64,000 nucleotides of DNA, from assembly GCA_963823665.1 (NCBI GenBank), contig CAWGMQ010000011.1, positions 576,001 to 640,000 on the forward strand. The letters are read 5' to 3'. Position numbers and translations under genes: made by a program. Positions 1 through 64,000 of this stretch are shown here, piece by piece. The notes below the pieces were generated by a model that was given only the letters and a program-made list of their open reading frames with translations, was not told the origin of the DNA and did not search any database. Origin of the DNA: an uncultured Planctomycetota bacterium. GTDB lineage: Bacteria; Planctomycetota; Planctomycetia; Isosphaerales; Isosphaeraceae. Positions within the stretch are counted from its first letter, which is position 1. Each line of letters begins with the position of its first letter.

Positions 1-130
1 GAGTGAGGTTGAGATCGCGGCCGAATAGACTGCGAGCAGCATTATAACCGATCGGCACAAAACATCCTGGTACGACGGTCCACTGGGCGGTGCTCGCACG
101 CCGGGCCATACCCTGGTGATCTTTATGCCT

Positions 131-325
131 GGGGATTCCAGACACCCATCCTTTAGTCACGGTCCCCCGAATCCATTCATTCGCGGCTCGCTCGTTCGGC
201 GCAAAATCACGGCCTCTGGTCAAGTCGAACACGCAGAAGGCGAGTGCCCGACGCTCGCCAAAACGTGGGCGTCTAACATCCCGACATCCCCGACGCTCGG
301 CAAACGGTGGGTGTCTGACATCCCC
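131..325 (+). repeat. MITE/REPIN-like element, copy 1 (empty). The core is 131-282, followed by a duplicated right end.
   Basis: It begins GGGGATTCCAGACACCCATC and ends GGTGGGTGTCTGACATCCCC, a ~20-bp imperfect terminal inverted repeat. By manual alignment it matches the reverse complement of 3484-3625 plus 4359-4366 with about 20 differences over ~150 nt. Confidence 0.85.
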
Positions 326-541
326 GCCCCTTCCGGAACAGACTCTGAGGCGTTAGACTCGGGAGTGACGCCGGTGTATCGATGCGGCCCGTCCCGATCG
401 AGGGCCGCATCTCCCGAGCCGGAGACGATCCCGCGTCGAGTTTCCAGATAGGACCCACCTGCGACGAACCGTCAGGCCGGTGATTACGTTTAGCAGAGAG
501 AGTCGGATGGAGTCTCCCAGCACATCTCGCGGAGAGTTCCC

Positions 542-2134
542 ATGAGATGTCGACGGCAAGTCCCCGCGCTGGTCGTGCCCCTGGCGTGCCTCGTCGCCTG
601 GGGGGTCTCCCGAGTAGGACTCGCCCGAAGCGATGATCTCCCCGGCCGGAAGCCGGAGGCCCCGGCCGCCAGGGCCGAGCGGCGGGCCGACCTGGGCGCG
701 ATGGCCTGGACGACGGCCGTCGAGCCCAACGCGCTGAGCCCAAGCGTGAAGAACGGCCTCGACTGGCTGGTTGCGCATCAACTCTCGAGCGGCGGCTGGG
801 GCGAGGGCGACGCGATGATGCAGGCGGGCGCGACCCTCCGAGGCGTCTCGATCCGCGACACGCCCAATGTTGCCGACACGTGTATCGCTTCCCTCGCCCT
901 GATCCGATCGGGGAGCACGCCGCGCGAGGGGCCGTATCGCGGCGCGATCGTCAAGGGCGTCGGGTACGTCACCACCCAGGTCCGGGAATCCGACGCCGGG
1001 TCGCTCTCGGTAACGAGCGCGCGCGGGACGCGCGACCAGATGAAGCTCGGGCCCAACATCGACACTTACCTGGCTTCCATGCTCTTGGCCGAGGTGAAGG
1101 GGCGCATGCCCGACGAGGCGAGCAAGAGCGCCGTCGACCAGGCCCTGGACAAGGTGATCGGCAAGATCGAGCGGCACCTGGCGGGGGATGGCCCGTTCGA
1201 GTTCCAGGGGTATGCACCGGTCCTGGCGCTGGCCATGTCCGCCAAGGGGCTCAATCGCGCGCGCCAGGCCGGGGTGCGCGTCTCGGACGTCGCCCTGGCC
1301 CGGGCGGCGGACGCCGCGCGGATGGCCTACACGACCGGAGGCTGGCCGGTGGCGTACCAGATGGCAGGCCGGTCGATGGCGATCGGTCATGCACGTACGG
1401 GCCACAAGCCATCGACGCGGCCGAGGGCGACGGACGGCGTGGGGTCGGCGGCCGAGGGGTCGAGCCGGTCGATGGCGGCGGGTGTGGACGACGAGGATGA
1501 CGACCTCCGGACGGAACCTTCGGCGGGCAGCCCGGCATCCCCATCGCACGGGACCAGGAGGATGACGAAACGCGGGGCGGCGAGGCCCGGCACGGGTGCC
1601 GGCCGTCCGATGATGACAGGCATGGCGGCTGGGTCCCCGCTCTACGGCTGGTCCGCCTGCCTCGGCATCCTGCAAGATTCCCTCAATACGGGCAGGGCGC
1701 AGCTCCCGCGGCTCCGCGACCAGGCGGCCCATTCCCGGGACCCGCAGGAGTGCGCCCAGGCCAGAAAGAAGCTCGCACGGATCGCCGAGGTGGAGCAGGT
1801 CCAGCGGGGGGCCCAGGCGGCCGTCGTCGCGCGGCTGGGTGGCCCAGGATTCCTCCTCTTCGCCGGCATGGACGGCGGCGAGGAATTCCTCAGCTACATG
1901 ACCCTCGCCGAGAGCCTGGCCGTCACGGGCGACGAGGCGTGGAGGCGCTGGGATTCCGGGATGACCGACTACCTCAACCGGGTGCAGAACGCCGACGGGA
2001 GCTGGTCCGGCAGCCATTGCATCACGGGCCGCACCTTCTGCACCTCGGCGGCGCTCCTGACCTTGATGGCCGACCGCACCCCGGTCCCCGTCCCCGTCCC
2101 GGCCCGGGCGAAGACCTCGTCCTCCTCCCAATGA
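542..2134 (+). CDS. Secreted prenyltransferase/squalene-oxidase(cyclase)-repeat protein
   Basis: Signal-peptide-like N-terminus. QW-type repeats GLDWLVAHQLSSGGWG and YLNRVQNADGSWSG, followed by HCITGRTFCTSAALLTL. Confidence 0.75.
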   Translation: MRCRRQVPALVVPLACLVAWGVSRVGLARSDDLPGRKPEAPAARAERRADLGAMAWTTAVEPNALSPSVKNGLDWLVAHQLSSGGWGEGDAMMQAGATLRGVSIRDTPNVADTCIASLALIRSGSTPREGPYRGAIVKGVGYVTTQVRESDAGSLSVTSARGTRDQMKLGPNIDTYLASMLLAEVKGRMPDEASKSAVDQALDKVIGKIERHLAGDGPFEFQGYAPVLALAMSAKGLNRARQAGVRVSDVALARAADAARMAYTTGGWPVAYQMAGRSMAIGHARTGHKPSTRPRATDGVGSAAEGSSRSMAAGVDDEDDDLRTEPSAGSPASPSHGTRRMTKRGAARPGTGAGRPMMTGMAAGSPLYGWSACLGILQDSLNTGRAQLPRLRDQAAHSRDPQECAQARKKLARIAEVEQVQRGAQAAVVARLGGPGFLLFAGMDGGEEFLSYMTLAESLAVTGDEAWRRWDSGMTDYLNRVQNADGSWSGSHCITGRTFCTSAALLTLMADRTPVPVPVPARAKTSSSSQ

Positions 2135-2141
2135 GCCTGCC

Positions 2142-3367
2142 ATGGAGCCCCATCTGATCCGGCCCGGTCGCCGAGTCGCGGCGCTGATCGTGGTCTCGCT
2201 GGCGACCTGGCTGGCCTCGTGCCGCCCGCGAAGCGAGGCCCCCGGCGCCCGGGTCGACCGGGCGCTGGGCCGTGCGTTGCGATCGCTTATTGTCGCCCAG
2301 TCCCCCGACGGGGCCTGGCGATCGTCGACCTACGGCGTGTTCAAGGACGGCTTGTCGCTGACACCCACGGTGCTGAAGGCAGTCGCGTTCGGGCCGGACG
2401 TCGACGGTTCCGCGATGGCAAGGCGCCGCGCGGCCGGGTACCTGATCGGGTGCGTCAGGGCCGACGGCTCGATCGACGGCGGCCGGTTCGGCATGACCTA
2501 TCCGGTCTACAACGCCTCGGCCGCGGTGATCACGCTGACGGTCCTCGATGTCCCGGAGGGCCGCGGGCGCGCGACGCCTGGCTCCGCGAGCTGCGCCGGC
2601 GGCAATCGACCGAGGTCCTCGGATGGGGGCCCGGCGATCCGGCGTTCGGCGGATGGGGCTACTCGATCGAGCCGCCGTCGCGGGGAGATGCGGCCCTCGC
2701 CCCGGGCCAGCATGTAGACGCCGACCTCTCCTCGACCTTGTTCGCGATCGGAGCCTTGCGGATCGCCGGGGTGGAGGCCGAAGATCCCGCGATCCGCAAG
2801 GCCTTGACCTTCGTCGAGCGGTGCCAGAACGTCGCGGCGGGCGATGAGGGGAGCGATCCGCGATTCGATGACGGGGGCTTCTTCTTCACGACGACCGACC
2901 CGGTGCGCAACAAGGCCGGCGTCGCGGGCATGGATCGGCACGGCTGGACGCGCTACCACTCCTATGGCAGCGCGACGGCCGACGGGCTGAGAGCCCTGCT
3001 GCGTTGCGGCCTCGCCAGGGATCATCCGCGGGTCGCCGCCGCAAGGAAGTGGCTGGAGGCGAATTTCTCGCCCTCGACCAATCCCGGCACGTTCGAGCCA
3101 GCCCGCGAGTCCGACCGCGACGCCACGTATTTCTACTACGCGTGGTCGGTCGCCCACGCCTTCCGCGGCCTGGGGATCGCGGAGATCGAGTGCGACGGCC
3201 GCAGGATCGCCTGGGCCGAAGTCCTCGCGACCGAACTCGTCCGCAGGCAGCGCGACGACGGGAGCTGGGCTAACCGGTTCACTGCGTCCAAGGAAGATGA
3301 CCCCCTCGTCGCGACACCCTTCGCGGCCGGGGCACTCGGCATCTGTCGGACGTTCCTCGCCCGATGA
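2142..3367 (+). CDS. Prenyltransferase/squalene-cyclase-repeat protein, probable lipoprotein, frameshifted near 2560
   Basis: ORFs 2142-2717 and 2219-3367 join. QW-type repeats AQSPDGAW, RADGSI, FGGWGY, FVERCQN, DGGFFF and RQRDDGSW. Lipobox-like WLASC. Confidence 0.7.
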
Positions 3368-3438
3368 ATCCCATTGAGCGCCGACCGGACACCACCCGTG
3401 AATTCACACTGACAACTCAAAGTATTCATGAATATTAA

Positions 3439-3625
3439 GGGATGTCAGACACCCACCTTTGGGATGTCAGACACCCACCTTTGGGGATGTCAGACACCCA
3501 CCTTTTGCCGGGCGTCGGACACGCGCCTTCTGCGTGTTCGAAATGACCGGGGGCCGTGGTCTTGCGCCGAACTTGCGAGCCGCGAATGAATGGATGCCGG
3601 GGCCGTGACAAAAAGATGGGTGTCT
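3439..3625 (-). repeat. MITE/REPIN-like element, copy 2. Inverted relative to copy 1 and interrupted by the intron; its last 8 nt lie at 4359-4366.
   Basis: Homologous to 131-282. One end is triplicated as GGGATGTCAGACACCCACCTTT (3439-3460, 3461-3482, 3484-3505). Confidence 0.85.
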
Positions 3626-4358
3626 TTGCGTCAGGAAAAGCTCGAGAAAGGAGGAAGTGCCTCGAAACACAGAAACCTTTCATCGCGACCCTGCGGGTTA
3701 ACGAATCCCGCCCGGCAGAGCCTGGCCGGCAGCCGGAAGCAAGTCTTGCGTGGGGAGGGGTGACCCTCACTGCGAAGCGTAGACAGCGAGTCTCCATGCC
3801 ATGCTATCGAGCCCCGAAATACTCATCGTGGGAGCCTCCGTTGTAGACACAAGCGGGGGCCGTGTCGACACGCCGCAATGGCCTGGCGTGTTCGGTCCTG
3901 CCGGGGTCCAAGAACATGGCGCAGGGACGCGAGGGTTGCTCGGGAACCTGAGAGCCCCATCCGTCTCCACTGACATTTCCGGCTCGGGAACCGGAATACC
4001 AACTCCCCGGCCCACGACCCCGCGTCGGGTCGCTGGGAGCGAACAAGACGCAAGGGTGGTATCGCCAAACGAAGGCAACGAAGTGCGGCGAAATGGGCGG
4101 ACGGGAGTCGGAGTGCTCCGTAGTAGCAGTGAAGCGGGGGAATGGGCCCTCCCAGACCCTGTGGAGCGAAGGGGGTACCGTGTCGCGGACTGGAAGCCGG
4201 AACCACGCCGAGGGCATTGGACCTCAGAGCGCGTCACCGCGAGGCGACCAGATCGTGAGAGGGACAGCGACGCCGCGACATGACGAGCCGGATGCCTTAA
4301 TTGGGCACGTCCGGATCAGTGGGAGCCCTGGCGGAGCGATCCGCCAGGGCGACCCGGC
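3626..4358 (+). mobile_element. ORF-less group II intron (ribozyme only, 733 nt)
   Basis: 5' end TTGCG. EBS1 AGACAC (3845-3850) sits in a stem-loop. DIII-like GAAGCGGGGGAA...CCCTGTGGAGCGAAGG. A short DIV is closed by GTGTCGCGG/CCGCGACAT (4180-4281). DV is GAGCCGGATGCCTTAATTGGGCACGTCCGGATC (4285-4317) with the AGC triad and AC bulge. The DVI hairpin has a bulged A at 4352. Removing the intron restores GATGGGTGTCT|GGAATCCC, as seen in the empty copy. Confidence 0.92.
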
Positions 4359-4366
4359 GGAATCCC

Positions 4367-4584
4367 GTGACACCTATCTCGTCGTCGACGCTCTGATCAA
4401 GGCGAACAAGGACTTCGATCTGATCATCATTCCCAACGCCGGCCACGCGTACGGCAGCGCATCGAACTATGTGGTGCGGCGCCGCTGGGACTATTTCGTC
4501 CGGGGGTTGCTGGGCGCCGAGCCGCCGAAGGAGTACCTGGTGAAAGCGGGCGGCGGTGGTCGTGGGGGGCGCGCGAATGACTGA
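4367..4584 (+). pseudogene. C-terminal fragment of an S9 (DPP IV-like/prolyl oligopeptidase) peptidase
   Basis: TYLVVDALIKANKDFDLIIIPNAGHAYG...RRRWDYFVRGLLGAEPP is the typical S9B C-terminus with the catalytic His. There is no upstream part or start codon. Confidence 0.75.
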
Positions 4585-4704
4585 CCCGAGACTCACGATC
4601 CACGATGGCGCACCTCTTGGAGCGTCGACGACTCTATCGGAGGCGGGTGCACACAACCGACAACCGCAGGGTCTATCACGGGAATTGAGGCCGCGGCGCC
4701 GCCG

Positions 4705-7700
4705 TTATCGTTTGGCGGCGGCGGGTTGGCCTACTCGCACGCGAACAGGGAATGGCGGACGGGCTGGAGGCTTGGGCGGCGGGCTTTTCTCGAGCTCCGC
4801 CAGGATCTCCTCGATCGCCCGGTCAAGCTGCGGATCTTTGCCGGCGGCCACGAGCGCCGGGTCTTGCTCGACGTCGATATCGGGTGGAACGCCGACGTTT
4901 TCGACGACCCAGCCGTCCTCGGTGAAGATCGCCAGGTCGGGCGCCGTCACCATTCCGCCATCCATGAGCACCGGGAAGCCGAGAATTCCCACCAGCCCGC
5001 CCCACGTCTTCTTGCCGACCAGCTTTCCCAGGCCAAACTTACGGAACATCCAGGGGAACAAGTCGCCGCCCGATCCGGCGGTCTCGTCGATGATCATCAC
5101 CTTGGGACCCGAGGATTGCCGCGTTCGGCGTGCGGATCGTCTCGCCGTAACGCGTGGCCCAGTAGCTGACCAGTGGCCTACGAAGTAGGTCGATGTAATA
5201 GTCCGCGACCTGGCCGCCGCCGTTGAACCTTTCGTCGACAATGATGGCTTCCTTGCCGGCTTGCGGGAAGAAATAACGCTTGAAGTACTCATGGCCCGAC
5301 CCGGCGGTGTTCGGCACGTAGACATAAGCGACGCGTCCGCCCGTGCGTTCGTGAACTTTGCGCAGATTGCCTTCGACCCAGGCGCGGTTGCGAAGCGAAC
5401 GTTCGTCGCCGATGGGTTCGACCACCACCGTGCGTGCGTTCGACCCGTCCGCATTTGGACCGACCTTGAGCTCGATTCGCTTGCCCGCGGTTCCTTCGAA
5501 CGCGCGATAGACCTCGCTGTCGGCCTTGATCTCCTTGCCGTCGACGGCCAGGAGGAAGTCGCCAGGCTTGACGTCGACGCCCGGTGCCGCGAGCGGCGCG
5601 CGCAGGCTCGTGTCCCAGTAGGCGCCACCGTAGATCGTCTTGAACCGGAATCGGCCGTCCTGCACGTCGTAATCGGCGCCGAGCAGGCCGACGGGCACCG
5701 GCTTGGGCTCATAGATGTGTTCTCCGCCACCCGAGAAGCTGTGGCCGACCGACAGCTCACTGAGCATCATGCGAATCACGCGATTCAAGTCGTCTCTGGT
5801 CGCCAAGTGGGGAATGAACGCCTCGTATTTGCTCCAGACGGCGTTCCAGTCCGCGCCGTGCATGTTCGTGGCGTAGAAGTAGTCGCGGTTGATCCGCCAG
5901 GCTTCGCGCAGAATCTGCGGCCATTCCGAGCGTGGCTCGACCCGCACGGAGATCGCGGCGAGCGGAAGCGCTCCGTCGCCCTTGTTGAATTTGCCCGCGT
6001 CGACGATACCGAGCGAGGGCGGTCCGGAAGGAAGTCCATCAGGACCGGCAGGCAAGGACGTCCACAGAATCTTCTTGCTTGTCCGCGGAAATTTGAAATT
6101 CGTCGATTCCTTCGGCGAGCGTTTCTTCCTCGCGCTTCTTGAGATCGAATCGCCTCAGCGATGGCTTGCCACGTAATGTCGGCCCGGCGCGTGTAATAAA
6201 TCTGTCCGTCGGTTCCGGACGCCAGGTTGGCAATAAGCCCCGACTCGGCCGGCAAAGCCACGACCCGGGCCGAGATGCCGTCAACGTCGACGACGGTGGG
6301 AGGCGAGGGTTTTGCCTTCAGCTCAGACATTCGCTTATTGAACGCGCTCGTGAAGGTGTCACCATCACCTTCGGTCCCGGGCTTCCCTTCGACTTTCTCC
6401 TTCTCGTTGGATTTCTCGTCTTTGCCTTTTTCATCCTTCGTCTTCTCGTCAGCCGGCTTCTTCTCGGCGTCGGCGGCCCCTTCCTCGTCGCTCTCCTTGA
6501 GGAGCGGGTTCGGCGTCGCCTTGGCCAGCGTGACCAGGTAGATCGTCGACGTCACAAGCATGTCGGTGTTCGACTGATCGAACCAGTTGTTCACCGGGCC
6601 GGCGTCGGTCGAGGCCAGGAAATAGAGGTACTTGCCGTTGTGGTCGAACGTCGGTTCACCGGCCTCGGCGAGCCCGTCGGTGATGCCCGTCGATTTGTCA
6701 TTCTCGACGGAGTAGAGCCAGATCTGCTGGAAGCCGGCGCGATTGGTGAGGGAGTACGCCAGCCACTTCGAGTCGGCAGACCAGTCGTAATTGGTGCGCG
6801 CGGTGCGTCTCGGTCCGTAGATCGGCTCGGCGGCGATGCGCTTGACTTTCCCGCTTTCGAGGTCGATCCAGAAGAGGGTGCGAGAGTTGTCGATCATGGC
6901 GATCTTCTTGCTGTCGGGCGGACCACACCAGTCCCTCGTAGAACCCGGAGCCGGGTATTGGAAAAGACTTGCCGTCGCCCTTGCCGTCCTGCGGGCGAAT
7001 GACGAGCTGGTACTCACCGGTCGCGTCGGACAGGTAAGCGATCGACTTGCCGTCGGGCGACCAGGCGGGGTGGCGTTCGTGCGCGCCGGGCGTCTGTGTG
7101 AGGTTGCGCGGGTCACCCTTCTTGGCTGGCACTGTGACGATCTCGCCGCGATAGCCGAGTACGGCACGGTTGCCGCCGGGTGAAATCGATGCGCCCGAAT
7201 GTGCTTGGGATCGCTCGCAAATCGCGGCCGGGTCTCGGTCGAGGTCGGCTGCCACGAAATCTTGAGCCGGTGCGATTGCCGCTCGTGCGGGTCGAACAGA
7301 TAGACCCAGTCCGCCTTGCTCGTAGATCAGTTTTCCCGCACCCGAAGACGCGCTGGCCATCGGAAAAGCATCATGATCTGTGCATCGGGCAACGGTCTTG
7401 GCGGCGAGGTCATAGGAATAGACGTTGAACTCACCGTCACGATCGGAAAGGAAGTAGACGGTCTCGCCGATCCACATCGGCTCGGTGTCGTTGCAACCTG
7501 CCGGGGGCTTGGGAATCTCCACGTGCGACAGGTCATCCAGTTTCAAGACCCAGATCCGCGACACGGTTCCGCCGCGGTAGTTCTTCCACTGCCTGAAGTT
7601 TTCCGCAGAGCGGCGTGTACGCCAGGATACTTTCCATCCGGAGAGATCGCCCCTTTTTCGCCGTTCGGAACAGGCAGACGCTCCGGCACTCCGCCTTTGA

Positions 7701-8148
7701 TATCAACCACGAAGAACTGCGAATAGCGCCGCGAGAAAACCGCCCGCTGAGAGCTGAAGATGACCTTGCCGCCGGGGGTGAAGCCGCGAACGACGTCCTC
7801 GCCCGGGTGCCAGGTAAGGCGAACCGGCTCGCCCCCATCGGCGGGGATGACATAAACATCGGCGTTTCCATCGTAACTGCCCGTGAACGCGATGTGCTTT
7901 CCGTCCGGAGAAAAGTAAGGGTGCTGCTCGGATCCTGAGTGAGAGGTGACTCGTCGTGGGTTCGAGCCATCCGGCCCGGCCACCCAGATGTCATCGCCGT
8001 AGACGAACGCGATCTTTCCATCGGTGATCGCCGGCGCCGCCAGCAGGCGCGTGTCGCCGGTCTCGACCGCAGCCGCGCGAATCGGTGCGACCGCCAGGGC
8101 AATTGTTATTAACATCATGATCAACCGATTCCGCAATTGACGCGCCAT
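4705..8148 (-). CDS. Tricorn protease homolog (S41 peptidase with PD40 beta-propellers and PDZ), split by several frameshifts
   Basis: Successive ORFs give a signal peptide, PD40 repeats (FSPDGKHIAF, WSPDGKSIAY), SELSVGHS, IIVDERFNGGGQVADY and the catalytic GSGGDLFPWMF...GKKTWGGLVGI. Confidence 0.9.
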
Positions 8149-8447
8149 CGTGGGTTCCTCGAGGAGCTTTCACTTGCGGGCGTGGCTCGCGCTTGCGAGC
8201 CCGCCCTCTTTACCGGGTAGATTATGAACGCCACGCCGGCACACAGCCAGACCTTGCGGACTGTCGCAGTTCCTCCACGCGAATCGCTCTCGCGAGAAAA
8301 CTACGCCAGTTTGGGGCCAGTTCAAGCAGCGGACCGACCGTCGCGGCCGCACGTCCTGACCGCCCGCCTGGGCGTCCACCACCTTGCCAACCTGGCCGGA
8401 TGCGCTGCCCGACAAACAACGGGTGAAGCTCGTGATTCGTCCGCTCG

Positions 8448-8642
8448 CTACACCTGCGTGTTGATCAGCAGCAACAGAGCTGTCGCGATTGCCAGGAGCG
8501 CGAGGATGCTGAGGCTCAGGCGAATCGATCGCGCCCAGATGCGCGGCCACGATTCGTGACGGGAGGCCGCGTAGACCACGCTGATCACGCCCACCAAGGG
8601 CAGGACGGCCCAGTAAAGCTGGACCGAGTTGACGCTCATCAT
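8448..8642 (-). CDS. Small two-TM membrane protein
   Basis: 64 aa with two hydrophobic helices around VYAASRHESW. It overlaps the upstream gene by ATGA. Confidence 0.7.
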   Translation of the reverse strand: MMSVNSVQLYWAVLPLVGVISVVYAASRHESWPRIWARSIRLSLSILALLAIATALLLLINTQV

Positions 8643-9187
8643 GCCGACCCCTCTGGCTTGAGCTCGGCGGCGGCGACCAGCGCCGGTGACGCTTGGCTCG
8701 ACTCCGCTTCCTGGTCCTCGTCCAGATACGCGGGCCCTTCGTAGGCATCGTAGATCGCGAGGATATTGAGCAGGCCGGCGATCGTGGTGTAGATCGTGCC
8801 GATCTCAACGAGCTTGCCAAGCCTTGGATGCAGCCCGTTCAGAACGACCGGCGTCGGCTCGGCGAGGATGCCTCCCAGGATGAAATCCTTGCCGTAGTAC
8901 TGCAGCGTGCCCTGGATCAGTGCCGGCAAGGATGCCAGTCCCACGAAGAACTGGCCCAGGTAGTGAACGCAGAACTTCTCGGGATAGTGAAAGGGGTTGA
9001 CCCAGCGCCAGTAGACGATCTTCCCTTCCCCCATGTACAAGCCGACGAAATAAAGGCCGAGGATGCAAAACGCGTAGAGGAATGCCTTGCCCTTCCGCCC
9101 CTGGTAATAGTGCCCCCAGCCGGGCACCAGCCAGGCGAGAAACGCGGCCGTCAAGGGATTGCGAAACGTGATCGGTGTCTGACTCAT
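8639..9187 (-). CDS. DUF6677-like membrane protein
   Basis: AAFLAWLVPGWGHYYQGR...GTIYTTIAGLLNILAIYDA. Start taken at MSQTP. Confidence 0.7.
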   Translation of the reverse strand: MSQTPITFRNPLTAAFLAWLVPGWGHYYQGRKGKAFLYAFCILGLYFVGLYMGEGKIVYWRWVNPFHYPEKFCVHYLGQFFVGLASLPALIQGTLQYYGKDFILGGILAEPTPVVLNGLHPRLGKLVEIGTIYTTIAGLLNILAIYDAYEGPAYLDEDQEAESSQASPALVAAAELKPEGSA

Positions 9188-9286
9188 AAGCTTTCGAGGT
9201 TCAACAGCAAGAAAGTTCGTGCCCTCGCATGGAGGGCTGCCCCGCTCGTTCACTGGTCAATGCTATCACGAAACGCGGGGTTGAAT

Positions 9287-10111
9287 CTACCCCGCGTGAG
9301 GGGCCCCGCACATGTGCGACGTCAAGCCTGGCGTCCCGGATTCGACCGCGTCGACGAGATCGGGTGGAATGGCCGCGATTCCGTGGGCTGCACCAACCAT
9401 CAAGCAGCATGTGGCGAGTTGATCAATGGCTCGAGGAACGCCGGCAGTCGAACAGTGCAGCCGCGTGATCGCACGGGGTGTGAAGAGCGGCTCGTTGCAG
9501 CCCGCGGCGGCAAGCTTGGCCGCGAGATAACGCTCTGCGTCACTGCGGGTGAGCGAATCCAGCCGAATCGCAAGCGACCAGGGGCGGGTGCGATTCGCGT
9601 ACGGCATCACGCGCGGCCTTCCGGCCTGGATGATCGTCAGTCGCGCGTGGAAGCCAGTTCCAAGACCGGTGAGGACGGCGATGTCGCGACGGACCGCAGG
9701 GGTTGCGTTCTGGCAGTCGTCGAAACCGATGACGATGTGGTTTCCGAGGATCGACATCAGGCGCAGTGCCCGTTCAACGGCTCGCCAGCACGCGAGCCGG
9801 CCGGGCTCGCGGCCCAGGCGCTCCCCGAGATGCTCTGCGAGCAATCCAGGTAACAGATCTGCCTCGCGCGGGCAGCTCATCAGGATACATCGCCGGCGCG
9901 GGCTGCGGACCTCGGCAAACACCCGGCGCAAGACGGTGGTCTTACCCAGACCAGCTTCCGCGATCAGTTCCGCGCCTCGCCCGCCCGATCGAATGCACTC
10001 GAACAGGAGCCGGGCGGCCTCGTCGTGGGATGGGAGCGAAACGTACGGTGGATCATGCTCGACGAAAGGCGTTCTGTCGAAACGCCAGTACGACTTCCAG
10101 TCGCTGCTCAA
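9287..10111 (-). CDS. ExeA/GspA-family AAA ATPase
   Basis: YWRFDRTPF N-terminus, Walker A EAGLGKTT, LFTPRAITRLH...GVPRAIDQLA. The start (TTG) is uncertain. Confidence 0.75.
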   Translation of the reverse strand: MSSDWKSYWRFDRTPFVEHDPPYVSLPSHDEAARLLFECIRSGGRGAELIAEAGLGKTTVLRRVFAEVRSPRRRCILMSCPREADLLPGLLAEHLGERLGREPGRLACWRAVERALRLMSILGNHIVIGFDDCQNATPAVRRDIAVLTGLGTGFHARLTIIQAGRPRVMPYANRTRPWSLAIRLDSLTRSDAERYLAAKLAAAGCNEPLFTPRAITRLHCSTAGVPRAIDQLATCCLMVGAAHGIAAIPPDLVDAVESGTPGLTSHMCGAPHAG

Positions 10112-10264
10112 TTTCTCGTCGGAACCACCAGTGAGCACGAGCTGTTTCTCCCGGGAAAACGCACGCGTCGGGACGGAGCGTGTGCCGATCGATTGCGCAT
10201 CGCCAGATATCCCTACCATCGGATAGCATGAGGGCCGACCTTTTGCCGGATCCGGAGCCAAATT

Positions 10265-10984
10265 GTGCCCGCCCGTTTCTTTTGCCCAGATCCCCCAAGC
10301 CAGGGCGTGTATCGACTCAAACCCAATGAGGCGAGACATTTGCACCGTGTTTGCCGGCTTGGCGCGGACGACGAAGTCGAGATTTTCGATGGCTCGGGCT
10401 TTGCAACTCGAGCGCGGGTGCTCGCCATCGGCAGCGATTGGGTGGAATTACGCGCACTCGGCCAGCCGATTCTCGAAAGGTTACCCGCGTTCCCGCTGAT
10501 TCTGGCGGCGGCTGCGCCGAAGGCCGATCGCCTGGACTGGCTGGTGGAAAAGGCGACCGAGCTTGGAGTTGCACGGTTGATCCCGGTTGTCTTCGAGCGG
10601 TCGGTGGTCGAGCCGGGCGCGAGCAAGATCGCGCGGCTCGAGCAGAAGGTGATCGAGGCATCGAAGCAGTGCGGGCGCGCGAGTTTGATGGTGATTGAGC
10701 CGCCGAGGCGATGGGCGGGCGTTTCTCAGGAGTTTCCCGACGCTCGGAAGTTCCTCGCGGATGCGGTGGGATTTTCGCCGATGGATGTTTTTGAGATTCC
10801 CGGTGGTCATCCCGCTGTTCTTGCCGTGGGCCCGGAGGGAGGGCTCACTCCGGCGGAGCGTGAGCAGGCGATCCGCCTGGGATGGGTTCCCGTCCGTTTG
10901 GGAGTGAACACACTACGTATCGAGACGGCCGCCGTGGCTGGGGTCGGCGTGCTATTCTCCAGAGCGCGGGAGCGGAACGAATGA
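10265..10984 (+). CDS. rsmE: 16S rRNA m3U1498 methyltransferase
   Basis: EARHLHRVCRL, VEKATELGV, EASKQCGR, VGPEGGLT, LGVNTLRIETAA. Confidence 0.93.
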   Translation: MPARFFCPDPPSQGVYRLKPNEARHLHRVCRLGADDEVEIFDGSGFATRARVLAIGSDWVELRALGQPILERLPAFPLILAAAAPKADRLDWLVEKATELGVARLIPVVFERSVVEPGASKIARLEQKVIEASKQCGRASLMVIEPPRRWAGVSQEFPDARKFLADAVGFSPMDVFEIPGGHPAVLAVGPEGGLTPAEREQAIRLGWVPVRLGVNTLRIETAAVAGVGVLFSRARERNE

Positions 10985-11421
10985 ATGATCTTTCGGAGAT
11001 CTTGAAACTGTGCGCATTGGGCGGTGTTGCCGGTGTGCTGAGCGGAATGTTCGGAATCGGCGGGGGCCTGGTGATCGTGCCGGCGCTCGTGCTCATCTTC
11101 GGTTTTGACATCAAATCCGCAGTGGGCACGTCGCTGTTCGTGATCCTGCTGCCGACCGGGTTGCTCGGCGTGCTGGAGTATCACAAGAATGGCCAGCTAA
11201 AGATTCCGGCCGGGCTGATGATTGCGCTCGGTGTCTTCGTCGGCGCGTTTTTCGGGGCCAAGCTCGCCGGTGCGGTGTCGGCGGCCACGATGCGGCGATC
11301 TTATGCGGTGTTCTTGCTGCTCGTCGCCGGATATTTCCTGCTGGTGGCGCCGCCGATCACACCCAAGGTGATCGAGCCCGCGCAGGCAGCGCCCGTGGGC
11401 GAGGACGGGCCTGGCTCTTAG
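10981..11421 (+). CDS. TauE/SafE (TSUP) family transporter, short form
   Basis: GVLSGMFGIGGGLVIVPAL, AVGTSL. ATGA overlap with rsmE. Confidence 0.85.
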   Translation: MNDLSEILKLCALGGVAGVLSGMFGIGGGLVIVPALVLIFGFDIKSAVGTSLFVILLPTGLLGVLEYHKNGQLKIPAGLMIALGVFVGAFFGAKLAGAVSAATMRRSYAVFLLLVAGYFLLVAPPITPKVIEPAQAAPVGEDGPGS

Positions 11422-11834
11422 CCACCCGTCCACTGGCCGCCGGATTTGTCCTGATAGATCGACCAGACGAAGCCGTCCGGGTCGCGGAGGGCAAACTCGC
11501 GCCAGCCCCAGCTCTGGTCGGTGGGCTCGCCGGAGACGCTCAAGAGGGCACCCTGGTTCAAGCAGTGGTCGTAAAACCCATCGACGTCGTCGACCTGGAC
11601 CTGGAGATGGATTCCCACTCCGACGCGCGTATCGGTGAACTCATCGGCGTGCGGCTCCTGCGGATGCAGCATCAGGGTGAAGCCGCCGATACGGAGAATC
11701 GCCAGCGACAGCGGTGCACCTTCAGTCTCGGCGTGGACCTGGACGACCTCGGCGCCGACGACTTCGTTGTAGAACTCAAGAGACCGGCGAACGTCCTTGA
11801 CGTAGAGAAAGACGCTCGTAACACGGCCCACCAT
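11418..11834 (-). CDS. VOC/glyoxalase family protein
   Basis: LYVKDVRRSLEFY...DQSWGWREFALRDPDGFVWSI. Confidence 0.88.
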   Translation of the reverse strand: MVGRVTSVFLYVKDVRRSLEFYNEVVGAEVVQVHAETEGAPLSLAILRIGGFTLMLHPQEPHADEFTDTRVGVGIHLQVQVDDVDGFYDHCLNQGALLSVSGEPTDQSWGWREFALRDPDGFVWSIYQDKSGGQWTGG

Positions 11835-12115
11835 CCCGACCCCCCTGTCGTTTCGACGAAAAAATCGACCGAAGTCGCGTATCTTTCCAGGGATGCTGTT
11901 ATTCCTCGCACGCGGCTTCCTCGGAGATTAACCCGATCCGTGATTTATGACAATCGAAACCGGGAAGCGAATTGCGCGAAGACGGAGTGGTGGGGAGGGT
12001 CGTGAGGGCTTGCGAAATTGCGATGGGAGCGGTCAAAGAGTACGATGCGTTCGGCGAATGATCCCCCGGCAATCATCAGTGGCGGGGAACGGGAGTACGT
12101 TCGGGAGTTGACTGG

Positions 12116-12334
12116 ATGGAACAAATTGTCGTAAGCGACCAGCAGGCCAGACTGATTGCGGAAGCAACTGAAAGCATCGAAATCCGAGATGCCAAGGGGA
12201 GCCACCTTGGATATGTGGCGCACGGCTTCACGGAGGAGGATATAGCGATTGCGAAACAACGCTCGGCGTCGGTCCAGCCCCGATACACGACAGCGCAGGT
12301 TCTCGATCATTTGCGATCACTGGACCGCAAATGA
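12116..12334 (+). CDS. Small hypothetical protein, antitoxin-like
   Basis: 72 aa ending RYTTAQVLDHLRSL. It resembles small planctomycete proteins that precede RelE/ParE-like toxins (from recollection, not a search). Confidence 0.55.
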   Translation: MEQIVVSDQQARLIAEATESIEIRDAKGSHLGYVAHGFTEEDIAIAKQRSASVQPRYTTAQVLDHLRSLDRK

Positions 12335-12377
12335 ACCGCTATCACCCGATGCTCGAACGTCTTGGCCACGGCCGCGG

Positions 12378-13112
12378 TCATGTGATCCACAAATCGTGGC
12401 ACGCTTGCTCGTAACTCTGCTCCAGATCCAGCGGAATGACGAGATCGGCCGTCAACCACAACGGTAACGTTGGCAACGGTTCGCCAACAGTCAAAACGTG
12501 CGCCCAGGCTTCGAGGATCGTTCGTTTCTCCTTTTTCACCCAGCGGCACGACGTGGCGTAGATGGGGGGGGGTGGGTCGCTCAACGTCGGGTCGCTGTGA
12601 CCCACAAAGGCCAACACCTCGGCATATAGGTTGAATTGCCGAATGGTCACGAGGTCGACGATGCTGACGGCGACCCCTCTTTGAAGTAGCGCCGCACACT
12701 TGCCGACAAAGGCATTCCGATGCTCGGGACGATCTTTGTTTCCGGGGCTGACGATCTCGATGGCCGCGACCAGATGCCGACCCCGTCTGGCGTCGTAGAT
12801 TCGGACTTCGTATTCATCGAAATCGGGCAGGCTCGTTTCCACGGCCAGGCTGGGACGTGCCGGTGCCCACACGGCGGTTGCCACCCCGCCGTTTCCTTCG
12901 GTCGTCCCGGAAATCGGCGGGGACTCGTCTTTCTCGAACGCCGCGACATCGATCTCGATCTGCGATCCGGAGTGAACGCGTGGACCAGCGACATACCCAG
13001 CCGGGAGCATCTTCCGCAAGTGCTGCACAATCATGGCGGGCCACTGACCGTGTAGCTCTTCCCACGAAGCGATTTCATCCAGTGGCGGTCGAAAATGGTC
13101 GCGTAATGGCAT
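12378..13112 (-). CDS. DUF4058 family protein (PD-(D/E)XK-like, planctomycete-expanded)
   Basis: MPLRDHFRPP, LVAAIEIVSPGNKDRP, LPTLPLWL...LDLEQSYEQAC. Confidence 0.85.
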   Translation of the reverse strand: MPLRDHFRPPLDEIASWEELHGQWPAMIVQHLRKMLPAGYVAGPRVHSGSQIEIDVAAFEKDESPPISGTTEGNGGVATAVWAPARPSLAVETSLPDFDEYEVRIYDARRGRHLVAAIEIVSPGNKDRPEHRNAFVGKCAALLQRGVAVSIVDLVTIRQFNLYAEVLAFVGHSDPTLSDPPPPIYATSCRWVKKEKRTILEAWAHVLTVGEPLPTLPLWLTADLVIPLDLEQSYEQACHDLWIT

Positions 13113-13223
13113 GATTCGGTTCTTCTTACTCCCAGAGTATCCGAACTCTGTCGCGGCCCAAGGGGAGCGAGGTGACAATCACTTATTCTGGGACAAATGC
13201 CCTCATTGACGACTCGTTTCACT

Positions 13224-16200
13224 CTAACGTTTTTTGGCATTCGCCGCTTCCCATTTGGTCCTCCACTCCGCCGCCTCGTCCTTCTTGTCCATGGCCTCGT
13301 ACAGTTGCACTAACCGTTCGATGGCTTCGGGAAGTCGGGCTTTGCCCTGCGGCGGAATCGTCTTCTCCCGCTGCTTCATTCCCTCGTAACCGGCCAGCAG
13401 GAGCGGCTCGGCGTCGGCGAATTTCTTCTGGCCTAGCAAGGCGCCGCCGAGTATCGACTTCGTGTTGAAAGTGGACCACACGTCGGCCTGCGTTTTTTCG
13501 CGGATGGCCAGGCACTCGCGGAGAAGCGGTTCGGCCTCGGTCCATTTCTTCTGTTGCAGGAGGCTGCTACCGATCTGGGCGAGCATGCCAGCCAGTTGGG
13601 GACTGTCCTTCGGCAGCGTTTTCCGAGCAATGGGCAATTGCTCCGGGAGCAAGCCGCTAAGCTTGGCGTCCTCGCCCGCCTTCGCATAAGCGTCCATCAA
13701 TTGGGTGCCGACCCAGCGGAGCGAGGGGAGGTTTTTCGCCGATTGATGGGCTTCTTCGAGGAGTGGGATCGCCTCCTTGAGCCGGCCGGCGTCCTTGTAG
13801 TTGACCCCGAGGTTGGCCACTGTCTGCTGCGTATTCAGGTGACGGCGGCCGAACTTGGCCTCTTGCCGCTTGAGCACATCCTCGAACAGAGGCACGGATT
13901 TGCCGAATTGCTTTGTACTCCAGTACGCCGAGGCGAGGTTGTTGATCGTGGTCAGCATGTCGGAGTGGTCGGGGCCGAGCTTGGCGATCTGGGTGTCGCG
14001 GACGCGTTCGAGAAGGGCGATCGCGTCTGAGAGCTTGCCAACGTTCCGGTACGCCGCTGCGAGGTTCTTGATCGTCTTCAGGGTGTCGGGGTGGTCGGGG
14101 CCGAGCTTGGCGATCTTGACGTCGCGGGTGCGCTCCAAGACGACGATCGCCTCGGGGATCCTGCCGATCGCCTGGTACGCCACGGCGAGGTTGTTGAGCG
14201 TGTTCAGGGTGTCGGGGTCGTCGGGGCCGAGCTTGGCCATCCGGGCGTCGCGGGCGCTCTCCAAGACCACGATTGCCTCGGGAAGCCTGGAGGCGTCCAT
14301 GTACACCCGGGCGAGATTGTCGAGCGTGTTCAGGGTCTCGGGGTGATCTGGGCCGAGCTTGGCGATCCGGGCGACGCGGACGCGCTCAAGAAGGGCGATC
14401 GCCTCGGGGAGCTTGCCGAGGGACCCGTATGCCGAGGCGAGGTCGTTTTGCGTTAAAAGGCTGTCGGGGTGGTCGGGGCCGAGCCCGGCGATCCGGGCGT
14501 CGCGGACGCGTTCGAGAAGGGCGATCGCCTCGGGGAGCCTGCCGGCGTCCCGGTACGCCGAGGCGAGGTTGTGAAGCGTGTTCACGGTGTCGTGGTGGTC
14601 TTGGCTGAACTCGGCGAGGCTGTTGAGCGCGCTCGGGCGCTGGGGTAGTTGGGGCCGACCTTGGCGATCAGGGCGTCGCAGGCTCGCTCGAGAATGGCGA
14701 TCGCCTCGGGGAGCCTGCCGGCGGCTTGGTACGCCGAGGTGAGGGTGTTGAGCGTGATCAGGGTGTCGTGGTGGCCGGGGCCGAGTGTACCTTCGAGTCC
14801 CTTGGCGGCCGCCTCCGCCATCGCCAAGACTTCGGCGTCCACTCGACCGCGGTGTTGAAGAATGTGCGCGAGAAAGCCTTGAGCGTAATAGCCTTCGGGC
14901 GACCGTGGATCTCGCTTCCGCGCCGCTTCGAGCACGGCCCGCAATTGCGCTTCGGCCTTTTCCCAGGACGCCAGGCCGTGGTAGGTATTCGCGATTGTCC
15001 TGCGGAGTGCGCGTTCGAGCTCCGGCTGGTCCGCAAACCGCGTTCCTACCTTCGCGGCCGCGCGGTCGAGGACTTCCAGAAGCGTGACCTTGTCTTCCAC
15101 GGCGTTGTTCGCCGGCTCGGCCTGGGTGAGCAGGTCCTGGGTGAGGAAGTCATTGATCGTCTGGGCCTTGGCCCGCTCCTGGCGCGCCTTGGTTTCGGAG
15201 GCGATCGCCTTGTCGCGCTGTTCGTCAGCCGCGGCGCGCTGTTCGGCTTCCGCGTCGCGGGCCCGCTGGGCTTCGATCTTGGCATTTCGCTCGCCATCGG
15301 CCCGCTCGCGTTCAGCCACGCGAGCGCGGTTCGCCTCCCACATGCCCCACGACGTACCGATGATCCCGGCCAGCAGCGTGAGCAGGAGAAGACTCGCCGC
15401 GATCACCTGCCCCTTGTTCCGCCTGACGAATTTCCTCAAGCGGTAGCCGCGGCTGGGCGGACGGGCCTCGACGACCTCGTCGGCCAGGTACCGCTGGATA
15501 TCTCGCGCGAAGCCGTTGGCCGTCTCGTAGCGCCTGGTGCGATCCTTCTCGATCGCCTTCATCACCACCCAGTCGAGCTCGCCCTGCAACAGCTTCGACA
15601 GCCTGGCGGGCTCGATACTCCGGTTGGCGGCGATGTTCGGCAGTGCTTCGGCGGTGCTCAGCTTGGTGCTGGGACGCGGCGGATCGACCTCGCGCACCAT
15701 TCGTAGCATCTCGAGGATGGCACCCCGCTGGAACTGCTTGGCGCTTAACGGCGGCGACCCCGTGAGCAGTTCGTAGAGCATGACGCCCAGGGCGTATACG
15801 TCGGTGCGTGTGTCGATATCCGTCGACGTCGGGTTGGCCTGTTCCGGCGACATGTACGCCGGCGTTCCCACGATCGCCCCGAGGTCGGCCAAGCTCATGT
15901 CGGTGAGCTTCAGTTCGGTCGCCTTGGCCACGCCGAAGTCGATCACCTTCGGCGTGGGCCGCCCATCCACCTCCGTGACCAGCACGTTGCCTGGCTTCAG
16001 ATCGCGGTGGATGATTCCCTTCTGGTGAGCGTGTTGCACCGCCTGGCAGACCGCCACGAACAGCTCCAGTCGGGCTGGCACTGACAGCCGCTGCTGGTCG
16101 CAATACTCGGTAAGCGGCACTCCCTTGACCAGCTCCATGACGAAGAACGGCTGCCCGGCCGGGGTGAGGCCGCCGTCGTAGATGCGCGCGATGTTGGGAT

Positions 16201-16783
16201 GGTCCATCAGCGCGAGGGCCTGGCGCTCGGCGTCGAACCGGGCCAGCACTCCGCGTGAATCCATCCCGGTCTTGATCAGCTTGAGCGCCACCTCACGCGT
16301 CACTGGCTCGGTCTGCCTCGCCAGATAGACCGATCCCATGCCGCCCTCGCCGATCACGTCGACGAGTGTGTATCGGCCGGCGATCACGGTGCCGATTCCT
16401 TCGCGCGTTGTGGCCTTTGTCGCGCGGGGCCCCGTGGCCGAGAATTCCCATGCCGTGGTGGCATCGAAATCGGGGTGGGCAGACGTCGCGGTCGCCCAGC
16501 CTGGGCCTGGATCCTCGGTTGGCATATCGGTCGGGTCCGGCGCGTCCGGGTCGAACGCCTGAGTGGCGGAGGTTCTGTCCGGGAGTAGGGCGGTCGCCGG
16601 TTGGCTGCATGCGGGTTCGACGATGCTGTCGGGAGCGGCGTGTGCGGCCAGCAGTCGATCGACGTCGGCCCGCAGGTCGGCATCGCTTCCGCAAGCCTCG
16701 GCCAGGTATCTCGGCCGCTCTTCCGATGAGAGTTCGACGGCGGCGAGGAAGACATCGCGGACGCGGCCTGGATCGGCGGGCAT
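13224..16783 (-). CDS. Ser/Thr protein kinase with TM helix and 42-aa TPR array (paralog 1), frameshifted near 14635
   Basis: GEGGMGSVY, HRDLKPGN, KVIDFGVAK, GTPAYMSPEQ. LGPDHPDT repeats. AGGAGG RBS before ATG 16783. Confidence 0.9.
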
Positions 16784-16808
16784 GACTTGACCTCCTGGTT
16801 CACCCTTC

Positions 16809-16837
16809 AATGCGGATTTGCCGTCGATTGAGTCTCA
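16809..16837 (-). promoter_or_regulatory. Putative ECF-sigma promoter TGAGAC-N17-CGCATT
   Basis: Same boxes and spacing as 20326-20354, with a partly diverged spacer. Confidence 0.5.
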
Positions 16838-16925
16838 AGAGATTCCGGATTCTTTTCCAGACCCGTCGGTGGGTCGCTCGGCCGGGACAACGGCTCGCTC
16901 GCACCGCTGACGGGTAGCCCGCCCT

Positions 16926-19900
16926 TCACTTCTTCTCCGCCGGCATCGGGGCCGCATTGGGGTACTTCGCCCGCTCCGCTTGCCACTCCTTGACTTCGTC
17001 CAGCTTGTTCGTGGCGGTGGAGAGCTCGATCAGCCGTTCGATGGCCTCGGGGATGCGGTCTTTGCCCTGCGGCGGGATCGTCTTCTCCCTCTGCTTCATC
17101 CCTTCGTAGCCCTTCCGCAATAGCGGTTCGGCTTCGGCGTACTTCTTCTGGCCCAGCAGGGCGCCGCCGAGCTGCGACTTCGTGTTGAAGGTGGACCAGA
17201 CATCGGGCTGCGTCTTCTCGCGGATGGCGAGGCACTCGCGGAGGAGCGGCTCGGCCTCGGTCCATTTCTTCTGTTGCAGGAGGATCAGACTGATCTGGGC
17301 GAGCAAGCCGGTCAGTTCGGGGCTCGCCTTAGGCAGCGTGTTTCGAGCTTCGGCTAGTTCCTCCGGGAGCAAGTCGGTGAGCTTCGCGTTCTCGCCCGCC
17401 TTCATATAGGCGTCGATTAATTCAAGGCCTAGAAAGCGAAGCTTTGGGATTCTCTTTGCCGCTTGATGGCCTTCCTCGAGGAGCGGGATCGCCTCCTTGA
17501 GCCGGCCGGCATCCTTGTAGTTGATCCCGAGGTTCGCCACCGTCACCTGTGTATCCGGGTGCTGGCGGCCGAGCTTGGCCTCTTGCCGTTTGAGCACGTC
17601 CTCGAACAGAGGGACCGATTTGTCGAGTTGCTTGGTAGTCCAGTACGCCGTGGCGAGGTTGTTGAGCGTGGTCAGGGTGTCGGGGTGGTCGGGGCTGAGC
17701 TTGGCGATCCGGGCGTCGCGGACGCGCTCGAAGAGGGCGATCGCCTCGGGGAGCCTGCCGACGTCCCTGTACGCCAGGGCGAGGTTGTTGAGCGTCTTCA
17801 AGGTGTGGGGGTGGTCAGGGCCGAACGTGGCGATCGAGGCGTGGCGGACGCGCTCGAAAAGGGTGATCGCCTCGGGGAGCCTGCCGACGGACTGGTACGC
17901 CTGAGCGAGGCCGATTTGCGCGGTCAGGGTTTCGGGGTGGTCCGGGCCGAACGTGGCGATCCGGGCGTGGCGGACGCGCTCGAACAAGGCGATCGCCTCG
18001 GGGATCCTGCCGACGGCAATGTACGTCAAAGCAAGGTTGTTGAGCGTGCGGAGGGTATCGGGGTGGTCGGGGCCGAGCTTGGTGACCCGGACGTCGCGGA
18101 CGCGCTCGAACAGGGCGATCGCCTCGGGGAGCTTGCCGGCTTTCAGGTACATCCCGGCGAGGTTATGGAGCGTGTTCAGAGTTTCGGGGTGGTTGGGGCC
18201 GAGCTTGGCGATAAAGGCATCGCGGACGCGCTCGAAGAGGGCGATCGCCTCCGGGAGCTTTCCGATCTTGTCGTACACTAAGCCGAGGTGGCTGAGCGTG
18301 ATCAGGGTGGAGGGGTCGTCGGGGCCGAGTGTGCGTTCGAGTCCCTTTGCGGCCGCCTCGGCCATCTCCAAGACCTCGGCGTCCGATCGACCGCGGTGGA
18401 AAAGAATGTGCGCGAGGTAACCTTGCGTGCCATAGGCTATGGCCGACGGCGCATCACGCTGCCGCGCTGTGTCTAGCGAGGCCCGCAATTGAGCTTCGGC
18501 CTTTTCCCAGGACGCAAGGCCGTGATACGTCTTCGCAATCGTCCCACGGAGGTGAAGCTCGAGTTCCGGCTTATCCGCGAACCGCGTTCCCACCTTTTCA
18601 GCCGCGCGGTCGAGGACTTCCAGGAGCGTGACCTTGTCCTCGACTGCGTTGTTCGCCGGCTCGGCCTGGGTGAGCAGGTCGTTGGTGAGGAAGTCGTTGA
18701 TCGTCTGGGTCTTCGCGGCCTCCTCGCGGGCCTTGGTTTCGGAGGCGATCGCCTTGTCGCGCTGGTCGACCGCATTGGCACGCTGTTCGGCTTCCGACTG
18801 CTGTGCCCGCCGGGCGAATGCCATTCCCAAACTGGTGCCCACGATCCCGCCGACCAACGTCAAGAAGACCAGGCTCGCGGCGATCACCTGCCCCTTGTTG
18901 CGCTTGACGAATTTCTTCAAGCGGTAGCCGCGGCTGGGCGGCCGGGCTTCGACGACTTCGTCGGCCAGATACCGCTGGACGTCGCGGGCGAATCCGCTCG
19001 CCGTCTCGTAGCGCCGGGTGCGGTCTTTCTCGAGCGCCTTCATCACGACCCAGTCGAGCTCGCCTTGCAGAAGTTTTGCGAGCCTGGCCGGATCAATGCT
19101 CCGGTTCGCCGCGATGCTCGGCAGGGCGTCGGCGGTGCTCAGCTTGGTGCTCGGCCGCGGCGGGTCGACCTCGCGGACCATCCGCAGCATCTCGAGGATG
19201 GCACCGCGCTGGAATTGCTTGGCATCCAGCGGCGGCGAGCCGGTCAGCAACTCGTAGAGCATCACACCGAGAGCGTACACGTCGGTGCGGGTGTCGATGT
19301 CCATCGAAGAGGGGTCGGCCTGCTCGGGCGACATGTACGCCGGAGTGCCGACGATTGCTCCGACGTCGGCCAGGCTCATGTCGGTCAGCTTCACCTCGGT
19401 CGCCTTGGCCACGCCGAAGTCGATCACCTTCGGCGTGGGCCGCCCATCCACCTCCGTGACCAGCACGTTGCCTGGCTTCAGGTCGCGGTGAATGATCCCC
19501 TTCTGGTGAGCGTGCTGGACAGCTTGACACACCGCCGCGAAAAGCTCCAGTCGGGCTGGCACCGACAGCCGCTGCTTGTCGCAGTACTCGGTGAGCGGCA
19601 CCCCGTTGACCAGCTCCATGACGAAGAACGGCTGCCCGGCCGGGGTGAGGCCGCCGTCGTAGATGCGGGCGATGTTCGGGTGGTCCATCAAGGCGAGGGC
19701 CTGGCGCTCGGCGTCGAAACGGGCCAGCACTCCCCGCGAGTCCATCCCGGTCTTGATCAGCTTGAGCGCCACCTGCCGCTTGACCGGCTCGGTCTGGCCC
19801 GCGAGGTACACCGATCCCATGCCGCCCTCGCCGATCACCTCGACGAGCGTGTACCGGCCAGCGATGACGGTGCCGATCCCTTCACCCGTCGTGGCCCTTG

Positions 19901-20300
19901 TCGCGCGGCGGCCCGTGGCCGAGTATTCCCGTGCCGTGGTGGCATCTAAATCGGAGGGGTGGGCAGACGTCCCCGTCGCCCCGCCTGGGCCTGGATCCTC
20001 GTTTGCCATATCCGTCGGGTCCGGCGATTCCGGGTCGAACGCGGCGGTGGACATTCCGCCCGGGAGAGTGGCGGTCCCGCGACTGTCGGAGACGGATGCA
20101 GCGGTGGCTTGCGCAGTGGTGGGTGATCGGGGTTCGACGATGCTGTCCGGGGCGGCGTGTGCGGCCAGCAGTCGATCGACCTCGGACCGGAGATCGGCAT
20201 CCCGTCCGCAGGCCCCCGCCAGGTAGGCCGGCCGCTGTTCCGGTGAAAGTTCGATGGCTGCGAGGAACACATCGCGGACGCGATTCGGATCGCCGGGCAT
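16926..20300 (-). CDS. Ser/Thr protein kinase with TM helix and 42-aa TPR array (paralog 2, intact)
   Basis: Complete Hanks kinase motifs and seven LGPDHPDT-type repeats. AGGAGG RBS. Confidence 0.93.
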   Translation of the reverse strand: MPGDPNRVRDVFLAAIELSPEQRPAYLAGACGRDADLRSEVDRLLAAHAAPDSIVEPRSPTTAQATAASVSDSRGTATLPGGMSTAAFDPESPDPTDMANEDPGPGGATGTSAHPSDLDATTAREYSATGRRATRATTGEGIGTVIAGRYTLVEVIGEGGMGSVYLAGQTEPVKRQVALKLIKTGMDSRGVLARFDAERQALALMDHPNIARIYDGGLTPAGQPFFVMELVNGVPLTEYCDKQRLSVPARLELFAAVCQAVQHAHQKGIIHRDLKPGNVLVTEVDGRPTPKVIDFGVAKATEVKLTDMSLADVGAIVGTPAYMSPEQADPSSMDIDTRTDVYALGVMLYELLTGSPPLDAKQFQRGAILEMLRMVREVDPPRPSTKLSTADALPSIAANRSIDPARLAKLLQGELDWVVMKALEKDRTRRYETASGFARDVQRYLADEVVEARPPSRGYRLKKFVKRNKGQVIAASLVFLTLVGGIVGTSLGMAFARRAQQSEAEQRANAVDQRDKAIASETKAREEAAKTQTINDFLTNDLLTQAEPANNAVEDKVTLLEVLDRAAEKVGTRFADKPELELHLRGTIAKTYHGLASWEKAEAQLRASLDTARQRDAPSAIAYGTQGYLAHILFHRGRSDAEVLEMAEAAAKGLERTLGPDDPSTLITLSHLGLVYDKIGKLPEAIALFERVRDAFIAKLGPNHPETLNTLHNLAGMYLKAGKLPEAIALFERVRDVRVTKLGPDHPDTLRTLNNLALTYIAVGRIPEAIALFERVRHARIATFGPDHPETLTAQIGLAQAYQSVGRLPEAITLFERVRHASIATFGPDHPHTLKTLNNLALAYRDVGRLPEAIALFERVRDARIAKLSPDHPDTLTTLNNLATAYWTTKQLDKSVPLFEDVLKRQEAKLGRQHPDTQVTVANLGINYKDAGRLKEAIPLLEEGHQAAKRIPKLRFLGLELIDAYMKAGENAKLTDLLPEELAEARNTLPKASPELTGLLAQISLILLQQKKWTEAEPLLRECLAIREKTQPDVWSTFNTKSQLGGALLGQKKYAEAEPLLRKGYEGMKQREKTIPPQGKDRIPEAIERLIELSTATNKLDEVKEWQAERAKYPNAAPMPAEKK

Positions 20301-20325
20301 GATCTGACCTCCTGGTTCACCCTTC

Positions 20326-20354
20326 AATGCGGATTTGCCGCCGGTCGAGTCTCA
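20326..20354 (-). promoter_or_regulatory. Putative ECF-sigma promoter TGAGAC-N17-CGCATT
   Basis: It lies between the ECF stop codon and the kinase RBS, and is duplicated at 16809-16837. Confidence 0.5.
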
Positions 20355-20367
20355 ACAAACTCCGAAA

Positions 20368-20928
20368 TCATTTCCCCGACCCGTCGGCGAGACGTGAGGT
20401 CAACCAGGCCCGGGCGTAAGTCCAGAGTCGGAAGGCGGTTGCACGGGGAATACCGAGGGCGTCGCCCGCTTCTTGGACGGAGAGGCCGCCGAAGACCCGC
20501 AGCTTCGCCAGCTCGGCGGCCGACGGTTCGATCGCCGTGAACCGGGTGAGAGCATCGTCCAGGTCGATCCAGCGGTCGGGGTCGGAGCCGCGGGCGGGCA
20601 AGCGATCCGGGTCGAGGTCGGCACGCGCGGCGCGGTCGCCGCGCTTCTCCGCCCGTTTCGCCCGGGCGTGGTCGACGAGGATCCGGCGCATGGCCTCGGC
20701 GGCCGCGGCGAAGAAGTGACCGCGGCCATCGAACTGCTGATCCCCGACGAGCTTCAGGTAAGCTTCGTGAACCAGGGCGGTGGCGTCGAGGGTGTGCCCG
20801 GGAGCTTCGGCCGCCATGCGTGCGGCGGCGAGCTTCCGCAGCTCATCGTAGACGAGCGGTAGCAACTGGGCTGCGGCCTTGCAGTCGCCGGCTCCTGCGG
20901 CCTCGAGCAGGCGGGTCAGATCGGGCAT
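20368..20928 (-). CDS. ECF sigma factor (TIGR02999-like, kinase-associated)
   Basis: LLPLVYDELRKLAA, TLDATALVHEAYLKL, HFFAAAAEAMRRILVDHAR, WTYARAWL. Confidence 0.92.
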   Translation of the reverse strand: MPDLTRLLEAAGAGDCKAAAQLLPLVYDELRKLAAARMAAEAPGHTLDATALVHEAYLKLVGDQQFDGRGHFFAAAAEAMRRILVDHARAKRAEKRGDRAARADLDPDRLPARGSDPDRWIDLDDALTRFTAIEPSAAELAKLRVFGGLSVQEAGDALGIPRATAFRLWTYARAWLTSRLADGSGK

Positions 20929-20986
20929 GAGGGCGAGTTTATCAGCGCCCGGCGGCTGAAGCACACAGAAACCAAGCGGGTGACGA

Positions 20987-22903
20987 CTACGGAGGAGGCT
21001 GGTGATAAGGCTGCCTGGACGCGTAGAGCTTCAATCGGGTGCGGTAATCCGCTTTCTCTACTTCCGTCGCGAGCGATGCGATCGCGTCTTCTTGTGACTT
21101 GACAGCCTGGTCGAACTGACCCGCTTCGGCGTAGGCGGCGGAAAGTGTGTCGAGGAAAGTTGCGTTCTTCCGCTGGGTCAACTCGCACGCTTTCTTCGCC
21201 GACTCGACGGCCTGACTGCCATTGCGGTACTTCGCGTCCGAACAGGTGGCCTGGAGCCAGGCACGGTTGTTCAGACTTTCGGGGTAACTGGGATCGAGGC
21301 GGATGGCCTCATTGTAATCGGCGATTGCCTTGCCGAATGCGCCCATACTCGCGTGCGCGACGCCGCGGTTGAGATACGCGGCGGCGTAATTCGGGTCGAT
21401 ACGAATGGCTTCGCTGTAGTCGTCAATTGCCTTTTTGCGCGCACCCATCTTCTCCGATGCGATGCCGCGGCAGTAGTGTGCTCTCGCGCACCTGGGATCG
21501 ATTCGAATGGCCTCGCTGAAATCGGCGATTGCCTTCGCCTCATCGGTCTTCTCATGCCACGCGCGACCCCGCCCAACGTAAGCGTCAACAAACGCGGGAT
21601 CGAGGCGGATGGCCTTCTCAAAATCAGCGATCGCTGTGTCGAGTTGTTTCCTGTCAAGCAAGATTTCGCCGCGATTTCGGTAGGCCAGGACGCCTTCCGG
21701 ATCGATACGAATGGCCTCGTTGAGGTCGGCGATCGCTCGATCGTCATCCTTGTTGAGCCGCCAGGCACAGCCGCGGTCGTTGTAGGCCATCGCGAAATCG
21801 GGTTTCAGGCGAATGGATTCGCTCAAGTCATCGACCGCCTTGACGTATTCCTTCTTCAGGATCCAGGCGTTACCGCGGTAGGCATAGGCCATAGAATCGC
21901 TGGGGTCGATGCGAATCGCGGAGTTGAAGTCATCGATGGCTTTCTCGCATTCCTTCTTCTGGCGCCACGCAAAGCCGCGGCAGGTGTAGGCGTTGGCGAG
22001 GCGAGGCTCGAGCTTGATTGCGTATGTACAGTCCTTGATTGCTTGATCGGGTTTGTGCAGGTCGATACAGACTGCGCCGCGCATGCAGTAGGCGATGGCG
22101 TACTTGGCGTCGAGCCGAATGGCATGATCGAAATCGCTGAGGGCCTTGGCGTGCTGCTTCTTCTCGTGCCACGCGGAGCCGCGTTGGAAATAGACGATGG
22201 CTTTGCTGGGATCGAGCCGGATCGCGCTGTTGTAGTCCGCAATGGCCTTGTCGTACTGTTTTTCGGCACTCCAGGTGTCACCACGATTGCAATAGGCCTC
22301 CGCAAGGGCCGGCCGCATTCGGATCGCCTCGTCATAATCGGCACGTGATTTGGCGAACTCCCCCTTCGCGTACAGGACCCTGGCGCGCTCGAAATAGAAC
22401 CAAACGCGATTCGGATTGAGCTCGATCGCTTTGGTGTAGTCAGAAAGGGCGAGGTCGATTTCGCTCTTGTCACGCCGAATGCAGGCGCGCACAGCGTAGG
22501 GGAACGGGTCGCGCGGATCCTTGGCGATCCGCGCGGTGAAGAATTCCACGGAACCGTCCACTGGGATCACATCATCGGCGTTGGCCCAGCCTTCCATGGT
22601 CCCGCTTTCGGATTTCAACCACAGCCAAAGGCCTTCCGCGCTCACAACCCGGTAGATCCGGACGTTCTCGCTAGGAGAAAACCGCGTCTTCCCCAGGCGG
22701 AATGTCAGCTCGCTGGATTTTTGCACGACCCTCTTGCCGACCATGTCCCTCGCGGGCTGGCCAGCGGCATCAGGCGGAAAGGACACAGCGGCGACTAAAC
22801 AGCTAACAGCCGTGATCGCCCGCAACTGGGCCCGAGCCCTCGGGCTGCAACTTCGATGTAGGGTTCGATTCAATCCGAGCTTTTGCAGTTTGCAACCGGA
22901 CAT
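20987..22903 (-). CDS. Secreted TPR-repeat protein with N-terminal SH3-like segment (paralog 1)
   Basis: More than 10 34-aa TPRs (AIADYNEAIRLDP, AYCNRG). C-terminal NNRAWLQATC...RNGSQAVESAKKACELT. Confidence 0.88.
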   Translation of the reverse strand: MSGCKLQKLGLNRTLHRSCSPRARAQLRAITAVSCLVAAVSFPPDAAGQPARDMVGKRVVQKSSELTFRLGKTRFSPSENVRIYRVVSAEGLWLWLKSESGTMEGWANADDVIPVDGSVEFFTARIAKDPRDPFPYAVRACIRRDKSEIDLALSDYTKAIELNPNRVWFYFERARVLYAKGEFAKSRADYDEAIRMRPALAEAYCNRGDTWSAEKQYDKAIADYNSAIRLDPSKAIVYFQRGSAWHEKKQHAKALSDFDHAIRLDAKYAIAYCMRGAVCIDLHKPDQAIKDCTYAIKLEPRLANAYTCRGFAWRQKKECEKAIDDFNSAIRIDPSDSMAYAYRGNAWILKKEYVKAVDDLSESIRLKPDFAMAYNDRGCAWRLNKDDDRAIADLNEAIRIDPEGVLAYRNRGEILLDRKQLDTAIADFEKAIRLDPAFVDAYVGRGRAWHEKTDEAKAIADFSEAIRIDPRCARAHYCRGIASEKMGARKKAIDDYSEAIRIDPNYAAAYLNRGVAHASMGAFGKAIADYNEAIRLDPSYPESLNNRAWLQATCSDAKYRNGSQAVESAKKACELTQRKNATFLDTLSAAYAEAGQFDQAVKSQEDAIASLATEVEKADYRTRLKLYASRQPYHQPPP

Positions 22904-23047
22904 TGCCGCGGTCTCCCGGGAGGCATCGCAAGTCCGCTTCGCCGAATAATAGCCATCGGTGTATGAAGATACGACGGAAGGCCCGGCGCGATCAAGGGGG
23001 TGTGATTCGCGGCGAACTAACTCTCGAGGCCCGAGTCAATCAGACGA

Positions 23048-24586
23048 CTAAGGGGGAAGCTGGCGGTAGGGCTGCCGGGAAGCGTAGAGCTTCAATCGGG
23101 TGCGGTAATCCGCTTTCTCCGCTTCTGTGGTGAGCAATGCGATCGCGTCTTCTTGTGACTTCACTGCCTGGTCGAATTGACCCGCTTCGGCGTAGGCGGC
23201 GGAAAGTGTGTCGATCAGAGATGCGATCTTCCACTCGGTCAAGCCGCACGCCTTTTTCGCTGATTGGACGGCCTCTTTGCCGTTGCGGATCCTGGCGTCG
23301 GGACACGTGGCCAGGAGCCACGCGCGGTTGTTGAGACTTTCGCCAGAGGTGGGATCGAGCCGGATGGCTTCGGCGTAATCGGCGAGTGCCTTGTGGTAGT
23401 CCAGCTTGTCTCGCCACGCGTCGCCGCGCGCACGGTAGGCGAGAGTATCCTGGGGATCGATGCGAATGGCAGCGCCAAAATCGGCGATTGCCCGGGTGAG
23501 CTCTTTGCTCTCGTGCCAGATGGCGCCGCGGTTGAGATAGGCAAGCTCGCAGTCGGGATCAATGCGGATTGCTTCGGAGAAGTCGTCGATCGCCTTGACA
23601 CGTTCGTTGATTGCTCGCCAGATGAGCCCGCGGCCGGCGAATGCCAGAGCGTTTGCGGGTTCGAATCGAATCGCGGTGTTCAAGTCTGCGAGTGCCTTGT
23701 CGAACTCATTCTTGGCCGCCCAGGCGCTGCCGCGGTCGATGTAAGCGATCGCCAGACGAGGATTGAGCTTGATGGCGTGGTTGAAGTCCTTGAAGGCTCC
23801 GTCAAGCTCATTGAGCTGCTGGCGGATGTAGCCGCGAGCGCTAAAGGCGAGCGCGTTTCTTGGATCAAGCCGGATGGCGTGGCTCATGTCGCCAAGGGCG
23901 CTGGGAAATTCTTTCTTGAGCCCCCGGACGCGGCCGCGGTTGAAGAACGAATCGCCACGGTTTGGATCGAGCTGGATCGCTCGGCTGTAGTCGGCGATCG
24001 CTCTGTCGTACTGGCGCTCGCTGCACCATGACTCGGCACGGCTCGAGTAGGCTTCGACGCTCTCGGGCCACCGAAGGATCAGCTCGTCGTAGTCTGCGCG
24101 AGCGCGAGCGTAGTTCTTCTTTGCAGTCCACACCCTGGCGCGCTGGAAGTAGAACCAGGCGCGCTCGGAATTGAGCTGGATTGCCTTGTTAAAATCGCGC
24201 AGGGCGAGGTCGACCTCGCCCTGATCATGACGGACGAGCGCTCGCCCGGCGTAGAGAAAGGGATCGCGTGCGTCGTTGGCGATCCGGGCCGTGAAGAACT
24301 TTGCGGCGTCTTCGACGGGGATCACATCATCCGCATCGGCCCAGCCTTCGATGACACCGTTCTCGGACTTCAGCCACAGCCTGGTACCGTCGGCACTGAC
24401 GACGTGATAGATCGGTACCTCGTCGCTATGGGAAAACCGCCTGTCCCCGCCATGCAGCATCAATTTGCCCGACTTCTGCACAACTCGCGAGCCGTCGGCG
24501 ATCTTGCCGGTCTGGGCGTGGGCCCCGGCCGCGACACACTGAGCGACCAACAGACAAATGATCGCCATGAGCACCCGAGCCGGCAT
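23048..24586 (-). CDS. Secreted TPR-repeat protein (paralog 2)
   Basis: Same architecture with fewer TPRs. Signal peptide MPARVLMAIICLLVAQCVAAGAHA. Confidence 0.88.
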   Translation of the reverse strand: MPARVLMAIICLLVAQCVAAGAHAQTGKIADGSRVVQKSGKLMLHGGDRRFSHSDEVPIYHVVSADGTRLWLKSENGVIEGWADADDVIPVEDAAKFFTARIANDARDPFLYAGRALVRHDQGEVDLALRDFNKAIQLNSERAWFYFQRARVWTAKKNYARARADYDELILRWPESVEAYSSRAESWCSERQYDRAIADYSRAIQLDPNRGDSFFNRGRVRGLKKEFPSALGDMSHAIRLDPRNALAFSARGYIRQQLNELDGAFKDFNHAIKLNPRLAIAYIDRGSAWAAKNEFDKALADLNTAIRFEPANALAFAGRGLIWRAINERVKAIDDFSEAIRIDPDCELAYLNRGAIWHESKELTRAIADFGAAIRIDPQDTLAYRARGDAWRDKLDYHKALADYAEAIRLDPTSGESLNNRAWLLATCPDARIRNGKEAVQSAKKACGLTEWKIASLIDTLSAAYAEAGQFDQAVKSQEDAIALLTTEAEKADYRTRLKLYASRQPYRQLPP

Positions 24587-24789
24587 CTTGTGCCATGACC
24601 TTCCCAGTCGAAACACAGCGTGATTCGACTGAGGCGCCGACCCACCGTAGAGGGCCATGCTACAATCTCCCGCGAGAGCACACCAACTCACAGGGCGGAA
24701 TCGCGATTCATCAGTGTATGATGATACGACCTTTAGCCCCACGACATCAAGTGGCATGGTCTTGGCTGGAGTGAATTTCGAGGCGCACG

Positions 24790-25782
24790 CTACTTCGGCG
24801 CCTTTGGGTGCGCTGCCGTGGATTCAAAAAACTCCACCGTCCGCCTGATTCCCGGCAGCAAGTATCCGACGGATGAATAGTGTCCGCAGTCGTACCAGAG
24901 GATCGGGGGTTTGCCGGCGGCTTCCCAGAGCCGGCGGGTGCACTCCGGGGGCACGACCTCATCGACCTTGCCAGCAATCATGAGCATGCGCTTTCCGGCC
25001 AGGCCGGCCGCATAAGTGAGCGGGTCGAACGGGTCCGTCAGCTTTTTGAGGTCGGCCTTTGTGCGTCCGGATTCAATCCAGACTTTCCGGAAAGGCGCTC
25101 CTTCGGGCATTTCCCACAAGACCGTCGAGAGATCGCCGCCGGCCAGCAGGAATGCGCCGTCCTTGATTGCCGGGTCCACTCCGGCCACGAGCGCCGAGAC
25201 GATTCCGCCCAGGCTGATTCCGGAGACGCCCAGATGGGCAGGATCGACGCCGGGCTGGGCGGCGAGCCAGCAGCCGGCTCGGCGCACGTCGAGGACGGCC
25301 TGGCGCATGGCCGTCATCGTGCGCTCGATATCTGCCGAGACGAGGCGCTTCGAGGGAATTGCACGGTCGCGGCCGGGCGGCCGCCGCTCGCCGTAGTAGG
25401 GCAGCTTGACGAAGAGAGCCGCGATCCCGCGGTCGGCCATCCGCGCAGCCATGTAGCGCGAGAGCGGGAAATCGGCGCCCAGGATGTGCAGCACGATGAC
25501 GCCGGGACGGCCGGACGCGGTCCCGATCGGGGCAAAGAACTCGGCGTGGACGGTATTGTTCTCGATGTCGGGCGTTTCGACGAGCGACGGAAATCGCAGC
25601 TTGGCAACCGTGTAGCGAGAGGTCGAGAGCATCGGCTCGAGCTCGTAGCGGAACGTCGAGCCCTTCATGCGGAACTGCTCGGGCACCGACGATTCCTTCG
25701 CATCCGGCTGAAACGTGACTTCGCCTGTCTGGACGGGGCCAGCACTCAGACACAACACCATGGCGGCAAGAACGCTATTCAT
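24790..25782 (-). CDS. Secreted alpha/beta hydrolase
   Basis: Nucleophile elbow GISLGG, DEVVP, GHY triad, signal peptide. Confidence 0.85.
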   Translation of the reverse strand: MNSVLAAMVLCLSAGPVQTGEVTFQPDAKESSVPEQFRMKGSTFRYELEPMLSTSRYTVAKLRFPSLVETPDIENNTVHAEFFAPIGTASGRPGVIVLHILGADFPLSRYMAARMADRGIAALFVKLPYYGERRPPGRDRAIPSKRLVSADIERTMTAMRQAVLDVRRAGCWLAAQPGVDPAHLGVSGISLGGIVSALVAGVDPAIKDGAFLLAGGDLSTVLWEMPEGAPFRKVWIESGRTKADLKKLTDPFDPLTYAAGLAGKRMLMIAGKVDEVVPPECTRRLWEAAGKPPILWYDCGHYSSVGYLLPGIRRTVEFFESTAAHPKAPK

Positions 25783-25970
25783 TGGTTATTGCCGCTTTCG
25801 GGTTGAGAACGGTGGATCATCGTGCACCTATCCGGCACATTTCTTCGGAATCCGCCTTATCCTTTGATCCAATCTCAGATAATCTGTCGGCCCGGATACC
25901 AGGCGGTGGCCCTGGCTAATCGGAAACCAGCACTGGCAGTGACATTGCCACTCAGAGAGCATGGAGCGGG

Positions 25971-26025
25971 CGGCACACGGAGTGTGCCTGCTACAGAGCA
26001 GCACTGGCGGAGCCAGTGACACCCG
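25971..26025. repeat. REP-like palindromes (CGGCACACGGAGTGTGCCTGCTAC; GCACTGGCGGAGCCAGTG)
   Basis: Short intergenic hairpins GGCACAC/GTGTGCC and CACTGGC/GCCAGTG. Confidence 0.6.
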
Positions 26026-26104
26026 GATCCATCTTCGATCGCACGAACCGGGCGCAGTTCATTATGCCGACTCTGCTGTGTCTGGGAAGGGAGATTCTCA
26101 CTCG

Positions 26105-27181
26105 ATGATCGAAGCGCAGCCGCGGCTAGCCCGGCTGGAACCGGCCCGAGTCTGCATCATCAAGCCAAGCTCACTTGGCGATGTGGTTCATGCTTTGCCG
26201 ATCCTGACGGCGCTCCGAGCCCGCTGGCCGTTGGCTCACATTTCGTGGGTGGTCAATCATCCCTTTCGCGAGGTGCTCGAAGGTCATCCGGCGCTTGACG
26301 AGCTGATTGTCCACGACCGATCAACCGAGCGTGCGGGGCCGCTCGGGATATCCGGCACGGGCGGGCTGTTCAGGAGGCTGGCTCAAGGCCGCTTCGACCT
26401 GACGATCGACCTGCAAGGGCTATTGCGATCGGGGCTGATGACTGCGGCCACGCGGGCGCACGTGCGCGTGGGAATGGCCGATGCGCGTGAGGGGGCTCGG
26501 TGGTTCTACACGGACCGCGTCGACGCATCGCGGCTACGGCTGCACGCGGTGGAGCGCGTGCGCCGCGTCGCCGCCGCCTTCGGGGCGAGCATGGCCGAGC
26601 CGCAGTTTGGCCTGACTGTCGCTACTGAGCACGCGGAATGGGCGAGACACGTGCTCGAACCCTTGCCGAGGCCCCGAATCGTGCTGAACCTCGGTGCGCA
26701 GTGGCTGACGAAACGCTGGCCTCCCGAGCATTTTGCCGAGATCGCGCGGCGCGCGGTTACGAGATACGGTGCGGGCTTGATCGCCGTGGGCTCGGCGTCG
26801 GATCGAGGGCTTGTCGAGGACCTCGTGCGACACGCGGCTCCGATTCCGATCCTCAACCTGTGCGGCCAAACGGGCCTGAATCAGCTCGCGGCAGTGATGA
26901 CGGCGTCGGACCTGCTGATCTCGAACGATACCGGCCCGTTGCACCTGGCTGCGGCGGCCGGGGCCCGGGTCGTGGGGATCTACACCTGCACGGACCCGGT
27001 TCTGACCGGTCCGTTCGGCCCGCGGGCGACCACGGTTCAAACGGCAGTCTGGTGCAAATGCAGCCTGATCAAAACGTGTCGTCGCATGGAATGTATGAGT
27101 GAGCTGACGCCTGACCGCGTTTGGCCGGTGGTGCAGCAACAGACCGAGCAGGCGATTAACGCGACCGCCCGCGCCGGTTGA
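26105..27181 (+). CDS. Glycosyltransferase family 9 (LPS heptosyltransferase WaaF/WaaC-like)
   Basis: IIKPSSLGDVVHALP, IDLQGLLRSG, KRWPPEHF, ISNDTGPLHLAAA. Confidence 0.9.
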   Translation: MIEAQPRLARLEPARVCIIKPSSLGDVVHALPILTALRARWPLAHISWVVNHPFREVLEGHPALDELIVHDRSTERAGPLGISGTGGLFRRLAQGRFDLTIDLQGLLRSGLMTAATRAHVRVGMADAREGARWFYTDRVDASRLRLHAVERVRRVAAAFGASMAEPQFGLTVATEHAEWARHVLEPLPRPRIVLNLGAQWLTKRWPPEHFAEIARRAVTRYGAGLIAVGSASDRGLVEDLVRHAAPIPILNLCGQTGLNQLAAVMTASDLLISNDTGPLHLAAAAGARVVGIYTCTDPVLTGPFGPRATTVQTAVWCKCSLIKTCRRMECMSELTPDRVWPVVQQQTEQAINATARAG

Positions 27182-27187
27182 GGTCGC

Positions 27188-29101
27188 TCAGGGCCGGGCC
27201 GGCACCGGGTCGATGCGAGGAGGCACCGCCCAGTTACCTGATAGATTTCCTGAGCGTAGTCTGTCGAACAGTGCCAGGATGCGATCGCCTGGGACCGCCA
27301 TGCAACCGTGCCCTCCCACCCGGGCGATCGTGATCCCAATCACCTTGCCAGAGAGGTCTACCAGCGGACCTCCGCACTCGTGGGGCCTCACCGCGGCCGC
27401 GTGCTCGAACACCACCGGAAAGTCGTCGCACCGGAAATTGGCGTCTCCAAATTCGCCCTCCGCGTGCAGGGGAACACGGATGCTAAGCGGTTTTCCCTCG
27501 TGGAGTAGCGCAACGGATACGGTGTCACCGGAGAACCGCCGCTGTGGCGTTGCGTCGGACTTGATCGGGCGGCCGTCGATCGTTTGGATTCTATCCCCGG
27601 CCCGGATCCCGGCCGCAAGCGAGCGGCCCCACGCGTGCTGGACCAGGACGCCCTCATTGGACTCGACGCCCAGGCTGAGCTCCAGCCTCGCCGCGCGGAC
27701 GCGCAGGGGCATCCGGCCTGGCGGCGGCTTCGCGTCATTGAGATCACGTCGCGCCACGCTGACGATGCCCACCGCCAGGGGGTCTCCGCCCGCGCCGACG
27801 GCGGCCACGAAGCTTCCCACCCCCGGCGTGGGGGCGTCGGACCAGGCCACTGGGGCGAGTTCGGCGGTATCTGGCACTCGGAGGAGGGCCAGGTCGAATG
27901 CCAGGTCGACTCCGACGACCTGCGGTCGCCCCACCGTGCCCCTGGGAAGCCGGCATGTCGGTTCGGGCGGTAGCTCGCTGGCCTTGGTGAGGATCCAACC
28001 GCCCGGCGCGACAACGGTGCCCAGGGCGACAGGGACGCCCTCGTTGAGGATCGTCACGACGGCGGCAGCCGACCGCGTCGTGATCGGCCGGAACGCCGCC
28101 AGCACAGAAGGGCCTTGCGACCAATCCGCGCCGGGCACCGGCCTCTCGCGGTGCAGCATCCAGATCTCCCGAGTGAGCGCGAAGTTGTCGCGCGCGTTCA
28201 TGACCGGGATCGGTAGCTCGCGGTTCAGCATCCGGGGCAGGAGTCGGCCGATCATCGGGCTCGCCAGGGTCGTCATCGGGCCAAACCCGGGTTGGCCGCA
28301 GCGCTGGGCGAGGTCCGGGTTCCCCGGCAGCAGGTCCAACAGGTCGGCGCTGCCATTGTGCGAGATGCCGACAAGGTCCCCTTCGAGGTTGAAGTAGGGG
28401 CCGCCCGAGTCGCCGCCCGAGATCGGGCAATCGGCGAGAAACCCATCGTCGACCCGCGCGACCACGCGGCCGGAGCGGACCACGGCCGGGCGGTCACGGC
28501 GGTGCCCCCAGGGATGACCCAACTTGAGCACCCACTCACCGTCTCCCACGACGGCGTCGGGCTTTAAGGGGACAAACGGATACGGACCCTTGCCGGTGAG
28601 GCGAACCAGCGCAAGGTCATGTCCGGGCATCGCGCCCATTAGCTCCGCGGGGCACGCGCGGCCATCGTGCAGGATGATCGTGGTCATTTCGCCTGGCCGA
28701 TGGCTACCGTCCTTGTCGCATGGGTCAAGGATCCCGGATGGGGTCAGCGCCGCGTGGCTTACGTGCCACTGCGTGAGCACAAGCCCCTCGGGGCTGATGA
28801 TCACACCGGAAGCGCCTTCGGCATAGCGGCCTCCCCGGAGTCGCTTCGCCTCCTCGGGGTTCATGACCGCGACGACGGCCGGCCGAACGGCCTCCGCCAC
28901 GCGACGGAACTTCGCCTCGAGCGCTCCCAGCGCCGGGATGTCGACGGGGATCGATTCGGGGTGGGTGGGGGCGTCGCCCGATGTTGACCCGATCCCCGCC
29001 GGCCGGCGAACCAGGCCGCGGGACCAAATCGGATAGGAGGCCGCCACGGCGATGGCGACCAGAGCGACCCACATTGCCTTCCTGGGTCTCAAGTTTTGCA
29101 C
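27188..29101 (-). CDS. S1C/HtrA-like serine protease: two trypsin-like domains plus PDZ
   Basis: First domain TQWHV / HDLAL / GGDSGGP. The second domain is degenerate (TKASEL, HECGGP). Confidence 0.85.
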   Translation of the reverse strand: MQNLRPRKAMWVALVAIAVAASYPIWSRGLVRRPAGIGSTSGDAPTHPESIPVDIPALGALEAKFRRVAEAVRPAVVAVMNPEEAKRLRGGRYAEGASGVIISPEGLVLTQWHVSHAALTPSGILDPCDKDGSHRPGEMTTIILHDGRACPAELMGAMPGHDLALVRLTGKGPYPFVPLKPDAVVGDGEWVLKLGHPWGHRRDRPAVVRSGRVVARVDDGFLADCPISGGDSGGPYFNLEGDLVGISHNGSADLLDLLPGNPDLAQRCGQPGFGPMTTLASPMIGRLLPRMLNRELPIPVMNARDNFALTREIWMLHRERPVPGADWSQGPSVLAAFRPITTRSAAAVVTILNEGVPVALGTVVAPGGWILTKASELPPEPTCRLPRGTVGRPQVVGVDLAFDLALLRVPDTAELAPVAWSDAPTPGVGSFVAAVGAGGDPLAVGIVSVARRDLNDAKPPPGRMPLRVRAARLELSLGVESNEGVLVQHAWGRSLAAGIRAGDRIQTIDGRPIKSDATPQRRFSGDTVSVALLHEGKPLSIRVPLHAEGEFGDANFRCDDFPVVFEHAAAVRPHECGGPLVDLSGKVIGITIARVGGHGCMAVPGDRILALFDRLRSGNLSGNWAVPPRIDPVPARP

Positions 29102-29260
29102 CCCACGATGGACTCGCCATCGAACCGGCGTCTGTCCGGTACCGCACGGATTTGTTACCGCCGAGCTCGAATCGATTCTATCCGCGCCCGCATCGGCGCG
29201 GGAGTGAGTTGCGGGTACTCGCCATCGTGTTGCGGCGTGGGACCGTGGGGAGGGGAAAGA

Positions 29261-29286
29261 CCCTTCGCGGAGCGAAGGGCGACACT
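29261..29286. repeat. REP-like hairpin CCCTTCGC-GGA-GCGAAGGG-CGACACT
   Basis: Perfect 8-bp inverted repeat just past the lptB stop. Confidence 0.55.
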
Positions 29287-29294
29287 GGCGGTTC

Positions 29295-30272
29295 TCAATC
29301 CCAATCCTCGTCGGCGGAATTGGAGCCGGAATGGTCCTGGTCGGGATCTATCGGCGACTCTTCGCTGTATTCGATGGTGTATTCCTCGAGCTGGCCGAGG
29401 AAAGCGTCGGTACTCACAGTCTGACCGGGCAGCATGAATGAGCGGTCGTTGAATTCGTCGAGATGGGCTTCCGGGACCGCGGGCTCGGGTGCAGGCTGAT
29501 CCGGATGCGGCAGTGATGCGGGCCGGCGGCGGTCGAGCAAGTGTCCGACGTCGAACCGCTCGCCGATGTAGCGCCTTCGAACGTCGGGGTTCTTGAGAAT
29601 CTGCTCGCGATTTCCGTAAGCAAACACGCGACCATCGCTGATCACGTAGCAGCGATCGGTGACCTCGAGGGTTTCTCGGAACTGGTGGTCGGTCAAGAGG
29701 ATGCCGATATTGTATTGTTCGACCAGGGCACGGATCTGGTCCTGGATCTCGGCGACCGTCTTGGGGTCGATGCCCGCGAACGGCTCGTCAAGCATGATCA
29801 TCTTGGGATCGTTGATAAGGGACCGCGCGATCTCCAGACGCCGGCGCTCGCCGCCGGAGACGCGGTTGGCCTTGGTTTTGCGGATCTTGGTGAGGCCAAA
29901 CTGGTCCAGCAGCTCGTTCTGGCGGTCTCTTTGCTGCTTCCGGCTCAAGTCGCGCCGGGTTTGCAGGATGGCCATCAAGTTGTCTTCAACCGACAACTGC
30001 CGGAAGACGCTGGTATCCTGCGCCAGATATCCCATGCCGGCCCGGGCCCGGAGGTACATCGGCAGCTTGGTGACATCGCGGTCGTCGAACATGACAGAGC
30101 CGCCGTCCGCATCGATCAAGCCGATCGTCATGCGGAAGCTCGTGGTCTTGCCCGCGCCGTTGGGCCCGAGGAGGCCCACGACCTCGCCACGCTCGACGTC
30201 GTAGTCGACCCCGCTCACCACCATGCGGCGGCCGTATGATTTTTGCAGACCGCGAACTTGCAAGAGGGGCAC
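29295..30272 (-). CDS. lptB: LPS export ABC transporter ATP-binding protein, with acidic C-terminal extension
   Basis: GPNGAGKTT, LPMYLRARAGMGYLAQ, SGGERRRLEIARSL, LDEPFAGIDP, ILLTDH. Confidence 0.92.
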   Translation of the reverse strand: MPLLQVRGLQKSYGRRMVVSGVDYDVERGEVVGLLGPNGAGKTTSFRMTIGLIDADGGSVMFDDRDVTKLPMYLRARAGMGYLAQDTSVFRQLSVEDNLMAILQTRRDLSRKQQRDRQNELLDQFGLTKIRKTKANRVSGGERRRLEIARSLINDPKMIMLDEPFAGIDPKTVAEIQDQIRALVEQYNIGILLTDHQFRETLEVTDRCYVISDGRVFAYGNREQILKNPDVRRRYIGERFDVGHLLDRRRPASLPHPDQPAPEPAVPEAHLDEFNDRSFMLPGQTVSTDAFLGQLEEYTIEYSEESPIDPDQDHSGSNSADEDWD

Positions 30273-30300
30273 GGCTCGATCCTCCTTGATCGCAGATTTA

Positions 30301-30324
30301 GCTCGGCGGGAGCCTCGCCTTCCC
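30301..30324. repeat. REP-like element GCTCGGCGGGAGCCTCGCCTTCCC
   Basis: Intergenic. Resembles a common planctomycete REP motif (from recollection). Confidence 0.45.
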
Positions 30325-30364
30325 GGGCGGGAGCCCTGGGCTTCCCGGCGTCAGACGACGGCGG

Positions 30365-32101
30365 CTAGCGGATCCAATGCATTCGCTCGTAATAAGGGCG
30401 GAAGAGAATACGGGTATCGTGGTTGATTCGGATGTCGGGTCCGAACGGCATGCCATGCGGCCAGTAAACGTAAAACGCCTTGCCGGTGACGAGCTGCCGC
30501 GGAACCTCCCAGTACTTTCGGTCAGACGGATCCCACGCGGTATCGTCGGTTCCCCACCCACGGCTATCCTTGCTGCGGGGACTGTTGTCTCCCATCATGA
30601 AGAATCGGTCAGGACCGATCTCGTACTCCGATGATCTTACGTTCGCCAGGCTGGGAAAGCGCGAAGAATCCGACAGGAAGTCAAGCAGGTCGGCGGGGGT
30701 GCGCGGATAATTCTGGTCCCAGACCAAGCCGTAGTCGACCCGTCCAGGGTACTGGGTATAGTAGATATCCCGTTTCAGGACAAGGTCGCTCGCGACCACC
30801 TCGGCATTTCGCGCCGAGATGGCGGCCGGGGCCAGATCAGCCTCGGTGGGAATCGGGATCGGCGCCACCGATTCGTACTCGATGCCATTGCCGTCACAGG
30901 GTTTACCGTCGACCACCAAGCTCATTCGGTCGTCGACGTTGGCGAATTCGAGGTGATGCCGCCCCGTGCCCTTGATGGTTGTCTGCCAGCGGCCCAGCTC
31001 CTCTTCGTTGCGGGAGACGACCGCCGTACCCGTGGCGAGGTCGATCGTGCAGAGGTGGGGAATTCCTCCCTTCACGAGCTCAAGCCGCACTGCGGCGCCC
31101 GGGCCGGCAGCACTGACCTCGATGTCGGCCTCCAGCGTCAAATCACCAACCCAGTGCGGTTGCATCCATGCGTTATCGATTTGACTTTCGTCGGGCAGAC
31201 GATTCCGAACGGCCATCATGTTGGTGTTGTAGGAGTAAAAGTCCGTGATCAGCGCCGCACGCGGGCCGCGTGGTGGCGGCTGGCTATTGAGCACCGCGTC
31301 CCAATCTTCAGGACCCGGCACGAGATTGCGGTAACGCAACTCGGCCCACTGTTCGCTCGCTTGCTTGGTCTGATAGCGGCTGACACCGAACTGCTCGATC
31401 AACCAGCCGCCGTCAGGGCTCGTCCAGCGCTGCCATTCCGGCTTCGTCTGGAACGCCCGCGGCTGGTGCCGATCGTCATACACGGCGATTTGCATGGCGG
31501 CCTGGTGCCGCAAAGGCTTGCGGGCCAAGGCGTAGCCCTCTCCGCCGGGCGATTTGATAAAGATGTCCCCGTGGAAAATGCGAACCGTCTCTCCCGGCAG
31601 GCCCACCAGGCGTTTGATGTAGCTTACCTCGGGATCCTCCGGATAGCGGAAGACGACGACGTCCCAGCGCTCGGGCGGAGTACTTCCCGGCAAAGAGGGC
31701 AGGTCATAGGGAAACATCATCACGAGGATCCGATCGCCCTTGAAGCTGGGCAAGGCTTCGACCTTCGCCTGGAAGCGGCAGTTGCTGCAAAGGCCGGAGT
31801 ACAAGCGCAAGTCCCGGTTTGCCGTTCGCGGCTCGACTTCTTCCGACGCGTTCAAGGCGAAGACGAAGTCGCACTGGGGGCAGGCAAGCTCCTTGTGCCG
31901 GCCCATCAGCGTGGGGGCCATCGAGCCCGTGGGAATGACGAACGCCTGGGCCTCAAAGCCCCGCACGACCAGGGCGAGAATGAAGGCGACCACGATGGCC
32001 TCGACGGTGTCACGGTGCCCTTCGCGGCGCGTTGCCGGCGTTTCAACGGTGGTTGCCTTCGGGGCAGCGCGCGGCTGCAAAGTTGCGGAGGACCGTCCCA
32101 T
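30365..32101 (-). CDS. lepB: Signal peptidase I (long form with CxxC pairs)
   Basis: IPTGSMAPTL, DVVVFRYP, YIKRLVGLPGE, MMGDNSPRSKDSR. Confidence 0.9.
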   Translation of the reverse strand: MGRSSATLQPRAAPKATTVETPATRREGHRDTVEAIVVAFILALVVRGFEAQAFVIPTGSMAPTLMGRHKELACPQCDFVFALNASEEVEPRTANRDLRLYSGLCSNCRFQAKVEALPSFKGDRILVMMFPYDLPSLPGSTPPERWDVVVFRYPEDPEVSYIKRLVGLPGETVRIFHGDIFIKSPGGEGYALARKPLRHQAAMQIAVYDDRHQPRAFQTKPEWQRWTSPDGGWLIEQFGVSRYQTKQASEQWAELRYRNLVPGPEDWDAVLNSQPPPRGPRAALITDFYSYNTNMMAVRNRLPDESQIDNAWMQPHWVGDLTLEADIEVSAAGPGAAVRLELVKGGIPHLCTIDLATGTAVVSRNEEELGRWQTTIKGTGRHHLEFANVDDRMSLVVDGKPCDGNGIEYESVAPIPIPTEADLAPAAISARNAEVVASDLVLKRDIYYTQYPGRVDYGLVWDQNYPRTPADLLDFLSDSSRFPSLANVRSSEYEIGPDRFFMMGDNSPRSKDSRGWGTDDTAWDPSDRKYWEVPRQLVTGKAFYVYWPHGMPFGPDIRINHDTRILFRPYYERMHWIR

Positions 32102-32148
32102 TCTGTTGTATGTCCCTTGCTGGCACGTGAAGCTTTTGGGCGGATGCG

Positions 32149-32188
32149 CAGTCGTTCCTAGCGAATGTCAGTCGTTCCTAGCGAATGT
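32149..32188. repeat. Perfect 20-bp tandem duplication CAGTCGTTCCTAGCGAATGT x2
   Basis: Seen directly. It spans the stop codon of the upstream lepB. Confidence 0.9.
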
Positions 32189-33642
32189 AACGAATTCGGC
32201 GCGGGTCGGGAACCCAGCAAAACGACCGGCCAAAAACCTTGAGCGGCACGAGCTCGCCGGGCAGATGCACCAGGAACGGCTTTCCCACGAACATCGACCC
32301 GCGCACGACGGGCCCGTCACTCCAGAACCTCGAGTCGTTCGAAACCGAGCTATTGTCGCCCAGCACAAAAAACTCGTCGACCCCCAACTTCACGCCCGAG
32401 CGAAGCCCGTGCGGCTGCTTCGGGGTGTTGGCCAGCATCCCGGTGTAGTAAATGTCGCGGTAGACCCGAATCTCGCTCACTTCGGCCGCTCCACCACGAA
32501 CGCCAAGCTCCACCGGGCAGGTACCCGTAGTGCCTCTCGAGGCAGGATCGTCGAAATCAAACGGATCGAACAAGAGCCGCTCATCAATCGCGGCCTGGAA
32601 GCGTCCGTCCATAACCGCCGCTTCGAGAAGGATCGCTCTCGGCCGCAAGCATTTTCCTGAAATCGGGTTAGATCGATTGGAGAGCGGAACACTCTGTCCG
32701 TTGCGAAGCAGCTCGATTTCGCCGCCGGCGGCCGCTGGGATCCGTAACAAGAAACGATCGAAGCCGGAGCAAAGTGCGATGGAGATGGTCTCCACCGATG
32801 GGCCGAGCGTGACGTGGGCTTCGATTCCCAGGTCTTTGACCTCATTGAGCTGCGCGGCTCGCTGCCATTGTAGCCGTGGAAGTCGGTGATGCCGCCGTAG
32901 TTGCCGCGGCCTGAGTCCCAGTGCTTGTAGACCAACCAGTCGTCGGTGGGGCGCACGGCGGAGTGTGGGCGGCGTGCACGAACCGGCTGCCCTGGCGGCT
33001 CCACGTGCTCAGGGCGGCTCCTGCTCCGGCAGCCGCGTCGGATCGGAACAGCCAGCGCGGTTTCACGGCGGCGTCTTGGGGCTGAAAGCGGCTGTCATGA
33101 AGGAGGATTCGCATCGCGCGGATTTCCGCGAGTGACTTCCGGGCGAGCCGATCGTTCACAAATACGTCGCCTTCCTTGATGCGAATCAAATCCCCGGGGA
33201 GGCCGACGACGCGTTTGACGTAGGCCTGCGAGGGCTCGCCGGGAAAATGGAACACGGCCACTTCCCAGCGCCGGGGCCGGCGAAATTCGTAGAGGAACTT
33301 CTCGACCAGGACGCGATCGCCGCCGCACTCGATTGAAGGGCAGTCATCGAGGTTTCGCTTGCCGCAATTCGGGCAGATCGCGGCACCCGTCTGGCCCTCG
33401 TTTTCGATGCCGATCACGAAGACCGCATGGCAGCTCGGGCACACGAGCTCTCGGTGCCAGCCCAGAAGCGTCGGGGCCATCGAGCCCGTTGGTACGACGT
33501 ACGCCTCGGCGGTGAATGTGCGCACCAGAAGCACACTGACGCACAGCAGCGAGATCAACTCGGCCGTCTGGCGCGCCCCGCTGCTCCTCGGGCGGGCGAG
33601 TCGGCGGCGCCGTGATTCGCTGTGGAGCCCGATTGAGCTCAT
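32178..33642 (-). CDS. lepB: Signal peptidase I (second paralog), frameshifted around 32800-33000
   Basis: VPTGSMAPTL and YVKRVVGLPGD in ORF 32842-33642. VLGDNSSVSNDSRFW in ORF 32178-32795. Confidence 0.85.
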
Positions 33643-33683
33643 GCTCGATGGATCCGCCTGTGGTTTAACGATTTACGGCACGC

Positions 33684-35489
33684 TCAGTCATCGCTGTCAT
33701 CCAGCACAGAAAGGAACGCGTCCTGAGAGATCTCGACGCTCCCTACCTGTTTCATACGTTTCTTGCCTTCTTTTTGCTTTTCGAGAAGCTTGCGCTTGCG
33801 GGTGATGTCGCCGCCGTAGCATTTGGCGGTGACGTTTTTCCGCAGGGCTGAGATGGACTCGCGGGCGACGACCCGGCCGCCGATGGCGGCCTGGATGGCT
33901 ACTTCGAATTGGTGCCGTTCGATCTCTCCCTTCAACTTCCGGACCAGCTTTCGGCCGCGGCGATCGGCGTGGGTGCGGTGCACGACGATGGAGAGAGCAT
34001 CGACGCGCTGGCCGGCCACGAGGATATCGAGCCGGCAGAGATCTCCGGCGCGGAAGCCGATCACCTCGTAATCCATCGTACCGTAACCGCGGGTTGCGCT
34101 CTTCAGCTTGTCGTAAAGATCGTAGATCATTTCGGCGAGCGGCAGCTCGTAGGTCAGGATGGCGCGGGTGGGCGAGAGGTACTCGGTCTTGATGAAAGTG
34201 CCGCGGCGATCTTCGGAAAGCTGCATGATCACGCCGATCGAGTCGCTGGGGATGATGAAGTTCACGCGGGCGATGGGCTCGCGGAATTCCTCGATGGCGC
34301 CGGCGTCGGGAATGCGGGTAGGGTTGGAGATGTGCAGCGTCTCGCCCTCGCGGGTGATGATCTCGTAAGTGACCGTCGGGGCGGTTTGAACCAGCGACAG
34401 GTCACTCTCGCGCTCGAGCCGCTGCTGGACGATTTCCATGTGCAGCATGCCCAGGAAGCCGCAGCGAAACCCGAAGCCGAGTGCATCGGACGACTCGGGC
34501 TCGAACGTGAAGCTCGAGTCGTTGAGCGCGAGTTTCTGGAGGGCGGTGCGCAGGTCGTCGAACTGGTTGTTGGTGGCGGGAAAGAGCCCGCAGAACACGA
34601 CGGGGACCGGCTCCAGGTAGCCAGGCAGTGCCACCTGGGCAGGGCGCGGCATCTGGGTGATGGTGTCGCCGATCTTGACGTCGGAGAGCTGCTTGATGTT
34701 GGCGCTGACGTAACCGACCTGCCCCACTCCCAACTCGTCGCAGGGAACCTCGCGGGGCCGGAACCGGCCCAGCCCGATCACTTCGTAGTTCCGGTCTTCG
34801 GCCATGAGGCGGATCTGCTGGCCGACGCGGAGAGTACCATCGACCACCCTGACATAAGTGATCACGCCCTGGTAGTCGTCGAATTTGGAGTCGAAGATCA
34901 GGGCCCGAAGCGGGGCATTGGGATCGCCGGCAGGATGGGGAACTCGCTCGATGATGGCGCGAAAGACATCGGGCACCCCCTGCCCCGTCTTGGCGCTGAT
35001 GGCGAGGACCTCGGCGGGGTCGATTCCCAGGCTGGTCAAGATCTCTTCCTTGATCTCCTCGGGGCGGGAGGCCTGCATATCGATCTTGTTGAGCACGGGA
35101 ACGATTGCCAGGTTGTTATTCACCGCGAGATAGGCATTGGCGACGGTCTGTGCCTGCACGCCCTGAGTGGCGTCCACGAGGAGAATCGCGCCTTCGCAGG
35201 CGGCCAGGCTGCGGGAGACTTCGTAGTGGAAGTCGACGTGGCCGGGTGTGTCGATCAGGTTGAGCTCGTAGGTCTGGCCGTCGAGCGTGTAATTGATGGC
35301 GACGGCGCGGGCCTTGATGGTGATGCCGCGCTCGCGCTCCAGATCCATATCGTCCAGGAGCTGCTCGCGAAATTCGCGCTGGGTGATGGCGCCCGATTGC
35401 AGGAGGAGTTGGTCGGCCAGCGTGCTCTTACCATGATCGATATGGGCGACGATCGAGAAATTTCGGATGAACTTCGGGTCGACAAGCAT
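33684..35489 (-). CDS. lepA: Translation elongation factor 4
   Basis: IRNFSIVAHIDHGKSTLAD, LNLIDTPGHVDF, KCYGGDITRKRKLLEKQKEGKKRMK. Confidence 0.97.
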   Translation of the reverse strand: MLVDPKFIRNFSIVAHIDHGKSTLADQLLLQSGAITQREFREQLLDDMDLERERGITIKARAVAINYTLDGQTYELNLIDTPGHVDFHYEVSRSLAACEGAILLVDATQGVQAQTVANAYLAVNNNLAIVPVLNKIDMQASRPEEIKEEILTSLGIDPAEVLAISAKTGQGVPDVFRAIIERVPHPAGDPNAPLRALIFDSKFDDYQGVITYVRVVDGTLRVGQQIRLMAEDRNYEVIGLGRFRPREVPCDELGVGQVGYVSANIKQLSDVKIGDTITQMPRPAQVALPGYLEPVPVVFCGLFPATNNQFDDLRTALQKLALNDSSFTFEPESSDALGFGFRCGFLGMLHMEIVQQRLERESDLSLVQTAPTVTYEIITREGETLHISNPTRIPDAGAIEEFREPIARVNFIIPSDSIGVIMQLSEDRRGTFIKTEYLSPTRAILTYELPLAEMIYDLYDKLKSATRGYGTMDYEVIGFRAGDLCRLDILVAGQRVDALSIVVHRTHADRRGRKLVRKLKGEIERHQFEVAIQAAIGGRVVARESISALRKNVTAKCYGGDITRKRKLLEKQKEGKKRMKQVGSVEISQDAFLSVLDDSDD

Positions 35490-35839
35490 CGAACGCTGGC
35501 TCTCCTCAAGGCGATTCGGCAGGCGGGATTCTGTGATCGGTGCGATCGGGCGGGCCGCCCAGGGGGGGCGCACCACGATGACCTGACTGCATGATTATAT
35601 TGTGTGGGGAGCAAACGGAGAAGGTGGGTTGCACCTATTGGTCTGCGGAGCTGGTAAGTGAGTCCTTCGCCCCCCGAAACCCGACACGCCGGTTTGAAAG
35701 TTGCTCAACTCGTCGCCGCGAGGGCTCCTGAAGTGCTATGCCGCAATCGTACTGGTATCCTTCGGGGTCGGTAGGTAGACTCGACAGGCGTGCGACTTTT
35801 GTAAGAAAATGGAGGCCGCCGCGAGGCGGTTACCGGAGC

Positions 35840-37114
35840 ATGTCGAAGGGCCACCGAAGATCCTGCTGGTCGCCTTGGTGGCACGCATGCGGGCTCGAAG
35901 CTCGACTCGCCTTTGCGGCGGGATTGGTCCTGCTCATCGCGGGCGAGGGGCATGCTGGCGAGATGCGGAACGTTAATGGATGCGTGGTGGACCAAACCGG
36001 GACGCCTGTCGCGCGTGCGGACGTCGCTTTCTTCTGGACGGCGAACGGACCGCTCAATGACCCAAGGGGCAAGCCCTACGATTTCGACGCGGTTGAAGGA
36101 CGGCGGGCACTCTCGGCCAATCTCGGGAAGATGTTTCCGTTGGGAGACATCGAAAGACCAACCAAGACGGGGCCTGACGGCCGGTTCTCGATGAGCATAC
36201 CCGGCGATCGCCATCACTTGTTAGCGATGGACCACTCCCGCAATCGCGGGGGCTTGGTGATCCTGCCCAAGGGAAAGGGAGCGGCCGATGTCCAGATCCG
36301 TCTCGGTCCCATGGTTCGTGTCCGAGGATCGATTGAAAGTCCCGGAGCAGGCGAACGTCCAGCAGAGCCTGTTGTCCTGGCGATGCTGCCCGATGATCCC
36401 GCGCGACCCCTTGATCTGACGATCCTGACCAGATGTGCGGCAATCGACAGCCGGTTCGAGATGTCGTTCCCGCCTGGTCATTACGTGCTCAATATCTCGG
36501 CTTCGAGGGACAACTTCAGCGAAGAGGCGAATGCCCCGAACAGGGAGCTTCTTCTGACGGGTGAGATTTCGGAGATCGACCTTGGCGTGCTGCGTCTATC
36601 CCCGTTCAAGCCGACGGTTCAGGGAAGGATCGAAAGAGCCAAGGCCGCCGGCGCCTGGGATTACACCAAGCATTACGGCGAGAAACCGCCCCAATGGCAC
36701 ATCCTCGATGCTCGCGGTGTGTCCAAGGACGCGCAGATTTCTGACTTCAAGGGGAAGTGGCTTCTGGTCTACTTCTGGGGCCTCCCCTGCTACCCGTGCA
36801 TAAGTCGTGGAATCCCCAATCTGATGAAGTTCTACGAAGAACATCAGGCCCAGCGGGATCGATTCGAAATCCTGGCGCTTTACATGGATGTCGAGGGCGA
36901 GGTGAAATCGGTCGCCGACCTCGACAAGAGGTTGCAACCCTTCGTCAAGAACGTCTGGGGCAAGCAGCTTCCATTTCCCGTTCTGCTTGATCCCAGCTTC
37001 ACAACGATGGAACGCTATGGGTTGCCAGGGTTCGGTGCTCTTATCTTGATCGATCCCCAAGGGAATCTTGTCAAGGGCGACGAGACGGTACTCGCGGAGA
37101 AACTCAAGGAGTGA
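35840..37114 (+). CDS. Secreted protein with carboxypeptidase-regulatory-like domain and C-terminal TlpA/thioredoxin fold
   Basis: GCVVDQTGTPVARADV, TGPDGRFSM, DFKGKWLLVYFWGLPCYPC. Confidence 0.78.
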   Translation: MSKGHRRSCWSPWWHACGLEARLAFAAGLVLLIAGEGHAGEMRNVNGCVVDQTGTPVARADVAFFWTANGPLNDPRGKPYDFDAVEGRRALSANLGKMFPLGDIERPTKTGPDGRFSMSIPGDRHHLLAMDHSRNRGGLVILPKGKGAADVQIRLGPMVRVRGSIESPGAGERPAEPVVLAMLPDDPARPLDLTILTRCAAIDSRFEMSFPPGHYVLNISASRDNFSEEANAPNRELLLTGEISEIDLGVLRLSPFKPTVQGRIERAKAAGAWDYTKHYGEKPPQWHILDARGVSKDAQISDFKGKWLLVYFWGLPCYPCISRGIPNLMKFYEEHQAQRDRFEILALYMDVEGEVKSVADLDKRLQPFVKNVWGKQLPFPVLLDPSFTTMERYGLPGFGALILIDPQGNLVKGDETVLAEKLKE

Positions 37115-37376
37115 TGATTAGCCCCACGTTCAACAACGAACGAGGCCGGGGGGCCACGGGGCAACCGGCGATGCCATGCCGACCGGTTAGTCTCGCGCTC
37201 GGGGTTTTTAGCGCATTGTGTCCGGGACCCCACAAAGAGTTCAGAGATCCTCGCGGTCTCTATTGACCGCGACGGCAAGCTTGAAGCGTCAAGGAGAATT
37301 CGAAGCTGACGTCGTGCGCCGGGTCCGAGTGTCACTGTCCGCGCGCCTGCATGACGGTGAAACAGGGGAGGATGGA

Positions 37377-38030
37377 ATGTCCGCGGTCGGGCAGATGTGG
37401 CTCTGGGCGATCTTGCTGCCGGCGATGTTCGTCCTCACCCAGAACATGTGCGTCTGGCGGACGCCTCGATTCCTCGGGGGCGTGGCACTCTTCCTGCTGT
37501 ACGAGTCGTATTGCACGTTTTTGTTGTTCCTCGCCGCACTGCCTGGGTTCCTCTACTTCGGCGCCGCAAGCATCATCTATCGGCAAACCGATGGCGAGTT
37601 GGTCCGTCGCGCGTCATTGGCCGCTTGCTGTCTCTTCTTCATGGCGCTCTGGCTTCTGGCCCTCAAGGCAGCCGGCTCCTTCCGACATCGAGCGTTCGTC
37701 CAGGCATCCCGAGTCGGTCATCAACTCGTGGAGGCGCTTGCGCGATACTGGAACGACAACGGTGCGTATCCTGACAGCCTCGAGCGACTGGTCCCCGGCT
37801 ATCTGGCCGCGATCCCATATACCAGAATGATCGGGTATCCAGAATTCTCGTATCTCAAGGACCGCAACGATACCGAGCGCAGCCCCGGTTCCTATGAACT
37901 GCGGATCGATTGCACAAACGGGCCGATCAACTTCGACAGATTTATCTACTGGCCCTCCGAGACGTATCCTGACCGGATCCAGGCGAAACCGGTCGAGCGA
38001 ATCGATAAATGGGCGTATGTCCACGAATGA
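37377..38030 (+). CDS. Hypothetical membrane protein
   Basis: Several TM helices, then ALARYWNDNGAYPDSLERLVPGYL (pilin-like motif). GGAGG RBS. Confidence 0.6.
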   Translation: MSAVGQMWLWAILLPAMFVLTQNMCVWRTPRFLGGVALFLLYESYCTFLLFLAALPGFLYFGAASIIYRQTDGELVRRASLAACCLFFMALWLLALKAAGSFRHRAFVQASRVGHQLVEALARYWNDNGAYPDSLERLVPGYLAAIPYTRMIGYPEFSYLKDRNDTERSPGSYELRIDCTNGPINFDRFIYWPSETYPDRIQAKPVERIDKWAYVHE

Positions 38031-38234
38031 AAGAAGGCGAAGCACTGAGCAGACCGGGGTCGATCACTGTTGAATCGCCCCGTCCGTTCGTCGCTCATGG
38101 TGCGCAAGGGCGATGCCTTCGCGACACTCGGTATGCACCGCGGTTCGTGCGGCCTGAACCGAGCGAACACTGAAGCTCGCGTGCTTCTGGCATGGGAACG
38201 GCCTCGATCGGCATATACGATAGGGGCGAGCTTC

Positions 38235-38615
38235 ATGCGCGAAATCAACTTGATCACAGCTTGGGCTGCCATTCTGACGGGTCTCATCACGGGAACCGCG
38301 ATCGGATTGTTGTTCCATGACGAGGGATGGCTGGGGGGCTACGGTTCGTGGCGGCGGCGGCTGGTGCGACTGGGTCATATTTCGTTCTTCGGTACGGGGT
38401 TGCTGAATCTCGCGTTCGTTCTCTCAGTGGAGCATCTCCGGCTTGAGGTGGCACCGCCCGTTGCCTCAGCGGGGTTTGTGATCGGGGCGGTGGCCATGCC
38501 GGCGGTGTGCTTTCTCTCGGCGTGGCGAAAGGCCTTCCGGCATCTCTTCTTTATTCCGGTGGGTGCGCTGATCGTCGCCACAGGCGACTTCTTGTTCCGG
38601 GGGGTGCTCGCATGA
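38235..38615 (+). CDS. Four-TM membrane protein with conserved-looking RRLVRLGH motif
   Basis: Hydrophobic ORF, ATGA-coupled to the radical SAM gene. Confidence 0.7.
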   Translation: MREINLITAWAAILTGLITGTAIGLLFHDEGWLGGYGSWRRRLVRLGHISFFGTGLLNLAFVLSVEHLRLEVAPPVASAGFVIGAVAMPAVCFLSAWRKAFRHLFFIPVGALIVATGDFLFRGVLA

Positions 38616-39940
38616 GAATCGGGTTGATCGCGATGAGCGGCGTGCGTGCGTGCGATCCGGAGCTCGTCCGTCTGGGCATGACGCTGCCGGGCTTCGTTGA
38701 GCGCGGGAAGGTGATCGCGTCGCTGCCGAGCCTGGGGCTGCTCACGCTTGCGGGGATGACTCCTGCGCACCACTCTTGCGAATATCACGAAGTGAAGGAA
38801 CTTCGTGGGCTGGGCCCCCTGCCCGATCGCCTGGATCTGGTGGCGATCTCGAGCTTGAGCGCGCAGATCCATGAAGCGTATGAGCTGGCGGACCGTTATC
38901 GAGCGATCGGGATACCCGTCGTGATGGGTGGTCTTCACGTCACGGCGCTGCCGGAAGAGGCGAGTCTACACGCCGATGCCGTGGTGATCGGCGAGGGAGA
39001 GCCGGTATGGCTCGAGGTCTTGCGAGACGCGGAGACGGGGCGGCTCAAGCGGTTTTATCGGGCACGGCGTGAATCCTCTCTTGGGGATGCGCCGATTCCT
39101 GCGTTCGAGCTGCTTGACCCGGCGAAATACAACAGACTGGTCGTGCAGGCCAGCCGGGGCTGCCCGCTGCGCTGCGAGTTTTGCGCGAGCTCGATCTTGC
39201 TCACGCGCCGATACAAGCAAAAGCCGATCGAGAAGGTGCTTGCGGAGATCGATCGGATTCGTTCCGTCTGGCGCCGACCATTCATCGAATTCGGCGACGA
39301 TAATGCGTTCGTGAATCGGCGATACTGGAAGCAGTTGCTCCCCGAGCTGGCCAAGCGTAAGATCCGCTGGTTCGCCGAGACCGACCTTTCCGTGCATGAA
39401 GATGCTGAGCTGCTGCGGCTGATGCGCGAGAGCGGGTGTGCCGAGGTGCTCATCGGCTTCGAGAGCCCCGGCGAATGGGGCCTGCGTGGCATGGAGCTCA
39501 AGCGCGACTGGAAGCTCAAGCGGTGGCGCGAGGCGAAGGAGGCCGTCCGGGGAATCCAGTCGCATGGCATTCGGGTCAACGGCTGCTTTATCCTCGGACT
39601 TGATGGCCAGGGCCCGGAGATCTTTGACCAAGTGCTGGAGTTCGCCATGGAAACCGAGATGTTCGACGTGCAGATCACGGTCCAGACGCCGTTTCCGGGC
39701 ACGCCGCTGTATGACCGGTTGAGGCGCTCCGGACGGTTGCTCCGCGATGACGCGTGGGAAACTTGCACGCTTTTCGATATCAACTTCCGTCCCGAACAGT
39801 TCACGCCCGAAGAACTGCGGCGCGGGTTCATCAATCTGGGTGAGCGACTCTACAGCCATGAGCTCACCGAGCGGCGGCGTGCCAATTTCGAGGAGAACTA
39901 CCGCAGCGCGCTTGCGGCTTCCGAGGAGAAGGCGTCATGA
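38612..39940 (+). CDS. B12-binding domain radical SAM protein
   Basis: PSLGLLTLAGMTP, VVMGGLHVT, VIGEGE, CxxxCxxC in ASRGCPLRCEFC, IGFES, TPFPGTPLY. Confidence 0.92.
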   Translation: MRIGLIAMSGVRACDPELVRLGMTLPGFVERGKVIASLPSLGLLTLAGMTPAHHSCEYHEVKELRGLGPLPDRLDLVAISSLSAQIHEAYELADRYRAIGIPVVMGGLHVTALPEEASLHADAVVIGEGEPVWLEVLRDAETGRLKRFYRARRESSLGDAPIPAFELLDPAKYNRLVVQASRGCPLRCEFCASSILLTRRYKQKPIEKVLAEIDRIRSVWRRPFIEFGDDNAFVNRRYWKQLLPELAKRKIRWFAETDLSVHEDAELLRLMRESGCAEVLIGFESPGEWGLRGMELKRDWKLKRWREAKEAVRGIQSHGIRVNGCFILGLDGQGPEIFDQVLEFAMETEMFDVQITVQTPFPGTPLYDRLRRSGRLLRDDAWETCTLFDINFRPEQFTPEELRRGFINLGERLYSHELTERRRANFEENYRSALAASEEKAS

Positions 39941-40353
39941 CCCGGACTCGAGCCATCGCCGCGTTATTTCTCGTAGCCGCGCTCTATGATGGACTGCTTG
40001 GCGCGGCCTTCTTGATTGCCCCCGGCTGGGTCTACGAGCAGGCTCAAGTGACGCCGCCCAACCATTGGGGGTACGTTCAATTTCCGGCCGCTTTGCTGTT
40101 GGTATTTGCCTGCATGTTCGTCGCCGTCGCGATCAATCCGATTGCCAATCGGAACCTTATCATCTATGGCTTTCTTCTCAAGGTTTCGTATTGCGGGCTG
40201 GCATTCTGGTACTGGTTCAGCGCGGGTATACCGGGGATCTGGAAGCCGTTCGCCGTTATTGATTTGATCATGGCGGTGCTGTTCTTGGTTGCGCGGCGTG
40301 CGCTTCGGGCGAGCGACAGCCAGCGAATGGGTAAAGGCATCGGAGCCGGATAG
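39937..40353 (+). CDS. Four-TM membrane protein
   Basis: Hydrophobic ORF, ATGA-coupled to the radical SAM gene. Confidence 0.7.
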   Translation: MTRTRAIAALFLVAALYDGLLGAAFLIAPGWVYEQAQVTPPNHWGYVQFPAALLLVFACMFVAVAINPIANRNLIIYGFLLKVSYCGLAFWYWFSAGIPGIWKPFAVIDLIMAVLFLVARRALRASDSQRMGKGIGAG

Positions 40354-40380
40354 GCATGCCAAGGCGGACGATCAACGGGT

Positions 40381-40758
40381 GAGAACTGGACTTCGGTCCT
40401 TTGCGATGAATTTGAGGCTGAGGAGGGTTCATTCCTTCTCAAGCTCAGGTGCGCGCTGGAGTGGGACAGGGAGGCGTTCTCGCGACTCGCCGAGGCGATG
40501 GAAGCGTGCGCCATTGCTCAGGCCACCTGCCCGGAGATCGAGCGCAGGATCGCTCAGGGCTTCTGGTACCTGGAGCGGTTCGTACCCGAGTGGTCGAATC
40601 ACCCGAATTTCCCGCGACCGTATGAAGAACAATATTACCAGGCTGCATGTGAGCGGCTGAGCGACCTGGCGTACTGGTTTTTCTTCGGAGAATCTCCGTA
40701 TGAAGGCGGCGGGTGGCTGCGCCGTTGTGAGGGCGAGATTGGAACCTCGTCGGAGTGA
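40381..40758 (+). CDS. Hypothetical protein, possibly polymorphic-toxin immunity-like; start lost or frameshifted
   Basis: The open frame extends upstream of ORF 40498 as ENWTSVLCDEFEAEEGSFLLKLRCALEWDREAF. The family guess is from resemblance only. Confidence 0.45.
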   Translation, partial: ENWTSVLCDEFEAEEGSFLLKLRCALEWDREAFSRLAEAMEACAIAQATCPEIERRIAQGFWYLERFVPEWSNHPNFPRPYEEQYYQAACERLSDLAYWFFFGESPYEGGGWLRRCEGEIGTSSE

Positions 40759-40829
40759 CCGGGTTGAGACGCGCCGATCGCCAGAACGATCGAAATTGAG
40801 ATCGGCCTGCTATCAGATTCGCGAGCGAT

Positions 40830-41614
40830 TCATTGCAATCGCAACCCGCGCCGTGTCAAGGCGGCGCGGACCATCGCGGCGTATTCGGCTGAATCCGAGG
40901 CGCAGCGTTTGAGATGTGCGTCGATGGCGAGCACGCGATTTTCGCATTTCGCGTCGGAATGGCTAGCGAGTTTGTCCGCGAGCAACTCGCGGCATTCGAG
41001 CAGCTCCTGAATGCCCGCGAGCCAATCCCTCCGTTTTTCAACGATTGGCTCACGATTCAGGTCCAGCGCGTCGATCGTCACCGTTCCCTGCTGATTTCCA
41101 TCAATTGGCGCACGTATTCTTCATTGAATTCGAGGAAGCGGCGTGGGTCGTCCTGTGCCGGATGGATGAACAACGGCCGTTCGCCGTTGATGTCATCGTG
41201 GTGTGATTTTGCCCTTCGGCTCTCGTCGAACAGCGGGAAGGAATTCCGCTTGTGACGTTGGTTGCAGATCTGACAACAGAAGAGCAGGTTGCCCCAGTCG
41301 TAGGCCAACCAGTAATAGCCAGGCCGAACGAGAGCATCCTCGGGGGTCTTTCGGTATCCGGCCTTTGGTCGAAAATGCTCGACATCGCCGAACGCGACGT
41401 GGGCAATCTTCGACTCACAGAACGCACATTTGTCGTGTTGCGCCTTCCGCAAGGCCGACTTCACGGACTTCGCAGAGTAGATTCTCGAGTCGAACTCCCA
41501 GCTTTTCGTGGTAGCAAAGTCGCTGTCGTAGTCGGCGCAAAGCCGCAGCGTTGCGGCTTTGCCACGGTGTTCCAGGACGGCAGGAGCCTTCGTCGGCTTT
41601 TCGATCCGAATCAC
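40830..41614 (-). CDS. ptuB: HNH endonuclease, PtuB/TIGR02646-like, single-base frameshift near 41108
   Basis: KCAFCE, DVEHFRPK, LAYDWGNLLFCCQICNQRHK. Restoring one base gives YVRxIDGNQQGTVTIDALDLNR. GTGA overlap with the ATPase. Confidence 0.75.
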
Positions 41615-42990
41615 TTCTTTGTGCTTTGTTTCTGCTTCAAGATCTCGAGGGATTGTTGGATCAGCTTCATTGTTTTCGCTTGCTCGAATGACTCACCGGT
41701 GGGTAAGTGTCCGAGCTCCGTGTCGATTCTCTTCAATTCTTCCTGCTCCGACTTCGTCAGCTTGGGTTTCGTGAGCAACTCCTTGCGCCGGAGCAACGGT
41801 CGCTCGAACTCCGGTGGCCGCGCGGTTTCGAGTCCGAACAAGTCGCTGGTCAGGATCTGGTCGATTCTCCAGCCGCGGATCGTTTCCGGGTTGTTCTCGA
41901 TGACGACGTGGTCGCCTTCGCGCTTGAGCAAGGCGATGTTGGCGTCGCCTGCCGACTGGACGATCAGTGGGCTATGCGCCGTGGCGATGAATTGCGTGTT
42001 GGGAAATCGCTCGGTCAAGAATCCGATCAGTTCTCTCTGCCACTTCGGGTGCAGATGCAAGTCAATTTCGTCGACCAAGACGACGGCTGGCTCGGCGAGC
42101 GGGTTGGGACTGTCGGGGTAATGTTCGACCAGGCGACTTGCGAGGTCGACAATCCAGGATATCATCGTGCGGTAGCCATAGCCGAGGTTACTGAGGTGGA
42201 CCCAGCCGTAGGGCGTCTTGAACTCGACTTTGGGCGAGGGCATCACCTCGACTGGCGCGCTGAACCTGATGTCGAACACGTCTGGCAACAGATTGATCAA
42301 TATGCCTTTGACCAGCTCCAGGCGTTCGGCCTGCTGCACCTGAATGCGGGATTGTTTACTGGCGGAATAATCAAGCCGCAGTAGCCACTCTTCGGCGTTG
42401 AGGAGCGCAGTCTCCTCGAAAAAAATCCCTTCGTGTTCTTGTTGATATTCGTCGCGTTGCAACGAGCCTGGCCGCGATCTGCGTCCAGCACCATAGGCGT
42501 AACAAACTACCGGATCGACGGTGTCAATACGGGCTGGGATTGGCATTTCTCGAGTACAATCCCAAGTCCACACATGGGTGCGCATGCGATTGGCAGTGCC
42601 GGTCAATTTTAGGCGGTCGACCGTTTTAACGGAGATATGTGGCGTGCGATTCCCTTCCGTGCGCACGAATCTCTCAATTCCAGGTGCGAGGATTTCCAAT
42701 TCGTCGCGGGTGTTGACGCTGTAGATAAACCCACTCCGAAGGCCAAACAGTCCGCTGTACGCAGCGAGAAGCTGCAGTGTGGTCGACTTCCCGGTTCCAT
42801 TTTCTCCCAGAAGAATCGTCCATTGCGCAGGTCGACCGTTGCGGTCGGATAGATCGAGGGTTTGTTTTGCTGAAAAGCAGCGAACATTCTCAATCTCAAA
42901 GGACAAGAAATAGGCCCCGGTCGTCGGGCGCGATTGTCTCCAATTCGCGGACCCGTTTTGGGAGGGTCTTCTGGTCTTTTGTTTGCGCAT
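41611..42990 (-). CDS. ptuA: ABC/AAA_21 ATPase, PtuA-like
   Basis: IENVRCF, Walker A GENGTGKST, LSNLGYGY, VLVDEIDLHLHPKWQR, QFIATAHSPLIV. Lower GC than its neighbours. Confidence 0.78.
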   Translation of the reverse strand: MRKQKTRRPSQNGSANWRQSRPTTGAYFLSFEIENVRCFSAKQTLDLSDRNGRPAQWTILLGENGTGKSTTLQLLAAYSGLFGLRSGFIYSVNTRDELEILAPGIERFVRTEGNRTPHISVKTVDRLKLTGTANRMRTHVWTWDCTREMPIPARIDTVDPVVCYAYGAGRRSRPGSLQRDEYQQEHEGIFFEETALLNAEEWLLRLDYSASKQSRIQVQQAERLELVKGILINLLPDVFDIRFSAPVEVMPSPKVEFKTPYGWVHLSNLGYGYRTMISWIVDLASRLVEHYPDSPNPLAEPAVVLVDEIDLHLHPKWQRELIGFLTERFPNTQFIATAHSPLIVQSAGDANIALLKREGDHVVIENNPETIRGWRIDQILTSDLFGLETARPPEFERPLLRRKELLTKPKLTKSEQEELKRIDTELGHLPTGESFEQAKTMKLIQQSLEILKQKQSTKK

Positions 42991-43101
42991 GTCTGACCTT
43001 CGCTAACGCCCATCACAATTCGAGGGTTATCCGATTCTACACGAATCCGGTCCGCGTGCGATCTGGATTCTCCCAGTCCGGGTGGGAGAACTGTGTGAGC
43101 G

Positions 43102-43210
43102 GGAGACCTTCGGTCAAGCGGACGGCGGGGTCGGAGAGCCTCGCCGAACGCAGGGAGCCGGAGACCTTCGGTCGAGGGGGCGGCGGGGTCGGTCGACCCG
43201 CGCTGAATCG
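43102..43210. repeat. Two tandem ~50-bp REP-like units (GGAGACCTTCGGTC...GGCGGGGTCGG)
   Basis: Units at 43102-43150 and 43160-43210. A related motif (GAGACTCGCGCCGAACG) lies near 60157-60173. Confidence 0.65.
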
Positions 43211-43335
43211 AGAATCGAGGTTGACGAATGTGCTTGAATGGTTAACTTGGGCGACGGATCGGTCGGTCGTTGGAGTCTTCGCGCGGGTTGAGGGCCAGGT
43301 CAGCCGATCGAGGCGTCGAAGGAGCGACCGGCATA

Positions 43336-44265
43336 ATGCGCGGCTTTGCGATCGGATGCTGCTGGCTCGTGCTCTCGACAGCGTTTCTGAGTCTGGGCTG
43401 GGCATCGATCGGTCACGCCGACGTGATTTACTCCGGCGACGGCGCCTCGGCCCAAGCCAGCGTGCTCGATCAATTTTCGCAGCAAGTCGGGGCGAGCCCG
43501 GCGTCGATCAATTCGACGGCGACGATCAATTACACGCAGTTTCCCTCGACGCCCGCGACGGTGGTTGTATCGGAGTCGGGCTACGCGGCCGCGACCCCGG
43601 GGGGCGCGAACCTGCTTCAAATCAGCAGCACGTATTCATCGCCGTATGCGCCACAGACTGTCGGCGCCTCGCGTCCCGATCCCGATCCCTATATCGCGGC
43701 AAGCTGGTCCAACGTCGCCGCGACGGTGAGCGGACCCGCCGGGAGCTCGCTGCCGAGCGACATTCGGTTGGAATTCCAGGTGACTTATACTCCGCAGAGC
43801 CAGTTGAGTCAGTATGGAGTGGCATCGATCGGAATCACGGCGCAGACCCTGAATGTGAACGGCAGGAGCCTGACTCTAACCGATGCCGGAGTACCGCTTC
43901 AGGCGGGCATGCCGGCGGTTGTGGCCAGATCGGATGGGTCGCTCACTGGCTCGTTTTCTGTGGATCTGCCTCTTTCCTCAGCGGGAACGAGCAATCAATT
44001 CAACCTGGGGCTCGTATACAACCCGATCGGCTTGCTGAACCACACGCCGACGCCGATGTCGGAAGGGATGACGCTTTCGCTCACGGGGATTCTCTTGCCA
44101 AACGGAATGCCGATCTCGTCGGAAGGTTACAACGTCACGTTTGATTCGGGGCTGCCGGCGCCGGTGGTGCCAGCTCCCGAGCCGACGACCTGGATGCTCT
44201 GGTGCGCGGTGGCTGCGATCGGCGTGCTGAATCGGGTGAGACCGCGATGCGCGGCAGAGGGGTGA
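43336..44265 (+). CDS. PEP-CTERM-type exported protein
   Basis: Signal peptide ending GHA-DVIY, Ser/Thr-rich body, C-terminal APEPTTWMLWCAVAAIGVLNRVRPR. Confidence 0.82.
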   Translation: MRGFAIGCCWLVLSTAFLSLGWASIGHADVIYSGDGASAQASVLDQFSQQVGASPASINSTATINYTQFPSTPATVVVSESGYAAATPGGANLLQISSTYSSPYAPQTVGASRPDPDPYIAASWSNVAATVSGPAGSSLPSDIRLEFQVTYTPQSQLSQYGVASIGITAQTLNVNGRSLTLTDAGVPLQAGMPAVVARSDGSLTGSFSVDLPLSSAGTSNQFNLGLVYNPIGLLNHTPTPMSEGMTLSLTGILLPNGMPISSEGYNVTFDSGLPAPVVPAPEPTTWMLWCAVAAIGVLNRVRPRCAAEG

Positions 44266-44368
44266 TCGCCGGCCTTGAGCGTAGGTCCGATCGTCCGCGG
44301 TGGTCGCACTGACGTGCGAGGCTGGAGGTTCTCCGTCCGAACCACAGGCTCACGACCGTGGTCACGAC

Positions 44369-45770
44369 TCACGACTCTCTCGCGGGTCCTGATTGACCGA
44401 GCTCTTCTAACTTCCGATAGAGTGAAGACAGACCCAGGCCCAGGCGCTTGGCGGCTTCGCGCTTGTCGCTGGCGCACTCGCGCAGGACGCGCTCGATGTG
44501 CAGGCGCTCGTACTTTCGGACCGCGGCGCGGAGGTCGTCGCCGGGGTCTTCGGTGTCGCCGGGGGAGATCAGGCCGGGGGGGAAATCATCGGGGGTCAGG
44601 ATCGGGCCTTCACTGAACAAGACCGCCCGCTCGAGGGCGTTGTCGAGCTCGCGCACGTTTCCCGGCCAGGCAGCGGTCATCAGGCCACGAATCGTCGCGG
44701 TTGTCAACGCCGTCGATCCGCTTGCCCAGGCTCGTCGCGTGCTTGGCGATCAACATCGCCACGAGCGACGGGATGTCTTCGCGGCGATCGGAGAGGGGAG
44801 GCAAGTGAATGCAGACGACGTTCAGGCGGTAATATAAATCAGCGCGAAACCGATCGGCGGCGACCTCGGCCGCCAGATCCTTGTTGGTGGCCGTCACGAT
44901 CCGGGCCTGAAAGGAGACCGGCCTGGTTGCACCAATGGGCAAGACCTCTCGATTCTCGATCGTGCGCAACAGCTTGGCCTGCGTCGATCGCGCCAGCTCG
45001 CCGATCTCGTCAAGGAACACCGTGCCCCGGCCCGCGGCGACGAACAAACCTTCCTGGTCGCCGGATGCCCCGGTGTAGGCGCCCCGGACGTGGCCGAAGA
45101 GCTGGTTCTCCAGCAGCTCGTGCGGGATCGCCGCGCAGTTCACCGCAAGGAACATTTCTTCCGGCGCCGGCCCGTGCGCATGCAGCGCGCGGGCCACCAG
45201 CTCCTTGCCGGTTCCCGTCTCGCCCGTGATCAGAACCATGGTGCGGGAGGGTGCAACCTTCTGGATCAAACTCTTGACGTCCGCAATGGCGGGACTCTCG
45301 CCCACCAGGGGGTCGGGGTCTCCCTGAGCGTGGAGCTGGCGACGGAGTGCCTGGTTTTCCCTGAGGAGCCGCTGGAGACAAAGCAGCCGCTCGAGACGGG
45401 CGATCAAGTCTTCGAAGAGCACCGGCTTCATCAGGTAGTCATGAGCACCGCGCCGGAACGCGGCGACGGCACTCTCGACCGTTGCAAAAGCGGTGATCAT
45501 GATGAAAAGAGTTTCGGGGCGGAGCTCGAGTGTGCGGTTCAGGACGGTGATCCCATCGGCGCCGGGCAACTGAATGTCGCAGAGGACGATCTCCGGCTCG
45601 AATGATTCGACTTGCGCGAGAGCGGAGGGAAGGTCTGTGGCCGTGGCGGCCTCGAAGCCCTCGCCTTGGAGGAATTCCCGGAGAGTTGAGGCGATCACTT
45701 CCTCGTCATCCACGATCAGGATGCGGCCGCGGGGGGGAGAATCGGTCGGTTTTTTTGGGGGGGGCGGCAT
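44369..45770 (-). CDS. Sigma-54-dependent response regulator (NtrC/AtoC family), frameshift near 44700
   Basis: ILIVDDE receiver, GETGTGKE, GAYTGA, FLDEIGEL, WPGNVRELDN, Fis-type HTH. Confidence 0.92.
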
Positions 45771-47197
45771 TTGGTTTTTCGGGTCGTCGGATCAGGATCA
45801 GCATTAAGATTGGGATTAGGATTAAGATTAAGCTCAGGATTAAGATTATGGGTCAACTTGTTGTAGCTCGCGCGGGGGTGCGACGTGCTCGCTGCGCGAT
45901 TTGTCGGGCGTTCTAGCGGCAGACGGACCACGAAGGTTGAACCCTCGCCGGGCTCGGAGATGAATCGCCAGTGTGCCGGAGAACTCCTGGAGGATCTGGC
46001 GGCTGACGAAGAGGCCCAGGCCGGTGCCATGCGCCTTCGTGGTGAAATAGGGCTGGAATAGGCGGCAGCGGTCGGCAATCGAGATGCCGCGGCCGTCGTC
46101 TTCGACTGAGAGGACAAGGTGGCCGTCTTCGTCCTTGGCGGAGACGTGAATCCGGCCCTGGTCGGCTGTTGCGTCAACTGCGTTCAGAACGAGGTTGAGC
46201 ACGACCTGGGTCAGGTAGTCGCGCACGCCGACGACGGCCGGCAAATCGGTGGGGACTTCGGTCGTGATCGAGCGCTGCTTGGTGCGCTGATAGTACTTGG
46301 CGATTCCGAGGGCTTCGTCAACGACCTCGGCCACACGCACCCGGCTCACCGCGGTCGATGCGGGTCGCGAGAAGTCGATCAGCTCGCGGATCGTCCGTTC
46401 GATGCGCTGCAACTGCCGAGCGGCCAGGTCGAGCTTCTCGGCGGTGTAGGAGTCAGGCCCGCGCCGCTTGAGAATCTGAACGAGCGAGCTGAGGCCGCCA
46501 GTGGATTGCCCACTTCGTGCGCGATGCCCGCGGCCAGCAGGCCGAACGCTGCCATTTTTTCCTGGTGAATGACTCGAGCCTGCGAGGCGCGCAGCGCGTC
46601 GGTGCGTTCTTCCACTCGTTCTTCCAGGTCTTCGCGAATCGAGGCCAGCTCGTGATTCAAGTGTTCGAGCTTCTGGCGGGCGGCATGCAGGGAGCCCGCA
46701 AGGGATGAACACGCCCAGGTCGCCCAGGCCATGATGGTCCAGGTCAGGGGAAGGGTTGAATCCCAGAGCGATGCGACGCCCAGGATTCGGCCGAGGGCCA
46801 GGAGGGTCAGGCTATGAAACGCAAATGTCCACCAGGCCACGGCCGAGCTGAAGCGGATCGAGCAGCAGATCAGCGAGAGCAGGTAATACCAGCGAAAGGG
46901 ACTGGACAGGCCCGTGTCGTGATAGCAGAGAAGCGCGATGAAGACCGACTCCATGAGTGAGACGAAGAGCGGCCAGCGCTTGAGGAAGACTTCACCCATC
47001 CGCCAGAAGGCGAGGTCAAGCGCGGCATAACCGGCGCCGAGCGCCAGAAAGGCCCGCACGGCCCACGGATCGTGGAGGCCGGTGCGGGTCTGGACAAGGA
47101 TATAGCCCATGACGACGCCGAACCAGCGGAGCTTGACCACGGCTGACTCGGCCGAAAGCTCCCAGCGCGATCGCTCGGGCAAACCATCTGTGATCAA
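45716..47197 (-). CDS. Membrane sensor histidine kinase (NtrB/AtoS-like), two frameshifts
   Basis: TM N-terminus, H-box AAGIAHEVGNPL, QVVLNLVLNAVDA, VEDDGRGI, FQPYFTTK, GTGLGL, SEPGEGSTF. Both ends are approximate. Confidence 0.88.
45790..45849. repeat. Degenerate hexamer array (GATTAA/GATCAG/GATTAG), about 10 units
   Basis: GATCAG GATCAG CATTAA GATTGG GATTAG GATTAA GATTAA GCTCAG GATTAA GATTAT. Confidence 0.85.
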
Positions 47198-47506
47198 TTG
47201 CCGCTCCGCAGGAGGTTGCGATTCGAGCCGCGCGCCACGTATAACGTATCCACAATGGGAGCTGTGGCGCGGCCGGGCACCATTCATTATAGGCAGCAAT
47301 CGAGCGAGGGCGCAGCGCCAAGCGTCACTTCCTCGAATTTGGCGGTCGCATGTCGGGTCAGGCGGGCAATTCCGGATAAAGGGTGGGAGAGTACGCAAAG
47401 AGCAAAGCTTTACCGATCGACGCTCGGTCGTTTGCCTTTGGTTCGGATTCGTCCTGCCCGAATCTGCGGCATTTATCCACTCAGTCAGGGCGAGAAAGAG
47501 CCGACG

Positions 47507-48001
47507 ATGTCGAAAACCGCGAACAGCACGCTTGCGAGCACGACAGTAACCACACCTCGCGCGACTCAGACGATGTCGAAAACTGCGAACACCAAGCCTA
47601 CGGTCACGACCGTGACCATACCTCGCGCGACTCAGATGACTTACGCGACCGGGCAGCCGTTTGTGATCACGCTGGACATTACCGGTGCCCCGAGCGTGAG
47701 CTTCGTTCAGGCCGTCAAGACCGAGACGGGGTATTCGAATACCCCGTGGGCGCTCTGGAGTAGCAACACCGACAACCAATCCGTGTCTGGGACCACGTTG
47801 CTGACGCTGATTCTGGCAGCTCAGCGCGGCTTGCCCACGATTGTTCCAGGGAGGGAGCGCTCAGTTAATTCCGATTCCCACAAAGTGACAGTCACTGGCG
47901 GTACGGGAACTTTGACCATCACCCTGACGTCGCCTGCGGCACCGATCACGGTTCCGGTTGTCGTCGAACCGACGGGGCCCTGTGATTTCTGTCCGTGCTA
48001 A
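47507..48001 (+). CDS. Thr-rich hypothetical protein with a 22-aa N-terminal duplication and C-terminal CDFCPC
   Basis: GAAAGAG RBS-like sequence. 66-bp tandem duplication at 47503-47634. Confidence 0.6.
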   Translation: MSKTANSTLASTTVTTPRATQTMSKTANTKPTVTTVTIPRATQMTYATGQPFVITLDITGAPSVSFVQAVKTETGYSNTPWALWSSNTDNQSVSGTTLLTLILAAQRGLPTIVPGRERSVNSDSHKVTVTGGTGTLTITLTSPAAPITVPVVVEPTGPCDFCPC

Positions 48002-48045
48002 GCCCATTGCGCAAACGATCTGAGGCAATCGTGCGGGTTTCTGTT

Positions 48046-50900
48046 TCATTTGAGATTGGCGCGCTCGGTGTCGACGATTTTGAGTAGTTTGTGGTCGAGC
48101 TGACTCTCTGGATTGGCGGCAATCGCCAGGCTGTGGGCTTGCGCGGCCTGTTCAAAGAGCGCGCGGGCGGCGTCGCGATTTCCGCGTGCGGATTCGATGC
48201 GTGCGAGATTGGCGAGGGTGCGGCCGTGGTGACTGTGGTAGTCGAAGATTGGGCGAGCTTTGAGCAGATCCCGAAGCAGTCTCTGCGCTGTTTCGCAGTC
48301 TGCGCTGGCCCGTTCGAGAAGCTTGGTCGCATTGCTCCGATCGCTGGCAGCTTGCGCGAGAGCGAGCGCGAGGAGCATTCCGCCTCGACCGTTGCATGCG
48401 ACCGCGACTTCGCGGCGAAGCTGAGGGATACCGGGGTAGGCATTCGCGAGTGGGACCATGATGCGCTTTGCACTTTCGAACGCGGTCATGGCCTCGGACC
48501 GGCGCCTGACGTCGTCGGCGAGCAGCTCTCCGCGGTGATTGAGGACGGCGGCGTAGACGCGCTTGATGTCGGGACTACTGTACTTCGCGTCGAGAGCACT
48601 TGCGCCGGCGATCGCCTGGTCGCAGAGTCGTAGTGCCTCGGTGCTGTTTCCCAGCTCGCGCTCGGTGAAGCTCAGGTTGCCTCGAGCCATGACGAGGAGG
48701 AGCTGGTTGATGGGTTCATCGCCAAGAGCGGCGCCGGGCGCGGAGAGGAGCTCGATTGCCCGCGTTCCTGAAGCCCGCGCGTCCGGGTAACGGCCACTGT
48801 CGTTCTGGGCATTGGCGAGGTTCAAGAAGGCGATCGCGCCAATCTGTTTCTGGATGCCGGCTGCGGGAATGGAGCGTCGGGGGCGTCCACCAGGTCGAGG
48901 GCCAGTTGAGCAAAAGACCGGGATGGCTTGGGCAGGCCGTTCATCGCGTACAGCTCGCCGGTGTCGATGGTATTCGACACGGCCTCCTCGCGAATCTGCG
49001 GGTTGGACGGAGACTCCTTCATAAGCAGCTCGAGGAAACCTGTGGCTTCCTGGTACAAGGGGAGAGGCTCGTCGAACTGGCCGATCATCCGCCCGATGTT
49101 GGCGGTGACGCGCAAGACTTTCGCCATGTCGAGGCGCACGTTCGCGTCGTGTGGCTGCGAGTCGAGGAACTCGCGTGAAGTGCCGAGTGCTTTTTCGGCG
49201 AGCTGCTTGCGGACATCCTCCGAGCCATTCACGTAGGCGAGGCGGTTGCCGGCGAGCTCGACAAGCTCGCGAACGGCCGCGCGCGCTTTGGCGAAGTTGT
49301 CGTCCGACTGCATCCTGGCAGCGTGCTCGGCGGATCGTGCGGCGTTCTCATTGCGAAGAGCTCTGGCCACGAGCGCTGCGGCGAGAGAGGAGACGAGGGC
49401 CACGAGCAAGAGCGCGGCGGCCGCAGCCTGGGCGGAAGTGCGATGGTGCCGGGTCCAGCGCGCGAGGCGCTCACTGTCGGATTCGCGATAGGCGCTCACC
49501 GGCTCGTCGGCGAGCCAGTGCTTGACTTCGTCGGCAAGTTCTCGCACGGACGAATAACGATCATCCGGTGCGATGGCCATCGCCTTCAAGCATACGGCCT
49601 CGAGTGCGGGCGAGACGTCGGGATTCTTCGCACGCGGCCGAGGGAACCGGCCAGCGATGATATCGCCGATGACTCTGGGTAGGTCTTGCTGCTCATCTTC
49701 GGTGGTTTCACGATTGCCGGGAGCGATCGATGGGGCGCCCGTCAGAAGATTGTAAAGAACCGCGCCCAGGGCGTAGACGTCGCTGCGCGGCCCGATTCTA
49801 GCGTCCTGGCCGCGAGCCTGCTCGGGAGGCATGAAGCCGATGGTGCCGTGGGTGGCGCCGCTCCATGTGCGCCATTCCTCGGTTGCCGATTGCGGTCGCA
49901 GTCTCGGCTCGATCTGACGAGCATCGGTGTCTGCGACCTGGTCGATCAGCTTGGCGAGGCCCCAGTCGACAACCAGTGTTTCGCCAAAGCGGCCGAGCAT
50001 GACGTTGCCCGGTTTCAGGTCGCGATGCAAGATCCCGCGGTGGTGAGCGTAGTCGACCGCGTCGCACACGTTGAGGAACCGGTCGAGGAGCTCGCGGAAA
50101 TCGAGATCGTGCCTGGTCTGCCGGGGACTCGACGCGCTACGGGCATGAAACTCCGTGATGGCATCGCGAAGGGTCCGGTCGGCTAACAGCCGCATTGCGT
50201 AGAACGGGCGTCCGTCCGGATAGCTGCCCAGGCCGTAGACTGGCACGATGCTCGGGTGCTCGAGCGCGCCGGTGATCTCGGCTTCGACGACGAAGCGCAA
50301 GCGGCTGAGGTGATCGCTCGCGTAGCGCGGACCGATCTCCTTGAGCGCGACGGTGCGGTGGAGCTCTTCGTCGGCGGCCTTGGAGATGATGCCCATGCCG
50401 CCCTCCTTGATTCGCTCCAGGATGCGGAAGCGATTGCCCGGGGACGTGCGGTTGCCCACGGTCGTGGAAGTTGATTCGAAGGGCGAGTCGCTGCGGCCGT
50501 CGGTTGTGGGGGCCGCAGCGCGCGCGGCCACAGCCGTTTGCAGCACGGGGTCACCGACCGTGAAGCGAAGGTCGCTGCCGCCTTCGGGGCGAAGGGTTCG
50601 AGTCGGCACGTCGGCGAATGCGGTGGCGATCGTGGCGGCGTCGTCCGGGAAGCGCGCGAGGTACTCCTCGGTGGTGGGTCGGTCGCCACGGGCGCGGCGG
50701 AGCTCCAGCTCGATGTCGAGCAGAGCAAGGAGCAGGGCCGAGCGCGATGACTGGCTGGCGTTCAACTTCACCAGGTAATCTTCGATTCTCGGGGATAGGC
50801 CGGCGCGAAAGGCCTGCTCGAATGCGTTGCAGATATCGTGGATCTGCGCGAGTGCTTCGAGAGGGAGCGAATCCTGGTCCGAGTTTTGTCCTGTGCTCAT
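48046..50900 (-). CDS. Ser/Thr protein kinase with TPR-like C-terminus, frameshift near 48840
   Basis: Planctomycete-type N-terminus (ICNAFEQA...PRIEDYL), EGGMG, HRDLKPGN, VVDWGLAK, GTIGFMPPEQ. Confidence 0.88.
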
Positions 50901-51083
50901 TTCAGGGCGTCTCCTGGCGCTTGCAGGTCTTGCGGATCGGGCGAAGGCGCATGGCCGATGATCGGTTCCAGGGACGGATTGGGCAAGAGGCCAGAAATTG
51001 AGCGGGCATTCGTGTATCGGCGCGAGGCAAGGGAAGTCGAGGGCGATCTCGCGTGGCCTTCGGCCGGAATCGCGCTTGAAGCA

Positions 51084-52214
51084 TCAACTAGCGGTCATTT
51101 CGGGGCCGGGCCTGGGGCCATCAAGACGACCTTTCCATCGAGCCAGACGTAATTCGATTTCAGTGGCGCCGGCCATCGAGACCTTGGTGAAGTTCGCGAT
51201 CGGCCGTGAGAACTGGAAGTCACGGTCTGTCCATCTGGGATCGAAGTCGATGTCGCGGAGCTCGATCCGATAGACGTACCGGCGCTCCGGTAACATGATG
51301 ACGTTTCCATCCTTATCCCGGGCCGGCAAGTCGACGGCGACGTGCTTGCCATTCTTTTCGACGACCGTCGATGAGAAGAGCGGCTGCGGTCCGACGGACC
51401 AGGTCGCCGTGGCTTCCGCCACCACATGGTGGCCTTTCTCCAGGCGGAATCGCGTGGCGTCGAATTGATGTGAGCGCAGCGTCGGGTCGTCTGCGGAGGC
51501 TCGTTTATCGAAACGGATCCTCCGCGCGGCATAGCCAAGAGCGGGGTCGATCCAAACCTCGATCTTGGTGTCCAATGTCAGCCCGCGCAGCCGGTAGAGC
51601 GGGCGTTTATCAAGTGTAACCGCCTGCACCGTGAGCTTTGCCGTCCGCAAGAAGTCGGGAATCCACTTCTGATCGATGATCCCGTAGCATGTCGCACAGG
51701 GCGAGCCGCCCAAGTGGTCTAACTTGCTCTGAGCCGACGGCTGGAGCCAGGCGAGAATTGTCCCATCGGCAAAGATGCTGACCTGTTGCTCCGCCTGCCA
51801 CAGGGTCTCGAAGACCTCGTGGCCTTTGTCGCTGTCCGTGGTCTGGACCAGCCTCAGGCGGCCTGGGTCGCGGAAGACGGACCATTCCTCGGTCGATTCC
51901 GCATGCTTCACCTCTTCATCCGGCTTGGATTTTTCAATGTGGAGGGTCCATCGTCCTTTCATACGATTGTACGGAGCCAGACTTGTCTCGTAGCTCCGCA
52001 CGAGCGCAGCCGGCTCAGGCTGGCTGACCCGGGACCGTGCCTCCGGCGCAGGCTGGCTGGTTGGCCTCTCCTGGGCGGCTGCCTCGGTTTGGTTGATCGG
52101 CTCGATGAGCCCGAGACCAAGAAAGACGACGAGCTTGATCAAAGCCGCGGACTTGCCAATCGTCGTCCTTACCATGGATTTCAGAACTCCTTCGGTGATG
52201 GATTTCTTCGACAT
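51084..52214 (-). CDS. Secreted hypothetical protein (possibly LolA-like beta fold)
   Basis: Signal/TM segment, EVWIDPALGYAARRI, beta-rich. The fold is a guess. Confidence 0.6.
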   Translation of the reverse strand: MSKKSITEGVLKSMVRTTIGKSAALIKLVVFLGLGLIEPINQTEAAAQERPTSQPAPEARSRVSQPEPAALVRSYETSLAPYNRMKGRWTLHIEKSKPDEEVKHAESTEEWSVFRDPGRLRLVQTTDSDKGHEVFETLWQAEQQVSIFADGTILAWLQPSAQSKLDHLGGSPCATCYGIIDQKWIPDFLRTAKLTVQAVTLDKRPLYRLRGLTLDTKIEVWIDPALGYAARRIRFDKRASADDPTLRSHQFDATRFRLEKGHHVVAEATATWSVGPQPLFSSTVVEKNGKHVAVDLPARDKDGNVIMLPERRYVYRIELRDIDFDPRWTDRDFQFSRPIANFTKVSMAGATEIELRLARWKGRLDGPRPGPEMTAS

Positions 52215-52310
52215 CCTCGTTCGATCCGATTATAATCCTGCCTGCGTCGCTCGCCACCGCGGGTGGGAAGCGGAGGGCGTGTCTGCGAAGTGCGCCCTGG
52301 TATGGAAAGA

Positions 52311-52344
52311 CCCTCACCCCGGCCCTCTCCCACGGGGGAGGGAG
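52311..52344. repeat. REP element CCCTCACCCCGGCCCTCTCCC...GGGAG
   Basis: Matches the widespread CCCTCACCCC(G/A)GCCCTCTCCC REP family. Confidence 0.7.
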
Positions 52345-52472
52345 CGATGAAACGCCGCGTTGAATTCCTCAACTTCATCGAATCGTCCGCGCTTTGAATT
52401 CGCAGAAACCCTCTGAGGGCGATTCGGGCGCGGCGACTGCGGTCAGACTCGGCTCCGAGAGGAGACCTCGAC

Positions 52473-55409
52473 ATGATGGCCGGCGATGAGACCGCGGGTG
52501 GCGACGCCCTTCCAGCGCGGGACGTTCATGAAAGCGAGACGGTCGCCGCCGCGCGGGACGCGGATTTCGAGTCGATGAAACGGCCGGAGAATGCGAGTCC
52601 AGCGTCCGCGGGCGTCGCGGACCTTGCTGAGTTCTCACGGTTGCTCGTCGAGATCGGTGTAATCAGCGACCTCGAGCTCAAAACCTTCGCCGCCCTCTCG
52701 TCCGAGGGAGTGCTCGGGTTGTCTCGCTCTCTGGTCAAGGCTGGCAAGCTCACGCCCTATCAGGCGGCCGCGATTTATCAGAAAAAGAGCCGGGGGCTGC
52801 TGGTTGGCAACTATCTGATTCTCGACAAGCTCGGCCAGGGCGGGATGGGCGTGGTTTTCAAGGCGCGGCATCGCCGGCTGGGGCGGATCGGTGCGCTCAA
52901 GATCCTGCCACCGTCGTTTGCACGCGACCGCGATGCCGTCCTGCGGTTTCGCCGCGAGGTCGAGGCGGCAGGCAGGCTCACGCATCCAAACCTCGTGGCC
53001 GCTCAGGATGCCGACGAAGACCGCGGCGTCCATTTCCTGGTCATGGACTACGTCGAGGGGCGCGACCTCGACCGCGTGGTCCGCGATCGCGGGCCCATGG
53101 CGGTCATGCAAGCAATTGATTGTCTGATGCAGGCGGCCCGCGGGCTCGACGCTGCCCACGCACAGGGAATCATCCATCGCGATATCAAGCCCGGCAACCT
53201 CATGCTCGTTCACGACGGCACGGTCCGCGTGCTCGATCTGGGATTGGCCCGGATCGTCGACGCCGCCAACCCGTTCAGCAAATCGGCCGCCGGCCGGCTC
53301 ACCCAGAGCGGCATGTACATGGGGACCGTGGATTTCATGGCGCCGGAGCAAGCCGAAGACTCGCACCGCGTCGACCATCGCGCGGATATCTACAGCCTGG
53401 GTTGCACGTTCTACTACCTGCTCACAGGCAGGGTGCCGTTTTCGGGTGACAATGTCCTCAAGCGGCTGATGGCCCACATGGAGCGCCCCGCCCCCTCGCT
53501 GCGGATTGCCCGGCCCGACGTTCCCCCGCGCTCGACGCGGCGTATCTCAAGATGATGGCCAAGAGCCCGCTTGATCGCCCAGCGTCGATGGCCGAGGTGA
53601 TCTCGCTCCTGGAGGCGTGCACGACGGCGGTCGCTCTGGCGAAGGCGCCGGCGGCCGCACTGCCGGAAACCACGCGCGAGCTGAAGGTCTTCGACGAGAC
53701 GCCCCTCAAGCGGGCCGCCGCACCCAGGACGAAAGTTGAGCCCTCGATCTTCGCGCGCCCCAAGGAAGCGGAGGTCCTGGTCGGGAACGACGAGCTTCGC
53801 CTGGAAGACCTGGTCATGGACGTGCGCCCTGGATCACCTCCGACGCCACAGCCGGCTGCGTCTGGGCGGGCGGGCGGCGGCGTGCAGCCCTTCAAGCGGA
53901 TGTCCTCGACAGGATCACGCGGCCGGCCGAGTCGGCGGGGGCTCGTTTTCCTCGCGCTGGCGGCGCCTGTTGTGCTGGGCACCGTGTTCGTCGGCGTTGC
54001 AATGTTCCGTGGGCCCGCCAGGGAAAACGGCCCCGCGCCGGCGCCAGCCGGCACCCTCGCCGCGAACGAACCGCCTGATCCCGCGGAGACGAGAGCGCCC
54101 GAGGCTTGCGCCTGAGACTGCGGCTCCGCCGCCGCCACCATCAAATCCCCCCGAAGACCTGAAACGCGTCGAAGCCCCTAAAATCTCGCAGCAAGCCACG
54201 GTGCAGAACCTCCGCAATGGCGAGGACGTGAGTCGCTGGATCAGGGACGGCGGTTCTGGCACGGACATGCATGTGGAGAACGGAGAACTCGTCGTCAGTG
54301 GAACGGGAGATTATCGCAAGCTGGGCTGGATCCTGTCCGATCGCAGCTTCTCCGATTTCATTCTGCGGTTCGAGTTTCAGTTATCGCGGGGAGCGAATAG
54401 CGGCGTCGCGCTGCGAGCGAAAGGCGGCGATCGCGTGGGGGGCCTGCGGGTGTATCCTGAGGTTTCTATCATGGACACCGATCAGCGACTCGAGGAGACC
54501 GGAACGTTTGAGTGGTCGAACAGCCTGAAGGCGCAGGACTGGCTGCCCCTTGACCGGCGATCGCACCTCAACCCGGTGGGACAGTGGAACAACATGGAGA
54601 TCGAGCTGCGCGGACAGGCGTTACGAGTGAACATCAATGGGACTGACGTTCTCACGAGGAATTTGCGCGAGCTCGCCGCGCGTCCGCAGGCTTTGCCGGG
54701 CATCAAACGCGATTCGGGCAGCATCGGGTTCCAGGCCCATACCGGCACGGTGCGGTTTCGAAATATCGAGGTCGAGGAACTGATCAGATCGGTCGACGGT
54801 GGCGACACGGTCGCGGGAGGCGGGCGGCAGGAAATCGCGTCACCGTCGTTCTTCGACGGCAAGACTCTCGCAGGCTGGGAGGGATTGAAGGGTTACTGGA
54901 GCGTGCGCGATGGGGCGATTGTGGGCAGGTGCCCGCAGGGAAAGCCGGCACACACGTTTTTGTGCAGCAACCGGGGTTACTCTGATTTCGAGCTGCGATT
55001 CAAAGCCAAACTCATGGACGGGGTCGGGAACAGCGGGGTGCAATTCCGCTCGCGGATCACGGACCACCGCAACTTCCGGGCGGGCGGGCCCCAGTGCGAG
55101 ATCGCCGGGGTGAGTCACCGCTACCCGCCCGGCAGCCTGGTCACGGAGCCGGGTGGTCCGGTGATTGCTGCGCCGCGGGAACGGGTCGCGGAAAGGTACA
55201 AAATCGGCGACTTCAACGAGTTTGTGATCCGGTGCGTGGGCAAGCACGTGACGATTCGGGTCAATGGCATCATCACCGTGGACGCCGACTGGCCGTCAAT
55301 GCTCAGTGAAGGGGTGATCGCCTGGCAGATCCACGGAGCCGACGCACCTCGTGAGGTTGTGTTCAAGGATGTGACACTGGTCGAGGTGGGCCCAGGGCGT
55401 AGGGAATGA
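52473..55409 (+). CDS. Ser/Thr protein kinase with TM helix and two C-terminal DUF1080 (3-keto-disaccharide hydrolase/GH16-like) domains; frameshifts near 53530 and 54100
   Basis: GQGGMGVV, HRDIKPGN, LDLGLAR, GTVDFMAPEQ. DUF1080 motifs FSDFILRFEF...NSGV, GSIGFQAH...VRFRNI and FDGKTLAGW...GNSGVQFRS. Confidence 0.88.
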
Positions 55410-55637
55410 GCCGGGGACTCGACGTGGTTCAAGGAGTTCCACTCGGTCGTACTCGAGTAATTACGTTCTTCGGAACGAACTGCGCGGCTACACTGTAGAC
55501 ACTCAAGAAGCGGAATTGCGCGGTCAAGCCAGACGAGATTCTGTGGAAACGAGGGAGCTCTGGGCCGCCTGGAGAGTTGGGGTCCGTCATCAGCCCTGTC
55601 AGGAGCGATCTATGATTCCTCCGTCCGAGGGCTCGTC

Positions 55638-55946
55638 ATGAGTGCCTCAAACAAATCGGGCCGCCTGGATCATTTCGATATCACAATTGAAGGCACCGAG
55701 GATTTGGCCATTCAACCGTGGCACGGCCCGTTGCGCCTCCAGAAAACCCCGATCTCGGGCGACGCTGCAAAATCCTCGCGGGAGGCTTTCGACTTTCTCG
55801 TCGTCAGCGACGAGGACTTGACGGTTCGACCGTGGCCTCGAGCGCAGGCGGCACCGGCTCCGACGAATGAAAAAACCGCCCAGGACGTGCGGTGCGAGTC
55901 AGGAGAAGCGGACGGCGTTTCCGAACATTCACGCAAGCCGGGTTGA
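55638..55946 (+). CDS. Small hypothetical protein with an internal two-fold motif
   Basis: FDITIEGTEDLAIQPW and FDFLVVSDEDLTVRPW. Confidence 0.5.
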   Translation: MSASNKSGRLDHFDITIEGTEDLAIQPWHGPLRLQKTPISGDAAKSSREAFDFLVVSDEDLTVRPWPRAQAAPAPTNEKTAQDVRCESGEADGVSEHSRKPG

Positions 55947-55985
55947 GTGCTGTCGTGTTGAGCGGTTCGCATCGAGCAGCCGCTT

Positions 55986-56651
55986 ATGCCGGACTGGCAA
56001 CACGAGAGCGGAGGTCACTGCGACGTGGCTGAAGTCGATGTTGAGTTACCTCACTCTCATGACCTGTTTCTGCGATTCTTCGACCCATGGTACGAGGAAG
56101 CAAACCGAAAGCGTCGGGGGTTCGAGTCGACTTTCCCGGATGTGATTCAGCAGGAGTCGTTCATTGGATTGTCGCAAGCGGACGCGAACTGGCTGCCGGA
56201 GACCTGGCAGAAGAAGGTCATGCGCAGCATTGACGGAATGGTCGATGCGGCTCGCGGTGACTGGCGCGAATACCTATCGGTCGCTGACGACATAACCTTG
56301 GAATGGATCGATGCGTTCGACCGCTATTATAATCGCAAACGCATTCACGAGCTCATCGAGCGCTCGGACCCTTCGGATTATGGGAACGACTACCTTGTGA
56401 CTTGCTGCGAATTCGGAGCCGCACTGAGTCACGTCTTTCGTGGCGCGCAGCCCCGTCTCATCTGGCGGCTTGACTGGCCGTACTGGGATTCGACGCTCCT
56501 CGACCCAAAGACGGGAACGTGCGTATCCGTGTTTCACTGGGCGGTCAAGAAATTGAGCGACTATGGGGTCGACGATGGATACGCCGCGAAGACAAAAGCA
56601 TGTTTGCAGTTCTTGGCTGATGAGCGGAAGATTTCTGAGTGGGGAAAATGA
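55986..56651 (+). CDS. Hypothetical protein
   Basis: 221-aa ORF with natural amino-acid composition. No recognised family. Confidence 0.65.
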   Translation: MPDWQHESGGHCDVAEVDVELPHSHDLFLRFFDPWYEEANRKRRGFESTFPDVIQQESFIGLSQADANWLPETWQKKVMRSIDGMVDAARGDWREYLSVADDITLEWIDAFDRYYNRKRIHELIERSDPSDYGNDYLVTCCEFGAALSHVFRGAQPRLIWRLDWPYWDSTLLDPKTGTCVSVFHWAVKKLSDYGVDDGYAAKTKACLQFLADERKISEWGK

Positions 56652-56664
56652 GTGAGGTTAGTCT

Positions 56665-56904
56665 ATGGCGCTCACCTGTGACCGATGTGGCACTTCTGAT
56701 TTCGCGGTCAAAGGGAAGGCGTTCGAACTCAGCTTCACCTGCGGCGCTTGCCGCACCGTGATGTGCTCGAATTGTGCCGGACGCCGATTGGCTGGCTATG
56801 GCGCAATCGAATTCCTCTGCTGCTATCAGTGCGGGTCATCTGATCTCCGCGAGGCCTCCATTTGGGCTGAGCGGCTGGCGCGCGGTCACGAGAGTGAATC
56901 GTGA
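56665..56904 (+). CDS. Small Cys-rich zinc-finger protein
   Basis: CDRC, CGAC, CSNC, CYQC. GAGG RBS. Confidence 0.6.
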   Translation: MALTCDRCGTSDFAVKGKAFELSFTCGACRTVMCSNCAGRRLAGYGAIEFLCCYQCGSSDLREASIWAERLARGHESES

Positions 56905-57007
56905 GGGGAACCCAACACCAACCGTGCAGACCAAGGTGTGCGGTGATTGCTCGCCGGGCCATGCGTGCAGGAAAATGAAGAAGGGAGAAAGAAGAGGACC
57001 GGATGTC

Positions 57008-57210
57008 TTAGCCACGGATGAAACACGGATCGAACACGGATAATACGAGAATACATCAGGTGAGCGGTTGGTTTTGTGGGAGGCTCACGCAAAGGCGCAA
57101 GGGCGCGAACAGAAATGACGAACGTGGAAAGCCTTTCAGCACTGGCGAACGGGGAGTGCATATTGTTGGTCGGACGTTTGAACAGAAGCCAACAAAGGTA
57201 ACGAAGGTGA
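57008..57210 (+). repeat. Cluster of short-period intergenic repeats (CACGGAT x3; CGCAAAGGCGCAAGGGCGC; AACAGAAG..AACAAAGGTAACGAAG)
   Basis: Seen directly. These resemble repeat types common in PVC genomes. 57034-57090 recurs at 60051-60104. Confidence 0.7.
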
Positions 57211-57904
57211 AGAGGGAATCGCTCCAGGGGCGGACGTGTTGAGCGCTCGGCGGCTCGCTTGCGGCTTCTCCAATCAACTCCCGCATGAGACGCAGGATAT
57301 CCGCCGCGTGTTTGTTTTCGAGCTTCATTTGGGATTGCAGCAGAATCGCTGCCTTTTCGAAATCACTGGCGTCGCATGCGGCCCACTTTGCGGTCTGGAC
57401 GTCGCATTCCTTCAGTGCCAACTGGTGCAGGTCGATCCACTCTGGGCGGCAGTCCAAACAGGCCCATGACGGTAGCCGTGTTCTTTCCAGAAGTGGCGCC
57501 AGCGCGGGATCACCCTGTTCAATCGCTGCAAAGTAGCGGCGGTTCAGCCCTAGCAAGGTGCGACCCGCGCCTACTTCCTCCACTTGCACGGCGGCGATAC
57601 GGGAGTAACCCCACAGAATGTGGACCAAACTACCGCCTCGGCACTCTGGGCAGAATTCGGGCAAGGGTTGTATTCGCGTCTGTGGCACCCAGACGTTCTT
57701 GCTGTCGAGAGAGACCACCGCAGTCCGAATCCGACGAGCGACTGGCTTCAGTATAACCGTTCCACAATCCAGCATCGTCCCCCGCGCAGTGCGCTCCAAC
57801 CACCGGCGATCCACTAATTCGATCAAGTTGTCACGGACCAGGAAGAGGCTGAGCCGATAGGATCTCGCCAATGAATCCAACAACGTATCGTCTTCCTTCT
57901 TCAC
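57056..57904 (-). CDS. Hypothetical protein with CxxC pairs and a UVR-like helix; both ends uncertain
   Basis: CPECRGGSLVHILWG, WACLDC, KWAACDASDFEKAAIL. The C-terminal ~60 aa read through the repeat cluster. Confidence 0.5.
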   Translation of the reverse strand: MKKEDDTLLDSLARSYRLSLFLVRDNLIELVDRRWLERTARGTMLDCGTVILKPVARRIRTAVVSLDSKNVWVPQTRIQPLPEFCPECRGGSLVHILWGYSRIAAVQVEEVGAGRTLLGLNRRYFAAIEQGDPALAPLLERTRLPSWACLDCRPEWIDLHQLALKECDVQTAKWAACDASDFEKAAILLQSQMKLENKHAADILRLMRELIGEAASEPPSAQHVRPWSDSLFTFVTFVGFCSNVRPTICTPRSPVLKGFPRSSFLFAPLRLCVSLPQNQPLT

Positions 57905-58127
57905 CGTGGCGTTTAGGTTTGAAATCGACCTGAACGTCGTCGTCCTTCCACTGCGCGGTCATCTCGAACTCCGAGAGATCACCCAGGTCTCTCCTCGCTT
58001 CTCTGACCGCAAACTTTGCCATCGTGTGGAGCAAAATTCGATCGTGCTTAATCTTGTGCGCGTACAGAGCAGAGGCGACCGCCGCCACGCCCACCACGAT
58101 CATCAGGTGCCGAACTGAAGTATCCAT
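57831..58127 (-). CDS. Small membrane-anchored hypothetical protein
   Basis: N-terminus SVRHLMIVVGVAAV, a planctomycete-type anchor. Confidence 0.55.
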   Translation of the reverse strand: MDTSVRHLMIVVGVAAVASALYAHKIKHDRILLHTMAKFAVREARRDLGDLSEFEMTAQWKDDDVQVDFKPKRHGEEGRRYVVGFIGEILSAQPLPGP

Positions 58128-58617
58128 CGAGCGCCCAGATAGGCCCGCAGCCAGGGTAATTCGAGACCTTGAGGCCGCGTCGGGTGTAGTGGTTCCAGAC
58201 GGCGTGGAGCTCCGTTCGGACAGCCTGCACTCCGTCCAGAAACGCAACCACAACTTGGCTGGCCTCATCCACGACCGCTGGCCTCGCTCCCGCAGCCCGA
58301 CAAGAATTCAACAGGATCAATTCCGTCCAACGCTGGCTGACATTACTTTGAGTCAGAGGTAACAGGTGAAGCGGATTCGGTCAACCATTCGACTGAGTGA
58401 CCGCCCATCGGACCCATTCCTCGTTGATCTCGCCAGAGTATTCTGGATTAGCAATCAAAGTCCGCGTGATAGCCCTGTAACGCCAGTCCAATCGCTCGCA
58501 AGTTCGCCTTGCAGCCACTATCTCGCCTGATCTCTGGTTCACACGTTCCAGGTTCCGGCACCGTCACGCGGCCGACGTTTTTCGCATACTATGATTGAGG
58601 CCTTACGGCTCCGGGTG

Positions 58618-59082
58618 TTATGCGGCAGATGCAAGACTGCCGTATTTGAATATGAAGACGCTGAGGCAAAGAATAGCGGCCGCCGCAAAGCACATCCACC
58701 AACAGAAGATTTGCAACTGACGCTCCGGCCTCACTCCCGCCAAGGCTCCAATGAGCCCGGCGATTGCACCCGCGCCGGCGGCGACGGTCATGAAAAGAAG
58801 AGCGCTCCATACCGTGATCACGGTGGATATCACGGTGTCGGAGCTCAATCCGGGCCAGCCGTTTGCCCAATCGGGCTCAAAAGACAAGAACACGCTGAAT
58901 ATGAGCTCGTGGATCAGAAAGAGTCCGGCCACGCCAGCGATCGCGCTCCAGAAGACGGCCATCTTCAGCATTGATTTCCATTGCGGCCGCGGCGTCGCAG
59001 GTTGGAAATAATCTGATACATGCCAGTCCAGATTTCCGGAGTTCATGCGCTTCATACGGATGACTCGATCGAGGTCGAGCAC
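58618..59082 (-). CDS. Hypothetical membrane protein
   Basis: Three to four hydrophobic helices. Confidence 0.55.
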   Translation of the reverse strand: MLDLDRVIRMKRMNSGNLDWHVSDYFQPATPRPQWKSMLKMAVFWSAIAGVAGLFLIHELIFSVFLSFEPDWANGWPGLSSDTVISTVITVWSALLFMTVAAGAGAIAGLIGALAGVRPERQLQIFCWWMCFAAAAILCLSVFIFKYGSLASAA

Positions 59083-59267
59083 AGGAAGCGTGGTGCTAAT
59101 TCTGGGGTGCCGAAGAATGTCTTTGCGGCCGATTTCGATTGTAATCTATGGTGTTAGCTTGCAACACAAGGCAACGAATCTAACGTTGCCTGGAGGCAGT
59201 TCCTCATGCACCTGCCGAGCTAGAGCGATGGAAGTTGAGGATTGCCACCGAGCCGGAGTGTCCGGGC

Positions 59268-59942
59268 ATGCGATTTCCCAGTTGTCGATTCACATTACCG
59301 CGGATCTTGGTCAGCATCGCGATCGTGGGCGGGACGGTGGCATTCATCAGGCACATCACGCCGAATTATCTCTATGGCCCGATCACATCGGACCTCAGCA
59401 TGCTCTCGGTCGCCTCACCGCTCTCGCCGGACGGACGCATGGGCACTTACACGGAGTCGGAGTGGGCGGCCCAGATCAAGCAGATGTCGTCCGATGCCGT
59501 GCTCGACACCGCCCTGGCCGATCAGAGGATCGCCCGCCTGTCTCTCTTTCAAGACCTGGCCGATCCCCGGGCTGGACTCTCCGGTATGTTCCAGATCAGC
59601 GTCAGCTTCTCCGTGGCCCAGACGGACTCCCACCCTGCGATCAACGGCGTGTTGCTTCACGTCAATTCCACGACTGAGGTCCAGGACATCGCCGACGCTT
59701 TGGCGGACGCGATCGCAGCGAAAGGGCCTGCGAGTATCACGGTTGTTGACAGACCGACCGGCATCATGACCGCCCACGTAATTAGCCAGATCCCCTGGTA
59801 CCGCGACTGGAGAGTTTACACCATCGCGACCGTCTCGCTGACGACGGTCCTGGTCGTGCTCGTTCTTCCCTCCGGACTGATGCGCTGTCTATCGCCGCGC
59901 TGGTCGGAACCGCCGTCATGTTGGGCGTCGGGCGGATCATGA
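59268..59942 (+). CDS. Hypothetical two-TM protein
   Basis: MRFPSCRFTLPRILVSIAIVG anchor and a C-terminal TM helix. Confidence 0.6.
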   Translation: MRFPSCRFTLPRILVSIAIVGGTVAFIRHITPNYLYGPITSDLSMLSVASPLSPDGRMGTYTESEWAAQIKQMSSDAVLDTALADQRIARLSLFQDLADPRAGLSGMFQISVSFSVAQTDSHPAINGVLLHVNSTTEVQDIADALADAIAAKGPASITVVDRPTGIMTAHVISQIPWYRDWRVYTIATVSLTTVLVVLVLPSGLMRCLSPRWSEPPSCWASGGS

Positions 59943-60050
59943 CAGCGAGCGGACCTGCTCCGAACTTGTCGTGGGGCGGGCGATTCTTGCGGTAGGCCTT
60001 CAGTAGATCCCGTAGTCGCATCCGCCCGTCGCGACCGTGCCCTTCAGATC

Positions 60051-60104
60051 ACACGGATAATATGAGAAGACATGAGGTGAGTGGTTGGTTTTTGGGGCTC
60101 ACGC
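60051..60104 (+). repeat. Direct repeat of 57034-57090
   Basis: ACACGGATAATATGAGAAGACATGAGGTGAGTGGTTGGTTTT...GCTCACGC, with four substitutions plus small indels. Confidence 0.8.
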
Positions 60105-60223
60105 GGGGGCCAGAGAACTCCGGTCTGGCGGGACGGCGGCGACCCTTCGGGTGCCCGAGACTCGCGCCGAACGAAGTCGCTCTAGTCAAGAAATTGACTA
60201 GAGCGATTCGCGTGCTGCGCTGG

Positions 60224-61258
60224 TCAGGCTTTGCGGGCTACGTTGAGCCACGTGTGGACGTGGGGCGAGCCTCGGAAATACCAGGAGAAGGCTGGGCCTT
60301 CGAGCTTCCAGATGTCCCAGACGCCATCATTGCCGAGGTCGCCTTCCTTGAAGAAGGTCAGGCGCAGTTTGTCGACGCCGCCGCTGGTTGTGACGCACTC
60401 GCGTACTTCTTCGGCGTCGACGGCGCGGAAGGGCCTCAGCATCATTTCCAGGAGTTGACTCACCATCGCTTTTTGCTGGCTATCGAGGTCAGCCACGGCC
60501 AGGCCGGTGGCCGGGAGCTTGTCGCCTTTCAGCTTTGTGGTTTTCGGTTCGTCGGCTTCCGCTTTCGTGACGAGGGCCCGGGCCTGCTCCTTGTCGTCGA
60601 GTGTGCGGAAGATCTTGTTGGCCTGGTCGCCTTGATACCACCAGACGTTGTTGGTGTGCTTCGAATCCTCGGTGTCGTGGCCGTCGGCTGCGTGGCCATA
60701 GAAAATCGGACCGCCGAACGCGGCTCCCTCAACGCTGTTGCCATCGGCGCGCAGCGTGTCATGACGACCGGAGAGAACCCACTCGAAGGGCTTGTCGGAA
60801 CCAGGCTCACCGAAGACCGCCACGTGGTAGGCCTCGAAGCCACCGGCGTCGTCTTCCATTTGCTTCATGAACCGCTCGTAGCCATCCTCACTGCAGAGAT
60901 TCTTCATGATCTCGGTGCAAATCGACTGCTGCTCCGCCGTCAGATCGCCGATTGACGGCTTGACGATGGCCCAGTTGTTTCCGACCCTCTTGCGCAAGGG
61001 GTCATCGAAGGGGAAAGCGAGGATTTTGCGTTGTTCGGCGGTCAACGTCTTGTAGAAACGGGCAACCGCGGTTTCGGCGGCGGAAGTACGAGTAGGACCA
61101 GCCTGATCGGGCCCAATCAATGTCGCGGATTGACCGATGGTGGGAACGGTCAGGACCGCGGCCCCGGCCGCGATCGATCTGACAAAATCACGCCGCGACA
61201 CGGGTGTGCAGAACGAGCACTCGAGCCCGGACGACTTTCGGACGTTCAGTTGTGTCAT
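60224..61258 (-). CDS. DUF3500 domain protein with Tat signal
   Basis: SRRDFV Tat motif, FYKTLTAEQR, VAVFGEPG, FGGPIFYG, WYFRGSPHVHTW. Confidence 0.82.
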   Translation of the reverse strand: MTQLNVRKSSGLECSFCTPVSRRDFVRSIAAGAAVLTVPTIGQSATLIGPDQAGPTRTSAAETAVARFYKTLTAEQRKILAFPFDDPLRKRVGNNWAIVKPSIGDLTAEQQSICTEIMKNLCSEDGYERFMKQMEDDAGGFEAYHVAVFGEPGSDKPFEWVLSGRHDTLRADGNSVEGAAFGGPIFYGHAADGHDTEDSKHTNNVWWYQGDQANKIFRTLDDKEQARALVTKAEADEPKTTKLKGDKLPATGLAVADLDSQQKAMVSQLLEMMLRPFRAVDAEEVRECVTTSGGVDKLRLTFFKEGDLGNDGVWDIWKLEGPAFSWYFRGSPHVHTWLNVARKA

Positions 61259-61520
61259 CGAAGCGAAACTCCTGGACCAGTGTGTTGTTCAGTCACGGCA
61301 CGGTTGCTGTCGACGACCGAGAAAAGGCGAGTCATTTCATTTCGCAAAGGATCGGGGAAAATCACGATACCTTTCTGCGACCCTTGTGTTAGGCTAAACC
61401 CATCAGGGGCTGGAAGTCAACGGGCGGGCTCCGATCTATATCGGTACTATTCATGCTGATAGGTTGAAGCTGTGAATAGTTATGCCCTGCCCCGTCACAC
61501 TGAATGTCAGGCGCGGTGAG

Positions 61521-62183
61521 ATGGTGTCGACGTACTTGATTCGCTATGGGCTGATGGGACACGTCGGACAATTCCGCGCCGCCGCCCCACCGGGCGTGGC
61601 TTTTCATCGCGGTCAGACGGTTGTGATCCGCTCAAGTCGTGGCGAGGAATTTGGCGAAGTTTTGACTGCGTGCGACGATCGCGATCTGACTGATTTTGTG
61701 GGTGACGTGGCGCCACCGGAAAAGGACAACCATCCGAGCGTGTACCGGGCGGCGAACTCGGAGGATCTTGTGCGGGCGCACGAGGCGAACGCGTCGCGGC
61801 TCTTGCGCTTCTCGATGTGCGAGCGCATCCTCAAGGAGGCGGGGCGAGATTGGGAGCTTCTCGACATCGAGCCGCTTCTGGATGGTGGCACCATCGTGCT
61901 TCACTATCTCGGGCCGCATGAGCTCGATGCCGCGAGTCTGCGTGCTCGTTTTCGCGTTGCGTGCGACGTGGATGTCGTGCTCGAGCCTGTTGGCATGGGC
62001 GGCGAGCACAATTCGGCTGGCGGAGAGCATGGGCAGCATGAATGCGGGCGGTGTGGTGTGCCGTCGGCGGGGCACAGCGGAAGCGAGTCCTCGGGTGGAG
62101 GTTGCGGCTCATGTGGCTCCACGGCGGCGGCCGGCTGCGCGTCGTGTGCGCTGAGCGAGCACATTGCGAGTCGGCGGCGGTGA
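61521..62183 (+). CDS. PSP1-domain (YaaT/RicT-like) protein
   Basis: RGQTVVIRSSRGEEFGEVL, LLDIEPLLDG..IVLHYLG, Cys/Gly-rich tail. Confidence 0.72.
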   Translation: MVSTYLIRYGLMGHVGQFRAAAPPGVAFHRGQTVVIRSSRGEEFGEVLTACDDRDLTDFVGDVAPPEKDNHPSVYRAANSEDLVRAHEANASRLLRFSMCERILKEAGRDWELLDIEPLLDGGTIVLHYLGPHELDAASLRARFRVACDVDVVLEPVGMGGEHNSAGGEHGQHECGRCGVPSAGHSGSESSGGGCGSCGSTAAAGCASCALSEHIASRRR

Positions 62184-62632
62184 GTGTCGGGTGGCGCGGT
62201 CGGCAGCCTTTTCACATTCACCCAGGATACGTCTGGCTTCAGGGGATTCGAAGAACACACGCAGAAATGCGTCCATCGCCCTTTGCTGTATTTGCGCTCC
62301 TGTCTCCCAACGTGAGAGGGTCGCTTCCGCGATTTGCAGACGAGCAGCGAGTTCCTTTTGTGTGAGGCGTAGCCCTTCTCGGCGTGTGCGGATTTCTTCA
62401 GGCGAGAGCAATCCAACCTCGCTGCGCAAGGCCTCGCTTAGCCGGCGATTCGCCGCATCGTCGAACACCATCCCCCGCCCGCACTGCTCGCAGAGGGCTA
62501 CCTGAAAGTCGGGAATCGAGATGCGATACTTTTTCCCATCGTGATCCAATTCAGCATCGTATCTCGGGATGATTTTGGGCGCACCGCGCGCTCATGGCAA
62601 TCGCCGCATTTCCAGGGAAAAGGCTTCATCAT
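62109..62632 (-). CDS. MqsA-type antitoxin (zinc ribbon plus XRE HTH), frameshift in an A-run near 62573
   Basis: KCGDC...CEQC, LLSPEEIRTRREGLRLTQKELAARLQIAEATLSRWETGAQIQQRAMD. Adding one A gives PKIIPRYDAELDHDGK. Confidence 0.82.
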
Positions 62633-62762
62633 CGCCTTCCATTCAACGTATCCGGTGACGAACGGCCTAGCCGAACTAGCCAGAGCGAACGTTTTCTTGA
62701 CAAGGGCTTGTTCGTGGTCATCGTCCACGGATTCGGTACCATCTCTTACCATAATGCGTGCA

Positions 62763-62780
62763 ACTTGACGTAAGTCAAGT
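62763..62780. promoter_or_regulatory. Palindromic operator ACTTGAC-GTAA-GTCAAGT overlapping a TTGACT -35 on the minus strand
   Basis: Perfect 7-bp inverted repeat upstream of the antitoxin locus. Confidence 0.55.
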
Positions 62781-62927
62781 GGAACCGTTTGGGCGTATAT
62801 GGCTGGCATTTTTTATTGACAAATACAGTGTAAGTACCTGGCTGAGATCCGGCAATTGCCGACCGCAGACCCTGGCATCGGTTGCACGACTACGTCATCA
62901 TGGAATGGGAAAACATGAGAGACCGTC

Positions 62928-63581
62928 ATGCCAAGGCTGATCGTTGAAACGCGCGCACGTTGGTCCGCGTTGTTCCGGTTTCTCCGGAAATCGACGACTC
63001 ATGCCTCGATCGGGGGGAAGCCGTGGGCTGAGGCGGAAACGCAGTGGCCCGTATGCCGGACGTGTGCGAGCCCGATGCAGTTCCTCGCCCAATTCCCGTT
63101 GTCGGAATGCGGCGTCGAGGGCGTTGCGGAACGCGGCCAAACACTACTGTTGTTCCAATGCCAGAGTCAACCGGGAATGTGTGAGGAATGGGAGGCGAAC
63201 GGCGGCGGCAATGCCGCGCTGCTCGGAGGGACCTCCGCCCTACAGCAGATGACGGTACCGCCGGGTGCGACGCTGCTCGACGCCGAGTCGGTTGTCGACT
63301 TTCGCAAGTATGACGATGCACGACAGGCCGAAACCGACGATGATGCATATTGCCACGCGCTGGATGCCGATCCCAAGGTGCTCGGGAAACTTGGCGGGCG
63401 TCCGCTCTGGATTCAAGCAGACGAGACGCCGCTTTGCGATTGTGGTGCGCCGGCTGCCTTCGTCGCGCACGTCGAAAGTCGTGGCGGCGGCGGTATCAAT
63501 TTCGGCGACAACGGGAGCGGTTACGCTTTCGTCTGCGTGAGATGCCCGCGTTCGGCGAAGTTCTTGTGGCAGTGTTTGTGA
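62928..63581 (+). CDS. YwqG/DUF1963-like protein
   Basis: SIGGKPW...WPVCRTCASPMQFLAQ, KLGGRPLWIQ, NFGDNGSGY. Confidence 0.7.
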   Translation: MPRLIVETRARWSALFRFLRKSTTHASIGGKPWAEAETQWPVCRTCASPMQFLAQFPLSECGVEGVAERGQTLLLFQCQSQPGMCEEWEANGGGNAALLGGTSALQQMTVPPGATLLDAESVVDFRKYDDARQAETDDDAYCHALDADPKVLGKLGGRPLWIQADETPLCDCGAPAAFVAHVESRGGGGINFGDNGSGYAFVCVRCPRSAKFLWQCL

Positions 63582-63767
63582 TCCAGCGCCCGAACTTGTG
63601 GGCACGCGCTTCAAGCTCGTCCCGATTCAGCATGACAAGACGACGTGGGCAGCCATCGCCCCGGCGATTGATGATGTGTTCACCAAACACGATCGGTGGC
63701 GGATTGGGCGGCCAGGATCTGTAAATTCGTTGCCTCGCGCGGCGAGAAACGCAGGATTCGCAGGCGA

Positions 63768-63797
63768 TTGACAATATAGGAAATATCCTATAGGATA
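63768..63797 (+). promoter_or_regulatory. Sigma70-type promoter with an internal operator
   Basis: TTGACA-N17-TAGGAT. The inverted repeat ATAGGA-AATA-TCCTAT (63776-63791) lies between the boxes. Confidence 0.7.
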
Positions 63798-63810
63798 AGG
63801 AAATACCCAA

Positions 63811-64000
63811 GTGGAGGAAGAACACGAGCGGGAAACTCCCGTGATCAGGCCGCTGGTGTGGCTGCGGAACACGCGAAGCAACATAAAGGCGTTTCCCGCT
63901 GGAGCGAGGAAGATTGTTGGCGACGAACTCCAACTGATCCAGTTCGGGGGTATGCCCAAGGATGCTAAGCATTTCAAAGGAGTCGGAAGCGGCGTGATCG
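63811..64000 (+). CDS. RelE/ParE-superfamily (gp49/DUF891-like) toxin, runs off the window
   Basis: GTG start after TAAGGA. RPLVWLRNTRSNIKAFPAGARKIVGDELQLIQFGGMPKDAKHFKGVGSGV. Absent from the ORF track. Confidence 0.82.
   Translation, partial: MEEEHERETPVIRPLVWLRNTRSNIKAFPAGARKIVGDELQLIQFGGMPKDAKHFKGVGSGVI

What the first reader, a model, noticed from the sequence alone, without database searches (positions are those of the whole stretch)
3626..4358. Complete ORF-less group II intron inserted into a MITE/REPIN-like repeat, with the empty site present in the same window
Seen: the ribozyme domains are present in order, DV and DVI look intact, and DIV is only ~100 nt with no RT/maturase remnant. 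The flanks GATGGGTGTCT (3615-3625) and GGAATCCC (4359-4366) rejoin to the exact sequence found uninterrupted on the minus strand at 150-132. Established: bacterial group II introns usually encode their RT in DIV; ORF-less ones rely on a trans-acting maturase or self-splice, and known targets include IS elements, attC sites and terminators. Inference: this is a non-autonomous retroelement parasitising a non-autonomous DNA repeat. It would be missed by ORF-based annotation.
Basis: partly seen in the sequence, partly recalled or inferred. Interest (0 to 1): 0.88.

Follow-up and report, generated by a model that had tools for sequence, protein, structure and literature searches.

The report
Chimeric gene-less intron targeting repeat ends
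A protein-less self-splicing intron has copied itself over a dozen times into the end of a small repeated DNA element, apparently borrowing both its enzyme and its target-finding half from a protein-coding sister intron.

Summary
Confirmed: 3626-4358 is a complete 733-nt ORF-less group II intron (class E). The genome holds 13 near-identical full copies, one interrupted copy and 6 RT-bearing sisters (2 with intact RT), all with the same ends. EBS1/2/3 pair with G(A/G)TGGGTGTCT|G, the terminal palindrome of a ~151-bp genus-restricted repeat (at least 40 copies). Many relatives sit in GGGGWSAS-like terminal repeats of the kind that flank Y1 transposases. A second ORF-less family hits the same palindrome on the opposite strand.

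Domains I-II are 99% identical to the RT sister. DIII-DIV belong to an ORF-less lineage shared across genera: 16 of 18 ORF-less introns form one clade there, and congruence is rejected. A third, HNH-bearing intron has invaded the DV/DVI junction of 7 class E copies; this family carries a base change there and none of its 13 full copies is invaded.

Corrections: RF00029 scores only 28 bits, DIV keeps a degenerate ORF start, and neither MITE nor REPIN membership is established. This scan earlier noted introns in palindromic repeats on other DNA (filed as classes C/F). Eight literature searches found neither this target nor the domain swap. Splicing and mobility are untested.

The parts
3626..4358 (+). 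ORF-less class E group II intron, 733 nt, ends UUGCG ... CCCGGC
3631..3951 (+). Domain I (closing stem 3631-3635 with 3947-3951 read by eye); 99-100% identical to the RT-bearing sister
   Evidence: RF02005 3702-3916, 138 bits; identities
3823..3828 (+). EBS2 (UCAUCG), pairs with IBS2 at 3614-3619; 5-6 of 6 pairs at 20 of 21 sites
3845..3850 (+). EBS1 (AGACAC), pairs with IBS1 GTGTCT at 3620-3625; 6 of 6 at 20 of 21 sites
3909..3909 (+). Probable EBS3 (C), pairs with +1 G at 4359 (G at 18 of 20 sites)
3952..4112 (+). Domain II and J2/3; the crossover between sister-type and ORF-less-lineage sequence lies at about 4025-4115
4113..4282 (+). DIII (4113-4177) and DIV (4179-4282) of the cross-genus ORF-less lineage; degenerate SD/start codon, ACG at 4205-4207
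4285..4358 (+). DV (4285-4317), J5/6 with A4318 where invaded copies have T, DVI with bulged A4352
3484..3625 (+). Host ~151-bp repeat, left part up to the insertion point (terminal inverted repeats pair with each other)
4359..4366 (+). Last 8 bp of the host repeat (3' exon)
3439..3483 (-). Two tandem extra copies of the repeat's terminal 22-mer (empty target sites on the minus strand)
132..325 (-). Empty copy of the repeat (132-282) plus a duplicated terminal unit (283-325); holds the exact empty site at 150-132
4369..4617 (+). 3' fragment of an S9 peptidase gene, 94% identical to the end of a longer copy at G000:C6:379756, joined to the repeat end

Best explanation
The element is an actively spreading, non-autonomous class E group II intron. 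SHOWN: structure, ends, copy number, and pairing of EBS1/2/3 with the terminal palindrome of a ~151-bp repeat. INFERRED: it is transcribed by read-through (the two upstream genes lie on the same strand), spliced, bound in trans by the 450-aa endonuclease-less RT of its sister, reverse-spliced into the repeat end and reverse-transcribed. SHOWN: it is a mosaic whose DI-DII come from the local RT-bearing family and whose DIII-DIV come from an ORF-less lineage shared across genera. INFERRED: a crossover in conserved DII, by homologous recombination or RT template switching, gave an old ORF-less back half the sister's targeting domain. The repeats give safe, renewable intergenic landing sites.
For: 13 full ORF-less copies (97-100%), 1 interrupted copy and 6 RT sisters share both ends; 2 of 6 sister ORFs are intact. 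EBS1 pairs 6/6 at 20 of 21 sites. Across 34 distinct EBS1 sequences 91% of positions pair, against a shuffle mean of 42% and maximum of 58%. 14 of 21 sites are at the repeat's end or its duplicated terminal unit, the other 7 at solo or variant palindromes. Identity to the sister is 99-100% over nt 1-400, then 96, 88, 64, 59%; identity to ORF-less family B is 58-76% over nt 1-450 and 84, 86, 72% over nt 451-600. In the DIII-DIV tree 16 of 18 ORF-less introns form one clade (100/99); in the DI-DII tree the label needs 12 changes, as in shuffles. AU tests reject the congruent groupings (p 5e-6, 6e-5, 9e-4). 37 of 37 long introns carry RT-type DIII-DIV and 15 of 17 short ones the ORF-less type. 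The 3' module keeps its fold through compensatory change (32 of 71 pairs; 0/500 shuffles). Trans-mobilisation of ORF-less introns is established in T. elongatus (PMC2882425, passages).
Against: There is no splicing or mobility assay, and RNA contigs showed no exon junction. 4 of 6 sister RT frames are broken, perhaps by assembly indels. 8 of the ORF-less rows in the tree were found by searching with the DIII-DIV module itself, so part of the clade is ascertained. The DIII-DIV alignment is only 143 columns. In the DV-DVI tree the label needs 6 changes and is poorly resolved. Same-genome ORF-less/RT pairs showing the swap are only two (G000, G003); G014 and G022 hold plain deletion derivatives.
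Confidence: 0.78

Rival explanations
1. The ORF-less family is a simple deletion derivative of the local RT intron, as in T. elongatus, whose DIII-DIV then diverged quickly.
For: DI-DII are 99% identical to the sister and DIV keeps a degenerate ORF start. Two relatives (G014, G022) are such derivatives.
Against: DIII-DIV is closer to ORF-less introns of other genera and to family B than to the sister. Holding it with the sister is rejected (p-AU 6e-5). The drop in identity is a step, not a gradient.
Confidence: 0.08
2. No one-off capture took place. Co-resident ORF-less and RT introns continually homogenise DI by gene conversion among many genomic copies, while DIII-DIV stays distinct because each type is selected for its own protein-binding needs.
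For: Copies L012 and L013 show patchy DII variants and an apparently later switch point, and some DI variants are shared between ORF-less and RT copies.
Against: Family B in the same genome is not homogenised with family A (58-76% in DI-DII). The sister is uniformly 78-92% like the G014 RT intron along its length, so it looks non-mosaic and the donor.
Confidence: 0.25
3. The intron does not home by itself. Repeat-plus-intron units are copied as DNA by a transposase or by segmental duplication.
For: Most copies sit in the repeat, and the repeats are clustered.
Against: Near-identical introns sit in repeat copies that are only about 80-90% alike, at either end of the repeat, in tandem units and in 7 solo sites, with different flanks each time.
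Confidence: 0.05
4. The target is recognised partly as a DNA hairpin, as for class C introns, and not only by base pairing.
For: The 3' exon consensus extends past +1, and the whole repeat folds end to end (-25.6 kcal/mol as DNA).
Against: The local palindrome folds weakly (-0.9 and -2.3 kcal/mol). Full EBS1, EBS2 and EBS3 pairing is present, and 7 sites lack the 151-bp body.
Confidence: 0.15

Closest known systems
Bacterial class E (IIE) group II introns (Nagy et al. 2013, PMC3753933; Toro 2013, PMC3552965)
   Same: 5-nt DV loop, EBS1 and EBS2, RT without endonuclease. The sister RT is 53% identical to two plasmid IEPs that Miura 2022 lists as class E.
   Different: Ends are U...GC rather than G...AY. 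In 72 delimited introns the first and penultimate bases covary: 57 pyrimidine/G, 15 G/A. Target in terminal-repeat palindromes; abundant ORF-less satellites.
ORF-less TeI3 introns and twintrons of Thermosynechococcus elongatus (Mohr et al. 2010, PMC2882425)
   Same: ORF-less copies outnumber RT copies, families differ in EBS, twintrons occur, and a driver RT acts in trans (shown there, inferred here).
   Different: Those arose by one deletion within one genome and are class CL/IIB1. Here the ORF-less half is shared across genera and joined to different DI types, and the target is a dispersed small repeat.
TIR repeats and TIRYT transposases (Di Nocera 2013, PMC3733652; subclass 2.1 of Quentin 2018, PMC6006769)
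   Same: The ligated exons of 28 of 57 U/C-start introns read GGGGWSAS with at most one mismatch on the opposite strand, against 0 of 15 G-start introns. Such motifs lie just upstream of Y1 genes in G000 and G001.
   Different: This repeat's core (GGTGTCTG) has two mismatches to the consensus, and no Y1 gene is bounded by it on both sides. No intron is mentioned in the passages read.
IS elements that target REP sequences (Tobes and Pareja 2006, PMC1525189; search listing only)
   Same: A mobile element uses a small extragenic repeat as its landing site.
   Different: Those are DNA transposons; this is an RNA-guided retroelement.
Class C (IIC) introns at terminators and attC sites
   Same: Specialisation on a repeated intergenic feature.
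   Different: IIC introns lack EBS2 and read a hairpin (PMC3753933, PMC12584367 passages). This intron has full EBS1-3 pairing.

Membership tests
Group II intron | Six-domain ribozyme with DV triad and DVI bulged A | tested here: met
   RF02005 138 bits; RF00029 28 bits, below cut-off; folds; compensatory changes
Group II intron | EBS1-IBS1 pairing that covaries | tested here: met
Group II intron | Splicing and retrohoming activity | not testable with these tools
   RNA contigs cover parts of the intron but show no exon junction
Class E (IIE) | IEP falls among class E RTs | tested here: met
   Nearest-neighbour evidence only: of the top 30 plasmid hits I checked two, H10 and H14 (53%), and both are class E in a Miura 2022 supplementary table. 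No tree against all classes was built.
Class E (IIE) | 5-nt DV loop; no endonuclease domain | tested here: met
   (the loop is shared with class F)
ORF-less intron with trans-acting IEP | Closely related RT-bearing intron in the genome | tested here: met
   6 sisters, 2 with intact 450-aa ORFs
ORF-less deletion derivative (TeI3 type) | Descends whole from the co-resident RT intron | tested here: not met
MITE (host repeat) | Short, non-coding, multi-copy, terminal inverted repeats | tested here: met
   148-156 bp, at least 40 copies, ends pair
MITE (host repeat) | Target-site duplication | tested here: not met
   0 of 13 complete copies show a duplication over 2 bp
REPIN (host repeat) | Two inverted short repeats separated by a spacer | tested here: met
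REPIN (host repeat) | Strong REP hairpin with GTAG/GTGG foot | tested here: not met
   Local fold only -0.9 to -2.3 kcal/mol
REPIN or TIR family (host repeat) | Cognate Y1 transposase gene flanked by the same repeat | tested here: inconclusive
   0 of 22 Y1 loci in G000 and G001 are bounded on both sides; 2 have it at a truncated 3' end; both genomes are incomplete
Integron attC array (host repeat) | Integrase nearby and co-oriented single-gene cassettes | tested here: not met
   No integrase family among 76 ORFs from six cluster regions, and cargo lies on both strands, although neighbouring repeats are co-oriented

The most novel reading that the evidence does not exclude
Planctomycetes harbour an old, self-perpetuating lineage of ORF-less 'satellite' group II introns. 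Its conserved back half repeatedly captures domain I from co-resident RT-bearing class E introns, and so gains their target specificity and stays compatible with their RT. These introns colonise transposase-associated terminal repeats from both strands. In this genome the winning satellite family also escapes a third intron that homes into the DV/DVI junction, through a single base change opposite that invader's EBS2.
Probability: 0.5. Interest if true: 0.85.

Novelty: new variant of a known kind. Interest (0 to 1): 0.72.

Why it matters
A standard review holds that bacterial ORF-less introns are rare, short-lived derivatives of a local RT intron (PMC4424553, passages). A cross-genus ORF-less lineage that swaps its targeting domain would be the group II intron counterpart of MITEs or SINEs. 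It would offer a natural route to retargeting without stepwise EBS mutation, and it is under-counted because its DV/DVI scores below the Rfam cut-off. The locus also gives a compact test system: one RT, two satellite families aimed at opposite strands of one palindrome, and a hyperparasite with a one-base susceptibility difference.

Tried and rejected
Whole-intron MFE folding was uninformative (z -1.7). The 10-mer target is not enriched within the window alone (5 hits against 3.7 expected); the genome-wide counts are (41 exact; 151 with a looser pattern and one mismatch; 0 in reversed controls). Two apparent extra intron families at the repeat (L054:8738, L067:7252) were not introns on reading. 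RNA metatranscriptome contigs cover parts of DI, DII and DV but show no spliced junction and cannot separate the ORF-less form from its sister. A cognate transposase was not found. An integron reading was not supported. Class F, suggested by earlier scan notes on other DNA, was set aside. The Fisher test (4/6 against 0/15, p 0.0025) counted only 4 of the 7 invaded rows; the full count, is 7/9 against 0/15, and the copies are not independent. EBS3 could be read for only 21 of 80 rows (18 pair). Simon et al. 2008 on ORF-less introns is not held and may bear on novelty. The supplements of PMC3552965 and PMC4028801 were listed but not read, and one .doc and one .pptx supplement could not be read.

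Full report
Observation. The stretch 3626-4358 is a complete group II intron. RF02005 matches DI at 138 bits. DV and DVI fold canonically (z -5.7), though RF00029 reaches only 28 bits against a cut-off of 40 and was absent from wider scans. A search of the genome (40 of 84 candidates scored, so counts are lower bounds) gave 13 full copies at 97-100%, one copy cut at nt 699 and six that match nt 1-547 and again near the 3' end. The six longer copies carry an RT ORF without endonuclease; 2 of 6 are intact at 450 aa.

Class and host. The best RT relatives among genome records are mostly Planctomycetota, so the host is probably a planctomycete (inference). Two plasmid hits that I checked (53% identity) are listed as class E in a supplementary table of Miura 2022. 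The 5-nt DV loop fits classes E/F (PMC3753933).

Target. EBS1 (3845-3850) pairs 6/6 with the last six exon bases at 20 of 21 sites, EBS2 (3823-3828) 5-6/6 at 20 of 21, and C3909 with +1 G at 18 of 20. Over 34 distinct EBS1 sequences from 80 introns, 91% of positions pair against 42% in shuffles. The site is the end of a 148-156-bp repeat whose two ends pair with each other. At least 40 copies occur here (40 of 104 candidates scored); among 40 relatives it was found only in the same-genus genome. Twelve of 21 intron 5' ends had the repeat directly upstream; two more qualify (a diverged copy and a tandem unit); seven lie in solo or variant palindromes. A second ORF-less family (B, about 73% identical; EBS1 UGUCUG) inserts into the same palindrome on the opposite strand.

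Relatives. Of 57 U/C-start introns with both ends, 13 sit exactly in, and 15 within one mismatch of, the reverse complement of GGGGWSAS; none of 15 G-start introns comes within three mismatches (kin are not independent). That motif defines the terminal repeats of TIRYT Y1 transposases (PMC3733652; PMC6006769), and such motifs lie upstream of several Y1 genes in G000 and G001. Family B has the clade's usual register. Family A and its closest DI relatives use the other strand. The repeat itself is not shown to be a MITE or REPIN: no target duplication in 13 copies, and 0 of 22 Y1 loci bounded by it on both sides.

Mosaic origin. Against its RT sister the intron is 99-100% identical over nt 1-400, then 96, 88, 64 and 59% in successive windows; against family B it is 58-76% over nt 1-450 and 84, 86, 72% over nt 451-600. 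The DIII-DIV module had matches in 34 of 120 other genomes of the family; those that could be delimited were 646-750-nt ORF-less introns with varied EBS1 and matching targets. In trees of 41 introns, 16 of 18 ORF-less rows form one clade for nt 485-625 (100/99) but scatter among RT introns for nt 1-440. AU tests reject both congruent arrangements, and also the G003 pair. All 37 long introns carry the RT-type module and 15 of 17 short ones the ORF-less type. The 3' half keeps its structure through compensatory changes. Caveats: 8 of the ORF-less rows were found with the module itself, the region is short, DV-DVI is poorly resolved, and two relatives are plain deletion derivatives. The sister looks non-mosaic, so it is the likely DI donor (inference).

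Third layer. Seven identical 2420-nt introns with RT and HNH domains lie at the DV/DVI junction of class E introns. Their predicted EBS2 (AGAUCC) and EBS1 (UUCCCA), read by eye, match that junction. Seven of 9 junctions with the matching IBS2 are invaded and 0 of 15 without; the 13 full ORF-less A copies all carry A at 4318. This may explain why they stay intact, but the copies are not independent and the same base occurs in ORF-less relatives from other genera, so selection for escape is not shown.

Mechanism. Shown: anatomy, copies, pairing, mosaic. Inferred: read-through transcription, splicing, trans-acting RT, reverse splicing into the repeat end, and recombination in DII. No expression-level evidence of splicing was obtained.

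Literature. Eight searches listed no paper on group II introns homing into REP, TIR or MITE repeats, or on ORF-less lineages swapping DI; the library lacks most subscription papers, including Simon 2008. Seen as passages: PMC3753933, PMC6006769, PMC3733652, PMC4424553, PMC2882425, PMC8919778 (plus supplement rows), bioRxiv 119735 and 2026.09.22.753630. Seen as one part of the text: PMC12584367, PMC3552965. Listing only: PMC1525189, PMC7923331, PMC4028801. Earlier notes of this scan report introns in palindromic repeats in other genomes, filed near classes C and F, and a planctomycete intron that targets DV; none resembled this sequence.

Verdict. Real and recently mobile; a new variant of a known kind. 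Interest 0.72, resting on the repeat-end target and above all on the cross-genus ORF-less module with swapped targeting domains.

Noticed in passing
G000:C11:551000-580000, C6:910000-923000, C11:696000-718000, C5:458000-465000; G001 likewise: The 151-bp repeats are clustered (28 of 40 have a neighbour within 20 kb) and co-oriented (18 of 20 adjacent pairs; 11 of 11 in G001). Between them lies mixed cargo such as PIN, ParD and Gp49-like/HTH toxin-antitoxin genes, a GNAT and hypothetical genes, with no integrase found. This could reflect strand bias or a cassette-like capture system.
   Followed up: partly
window 4369-4617: The repeat end is joined to a 94% copy of the 3' end of an S9 peptidase gene that lies on another contig, suggesting capture or rearrangement at repeat ends.
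   Followed up: partly
L031-L037: Seven identical 2420-nt RT-HNH introns, all nested at the DV/DVI junction of class E introns. They also begin with U and end GC.
   Followed up: yes
L063:6546-8035; L057 (two introns one repeat unit apart); L223: Tandem introns separated by a single 24-34-nt repeat unit in G000, with a similar tandem pair in G051, as if each duplicated terminal unit were filled.
   Followed up: partly
L078:1340-1470; L075 near 1214: Two Y1 transposase genes end abruptly at a copy or end of the repeat.
   Followed up: partly
L213 (G073, four identical hits): A multi-copy ORF-less module whose 5' half was not recognised by the DI profile; it may be a 5'-truncated or replaced form.
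   Followed up: no
L171, L172, L174, L176; L092, L124-L127: Sub-families of the same clade target other motifs (an A-run followed by G; ACGAAG), showing that the clade is not limited to terminal repeats.
   Followed up: no
window 542-3367 and 4705-8148: Two prenyltransferase/squalene-cyclase-fold genes lie between the repeats. The second, and a downstream tricorn-like protease (named by eye), appear frameshifted, possibly through assembly errors.
   Followed up: no
window 3409-3448: Two divergent sigma-70-like promoter matches, one using a hexamer from the repeat's terminal unit.
   Followed up: no

Follow-up and report, generated by a model that had tools for sequence, protein, structure and literature searches.

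A largely ORF-less group II intron in the Isosphaeraceae that probably homes into terminal inverted repeats of Y1/HUH elements

We examined a window of 64,000 nucleotides from an uncultured Planctomycetota (Isosphaeraceae) soil bacterium (assembly GCA_963823665.1; genome of 16.46 Mb in 12 contigs; G000 below). Two copies of a 152-bp MITE-like element lie near its left end. The first (131..325, forward strand) consists of 131-282 plus a duplicated right end reaching 325, and the second (3439..3625, reverse strand) has its right terminal inverted repeat (TIR) triplicated, with three empty target motifs in 3439-3505. An ORF-less group II intron of 733 nt (family A; 3626..4358, forward strand) splits the left TIR of the 152-bp element. 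Upstream of it stands the filled target (3615..3625, forward strand; IBS1 at 3620-3625 plus the IBS2 region), and downstream the rest of the TIR (4359..4366, forward strand), which begins with IBS3 (G4359) and matches the empty site at 132-139 on the reverse strand. The repeat end adjoins a C-terminal fragment of an S9 peptidase (4367..4584, forward strand; PF00326, E=2.4e-4, below the curated cut-off). Elsewhere in the window, prenyltransferase-like and protease-like genes are split across several frames (2142-3367 and 4705-8148), which suggests frameshifts or assembly errors, and 13263-24213 holds arrays of 126-nt and 102-nt coding repeats with duplicated kinase-like segments, the labels TPR and kinase being our guess from period and sequence.

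The intron edges were set by the empty site at 140/139 and by the junctions of other copies in the genome. Rfam RF02005 gave the single group II domain I match in the window (3702-3916, 138 bits), and no RT ORF lies within 3626-4358. The group II core features are present: besides domain I, a catalytic domain V (DV; 4285..4317, forward strand) with the AGC triad and a 5-nt loop, identified from fold and sequence, and a domain VI (DVI; 4321..4355, forward strand) whose fold bulges A4352. The canonical termini GUGYG...AY are absent, and the intron instead reads UUGCG...GGC. Among homologues the first base varies together with the penultimate one, U(C)-start introns ending in GGC or GGT and G-start introns in GAC; the penultimate base was G in 40/40 U/C-start introns with a known tail, and the GAC end was found in 11/11 G-start introns. 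Read from this pattern, the termini are a covarying variant rather than a sign of decay. An unrelated intron that is nested in some copies (see below) likewise starts with U and ends in GGC.

Group IIE and IIF introns (ORF classes E and F/g2-g4) are characterized, in the relevant passages of PMC3753933 and PMC3552965, by an α′ in the Id3 loop, a 5-nt DV loop, IIB-like EBS1-3 and an RT-X protein without an endonuclease (En) domain. The family A intron resembles them in all four respects, the α′ in the Id3 terminal loop and the DV loop being taken from the Rfam alignment and folds and the α/α′ GGCC pairing from a reading by eye, and differs in that UUGCG..GGC replaces GUGYG..AY. The additional Id3 bulge of IIE/IIF introns is also missing, since columns 3837/3857 and 3838/3856 are paired in 60/77 aligned introns (G.A or A.A in the other 17); it is kept in the G-start relatives, whereas U-start introns close it by base pairing. 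Positions U3844 (δ) and A3806 (putative δ′), both on the forward strand, are each invariant in 77/77, an invariance that is no proof of covariation. We therefore describe the RNA as IIE/IIF-like with variant termini, and we infer splicing and mobility from its sequence. Contigs from 4 of 20 runs contained no joint across the intron and no spliced or empty form, an absence that is uninformative, and one contig from a soil RNA run carried the 5′ end of a related intron at the same motif with a different flank, which is not evidence of expression.

For the analysis of exon recognition we assembled 108 homologous loci, 80 through an RT search and 28 through a DNA search. The alignment comprised 77 introns, namely 74 loci with a complete 5′ end and the three types of this genome, after 34 loci whose 5′ part was incomplete or interrupted had been dropped. 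A preliminary description of this DNA had proposed that AGACAC (3845-3850) in the d3 loop is complementary to GTGTCT (3620-3625) of the exon, and had suggested covariation among homologues as a test. All the sequences that it quoted were found where it had placed them, and the covariation upheld EBS1. The columns of 3845..3850 (forward strand; stem 3834-3842/3852-3860) were the top mutual-information partners of each exon base from -1 to -6, and 442 of 462 EBS1-IBS1 positions were paired over 37 different hexamers, against a shuffle mean of 222 and maximum of 257. After removal of repeated combinations 269/288 were paired (shuffle mean 128, maximum 157). Because the introns are related these shuffles overstate significance, yet the effect is still very large. 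EBS3, C3909 on the forward strand, pairs with the exon +1 G; it was paired in 63 of 66 homologues and was the top mutual-information column for +1. A fold placing AGACAC in a helix rather than in the loop had been named as counting against this assignment. The minimum-energy single-sequence fold does shut the last two bases, pairing A3849/C3850 with G3843/U3844, but it leaves AGAC open, the 3843-3850 pair could form in just 40/77 homologues, and the covariation with exon bases -5 and -6 overrides it. Since the alignment lends the closed stem no support, we set minimum-energy folding aside as a test of EBS1 and preferred covariation.

EBS2 proved less simple. The EBS2 region (3820..3827, forward strand) is unpaired in the fold, and TCATC (3823-3827) can indeed pair with GATGG (3615-3619) as first proposed, but across homologues this register, with exon bases -7 to -11, is at chance (142/360 paired against a shuffle mean of 142; 72 distinct cases). 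The family-wide register is instead 3820-3824 with -8 to -12, directly after the κ GAAA, with 228/360 paired against a shuffle maximum of 182. At GATGG the 3823-3827 register would give five pairs in the window lineage, and a lineage-specific register shift confined to family A is possible; a shift of this kind exists in the intron RmInt2, according to PMC4615759. Filled sites carry GGTGG over GATGG in a ratio of 15:3, compared with 55:50 at empty sites (p=0.02), a preference that fits a C3822-G(-10) pairing yet is confounded with the identity of the element end.

These pairings argue against recognition of the TIR as a hairpin. Class C (IIC) introns, as outlined in passages of PMC4424553, have no EBS2, miss part of EBS1 and read a DNA stem-loop at terminators or attC, and the preliminary description had drawn an analogy with them. 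The present intron shares with class IIC a dispersed and mostly non-coding class of target, and structure-directed targeting, with base pairing secondary, could draw on the weak palindrome of the TIR core and on the lax EBS2 pairing in the family A lineage. Unlike IIC, however, it shows a full, covarying 6-bp EBS1 together with covarying EBS2 and EBS3, and it inserts within the palindrome rather than after a stem, so that such targeting appears extremely improbable. With neither a short EBS1, nor a missing EBS2, nor a position after a stem-loop, the analogy with IIC has to be given up, and RmInt2 is the right analogue.

The targets were then defined by the copies in the genome. Among 40 of 84 candidates scored we counted at least 13 full ORF-less copies, 97-100% identical, one further ORF-less copy that is broken close to its end, and six copies with an ORF. 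Two pattern searches gave 21 intron 5′ ends, one of which is a short fragment. All 21 follow TGGGTGTC(T/C), with T at -1 in 20, and 18/21 have the exact motif; the exon base at +1 is G in 18/20 and A in 2/20. The motif occurs 160 times genome-wide, against twice for the reversed control. The count of filled and empty sites suggested in the preliminary description gave 18 exact sites filled and 105 exact sites followed by G left empty, so that about 15% of exact sites are filled. Within the window the motif G(A/G)TGGGTGTCT has six exact and three one-mismatch occurrences where 1.64 were expected, and nine were reached in 0/100 shuffles; the empty sites are at 306-316 on the forward strand and at 140-150, 3447-3457, 3469-3479 and 3492-3502 on the reverse strand. 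A GTGCG after the motif at C11:568.7k was considered as a further intron and rejected, being unrelated coding DNA. The 21 insertions are distributed over the right end (12, one of them in a duplicated end) and left end (two, including the window copy) of the 152-bp element, the ends of TIRtrons (three; see below) and other TIR-like ends (four).

Copies are also clustered, with six within 28 kb on C11 and two tandem pairs, a pattern that might be expected if intron-bearing repeats had been copied by duplication or gene conversion and the introns had not retrohomed independently. We regard such passive spread as very improbable, because introns sharing 97-100% identity occupy repeats that match the window copy at no more than about 75-91%, some at one end and some at the other and in more than one type of element, and because passive spread would not create the strand bias reported below. 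Between the members of the head-to-tail pairs (G000 C10:1458546-1460035 and C3:193347-194658) there is only a duplicated piece of TIR of 24 or 33 bp.

The 152-bp element is short, non-coding and multicopy, with imperfect TIRs and ends that are often tandemly duplicated, as is characteristic of MITEs. It gave at least 43 matches (40 of 106 candidates scored) and at least 40 copies in the genome. Among 36 distinct full-length copies listed from G000 and G001 no target-site duplication was apparent by eye, which fits an HUH mover over a DDE mover, and the table of their ends revealed by eye no REP/REPIN foot (GTAG or CGTC hairpin). An autonomous element sharing the interior of the repeat was not found, the TIR alone being shared, and a metagenome scan for the repeat end gave 0 matches. 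The preliminary description took this intergenic repeat itself to be the target and a safe haven. What stands of that proposal is that EBS pairing directs the intron to a multicopy terminal motif, that both ends are used and that the intron disperses into repeats, and here 14/21 insertions do fall within the 152-bp element, which with its at least 40 copies would favor a specialist for which any link to a transposase is incidental. The other 7/21 are outside it, three of them at TIRtron ends, the element matched just 4/81 genomes of the family, and introns with the same EBS1 in G030, as well as a fragment in G033, use the core in other repeats. We therefore consider specialization for the 152-bp repeat quite unlikely and take the TIR core to be the target. 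The haven is only relative, given the truncated S9-peptidase fragment beside the repeat end and one repeat copy that breaks a Y1 gene, a RAYT-like gene at G000 C8:1768.6-1769.1k (L110).

The TIR core of the 152-bp element is common to a multicopy element encoding a 420-aa Y1/HUH transposase. This protein has NHLH and YVDLNP motifs, matches NF047646 below its cut-off (E=3e-8) without any Pfam hit, and is matched 67 times in this genome, in many cases by fragments. Inverted AGACACCCA../..TGGGTGTCT flank the gene at both ends in 8/21 loci from five genomes, at one end in eight and at neither in five. A Y1/HUH gene between TIRs, with TIRs scattered as singles, dimers and clusters, is the arrangement termed TIRtron or TIRYT in the passages of Di Nocera et al. 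(PMC3733652) on these elements, and it is present here. The 152-bp element and the TIRtron share only about 20 bp of TIR, so that mobilization of the former by the 420-aa transposase is presumptive. The GGGGWSAS end motif is not universal among TIRtrons, according to the same source, and the core here, GGGTGTCTG, a weak palindrome, departs from it, whereas the targets of many relatives of the intron are of the GGGGWSAS type, 26/51 U-start targets fitting its relaxed reverse complement. The sections of PMC3733652 and PMC6006769 on TnpA-Y1 subclasses tie TIRs to subclasses 2.1, 2.2 and 2.5 and give no REP-like flanks for 2.3; the 420-aa protein is multicopy and has the YVDLNP signature that Quentin et al. 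(PMC6006769) describe for subclass 2.3. TIRs around subclass 2.3-like Y1 genes at five loci (L329, L331, L341, L345 and L346) are often in tandem, with up to 14 copies at a single end. To summarize the target, EBS1 and EBS3 match the TIR core GGGTGTCT/G (slash, insertion point) at the ends of the Y1/HUH element and of its 152-bp derivative, and all copies lie in the core.

Filled sites are not equally distributed between the strands. In the C11 and C6 clusters every filled site is on the forward strand, whichever end of the element is involved. As a proxy for fork direction we used synonymous G/C skew within 20 kb, the G-rich strand being the leading strand. By this measure the local skew puts 19/21 copies on the G-rich strand. 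Where the regions examined had a clear skew, that strand had 12 of its 21 sites filled and the opposite strand 1 of 25. Because of clustering these copies are better treated as about 11 clusters than as 21 independent events; nine clusters agree with the skew, one is ambiguous and one disagrees. Four of the five empty motifs in the window are on the disfavored strand. Together with the excess of GGTGG over GATGG, the strand difference shows that the motifs, each of them a predicted target in the preliminary description, are not equal as targets. On C3, C6, C8, C10 and C11 of G000 the sign of the skew switches at intervals of tens to hundreds of kb, a patchiness that suggests many inversions or assembly joins.

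By analogy with En-minus group II introns, which prefer the lagging-strand template (PMC4615759), the bias is as expected if reverse splicing occurs into that template. Transcription or selection, rather than priming at the fork, might have produced it with targeting otherwise as described, and two observations lend this some weight: in this genome the skew reports fork direction only indirectly and with noise, and no strand bias is seen among 13 copies or fragments from other families (5/13 agree with the skew; short flanks). The nearest upstream gene is in the same sense in 9/21 and in the opposite sense in 12/21, which argues against transcription, and the helper protein lacks the En domain, as in the introns for which the lagging-strand preference is documented. 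We hold a cause other than the fork to be unlikely and retain reverse splicing into the lagging-strand template.

The ORF-less copies presumably depend on their ORF-bearing relatives. The six ORF-bearing copies are 96% identical over positions 1-547 and encode an RT/maturase without HNH. The 450-aa protein scores over the cut-off for TIGR04416 and fits an En-less RT-X of class E/F; a search of plasmid proteins returned relatives of below 60% identity without class labels. The six ORFs measure 450, 450, 419, 375, 375 and 284 aa, so that two of six are full length, and since four of the six helpers contain the nested intron only the copy at C6:911026 is both full length and uninterrupted; some of the ORF breaks may be errors, given the many frameshifts in this assembly. 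Comparison with L063:6027-8038 and L023 shows the ORF-less intron to be a mosaic: over 1-480 it matches its ORF-bearing counterpart at 98-99%, domains I-III deriving from ORF-bearing family A, over 481-651 it is closer to the ORF-less family C, and its DIV is not of the helper's type; judging from these identities, a DIV module may have been swapped between lineages. From the mosaic identity and the general pattern given in passages of PMC4424553 we infer mobilization in trans. There, ORF-less bacterial introns are called rare and co-occur with related ORF-bearing copies, and nested introns are known; in this genome, by comparison, 14 near-identical ORF-less copies outnumber the six that bear ORFs.

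The nested intron, an RT-HNH intron, sits in 7/7 copies at the DV/DVI junction, equivalent to window 4325/4326 (G000 C3:191.9k, C3:1263.9k, C6:913.8k, C6:1321.4k, C8:519.6k, C8:678.1k and C11:558.7k), and its putative EBS1 and EBS2 match this junction by eye. The equivalent of window position 4318 is A in all 13 uninterrupted ORF-less family A copies and T in all seven invaded ones; it is possible, from this sequence difference, that the A is an escape change at position -8, in IBS2 of the nested intron.

Relatives of the intron extend the association with TIRs. Family C is 72% identical to family A, has EBS1 UGUCUG and inserts after CAGACA, that is, into the opposite strand of the same TIR, five bases from the family A site. 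Four copies in this genome and three junctions in G001 show this; one more family C copy in this genome, the fifth, has a rearranged 5′ flank. A further copy, with EBS1 GGACGC, is located after GCGTCC. Two simple interpretations of this pair were discarded: families A and C are not sister lineages, as they fall in different subclades of the tree, and a sharing-out of the two ends between them, with a single strand permitted, finds no support, as the other-family copies agree with the skew in only 5/13 cases. In a quick, unrooted protein tree the family A RT clustered with introns that use either strand (SH-aLRT 98), the trees being composed of retrieved relatives only.

Introns with the same EBS1 as family A are found in G030, which has five; 3/3 visible 5′ junctions are at GGGTGTCT and +1 is G in 4/4. 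A 5′ fragment of such an intron in G033 is at the same core, and in both genomes the repeats are other than the 152-bp element. The motif reaches at least 25 copies in just 6/121 genomes of the family, among them this genome, G030 and G033. Close relatives with EBS1 UGACAC follow GTGTCA at 7/7 junctions, and in their five genomes the GGTGTCAG-type motif exceeds the GGGTGTCTG-type by 18:2, 3:0, 41:2, 15:2 and 8:1. More widely, 26/51 U-start introns with a known 3′ exon stand at NNGWCM/CC, the reverse complement of a TIRYT-type end, compared with 0/14 G-start introns; the remaining 25/51 U-start homologues have targets outside this motif. Other conserved targets are AAAAAG/CG (L185, L186, L188 and L190) and ACGAAG/G (L169-L172 and L238).

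Y1 genes occur in 11/108 homologue loci, compared with a single locus in an evenly spaced background sample of 800 kb, taken from this genome only; among aligned loci they accompany 7/57 U-start and 1/17 G-start introns. At four loci (L155, L167, L187 and L248) a Y1 gene is bracketed by two TIRs, one of which contains the intron, and L183 shows the same with an imperfect partner; at L163 and L175 it lies about 60 bp before a Y1 gene and no matching partner TIR was found. A phylum-wide search using the junction pattern was abandoned as an intron finder, since 29/30 returned loci had no intron. Two structural variants were noted among the homologues, a putative recombinase-like insertion of about 2.2 kb that breaks domain I (L176:133-2900, approximately) and an insertion of about 2.3 kb near position 449 in the G030 copies.

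Taking these observations together, we think it quite probable that a non-autonomous intron served by an En-minus, class E/F-like protein homes in trans into Y1/HUH TIRs at the replication fork, and that this habit is clade-wide in Planctomycetota. The excised intron RNA would associate in trans with the 450-aa RT/maturase that ORF-bearing sister copies encode, and would reverse-splice into the TIR where the fork exposes single-stranded DNA, for the most part on the lagging-strand template. As each element has the TIR in both orientations, one end would always be on a usable strand, and as the transposase family keeps making new TIRs the intron would parasitize a renewable target; because insertion splits the TIR core, it may in turn limit the spread of the transposon. 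Related introns would do the same in the TIRs of further Y1 elements, using either strand of the core, and their EBS1 would change along with the TIR variant.

A bolder proposal, to which we give slightly less than even confidence, is that a Planctomycetota-centered intron clade is a hyperparasite of Y1/HUH ends. Two of its lineages would use one TIR core from opposite strands, each having altered a single EBS1 base together with the TIR variant (UGACAC/AGACAC for the first, UGUCAG/UGUCUG for the second), and the ORF-less, trans-moved recombinant would be the most successful form and may have escaped an En+ intron through one base by domain V. If true, this would be a three-level stack of parasites (transposon end, intron, and intron within intron) whose recognition codes are readable from sequence.

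In the CC-licensed PMC and bioRxiv literature our search found no paper on group II introns in the TIRs flanking TIRYT/RAYT genes; likewise no group II intron in TIRs came up when PMC3733652 and PMC6006769 were searched by term in their main text, and the portions consulted of PMC8643678 and bioRxiv 2024.12.23.630110 do not cover this class of target. The closest precedent is RmInt2, a class D intron of Sinorhizobium meliloti GR4, and by this analogy the mechanism would be ordinary EBS-guided homing. In the relevant passages of PMC4615759 and PMC5894124, RmInt2 is En-minus and inserts by EBS pairing into both inverted repeats of ISRm17, which are argued to double its targets and to guarantee one on the lagging strand. 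The likenesses are many: absence of the En domain, an inverted-repeat target recognized by EBS pairing, a lagging-template bias, relaxed EBS2, multiple copies and head-to-tail copies. As there described, RmInt2 occupies the repeats of ISRm17 in one strain and relies on its own RT, whereas here an IIE/IIF-like RNA occupies Y1/HUH TIRs and their derivatives, mostly as ORF-less copies, with a habit spread over many genera and two lineages on opposite strands of one TIR. This would widen a single-strain case to a clade-wide strategy against poorly studied HUH transposon ends, which the EBS1 of the intron also labels, including TIRs around subclass 2.3-like Y1 genes, and it offers naturally varied EBS/IBS pairs in the IIE/IIF ribozymes, which have received little study, with a bearing on the role of EBS2. 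The present case thus goes beyond RmInt2 in the kind of element targeted, in how broad the clade is, in that both strands of a single TIR are used with EBS1 altered to match, and in that ORF-less copies dominate.
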